This document shows, piece by piece, positions 1 to 31,786 of a stretch of 31,786 bases of DNA. The stretch is from Fonticula alba ATCC 38817. Its lineage: Eukaryota; Protista; Nucleariida. The DNA lies in assembly GCA_000388065.2 (NCBI GenBank), contig KB932207.1; one strand, 5' to 3'. The notes under the pieces were generated by a model. That model made no database searches, was not told the DNA's origin, and saw only the letters and a list, made by a program, of their open reading frames with translations. The position numbers and the translations under genes were made by a program. Within the stretch, counting starts at the first letter, position 1. Each line of letters opens with the position of its first letter.

Positions 1-11729: not shown

Positions 11730-12700
11730 ATGTCTGCTGGCTCTGAGAAGCGGCCCGCCACTGGCGCCGCGGCCCCCGAGGATCGTGACTCGAAGCGCAG
11801 CCGCCCGGCTGACAATCCGAATGAGGTCCGTCGCTCACGGGGTCGAGGTTGCGTCTCGCTGGGCGCCCCCCCCCCCTTCCCCCGGCTGTGTCGCTGCTCG
11901 CCCTGGTCCTTGCCCTGTCCCGATGTCCGTGCTCACTCGCCGCTTCGATCCCCCCCTCGCCTGGCCTTTGTCCGGGTGTCGCTGGCCGGCGCAAGCCAGG
12001 CCGTCGTCATGATGCCGACCGGCGCCACCAATGACTGGCTCGAAGTGGAGGCCCTTCTCGCCGAGGCCCTGAAGGAGAAAGGTGCGGCCCGAGCCCAAGT
12101 GGCCCGGTGCGTGTACGCGCACGGGGGGGGGGGGGAAAAAAAAGAAGAAGAAGAAAAGGCCTCCCCCTTCTGCCCTGCTCGGCCTTCCGCTGACATGCCT
12201 TTCCGCCGGCACTGGGCCCCTCCTGCGCCCCGGCTGACCGGCAGAGAACCACAATGCCGTGCGCTTTGCGGCCCTGCTCCAGGGCACGATTCACGAGTGC
12301 CAGCGCCTGCTGCGGGCCTTCCCTCGGACCTCGGCGGCGCGGGTGCGCGTGGCGGTCGGCGACAATGGCCAGCCCCTTCGAGATGCCGAGGTCCTGAAGC
12401 AGGCCTTCCTGGCGAGCCCGGGCGGCGTGTTCCGTGTCTTTGGCGATGCCCTGCGCGAGTATGCCTACCTGCACCACCTGTACCCGAATGAGGCGATGCT
12501 GCATGCCGGGGCGGCGGGGGGCGACGCGCCGGCCGAGGAGACCACGGTCAACTACCTGCTGGCGGCCATGCAATGCTATGAGCTGGGTCTGGCGCAGACC
12601 GGTGACGCCGGGCTGCGGGCCCTGCTGCCCGAGCTGCCGGTGTCCTTCTTCGGCGCGGAGCTGGACCTGTCCACGGCCGACGCGCTGGATGAGGGCCCGT

Positions 12701-12742
<42 letters not shown>

Positions 12743-13086
12743 AGACTGTCGCCGCCTCGGAGTCCGATGCCGCTGAGGATCGTCTCTGGCGCGACATGCA
12801 TGCCCTGCATCTGGCTCTGTCGGCGGCGGCGGCCTCGAGCGAGGCATCGGCCCTGATGTTCGCCGAGGAGTATGACGCGTTCAACGAGCAGGCCGGGGCG
12901 GCCTCCGACGGTGCGCCCCGGGCGCCCACCTTCCCCCTGGGCAATGCCTTGTGTGATCGTGCGCAGGCCATCGTCAAGTGCGTTTTCCCCTTCTGGCTGC
13001 CGCGTTGTCCATGTCTTCCTCCCCCTGCTCCTCCTGCTCACGCGTATCCTGCCGTCTGATGTGCGTTTCCGTGCATCCCCGTTCGC

Positions 13087-13118
<32 letters not shown>

Positions 13119-14392
13119 ATGTTTTTCGATGCATGCACACCCGAACGCCGGTATATGCCTGCACCCACGGACGCACCGGCACGCGTGCAATGTGTCCATG
13201 GATCCACCGGTCATGCGCGCAGCCACATCACCCGCCCCAGTGGCCCCTTCCATGTGGAGTACTTCTGGCTGGTACGCAAGCTGGTGGAGTACATCGGCCG
13301 GGTGCACGACACGCACGAGGCCTTCATCCAAATGGAGGACGAAGACACCGAGGCCACTCCCGGGTCGCCGGGTGCTGCCGGCGCCCGTGTCAGTGAGCTC
13401 TGCTGCCAGCTGGCCGAGTGGCTGATCTGCAAGGGTACGCGCGCGTGCTGCCTTTGGCGACTTGGGCCATCCCGCCGGCCCCCGCCCNNNNNNNNNNNNN
13501 NNNNNNNNNNNNNNNNNNNNNNNNNNNNNNNNNNNNNNNNNNNNNNNNNNNNNNNNNNNNNNNNNNNNNNNNNNNNNNNNNNNNNNNNNNNNNNNNNNNN
13601 NNNNNNNNNNNNNNNNNNNNNNNNNNNNNNNNNNNNNNNNNNNNNNNNNNNNNNNNNNNNNNNNNNNNNNNNNNNNNNNNNNNNNNNNNNNNNNNNNNNN
13701 NNNNNNNNNNNNNNNNNNNNNNNNNNNNNNNNNNNNNNNNNNNNNNNNNNNNNNNNNNNNNNNNNNNNNNNNNNNNNNNNNNNNNNNNNNNNNNNNNNNN
13801 NNNNNNNNNNNNNNNNNNNNNNNNNNNNNNNNNNNNNCCCCCCCCGCCTCCCGCCCCGGCTCGGCAGCCATCCGCATCATCAAGCACGCTCTCAAGCGGG
13901 CCTTGACCAACCGCGATCTCACCCCGGAGGACATGGCCGACATCTATGTGTGGGTACGGACGGCTTTCGCCTGCCGGCCTGGGCACTGTCTCCCTCCCGG
14001 GCCGGACATAGCCATCTCGGAGGCCGGTCTCCTCTCGCCCTCCCGCCTCCTCCTTCCCTGTCTAATGTTCGCACCATGTCCCCTGCCCTCCCCCCCCCCC
14101 CCTTCCCGCGATGCAGCTGTCCGAGGCCTACCTCCTGCGCATGGATGCCGACCGTGCCCTGCTGGCCATGACCAAGGCCCGGGGCTTCCGCCCGAACTTG
14201 GACGAGGCGCTGTTTGACCTGATCACCGAGCAGAAGGCCGCCAATGAGGCCGAGGGCCTGACCGAGGACTTCGAGGATGTGGCCGACAGTTCGGCCAACG
14301 GCTTCGACGATGAAAGCGACCCGCACTTGCTGCCGCTCGACCAGCCGGAGCGCCGATGCACCGACACCAACCTCTTCTTCAAGGCCGACTAG
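11730..14392 (+). CDS. ETT1: Ett1/Nro1-like protein (enhancer of translation termination / negative regulator of Ofd1), ~488 aa, 6 exons
   Basis: Exons 11730-11825, 12000-12081, 12245-12977, 13241-13434, 13868-13953 and 14117-14392 are in frame (1467 nt). Matches to yeast Ett1 as I recall it: LLQGTIHECQRLLR vs LNGIVHECDRLLR, FRVFGDALREY vs FHGIYALALSEL, YLLAAMQCYELGL vs FFESAIERVELGL, DIYVWLSEAYL vs DTWVQVAEAYI. The N-terminus is basic (KRP...KRSR). Confidence 0.72.
12703..12741 (+). repeat. (GCG)13 encoding poly-Ala in ETT1-like exon 3
   Basis: Perfect trinucleotide run read directly. Confidence 0.95.
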
Positions 14393-14818
14393 GGGCGGCC
14401 TGAGCCCGCGAGAGGAGGTGCGGCACCCGCACTGCACACACATGCCCGTGTGCAGGCGTGTGTGTGTGTGTGTGTGCGCGCGCGCGCGCGCGAACATGGC
14501 CGTCCCTTCGGCCGGGGCACATGCGCTCCCATCAGTTCCACCCGTGCACGGCGCCCGTGCCCCACCACCCACAGTCCTGTCCAGTCGACTGGTCTCCTTC
14601 CCCCGCTTGCCCCCCCGTTCCTGGTGGTGGGTCGCCCTGTCCGCCTCTCGCCCCCTTCTGGGGCACTATGTGCCGGGCTCGGGGGCGAAAAAAAAATGGA
14701 ACTCGAGACCCGCACTTTCCCCACACAGTTGCTCTGCTGTTCTCGCCTCTCCTCTCGGTGGTCGGCGACGCGCGTGGAGCCGGGGCCTCGACGGCCAGCC
14801 CAGGCGGGAAAAAAGAAG

Positions 14819-14890
14819 TGGGGACTAGAGGGATCGAACCACTGACCGCTCGATCTGGAGTCGAGTGCTCTACCACTGAGCTAAGCCCCC
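14819..14890 (-). tRNA. trnW-CCA: tRNA-Trp (anticodon CCA), intronless, 72 nt
   Basis: The reverse complement is GGGGGCT TA GCTC AGTGGTA GAGC A CTCGA CTCCAGA TCGAG CGGTC AGTGG TTCGATC CCTCT AGTCCCC A, a full cloverleaf with one U-U mismatch in the T stem. A T6 terminator follows at 14814-14809. Confidence 0.95.
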
Positions 14891-15603
14891 TCGGCGTTGG
14901 GATCCCACATCGGGGCGGGGCATTTATCGCTTCCGCCAGAGACGGCAGGGGTGCCACCGCACCGCTCTGCCCCGCCCCGGCACGCCTGGTGATTGTGTGC
15001 TAACAAGCGCACGGTCGCAAGGGGCTGCGTGTGTCGGTGTGTGTGTGTGCGCGGGGCTCCTGTCCATGCCGGCTCCCCCGTGCCCCGAGGGGGGTGGAGG
15101 GACATTCGCCCGGGCGGCCCGGACGCAGGGGCGGCGGAACCCCCCCCCCTTGCCGGCAGCGGCAGATAATCACACATATGGGGGCGCGCCCGAGGCGTCG
15201 GCCGGCGCAGCAGGCCTATTCCCCTTGGCCGGGGGAGCCCTTCTCGGCTTTCCCGGGCTCGGGTGTTGCGGCATCGTGCGTTTCCCCGGAAGCCAGGGCC
15301 GGCAGATAGGGCTGTACGGCCGGCGCCGGGGAGGGAAGAACAAGGGGGCGATTTGCTGGGGGCACCGGTGTCCCGCGCCGCGGAGCCCCTCCCCTCGCAT
15401 ACCCCGCAATCGTCGGCCCGATCGGCGGTTTGCTTGTGGCTTCGGGGCCCGGGGGAATCGGCCGTCTCGTGGAGCGGACTGCCCGGCTTCCCACACTTCG
15501 CAGGTCGCGCCGCATGGAGGCATGTAGCCAGCGAGCGAGCTACCGCCAGGCCGAAGGGGCTGACATCCCCCTCGCTGTCGGTCGGTCTTTGGTGGTGGTC
15601 CTG

Positions 15604-15642
<39 letters not shown>

Positions 15643-15643
15643 C
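15604..15643. repeat. (CTGC)10 microsatellite
   Basis: Perfect tetranucleotide run read directly. Confidence 0.95.
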
Positions 15644-16666
15644 GGGCGCCGGGGCCGCCCCCGGGCGGCTGTCGGGCGATTGGGCCGCGGAGTGCCCGGG
15701 CCCTTATCAAAGGCCGAGTGATTGTGTGGACCGTAAATGCCCGGCGTCTCGGGGGCGNNNNNNNNNNGTGTGGACCGTAAATGCCCGGCGTCTCGGGGGC
15801 GGACGGGGGGGGGGGGGGGGGGGCATGCCGGGCGCGGCGCCCCTTGTGTCGGTGCATGGGCCGGGGAATCCTCCGTGTTCGGCATTCTTCATGGGGGGTG
15901 AGGCTGGCATGCCGGCCGGATAAGGGGGAGCTCCCTCCGCCCGGGAGTTGGTGCTTGGGGCAATGCGGAGGGGTGCATCTGTGGAGGAGGGTGGCGCACC
16001 TGCCGACATCCGGGGGCGGGCCTGCCGCACAGATGGACGGGCTCTCGCTGGTGGGGCCAGCGAGGGGGCGGTGGGGAGGCCTTGTGCAACCTGCGATCTG
16101 CCCCGGTACCCTGGCGCTGGCCGGGCCCCTGCGACCGATCCTCGCCGCGCCGCTCGTCAGTTAGCTGGGGGAGGATGCCCGGGGGGGGGGGGGGGGGGCG
16201 TGGTTGCCAGAGCGGCCCTGGGCCCCCTCTTTGGGGCCCCCGGGCGCGCGAGACCCCCGGGCGAGAGGTGTCCGGGCGAGGGGCGAGGCGGGGGCCGGCG
16301 CACAATAATGGGCTCACCCGGCGTTGCCAGTTGGCACATTGACCTGTCCTGGTGAGTCACTCTGTTGCCCTACAGCTGGGTGGGCGTGATGTGCGCGAGG
16401 TCCCGGCGCCCTGCCTCGGGATGCATGGCGGTGGGGGGGGGGGGGCGGGCGGATGACCCCGGTGCCGGAGTCGATGACCGAGGCCTGGGGCGGTCCCCGG
16501 CTCGGCGCCTGCCCTGGCCGGCGGGTGCTTGTATGGACAGGCCGGCTGGCGGGTGCGAGCCGGCTCGCGAGGCGAAGGGCGGAGGGGGAGGGCCAGGAGA
16601 ATGGTGCCGGTCACTTGGCCCTCGGTCACCCCTCGCCGGCCGCCCACGGGGTGCCAATTGTGACAG

Positions 16667-16698
<32 letters not shown>

Positions 16699-19600
16699 GT
16701 ATGTGTGTGTGAGCGTGGTACCGGCCCATGTAAGCCCAGGGCCCCATGGTGTCTGCCCTGCGCCGCGACCGGCACCGGAGAGCGCAGGCGGCCCCCATAC
16801 CTTTCCCCCAAGGGGGCCCCCGTGCGACGCCGGTGACCTGCCGCGCGACGTGGCCCAGCTGCCGGGGCGCGAGTCCGCCCCGGCGCATGGAGGGGAGAGG
16901 GGCCACTGGCGGAGTGCCTCGGGGCGCTGCCACCGCCCGGGGGGGGGGGGGGGGGGGGGGGGGGGCCGGGGGCGCCGCGCGCACACGGAGGCAACCCCAA
17001 CCAAAAAGAGGGAGCGGGAACCAAGGCGCAAGCACGCCAGCAAAAAAAATACAGGAAGTACGAAGGGGCGGCGGAGATCAAAAGACGGGGCGGCCGTGAG
17101 CTCATGGGTGGGGGGGGGGGGGGGGGGGGGGGAGGCAGGGGCGCGCGGGGCGCGCCAGGCGCACGTAGCCCACATACTCCCCAGGCCGGGGAGCGTCACG
17201 TATGTGGGTGCCGCCGTGTTCGGGCGCCTGGCGTGGGAGGGGGCCACGGGTGCCCCGGGGGCGAGGCGTCGGCACGTCGGACGGTCGACTGGAAGGGAGG
17301 GAAAACCGCCCGCGGGTGGCCCGGCGTCCGGGAGAGCCTTCTCGGGCGTGCTGAGGACGCACCACCCACATGTCGGCCGGTTCTGCCTGACATCATAGCC
17401 CTCGGGGAGGGGGGGNNNNNNNNNNNNNNNNNNNNNNNNNNNNNNNNNNNNNNNNNNNNNNNNNNNNNNNNNNNNNNNNNNNNNNNNNNNNNNNNNNNNN
17501 NNNNNNNNNNNNNNNNNNNNNNNNNNNNNNNNNNNNNNNNNNNNNNNNNNNNNNNNNNNNNNNNNNNNNNNNNNNNNNNNNNNNNNNNNNNNNNNNNNNN
17601 NNNNNNNNNNNNNNNNNNNNNNNNNNNNNNNNNNNNNNNNNNNNNNNNNNNNNNNNNNNNNNNNNNNNNNNNNNNNNNNNNNNNNNNNNNNNNNNNNNNN
17701 NNNNNNNNNNNNNNNNNNNNNNNNNNNNNNNNNNNNNNNNNNNNNNNNNNNNNNNNNNNNNNNNNNNNNNNNNNNNNNNNNNNNNNNNNNNNNNNNNNNN
17801 NNNNNNNNNNNNNNNNNNNNNNNNNNNNNNNNNNNNNNNNNNNNNGGGGGGGGGGGCGAGGACATGGGGCGGCTCCCCGGCCTTCACATGGGAACAGGCT
17901 GCCCGGGGTGTATACCGTGCCCCGCGTGCAGGGGGGCGGGGCAATGCGAGAGCCCTGCACGAGTCAGCAGGAGGGAACCCCGGGTCCTGGATCGCCTTCA
18001 CGCCTCCCACTCCCCCTTTCCCGGGGGCATGCCTGTGTCTGTCTGTCTGTCTCAATGTCTGTCTCAATGTCTGTCTCAATGTCTGTCTTTGTGTAAATGC
18101 ATGTGCTTGTGCGTGTGTCAGTCGGCAAAGGGGCGAGGGGGCCAGGATGGCCCTCGGGCCGGGCGCCCATGGGCCGGCCGCACCGGTGACATATTGGCCA
18201 TGGCCCCGCGCCACTGCCCGGTGGCAGGAAAGAAAGGCCCGGGCCGCTCGTCGTCTGGGAGTGCTTCCGGCCGGGCCGGATGACGCCCGGTCGAATGAGG
18301 CCGCATCCCTTTGGCGCTGGGGCCTTCTCCCCTGGCTGATCATATCCCTCGGTCCGAGAACCCGGCCGGCTATCTCTGCCGCCCCCAAGCCGGGCGGCCC
18401 ACGGGGGAGGGGTGGGGGAGACGAACGGGCGATCCTGGCGCGAGGGCGGCACGGCAATGGCGGCCGAAGGCCCGCCGGCTGGCCGGCCCCCAAGATACGC
18501 ATCCTGCCTACCTGCCACAGCCATGGCGACCGTGCTGCGCGTGGTCAGGGCGCCCCGGGCTGCTGCTGGACCAGAAATCGGATGTGCATGCGGGAGGGGC
18601 GCGGGGACGGGGCGGGGGGAGGGGGAAGGCGGAAGCCGGGCGCCAGGGTCCCCGCGCAATGCCGGCGAAAACCTCCAGCTACTGAGCCGCGCCGCGGGCG
18701 TGCTCCGGGCCGGGGGCCGGGGCCGGGCGAGGGTGAGGTAATGGGCGGTCACCGGGGGCCCCATGACTTGGCTGCTGCTGCTGCTGCTGCCCGGGCGTGC
18801 AGGCGCCTTTTGCCCGAAGCCGGCATGGGCCGCCTTTTCCCCGGCGATCTTGGCACGCGAGTCGCGGCGGCCCCGGCCGGCGCGGGGGGGGGGGGGGGCG
18901 CTCCGGGAGCGCCTCGAGCCACCCCGGACCCGAGCACGCCCCAAAGCGGCGCACGCATGCCCGGGCCTGCCTGGCCCGGCCCATGCTGTGTGGCCCCTGC
19001 CTCGTGCGTGGCCAGGCTCCTGTGCTTGGTCCGGCGTGGAGGCCGGTCCACCCGGGGGTGGGGGTGGGCCGCGCCGCGCCGGGGGAAGGCGGACCCGAAG
19101 GAGCCCCCTATGGCATGTACGGGGGGCGCGCGAGGTCCGGCGCGACGGGCAAGCCACCGCCTACCCCCATCAGCGCCGGGCGCGACCCGCGGCTCGCCCC
19201 CCCGCCCTCCCCCCCACAGAGAGAGTTATTCGGCCTGAGGGTGGCCGCGCCTGCCCGGCACGCGGGGCCGCCCGTCTTCAGGCATGTGTGTGTGTGTGTG
19301 TGTGTGTGTCCGCCTGTGCATTCACCCATGTGCACCTGGCACATGCCGAAGCTCCTCTCGGGCGCAGCCCCCTGGGCACGCCGGCGGGCGCTTCGCCGGA
19401 CCCCTCGCCCGGGTGACCCCCGGCNNNNNNNNNNNNNNNNNNNNNNNNNNNNNNNNNNNNNNNNNNNNNNNNNNNNNNNNNNNNNNNNNNNNNNNNNNNN
19501 NNNNNNNNNNNNNNNNNNNNNNNNNNNNNNNNNNNNNNNNNNNNNNNNNNNNNNNNNNNNNNNNNNNNNNNNNNNNNNNNNNNNNNNNNNNNNNNNNNNN

Positions 19601-20264
19601 NNNNNNNNNNNNNNNNNNNNNNNNNNNNNNNNNNNNNNNNNNNNNNNNNNNNNNNNNNNNNNNNNNNNNNNNNNNNNNNNNNNNNNNNNNNNNNNNNNNN
19701 NNNNNNNNNNNNNNNNNNNNNNNNNNNNNNNNNNNNNNNNNNNNNNNNNNNNNNNNNNNNNNNNNNNNNNNNNNNNNNNNNNNNNNNNNNNNNNNNNNNN
19801 NNNNNNNNNNNNNNNNNNNNNNNNNNNNNNNNNNNNNNNNNNNNNNNNNNNNNNNNNNNNNNNNNNNNNNNNNNNNNNNNNNNNNNNNNNNNNNNNNNNN
19901 NNNNNNNNNNNNNNNNNNNNNNNNNNNNNNNNNNNNNNNNNNNNNNNNNNNNNNNNNNNNNNNNNNNNNNNNNNNNNNNNNNNNNNNNNNNNNNNNNNNN
20001 NNNNNNNNNNNNNNNNNNNNNNNNNNNNNNNNNNNNNNNNNNNNNNNNNNNNNNNNNNNNNNNNNNNNNNNNNNNNNNNNNNNNNNNNNNNNNNNNNNNN
20101 NNNNNNNNNNNNNNNNNNNNNNNNNNNNNNNNNNNNNNNNNNNNNNNNNNNNNNNNNNNNNNNNNNNNNNNNNNNNNNNNNNNNNNNNNNNNNNNNNNNN
20201 NNNNNNNNNNNNNNNNNNNNNNNNNNNNNNNNNNNNNNNNNNNNNNNNNNNNNNNNNNNNNNNN

Positions 20265-20394
20265 GGGGGGGGGGCTTGTTCACTTACTAGTGCGCTTGCC
20301 CGCTGCCGCTGCCTCGGCCTCCTGTTTTTGGGGGGGGGGCTTGTTCACTTACTAGTGCGCTTGCCCGCTGCCGCTGCCTCGGCCTCCTGTTTTT
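20265..20394. repeat. Two copies of a ~65-bp unit at the edge of an assembly gap
   Basis: G-run + CTTGTTCACTTACTAGTGCGCTTGCCCGCTGCCGCTGCCTCGGCCTCCTGTTTTT occurs at ~20275 and ~20340. It may be a gap-filling artefact. Confidence 0.8.
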
Positions 20395-20646
20395 CCTGTG
20401 TCCTTGTGGGTAACTGCTCCGCGCGGCTGGGCCCCGAGTGCGCCCTGGCCACCCTTGTGGCGTGGTTAGCGTGTCGCTCCATGGCGCAGGGGGCCGTGCG
20501 GCCATGGCTGTGAGAGGGCAGCCCACCACGGACCGGGGGCCGGGGTCCGCCTCTGCCTCCCCGCCCCCCGGTGAGGCATGGGATGCGGATGGGGTGCGCA
20601 CGGATGCGTACAAGCACACACACACAGGCATACACACATGCTCGTT

Positions 20647-20998
20647 GGCGCACGTTCGCGGGTTACGCGCGCATGCACTCCCCGCACGTGCCCCCACATG
20701 CCGGGCCGGGGCCGGGGCCGGGGCCGGAAGACGCCCGGCCGGGGCGGGCCGTTTGGGAGGTGCGTGTGACCGATACAGCCCACAATTGTTCTGACGATCG
20801 GCCAAATTCTCACGCCCGTGTAGGCGCACGTTCGCGGGTTACGCGCGCATGCACTCCCCGCACGTGCCCCCACATGCCGGGCCGGGGCCGGGGCCGGGGC
20901 CGGAAGACGCCCGGCCGGGGCGGGCCGTTTGGGAGGTGCGTGTGACCGATACAGCCCACAATTGTTCTGACGATCGGCCAAATTCTCACGCCCGTGTA
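20647..20998. repeat. Perfect 176-bp direct tandem duplication (2 copies)
   Basis: 20647-20822 and 20823-20998 are identical on base-by-base reading. Each copy contains a (GGGGCC)n stretch. Confidence 0.93.
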
Positions 20999-21590
20999 TG
21001 CGTGGGTGCGTGTGCCGCCATTGCGCCCCGCCCCCCNNNNNNNNNNNNNNNNNNNNNNNNNNNNNNNNNNNNNNNNNNNNNNNNNNNNNNNNNNNNNNNN
21101 NNNNNNNNNNNNNNNNNNNNNNNNNNNNNNNNNNNNNNNNNNNNNNNNNNNNNNNNNNNNNNNNNNNNNNNNNNNNNNNNNNNNNNNNNNNNNNNNNNNN
21201 NNNNNNNNNNNNNNNNNNNNNNNNNNNNNNNNNNNNNNNNNNNNNNNNNNNNNNNNNNNNNNNNNNNNNNNNNNNNNNNNNNNNNNNNNNNNNNNNNNNN
21301 NNNNNNNNNNNNNNNNNNNNNNNNNNNNNNNNNNNNNNNNNNNNNNNNNNNNNNNNNNNNNNNNNNNNNNNNNNNNNNNNNNNNNNNNNNNNNNNNNNNN
21401 NNNNNNNNNNNNNCCCCCCGCCCCAACCAAGTATGTCTCGCATCTGCGACACCGGCCCAGCCGTCTCGCCCTCGTATCCGGGTTCTTTTTTTTTCTCCAC
21501 CCACCGCGCTCACGGGCAATGCCCCGCACTGACCACCATGCTGTCCCTGTGCGGGTCGCCGCCCTGGCGCGCCGGGCGAAAAGGAAAGTC

Positions 21591-21956
21591 ATGCGGCGCA
21601 CCACCAGCTGGTTGAGCTGGAGCGCCGTGGCCACGGCTGCTCTGCTGGCGCTCCTCTCCAGCCATTATGCGACACTGGCCCGGCCGATCCCGGCCGGGTC
21701 GGCTGCCGCCCCCGCGGTGGCCATCCTTCCGGATGGCACCACCGGGGCTGATGCCGACGCTGACCAGCGCCTGCTGGTCAAGCTCAAGGCGGCCGCCGAT
21801 CAGGCTGCCGTGCGGGGCCCGGGCCCCAAGCCCCAAGACGATGGGTCCTCTCGGCGCGAGCAACGAGGTGCGTCGTCACTGCCGGCTGTGTCCCCGTCCC
21901 GGTCCCGCTTTCCCCGGCGCGAGCCGCATCGGTAGTTGCCCCGTGTGTGTGTGTGT

Positions 21957-21991
<35 letters not shown>

Positions 21992-22624
21992 TCTGTGTGT
22001 GTGTGTGTGTGTGTGCTTGTGTGTGCTTGTGTCCGTGGGGCCTTGTTCCTTGTCCTCCGCCCTCCTCTCCATCTCCACGCGGCTTCCGTGCCACCATTCT
22101 CCCGCATCCACAAGTGTCCGACCATGTCTCCAGCCAGGCGGCCGGGCAGCCGGGGGCCAGGGCCCTGTCATCCAAGTGAATGCGTGTGTGTGTGTGTGTG
22201 TGTCTATGTGTGCCTCTCTGCGTATTCGTGTCTGTGACCGTGTGGGAGCCCGCGCGCCAGCTTGATCGCACATCTGTCCGTGTGGGCAGGCACCTGGGTG
22301 CTTCGGGGCGCGCGCGCTTGTGTGTGTTTGTGCGTGTATGCACATACGTGTATCTGCGCGGAAGCACACACACACGCACGCGCAGGCAAGCAGGCCGGAC
22401 ACTGGCGCCGGCACCGGCAGCAACGTTGCCGTCGCCCCCCCCCCTCCCCTCTCCTCCCCGAGCACGATGGCGCCCGACCCTGCTGGCGCCGGGCCGCCCC
22501 CGCGCGTGGGTCGCCGCTTGACATCTGCGCGCGCACACACACGCACACAGCAAAGCAGCAATCTCATATTGATGACGCGCCACTCCCCTTCGCCCGCCGC
22601 CGCCCGGTGTTGCTTGGGCTCCCG

Positions 22625-22671
<47 letters not shown>

Positions 22672-22776
22672 CCTGGGTGCATGGACACCCGCGGGCGCTC
22701 GCATGCCCTCGTGCACACGCCTTTCGTCCCGCCCCTGGTCCCCCCTTGGCCTCCGGTGCCCCCCCCCCGCCCCCCT

Positions 22777-22807
<31 letters not shown>

Positions 22808-25800
22808 GCTCCCCCCGGCCGCGCACCCCTGGTGGGGCGGGCCAAAAGAAAAAGACCGCGATGACAAGGCCCCAGGCCGCCGCCCGCCCCTGCTCACTGA
22901 CACGCTGAATGTCTTCTTCTCACACCTGCCGCTGAAAAAAATCGACGAAGAGTGCAACCTCGTGTGTGCCCAGATCTGGGACCCCATCTGCGCCATCGAC
23001 GGAAAGACCTACAACAACCAGTGCGAATACGAACGGGCCATCTGCATGCAGGGGCTCTTTGCCATGGGGGTGCAGAACCGCGGCCCCTGCGCCGGAGACC
23101 TCCGTGCGTCTCTCATCCGCTTTGTTTGGTTTATGCATCGCCTTGTGAAGCAGCCGTCGCCGTCGCCCACGCCCACGCCCACGCCCACGCCCGCACGCAC
23201 TCGCTCCGCCTCGCAGGCTGACAGCATGCGTGCCTTCGACACCGCCGCCGCCGCCGCCGCCATCGACACCCTCCTCGCCACGGCCACCGTCGACCTGGAC
23301 CTGGCGTCGTCGGGCGCTCTCGGCACCCTAGACCGCATTGGCCGGCACTTCCCGGGCGGCCGCAAGGGCGCCACGGCCGCCGCCTCGCCGAAGGCCGACC
23401 GCGAGCTGGCCAAGGCCCGTGACTGCGCCGGGAACCTGTGCGCCGAGATCTTCGACCCGGTGTGCGCCACCAACGGCCGGCAGTACAACAACCGGTGCGA
23501 GCTGGACCGGGCCGCCTGCGCCACCGGGCTCACGGCCGACTGGCTGAAGGTGGCCCCCGGCGGGTCCTGCGAGGCGGACCCGGCCAAGCAGCTCCACGAG
23601 TGCGGCATCCACTGCCCGGAGGATGCCCTGCGCCAGGCCCAGGGCCCGCCCGGCAGCGGTGGCGGCCCGCTCAAGTCCGCCGTTTGCGGCACCGACGGCA
23701 TCACCTATGATGGGCCCTGCTCGCTGGCCCGCGCCCGGTGCTTCTACCACGATGGCAATGCCGTGCAGGAGGGCGCCAATTGGCACATCGTCGCCTCGAA
23801 GGGGGCCTGCCCGGAGGCCCCGGGCGCGCCTCGGCCCACGGCCGGCGTCCTGGCCGCCGATGACGACCCGGTCCCGTGCGACGGCTTCTGCACGGAGATC
23901 TACCAGCCGGTGTGCGGCTCCGACAGCCGGACCTACGGCAATGCGTGCGAGCTGGCGCGCACGCGCTCGTGCGGCGTGTCCGCCGCCGGGTACGGCCTGT
24001 TCATCGCCTACGACGGCGAGTGCACCCCGGATGGCGAATGCCCGCAGGCCTGCACCCGCGAGTATGACCCGGTGTGCGCCTCCAACCAGGAGACCTATGC
24101 CAATGCCTGTGTCTTCCGGGCCAACCGCTGCGAGAGCGGCCCGAACGCCGCGCAGCTGATCATCCAGCATCGCGGCCCGTGCTCCGGCAACTACCCGGTC
24201 GATGAGACCGTCCCGGAGCCCGGCACCGGCGAGCTGGCCGGCAGCAGCAGCGACGGCAGCGACGGCAGCGCCGGCGTGCCCGGCAACTGCCCGCAATTCT
24301 GCACCCTCCAGTGGGCCCCGGTGTGCGGGACCAATGGCGTGACGTACGGCAATGCGTGCGGCTTTGCCGTGGCCAAGTGCTCGGACCCGGACATGGCCAA
24401 TGTGGAGATCCGCCACAATGGCGAGTGTGGGGACGGCGGCAGCGGCGGCAGCAGCACCGGCGGCAGCAGCAGCAGCAGCAGCAGCGGCTCCTCGTCCGCC
24501 GAGGCGCCGCCCGTTGTCTTCGGCAAGTCCTACTGCGACAATGACGACGCCAGCGCCAGCGCTTCGGCCATGTGTGCCGAGGCCTTCCCGGATGCCGGGC
24601 CCGATGCCATCTGCCTGGACGAGCCGAAGCAGTGCCTGGTGGAGCCCTGCCCGCAGTTCACCTGCGTCCCGCGGAATGTTGGCTGCGGCATTCGCTGCGA
24701 CCCGTCGCAGATCAACCCCGTGTGCGGGTCCGACGGCCGGTGGAGCTCCAACGAGTGTCTCTTCCTTTCGCGCCTGTGTCGCATGGAGGATGACTCGGCG
24801 GCCGTGTCGGCCTCGTCGTCGGCCTCGTCGTCGGCCTCGTCGTCGGGGTCGGCTGCCGTGGCAAGCATGCGCCGGGCGGCCCGCTCTGCCAGCGGGTCCT
24901 CCTCGTCGGAGGATCACTCCGACAGCGAGGGCGACTCCGACAGCGAGGAGGATGGCAGCGAGCCCTTCATGGCCGTGCACCAGACTTCGCGCTCGGTGTG
25001 TGGCTGCGATTGCGATGGCCGCGTCATGGTGCGTGTCTGCTTGGATGTGTGCTCGCGCCTTGGGGCCCGTGTGGCGGCGTGAGGGGCCGGCCAAAGCCAG
25101 GGCCTGTGCCAAGGGGAGCGCCGGCCGACCGCGGGAGGGGGGTGGCCAGAGAGAGAGAGAGAGACAGAGAGAGAGAGAACGGGCGCATGCCAGGCGTGGT
25201 GAAGCAAGAGACCTATGCCTCGCCCTCCTGGGGAGCAGCCCCCCAGGAGGGGATGCCAAGGCTCGTGAGCGAGAAGAGGAGGACGAGAGCGTGCATGAGA
25301 GTGTGACTGAGAGCGTGCATGAGAGTGTGACTGAGAGAGTGCATGAGAGCGCGAATACGAGTGTGAGTGAGAGCGTGACTCAAAGCATGACTGAGAGCGT
25401 GAATGAGAGCGTGAATGAGAGCGTGAATGAGAGCGTGAATGAGAGCGTGACCGAGGCCCCAGACACAGGCATCGAAGAGCGACAGAGCGAGCCAGCCCCC
25501 CCCGAGAACGGCCGAAAGTGAGAATGAAAGGAGGCGAAGGAGGAGAGCCAGCCAGATAGTAGCATGCGCACGCCCTAACCACACCATCCGGCGGGCACAC
25601 CCCTACACACAGGACCTCTCCTGGAGCCAGATGCTGCAGCTGGCCCAGCTGCCGGCCGACTCGCGCACGCTGGACTTCGGCGACCTGGTCAAGATCCGCC
25701 GGGCCCTGAGCAACCCCAATGGCGAGGGCTTCGACGAGAATGACGACGGCACTTTCAACCGCAACGTCTCGCGCGACATGGCCCACCGCCGCCCGGCCCG

Positions 25801-26840
25801 CCGCCAGCAGGAGGAGGCCACCATGGATGTCATGGTCCGCGCCGACCCGGCCCTCGTGGACTACAGCGCCCTGTCGATGCTGGGTCTGGCCGACCACAAT
25901 GGCGATGGCCTGATGACGGAGGACGAGTTCACCGACCTGAAGCGCTACTACCACGCCACGCAGGGGGTGCCGATTGACCCGGCCGAGGTGGCCGCCGGTT
26001 CGGCCACCGGGGGTGCTCGCTCCGACAAGGATCGCATCATGTCCCCGAGCGCCATGGGCGGTCTGATCGGTGTGGCGGTCATCGCCCTCGGTGTGGCCGG
26101 TGTCGTGGGCTCGCTCAAGGTCAAGGAGCAGATGACCTTCCGGCGGAACTGGTGCGTGTGTCGGGTTTGCCTTTTCTGCGCCCCCGCTTTCTTTCTCTCG
26201 GGCGCGCGCGCCGGGGCCGACGGAGAGGGACAAGCAGGGAGTGCCGGCGGGNNNNNNNNNNNNNNNNNNNNNNNNNNNNNNGGGGGGGGGGGGGCAGCCT
26301 CCTCTCTTGCCCCCCGGCGCGCGTGTAAGGGCCGAAGACCGGCGCGCGCGCCTGCCTGCCCCCGACGCGCATTCGGCACACAAAACGACCGGCCGACGAG
26401 GGGCCGGGCATGGCACCCTGCCTGTTGGTCGGCACGTCGCCGCCTGATGTTATGAATGTGCCGCAAACTGACAACCCGAGCTCGTCTGCTCTCGCGCTCC
26501 CTCCCCCCCCCCCCCCGGCTCGCACGCCACCCCCACCGGCCCTGGTGGTGTGTGTTGGCGACGGCCCGCCGCCGGCAGCCGTCTTCACGACCAGGAGGAG
26601 GCCGCCGCCCGGACGTCGGCCCCGGCCTCGCTCCGGTCCCTGAGCATGGCCAGCCTGCAGGCCCTGCACGAGCTGAGCCCCACCTCCCCCGGGCGCCTGG
26701 GATACAGCCAGATCGAGATGGACACCCTGGGCCCGAACGTGGAGTCCGCCGTCGCCGACGCGCCGGCCGCCGCCGGTGATGACGCCGACGCGAGTGACAC
26801 CCCGTCGGGTGCCGACTCTCGTGGTGCCTCGGCTGAGTAG
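21591..26840 (+). CDS. Type I membrane protein with signal peptide, 7 Kazal-type domains, a 6-Cys module, EF-hand(s), one TM helix and a cytoplasmic tail, ~1050 aa
   Basis: Preferred exons 21591-21867, 22951-25028, 25613-26151 and 26579-26840 are in frame (3156 nt). Signal-like N-terminus: MRRTTSWLSWSAVATAALLALLSSHYATLA. Kazal C-x-C-x7-PVC-x-(D/N)G-TY-N-C patterns lie at 22953-23090, 23424-23570, 23601-23810, 23877-24023, 24039-24182, 24288-24428 and 24684-25001. EF loop DHNGDGLMTEDE; TM segment AMGGLIGVAVIALGVAGVVGSL followed by KVK. Two extra small exons (22115-22175, 22394-22505) are possible but have atypical donors. Confidence 0.82.
25284..25450. repeat. Degenerate 12-nt tandem repeat (GAGAGCGTGAAT-type) in intron 2 of the Kazal gene
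   Basis: GAGAGCGTG(AAT/CAT/ACT) units are read directly. Confidence 0.85.
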
Positions 26841-28191
26841 AGGCGAGCATATTTGTCCGCGCGTGTCTCTCCCTCTCTCCTCTCTCTCTCCCCCCCCCTC
26901 TGTCCCGCTCTGTCCTGTGGCCATGCACGCATCGCCTCGCGGGCTCGGCGCGCCGCGCCTCTCTCCCTCGCGCGCCGCGCCCCCCCCCCCCCCGCCGTGT
27001 GACACTCTCAGGTCCAGGAGAGAGGGGGTCCGGCACGCCGGCGTTTGGCCGCCGAGAAGGAGAGGCATCCGGCGCTCGGGCCCGCGCGCGCGCCGCCGCC
27101 GCCGCCGCCGCCGGACACATCTACGGACACACACGCGCGCGCAGGCACGAGCACCCGCGACCGTCGGCGCATGGCCCACTGTCGTGTGTGTCTCCCATGG
27201 GGGCAGGGTGCTGCCATTGGCGCAGCGCGCGCCACCAGGGAGGCGGGGCCATGCTTCTGTGTGCGCGTATGTGCATGTGTGTGTGTGCGTGTGTGCGTGT
27301 GTGTGTGTGTGTGCGTGCGTTTCTATATGTGGCCGAGTGCGCAAAGAGGAGGGGCGCGCGCCGCAAGGGGCAGGGACGAGGGGGGGGTCCCAAAAGACAA
27401 GTGGCCCGAAGAGGACCGCGGAGAAAAGGCCGGTGTGCGTTGTGCCACGGCCCTTCGGGTCTTTTTTCTTCATGTGCACGCATCTCGGCTCATGTGCATG
27501 CGTGTGTGTCGGGGCGCGCCCTGGTGTGACTGGGGCCGCGCCCGGCGGTGCGCAGCCGGGGGGCCAAGGCCGTGGTCCGCCCCCGGACGCGTACACATGC
27601 ACGTATGCGTGTGGGGGGCGTGTGTCCGGCGGCAAGCGAAATCTAGGAGCACCGAGACTGTTCGGCAATATCCCCCCCCCCCACCTCCGTATATCCCCCA
27701 TCAATAGAGTGTAATCAGAAGCCGCAAAATGGGGTCACAGGTCTGCTTTTCGCCGCCCCTTTTCTAAGCGCATTTGTCATGGCGCTCGCCGTCCATGCGT
27801 GAATGTGTGAATGTGCGTGTGTGTGTGTGTGCGTGTGTGTGTGTGCGTGTGTGCGTGTGTGCGTGTGTGCGTGTGTGCGTGTATGTGCCACACGCCCCAG
27901 CAAGAGGGAGGGACGCGTCCATCTGGGAAAACTGACAAGGGCGCATGTGTGGCCCCAAGAGGCAGGGTCGCATATGGGAAGAGGAAAGACACATGTTTGT
28001 TTGCAAGAGGAGGGGGGCCGCATGCGGACGCGTCCGGTAGGGCGGCATCCTGTGCTGTGTGGTTGCCCGAGGGGAGGGAGACAAGGACGCGGGCGAGGCC
28101 AGTACAGGGGGAAGAGAGGGAGAGAGCGCGCGCGAAAGGGGCGCAAGGGCAGGGGCCAGGCCCACATCGATGGGCGAGCGGGGCGACGCGC

Positions 28192-29137
28192 TCACTTGTC
28201 CTTGCTGGACTCGCCAGCCAGACCAATAGGCATGGTGTCGCCCGTGGGCGCGGGCCCCGAGCCCGACGCCTCGGGCAGGGCGAAGTCCCGCAGGTCCCAA
28301 TAGCACACACCACTGGCGTCGACCATCTTGCCGATGTTCGGGTAGCGCTTCTGGAAGAAGGACAGCCAGCTCCGCAGGGTGTCGTACTGTGTGCGCATCA
28401 CACGGTCAGCATGGGGGGGGGGGGGGGGGGGGGGGGGGGGGTCGGGGGCAAACGTCGGGTCCAAGGGAGGGGCCTAGGGAGGCCGACAAGACGAACCTGC
28501 TTCTCGGTGAGGCCGCTGATCTTCTGGTTGCAGTCCTCCACGGTGATGGTGCTGCAGGCGAGCGCCTGTGCAGCGGCCGACATCCCGGCGGCAGTGGCCG
28601 TGGTGGCGATGGTGGTGGCCGGAGGAGGGGGAGGGGGGGGGGGGGGGACATTTCATGAGCAGGGGCCGGCAGCGGGGCGCACAAAAGAGGGGCAGGGTAC
28701 ACACGCACGCGCGAGGCATCGCGGCCGGCATAGACACTGTAGCTGCCGCCCGGGCCGTAGAAGCCCGGGCGTTCGGACACGTCGAACACGTAGCCGGCAA
28801 TGCCGAGGTAGATCTTGCCCGGGGTCTGGACACCGTCGAACTTGCTCAGGCTCTCCACGGTGTAGGGGACCAGCTGGTCCTTGGGCAGGGACTGTCCACG
28901 GCGTGTACGCCCACGCGAGAGAGGGGCAGACAGGGCGGCCAGTGGCCGCAGGGGAAAGGGCATTAGCAATCGGGCTGGCCAGTCAGGGGGGGGGGGGGGC
29001 GGGGGGGCTGTCGGGGGCAGACGCACCCGCTCGGCGGCGCTCTTCATCCGAGCGTTCAGCCGCATGCGGTACACGGCCACGGCGCTGAGGACAACGCCGA
29101 CGCAACTCAGGCACACCAGGTAGAAGGTGGACACCAT
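28192..29137 (-). CDS. Membrane-associated progesterone receptor (MAPR; PGRMC/Dap1 family) cytochrome b5-like heme protein, 185 aa, 4 exons
   Basis: Exons 29137-29027, 28891-28709, 28565-28497 and 28386-28192 are in frame (558 nt). It has an N-terminal TM anchor. MAPR signature: YTVESLSKFDG...IYLGIAGYVFDVS..GFYGPGGSYSVYAGRDASRALA...L..W..FFQKRYPNIG, with the heme-ligand Tyr retained. Confidence 0.92.
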
Positions 29138-29578
29138 GATGTCAGGGAAGACAGGGCAACGGCAAGAGGGGAAAAAAAAGGCCAGGCAACTTGAGGGGGG
29201 GGAGGGGGGAGGAATAGGCAGGGCGTGGCGAACATGACCGAGGGGTCGACGCGATCGGCCTCCCCCCCCCGAAAAAGCCCACCCCCGGCGCCCCGAGCCC
29301 CGATCGGACCCGGGCTAGGGCGCCTGTACGGCCGCCGGTCCGGCGCCCCGCCGGCAGCCACAGCCCGCGCACGCCCGTCTCTGGCGGGGGGAGCGAGAGG
29401 GAGATACACAGGGACGCGCCTCCCTGGTCGGTCGCCCGCCCCCCTCCCCCCCCCCCCCCCCCTCGGACACGACATTGTCACGGCCGCCGCTCGGGTCGAT
29501 CCAGTCGGGCGGAGCTCCTCCAGAACCACAGCTGCCGGCGGACGGCCCCGGCCAGACACCGTGGGAAAAGGGGGCATG

Positions 29579-31777
29579 TCAGCTTGGTTTATTTGACTCG
29601 CGGTCGGGGGGCGGCGGCGACCGGTCCGGGCACGCGCGCGCCCCCTCGCTGAGGCCCAGCAGGGCATCGCACGAGGCGTAGATCGATGCGGCCGGCGGAC
29701 ACACCTTGTCCAGCAGGATGATGCCTGTGTCGCGCGGGGACAAGAAGCGGGAGAAGGGGGCGCCGGTGAGATACAGAGAGAAAGCCCGCGGCAGGCGCCG
29801 CCCTCCACGACCCTCGCCCGCCCACTTTCCCCCCCGGGCCAGGGCGCACCTTGGGTGTCGATGAAGGCAAAGACCGTGAACTTGGACCGCGCCACGCGCC
29901 AGGACCCGAGGAAGCGCCGATACGTGTGAAGGAGGGGGCCCTGGAGCTCGGCGCGTGAAATGACCGAGGGGAAGGTGCCATCATCTGCCGGTGGCATGTT
30001 CCCCCCCCCCCCCCGCCGTCCGGCGCGGAGGAGCGGAGGCGAGAGCGGCGAAGGAGGGGAGGGGAGGGGAGGGGAGGGGGGGCGAGGCCCAGAGGCCCAG
30101 AGGCCCGGGTGTCAGTACGGGAGTGCGAGACACGGGCCGGCGGGCATTCGTGGCACACGCACTGCGGAGCAGCGAGACCGTCTGGAGGGCGGCCATGACA
30201 TCGCCATCGACCGGGGCCAGGGGCTGGAGAAAGAGCTCCGCCAGCAGGGGATACTGGTGGGGGTTGTAGGGCGGCGCGGGCCGGGCGGGGGCCGGGGCGC
30301 GGGCCGAGCCCGGGGCCGAGGTGCCGGCCGCGACGCCGGCCGCCCGAAGGGGACTGCCGGGCCGCGACGCGCGCGAGCGCGGCGTCAAGGGCCCCGGCAC
30401 GGGCCGGCGAGCGTCCGCCTTGAAGCGGTGGTGCTGCGATTGGAAGGAGGAGTGCTGCCGCGAGGCGATGAGGGAGCTCCGCGCGGAGAAGGACCCGGTC
30501 AAGTGCCCGGCCCGCTCCCCGGCGTACAGGCGCCCGAGGCACAGCCGCGCGATGTGGACAAAGTCCCGGGGCCGGGTGCCGCACAGGGCCACATACGGGT
30601 CCATGTGCAGCCAGTCCACCCCGGGGAAGGGGCTTTCCCGCGAGTGGCATGACAGCCGGTCCCGGTGCGCGGGGCGGCCCGGGGCCGAGTGGGCCGGCGG
30701 CCGGTCCGGGCCGGCCCCCGGCCGCAGACCGGCCAGGCCCGCCGCCGCCTCGGACGGCGAGTAGTGGATGCATGGCCGATCGGCCGGGCCGAAGTAGCGC
30801 AGGCCGCCCGACGCGGCCGGCCAGCCCCGGACCCCGAGCAGGTGCGTGGACACGATGCGCGCCGAGGAGGACCCGGACGCGTCGTGCACATACCCGAGGC
30901 CGAAGATGCGCAGGGTGATCAGCTTCCAGGTGGCCGGGATGTTGTCCGGGTGTGCGACGTCATCCGGCGTGTGGCACTCGGCCACCATGTCCTCGGAGTA
31001 GCACCCGCAGATGAAGGGCAGCAGGCGGGTGCCGGGGACCACGCGCAGATCGCTGATCGAGGCGTTCACCAGCCGGAGGTTCTCCACGGTGACCGAGAAT
31101 TCTGGCGCCCACGGCGTGGGGGCCGGGCCGGGGGCGGGGGCCGGGGGCGGCAGCAAGGGCGCGCCATGGTGAGGAAGTCGTCCCGGCCGAGGGCGGCCGC
31201 ACCATCTTTATCACAGCTCGGTGCCAGGACCGAGTCGTAGGCCAGCACCAGGAAGGGCGAAGCAGAAAGAGGGCCCGCCGGAAACCCGATGCATATTCGA
31301 CCCACAGTTGTAGTGGAATCCCCATGTGCACGATAGATGAAGATGCGCGTGTGAGACGTGGAAGAGCTACTACATCGAGAGAACGAGAGAGGGAACGAGA
31401 GCGAGAGAGGGGAGGGTGGGGGGGGCGAGGCGGGGGGTTTGCGCACTGTACAAAAAGTCGATCGGCTTCTTGGGGGTCGAATAGAGCCGGTGCCGGAGGC
31501 GCGCCTGCTCCAGGGCTCGGACAACGTACTCCGGCGGGGTCCAGGCAGAGCGGGCCTCCTCCGGGCGGTCGGCGTCCGGCGGGTCGGCCTCGGGCCGGTA
31601 CCCGCTGCCCGGCGGGGGCGGCTGCCGGACGTGGGCATTGAGAGTGCGCGCGGCTGCCTCGGCCAGGGCCCGGCTGGCCCCGGGGGCAAAGCACGCCAGA
31701 AGGACCCGGCTGCGGCAGCCCTCGCCGGGCGTGTCGCCGGCGCAATCGCACGTCGTCGACTCGGGCCCGGGCGACAT
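29579..31777 (-). CDS. Hypothetical protein, ~545 aa, 5 modelled exons; possibly DCAF15-like (DDB1-CUL4 substrate receptor)
   Basis: Exons 31777-31530, 31369-31203, 31101-30163, 29984-29850 and 29724-29579 join in frame (1635 nt) with GTNCG donors. The gene itself is likely real; its identity is tentative. GRICIGFPAG..FLVLAYDS..DKDEFSVTV resembles the recalled human DCAF15 segment [30 protein letters not shown]. The first junction is ambiguous and the start may lie beyond the window. Confidence 0.5.
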
Positions 31778-31786
31778 GCCGGCTGG

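Follow-up and report, generated by a model that had tools for sequence, protein, structure and literature searches.

A four-exon gene model

In the 31,786-nucleotide stretch of DNA analyzed here (the window), from Fonticula alba, an amoeba-like organism related to the fungi, four separate plus-strand open reading frames (20994-21935, 22320-25082, 25631-26455 and 26550-26840) hold the pieces of what is, judged from the sequence, most likely a single gene, with junctions predicted in silico. A sequence-only reading had proposed one spliced gene here, and the sequence features that it listed were all recovered at the same coordinates; the gene itself stands as an in silico model, backed by reading frame, splice signals and coding periodicity. 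Joined together, the exons form a 3156-nt reading frame free of internal stops, and the GC3 of each exon is 0.80-0.91. Third-position GC periodicity starts and stops at the predicted exon borders and moves to another frame between exons 3 and 4.

Exon 1 (21591-21867) begins with an ATG, encodes a signal-peptide-like N-terminus and a pro-region, and ends in phase 1 before G/GTGCGT (the slash marks the exon border). The N-terminus, called a signal peptide by eye, reads MRRTT, continues with a hydrophobic core some 16 residues long and then with small residues, the best 19-residue hydrophobic stretch scoring 1.49 (residues 12-30); the pro-region is of low complexity and about 60 residues long. 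Coding periodicity is weaker in this exon than in the remaining ones. The start is ambiguous between 21591 and an upstream in-frame ATG at 21519, and a gap of 377 nt is situated 178 nt upstream. Exon 2 (22951-25028) carries the Kazal array and is supported by Pfam, the cysteine map, PDB sequence matches and a GC3 of 0.8-1.0; since it opens at the first cysteine of a Kazal unit and is preceded by no credible in-frame ATG, it calls for a signal-peptide exon farther upstream. Exon 3 (25613-26151; GC3 0.91) encodes two EF loops, a transmembrane helix and a basic stop-transfer sequence, and exon 4 (26579-26840; GC3 0.88, with a third-position GC of 0.97 at 26640-26759) encodes the rest of the cytoplasmic tail and ends at the stop codon TAG (26838-26840).

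The three predicted donors (21868, 25029 and 26152) all read G/GTGCGT; the window has 16 copies of GGTGCGT where 6.1 would be expected, and none of 100 shuffles reaches 16. In all three introns the acceptor is the first usable AG past the last CT(A/G)AC, and the junctions chosen by this rule all keep the frame. In intron 1 (21868-22950; 1083 nt) the acceptor is the first AG past CTGAC at 22897, with 50 nt between the branch A and the acceptor. Intron 2 (25029-25612; 584 nt) has the donor atg/GTGCGT in phase 0, CTAAC at 25575 (34 nt from branch A to acceptor) and the acceptor CAG at 25610-25612, again the first AG. Intron 3 (26152-26578; 427 nt) has the donor ctg/GTGCGT in phase 2, CTGAC at 26468 and the acceptor CAG at 26576-26578, the first AG barring one 8 nt past the branch motif. 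The GTGCGT donor at 25029 and the CTAAC element are present as had been proposed, and the CAG acceptors are present as well. The introns are full of microsatellites, including (GT)41, (TG)21 and a poly-C tract of about 58 in intron 1, and (AG)15 and a 12-mer repeated 13.8 times in intron 2. Codon periodicity is absent from intron 1, is lost in intron 2 and does not appear in intron 3 on either side of an assembly gap (26252-26281), which is flanked by G-runs. The gap may hide an exon; it lies inside the proposed intron, so the model is independent of continuity across it.

A possible further intron, in-frame and 228 nt long (23104-23331), lies between the first and second Kazal units, with a GTGCGT donor, CTGAC at 23218 and the next usable AG at 23331. 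Its codon usage is non-coding only in 23104-23153, and a GC3 of 0.9-1.0 at 23200-23331 argues that the latter part is coding; the domain count is the same either way. Pfam searches of the opposite strand and the alternative frames gave no family, nor did the alternative-frame ORF at 24352-25521 match one.

The Kazal array

The seven Kazal domains claimed earlier correspond to seven Pfam stretches in 22950-25028 (Kazal_2, E 9.2e-51; Kazal_1, E 1e-49), and six complete six-cysteine units are found by a regular-expression check. Along the plus strand, K1 (22953-23090), K2 (23424-23570) and K4 (23877-24023) have Gln, Glu and Glu, respectively, at P1, and K3 (23601-23810) is enlarged by 23 residues inserted between Cys2 and Cys3. 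K5 (24039-24182) has the SPINK1-type loop CTREYDPVC, with P1 Arg, and K6 (24288-24428) the loop CTLQWAPVC, with P1 Leu. An extra six-cysteine module (24534-24665) stands ahead of K7 (24684-24779), which has five cysteines and is missing Cys6; a Ser/Asp/Glu-rich linker follows and leads to a CGCDC motif (24999-25013).

Sequence matches of exon 2 in the PDB include agrin, ovomucoid, the Anemonia elastase inhibitor, follistatin and SPINK1. For K5-K6 the best of these is agrin (E 3e-12), and follistatin matches too; the Anemonia elastase inhibitor 1y1b is a further match of K6 (E 1e-10), as is OMTKY3, whose loop reads CTLEY where K6 has CTLQW. The six-cysteine module and K7 match follistatin and FSTL1 weakly (E 0.21 and 0.83). 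Across the Kazal units, animal matrix proteins are no nearer than oomycete, alveolate, algal or bacterial arrays.

The EF-hand region, membrane helix and tail

Exon 3 contains the predicted canonical EF loop, DHNGDGLMTEDE (25892-25927), which matches PROSITE PS00018 exactly and is the sole match to that pattern among the 63,568 residues of the six-frame translation of the window; by chance, 349 of 200,000 shuffles of the exon 3 peptide match. The degenerate loop, DENDDGTFNRNV (25733-25768), is also in place and departs from PS00018 at positions 8 and 12. One loop alone is canonical; the EF-hand scores of exon 3 lie below the Pfam gathering thresholds (EF-hand_7, E 0.0098, 16.7 bits against a cutoff of 30, residues 41-108; EF-hand_1, E 0.02). 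A phmmer search of exon 3 against 1.84e9 representative proteins gave four matches, all to multi-EF-hand proteins (E 9e-6 to 4e-5), and PDB sequence matches are to calmodulin-type proteins only (E 0.4-1). An orthologue of exon 3 was not found among the 1.84 billion representatives, nor one of the whole architecture in relatives, so that conservation cannot support function. The AF2 model of exon 3 has a pLDDT of 44.6, too low for use.

The transmembrane helix noted earlier is borne out at about 26051-26125, where the Kyte-Doolittle mean over 19 residues is 2.35; the basic stop-transfer sequence KVKEQMTFRR goes with it, and no cysteine precedes the helix in exon 3. The predicted cytoplasmic tail is about 100 residues long, acidic and rich in Ser and Pro. 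It includes YSQI (26703-26714), which is of the YxxPhi type and may be a sorting motif; exon 4 matches no Pfam family.

One gene or two

The combination of Kazal domains, EF-hands and a transmembrane helix, which the sequence-only reading suggested looking for outside animals, does occur in another eukaryote. P0007, an uncharacterized protein of 684 residues from an unrelated, AT-rich eukaryote (Logan run ERR1598039), which recurs at 99% identity on the JGI metagenome contig Ga0209960_1005058, encodes in one uninterrupted ORF a signal peptide, ten Kazal units, two EF-hands (EF-hand_1, E 4e-10), a Ser-rich stalk, a transmembrane helix and a 23-residue tail. The domain order is that of the Fonticula protein, and the tail carries a YxxPhi-like motif, YEPM. 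The two proteins differ in the number of Kazal units, in tail length and in the EF loops, both of which are near canonical in P0007, and their sequence kinship does not go beyond the shared domains: P0007 ranks 4th to 49th among the matches of individual Fonticula Kazal units, and the EF regions align at E 0.007. The likeness may reflect common origin or convergence. The AF2 model of the Kazal-EF region of P0007 (pLDDT 40.0) is too low for use.

We consider it unlikely that the locus instead holds two genes, namely a secreted Kazal array and a separate EF-hand and transmembrane protein starting at ATG 25631. Without splicing, the Kazal ORF would add 17 residues after GRVM and stop at 25082, and the second gene would have no signal peptide and be spliced once (26151/26579). 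The separate ORFs fit this arrangement, the first ATG of the exon 3 ORF lies just 18 nt past the proposed acceptor, and no architecture is nearly as common among the matches as that of anchorless secreted multi-Kazal proteins. However, the consensus donor falls exactly at the end of periodicity, 54 nt before the stop, and CTAAC, a pyrimidine-rich stretch and the first AG stand exactly where periodicity restarts, in phase with that donor. The microsatellite-rich interval of 584 nt leaves scant room for a terminator and a promoter, and the second product, a 146-residue N-terminal EF domain followed by a transmembrane helix with trailing positive charges, would be an unusual N-out protein. Exon 3 lacks both a signal peptide of its own and any start codon between the acceptor and ATG 25631, which favors the single gene. 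The fused architecture of P0007 also argues against two genes.

A possible tethered protease inhibitor

The reading that we favor, at somewhat better than even confidence, is that one four-exon gene encodes a type I membrane glycoprotein of about 1051 residues that acts as a tethered, multi-headed serine-protease inhibitor and arose by lineage-specific domain shuffling. From the N-terminus, the predicted protein would comprise the signal peptide, the seven Kazal units with the extra six-cysteine module before the last, an acidic Ser-rich linker, the juxtamembrane canonical EF-hand with its degenerate partner, the single transmembrane helix and the acidic tail with the YxxPhi-type motif. At least the canonical loops of K5 and K6 would be displayed on the outside of the plasma membrane, where K5 may act on trypsin-like proteases and K6 on chymotrypsin-, elastase- or subtilisin-like ones. 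If the tail motif drives endocytosis, the two loops would face the lumen of the phagosome or lysosome instead. In both cases they would shield the surface of a bacterivorous cell against prey-derived or self-secreted proteases. The surroundings of the putative EF-hand would be extracellular and rich in calcium, so its role may be structural or that of a stalk element, not that of a switch.

The same gene model could also encode a receptor for ligands or matrix, or an adhesion receptor, in which the Kazal array is for the most part not inhibitory, like those of agrin, follistatin and tomoregulin, calcium lends stability through the EF-hand and the tail signals; we regard this as rather unlikely. 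The P1 residues of K1, K2 and K4, the loop insert of K3 and the loss of Cys6 from K7 do suggest that most modules may be non-inhibitory, which would parallel agrin and follistatin, and the matches to these two proteins, including the weak ones of the six-cysteine module and K7, point the same way, as does a long tail with possible phosphorylation and sorting motifs. Nevertheless, the loops of K5 and K6 are textbook inhibitory loops, and an acidic or polar P1 is compatible with inhibition; oomycete EPI1, for instance, has P1 Asp. Moreover, Pfam detects no domain for adhesion or matrix binding, and the receptor reading has no candidate ligand to offer.

Relation to known proteins

An animal-matrix-like protein, possibly an ancient opisthokont one, had been one suggestion for this locus. 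In SPARC/BM-40, testican (SPOCK), SMOC and FSTL1, one FOLN+Kazal domain precedes an EC domain that has two EF-hands; in SPARC this EC domain is disulfide-bonded. The Fonticula protein has the same order, a Kazal-type module N-terminal to predicted extracellular EF-hands, but with seven Kazal units rather than one, a transmembrane anchor, and an acidic linker of about 70 residues between K7 and the EF region that precludes a contiguous FS-EC pair. Exon 3 has no match to SPARC_Ca_bdg (PF10591) at E<=1 and none to a SPARC or FSTL chain of the PDB at E<=10; membership in the SPARC/testican group is unsupported, for want of an EC match and of the EC-domain cysteines. True homology by descent from an opisthokont ancestor is therefore very improbable, and exon 3 has no orthologue among the 1.84e9 representatives. 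In its favor stand the opisthokont affinity of the host (its NKAP best matches fungi and arthropods, at ~60% identity) and a weak SPARC_Ca_bdg match in the EF region of P0007 (E 0.015, below cutoff), which is not specific since generic multi-EF-hand proteins match that family equally well or better. The second suggestion, an independently assembled Kazal-EF surface protein, possibly a protease shield, fits better. The domain combination seems rare, yet its parts are ordinary and without a specific tie to animal matrix proteins.

Comparable with the proposed inhibitor are the multi-domain Kazal inhibitors of MEROPS family I1 (ovomucoid/ovoinhibitor, SPINK1, SPINK5/LEKTI, oomycete EPI1/EPI10 and apicomplexan TgPI), which share the signal peptide and the tandem six-cysteine units, far over the Pfam threshold. 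The loops of K5 and K6 are near-identical in pattern to those of two proven inhibitors, SPINK1 (C-T-K/R-x-Y-D-P-V-C) and OMTKY3 (C-T-L-E/Q-Y/W). These inhibitors are soluble and secreted, whereas the Fonticula protein adds the EF-hand region, transmembrane helix and long tail, and some of its units, such as K3 and K7, have non-standard loops. The principle of anchoring inhibitor modules at the cell surface would be shared with the animal proteins HAI-1/HAI-2 (SPINT1/2), which are type I transmembrane proteins of the Kunitz type, and RECK, which is GPI-anchored and has Kazal motifs (PMC12842694). HAI-1/HAI-2 differ in their inhibitor fold, and RECK differs in its anchor and in its metalloprotease targets; neither RECK nor HAI-1/HAI-2 has an EF-hand, and no homology is claimed. 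In layout, tomoregulin (TMEFF1/2) comes near with its follistatin/Kazal modules, single transmembrane helix and short tail, and agrin with its long Kazal/FS array. The EGF, laminin-G, NtA and SEA domains are all missing (Pfam) from the Fonticula protein, and its EF-hand is in turn found in neither of them. A C-terminal transmembrane helix after Kazal arrays is also present in two further proteins, P0052 and P0054.

A predicted four-exon gene

The pieces of the Kazal surface protein lie in four ORFs of the + strand (20994-21935, 22320-25082, 25631-26455 and 26550-26840 in the ORF track), in a region of ~0.65-0.72 GC with numerous assembly gaps. These ORFs probably represent one gene united by predicted splicing. 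Splice signals, reading frame and codon periodicity point to four exons: 21591-21867, 22951-25028, 25613-26151 and 26579-26840. The concatenated exons (3156 nt) keep frame and contain no internal stop; exon by exon, GC3 is 0.80-0.91. In the predicted frames of exons 2, 3 and 4, third-position GC periodicity is strong, and it is gone in all three introns; since the periodicity frame differs between exons 3 and 4, a splice is required between them. Exon 2 requires a signal-peptide exon, because it opens at the first cysteine of a Kazal domain and the apparent coding sequence upstream is only microsatellite-derived. Exon 3 carries no signal peptide and has no start codon ahead of the ATG at 25631. 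Periodicity is weaker in exon 1, which offers two candidate ATGs, 21519 and 21591.

The donors of all three predicted introns read G/GTGCGT, and the window holds 16 copies of the heptamer GGTGCGT where 6.1 are expected, a count that none of 100 shuffles reaches. The predicted acceptor is in each intron the first usable AG past the last CT[AG]AC, with branch-to-acceptor distances of 50, 34 and 107 nt for introns 1, 2 and 3. That three junctions picked by rule should all be in frame has a chance of ~1 in 27. Within the Kazal exon, a short intron at 23104-23150 or 23104-23153 can be rejected, as either would disrupt the frame and meet a stop. An additional in-frame, retainable intron is possible at 23104-23331 (228 nt); it would have a GTGCGT donor and a CTGAC at 23218, followed by 107 nt free of AG up to the acceptor, and would match intron 3 in its geometry.

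The introns contain (GT)41, (TG)21, poly-C, (AG)15 and a 12-mer repeat. Repeats of this kind ((GT)n, poly-C and ~14 copies of the 12-mer) occupy 21943-22032, 22626-22668, 22759-22829 and 25285-25450, and give rise to long spurious ORFs in several frames on both strands. The opposite-strand and alternative-frame ORFs match no Pfam family, their length being explained by GC content alone, and a search of Rfam returned nothing.

One assembly gap falls inside the gene. The N-run at 26252-26281 lies within predicted intron 3, 100 nt past the donor (26152) and 297 nt ahead of the acceptor (26578); its borders, ...GGCGGG to the left and 13 consecutive G to the right, suggest that reads failed in a homopolymer. 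Codon periodicity is absent on both flanks, and the gene model is therefore independent of continuity or frame across the gap, which may hide a small exon. Just upstream of the gene, between the large gaps 19425-20264 and 21037-21413, a 176-nt unit is perfectly duplicated in tandem at 20644-20995 (100% and 99% identity); this may reflect a genuine minisatellite or an error of the assembly.

The Kazal array

The seven Kazal domains proposed for exon 2 in the sequence-only reading are recovered by Pfam as seven stretches within 22950-25028 (Kazal_2, E 9.2e-51; Kazal_1, E 1e-49). Both profiles score far above their gathering cutoffs (170.2 bits against 22.8 and 166.7 bits against 21, respectively), which assigns these units by profile to the Kazal family (PF00050/PF07648; MEROPS I1). 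A Kazal unit has six conserved cysteines, paired C1-C5, C2-C4 and C3-C6, and the cysteine map places all six at standard spacing in 6/7 units. On the + strand the array comprises K1 (22953-23090), K2 (23424-23570), K3 (23601-23810), K4 (23877-24023), K5 (24039-24182), K6 (24288-24428) and K7 (24684-24779), the last having five cysteines and lacking Cys6. A further six-cysteine module (24534-24665, +) lies between K6 and K7, and a CGCDC motif near the end of exon 2, 74 residues downstream of K7, provides three spare cysteines.

The units vary at the reactive site, for which the canonical loop is Cys2-P2-P1-P1'...Pro-x-Cys3. In K3 the stretch from Cys2 to Cys3 is lengthened by 23 inserted residues, and the loop of K7 is 8 residues long. 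The P1 residue is Gln in K1 and Glu in both K2 and K4. K5 (CTREYDPVC, P1 Arg) and K6 (CTLQWAPVC, P1 Leu) align with SPINK1, OMTKY3 (CTLEY) and the Anemonia elastase inhibitor 1y1b, the alignment to the latter having an E value of 1e-10.

EF-hand loops and predicted membrane topology

Exon 3 contains the two EF loops expected from the sequence-only reading, a canonical one at 25892 and a degenerate one at 25733. The canonical loop, DHNGDGLMTEDEF (DHNGDGLMTEDE(F) from 25892), is an exact match to PROSITE PS00018 and the sole one in the six frames of the window; the pattern arises in 0.17% of shuffled exon-3 peptides. The upstream loop, DENDDGTFNRNV, violates the pattern at positions 8 and 12. 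The Pfam model of paired EF-hands, which form a four-helix domain, covers both loops (residues 41-108), although these are spaced 53 residues apart instead of ~36. The scores (EF-hand_7, 16.7 bits with a cutoff of 30; EF-hand_1, 14.9 bits with a cutoff of 25.4) are below gathering. Exon 3 is thereby a putative EF-hand region by its 12-residue loop motif and lies beneath the Pfam thresholds for the family. A single-sequence AF2 model of exon 3 (pLDDT 44.6) is too poor for use.

The signal peptide and TM helix are likewise borne out by hydropathy and inspection. The N-terminus begins MRRTT and continues into a hydrophobic core (KD 1.49), and the predicted TM helix (~26051-26125; Kyte-Doolittle mean 2.35) precedes the basic segment KVKEQMTFRR. 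By these two means the protein is predicted to be a type I single-pass membrane protein. The Kazal, EF-loop and TM features are all confirmed in the sequence.

Comparison with known families

The resemblance to animal matrix proteins had been taken as possible evidence of an ancient, SPARC-like protein; this reading, and with it membership of the SPARC/testican/SMOC group, is unsupported by the EC profile and by the disulfide and topology criteria. Pfam finds no SPARC_Ca_bdg (PF10591) in exon 3 at E<=1, and no SPARC or FSTL chain is among the PDB sequence matches to exon 3 at E<=10. In SPARC/BM-40 a disulfide-bonded EC domain follows straight after the FS domain and the protein is secreted, without a TM helix, whereas here the exon-3 ectodomain is free of cysteine, an acidic linker of ~70 residues follows K7, and a TM helix is predicted. 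In the SPARC family an EGF-like FOLN subdomain stands ahead of the Kazal unit; the six-cysteine module before K7 gives nothing against PF09289 (FOLN) at E<=1, and matches follistatin (E 0.21) and FSTL1 (E 0.83) weakly. Tomoregulin (TMEFF), which has two FS modules, an EGF domain, a TM helix and a short tail, shares the TM helix; a Pfam scan found no EGF family in the window's protein, which accordingly falls outside the tomoregulins. HAI-1/2 and RECK would be functional analogues. In the full-text literature searched, no such protein is described from Fonticula or other protists, and nothing relevant turned up on SPARC in unicellular relatives or on Kazal domains in Dictyostelium.

Relatives of the Kazal exon and of exon 3

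A search with the Kazal exon returned 112 proteins, all generic Kazal arrays with 23-32% overall identity (one short match reaches 49%), from crustaceans, molluscs, oomycetes, Vitrella, volvocine algae, bacteria and metagenomes. Among these 112 relatives the EF pattern occurs in P0007 alone, making it the one other protein found to combine Kazal domains, EF-hands and a TM helix. P0007 (684 residues) is encoded by one uninterrupted, intronless ORF and contains a signal peptide, 10 Kazal domains, 2 EF-hands (EF-hand_1, E 4e-10), a Ser-rich stalk, a TM helix and a 23-residue tail. It is found at L001:516-2570 (Logan ERR1598039), and a JGI metagenome contig (L002:2444-4501; Ga0209960_1005058) carries it again with 99% identity. 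Its source is an AT-rich eukaryote with Q/N-rich genes nearby. The genes next to P0007 encode a Q-rich UBA-like protein and a PXA-domain protein, the latter gene having short introns. P0007 shows that this architecture does occur in nature, and the spliced model gains credibility from it.

P0007 ranks between 4th and 49th for the individual Kazal units, and exon 3 aligns to the EF region of P0007 only at E 0.007; by these comparisons P0007 is not specifically close to the window's protein. A single-sequence AF2 model of its last Kazal domain and EF pair (pLDDT 40.0) is too poor for use. Two other matches, P0052 and P0054, are environmental eukaryotic proteins in which a Kazal array is followed by a C-terminal TM helix and a cytoplasmic tail, without an EF-hand, indicating that membrane-tethered Kazal arrays are not unique to this gene.

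No orthologue of exon 3 was found among 1.84 billion representatives. The four phmmer matches (E 9e-6 to 4e-5) are all multi-EF-hand repeat proteins aligned over residues 65-110 only, that is, one loop, and the E value of 9e-6 is reached because repeated weak matches to this loop are summed. An ESM Atlas feature search was blank for both exon 3 and the P0007 C-terminus, and a word search with the latter returned P0007 itself only.

Predicted function

K5 and K6 align with solved inhibitors; the remaining units carry Gln or Glu in the P1 position or have modified loops. We infer from these features a tethered, multi-headed serine-protease inhibitor, which would act on the cell surface. The YSQI motif in the tail may instead direct it to endocytic compartments, and the EF-hand would serve as a calcium-stabilised stalk element. 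Alternatively, the array could have a binding function without inhibiting proteases, as in agrin or follistatin; inhibition is the reading to which the K5 and K6 alignments point. It is very improbable that the window's protein and P0007 define an undescribed class of calcium-dependent tethered Kazal receptors in bacterivorous, possibly aggregative, amoeboid eukaryotes, which would capture or sense extracellular serine proteases and signal or traffic via YxxPhi tails; such a class would go back to an ancient Kazal-EF module akin to the SPARC/testican FS-EC unit, or would have been put together twice by convergence for one task.

Kazal arrays are common as secreted inhibitors, and seven of them tethered to the membrane beside an EF-hand are rare. 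In Fonticula alba, an amoeba of the fungal side of the opisthokonts that aggregates and secretes matrix, the protein is a reasonable candidate for a defence against proteases, at the cell surface or the phagosome membrane, while the cells feed on bacteria or fruit. Its parts are ordinary and it opens no long-standing question. On this reading the protein also shows that independent domain shuffling can yield 'animal-like' Kazal-plus-EF-hand ectodomains, which calls for caution in reconstructing the pre-metazoan matrix toolkit.

Neighbouring genes

Neither exon 2, exon 3 nor the neighbouring NKAP gene has a self-match in the databases searched, which implies that the proteome of this genome is not among them and that absence there is uninformative on annotation. 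The NKAP-family gene (8893-10995, -) has a long N-terminal extension and matches Nkap_C at E 2.3e-43; its best relatives, from fungi and arthropods, are ~60% identical, which fits an unsampled opisthokont. A gene for UTP25, involved in rRNA processing, lies at 3185-5527 (+), split over at least two ORFs, with an NTPase-like domain (E 3.5e-63) and Utp25_C (E 2.5e-41). The GGTGCGT sites at 4765 and 5046 suggest that it may contain further introns.
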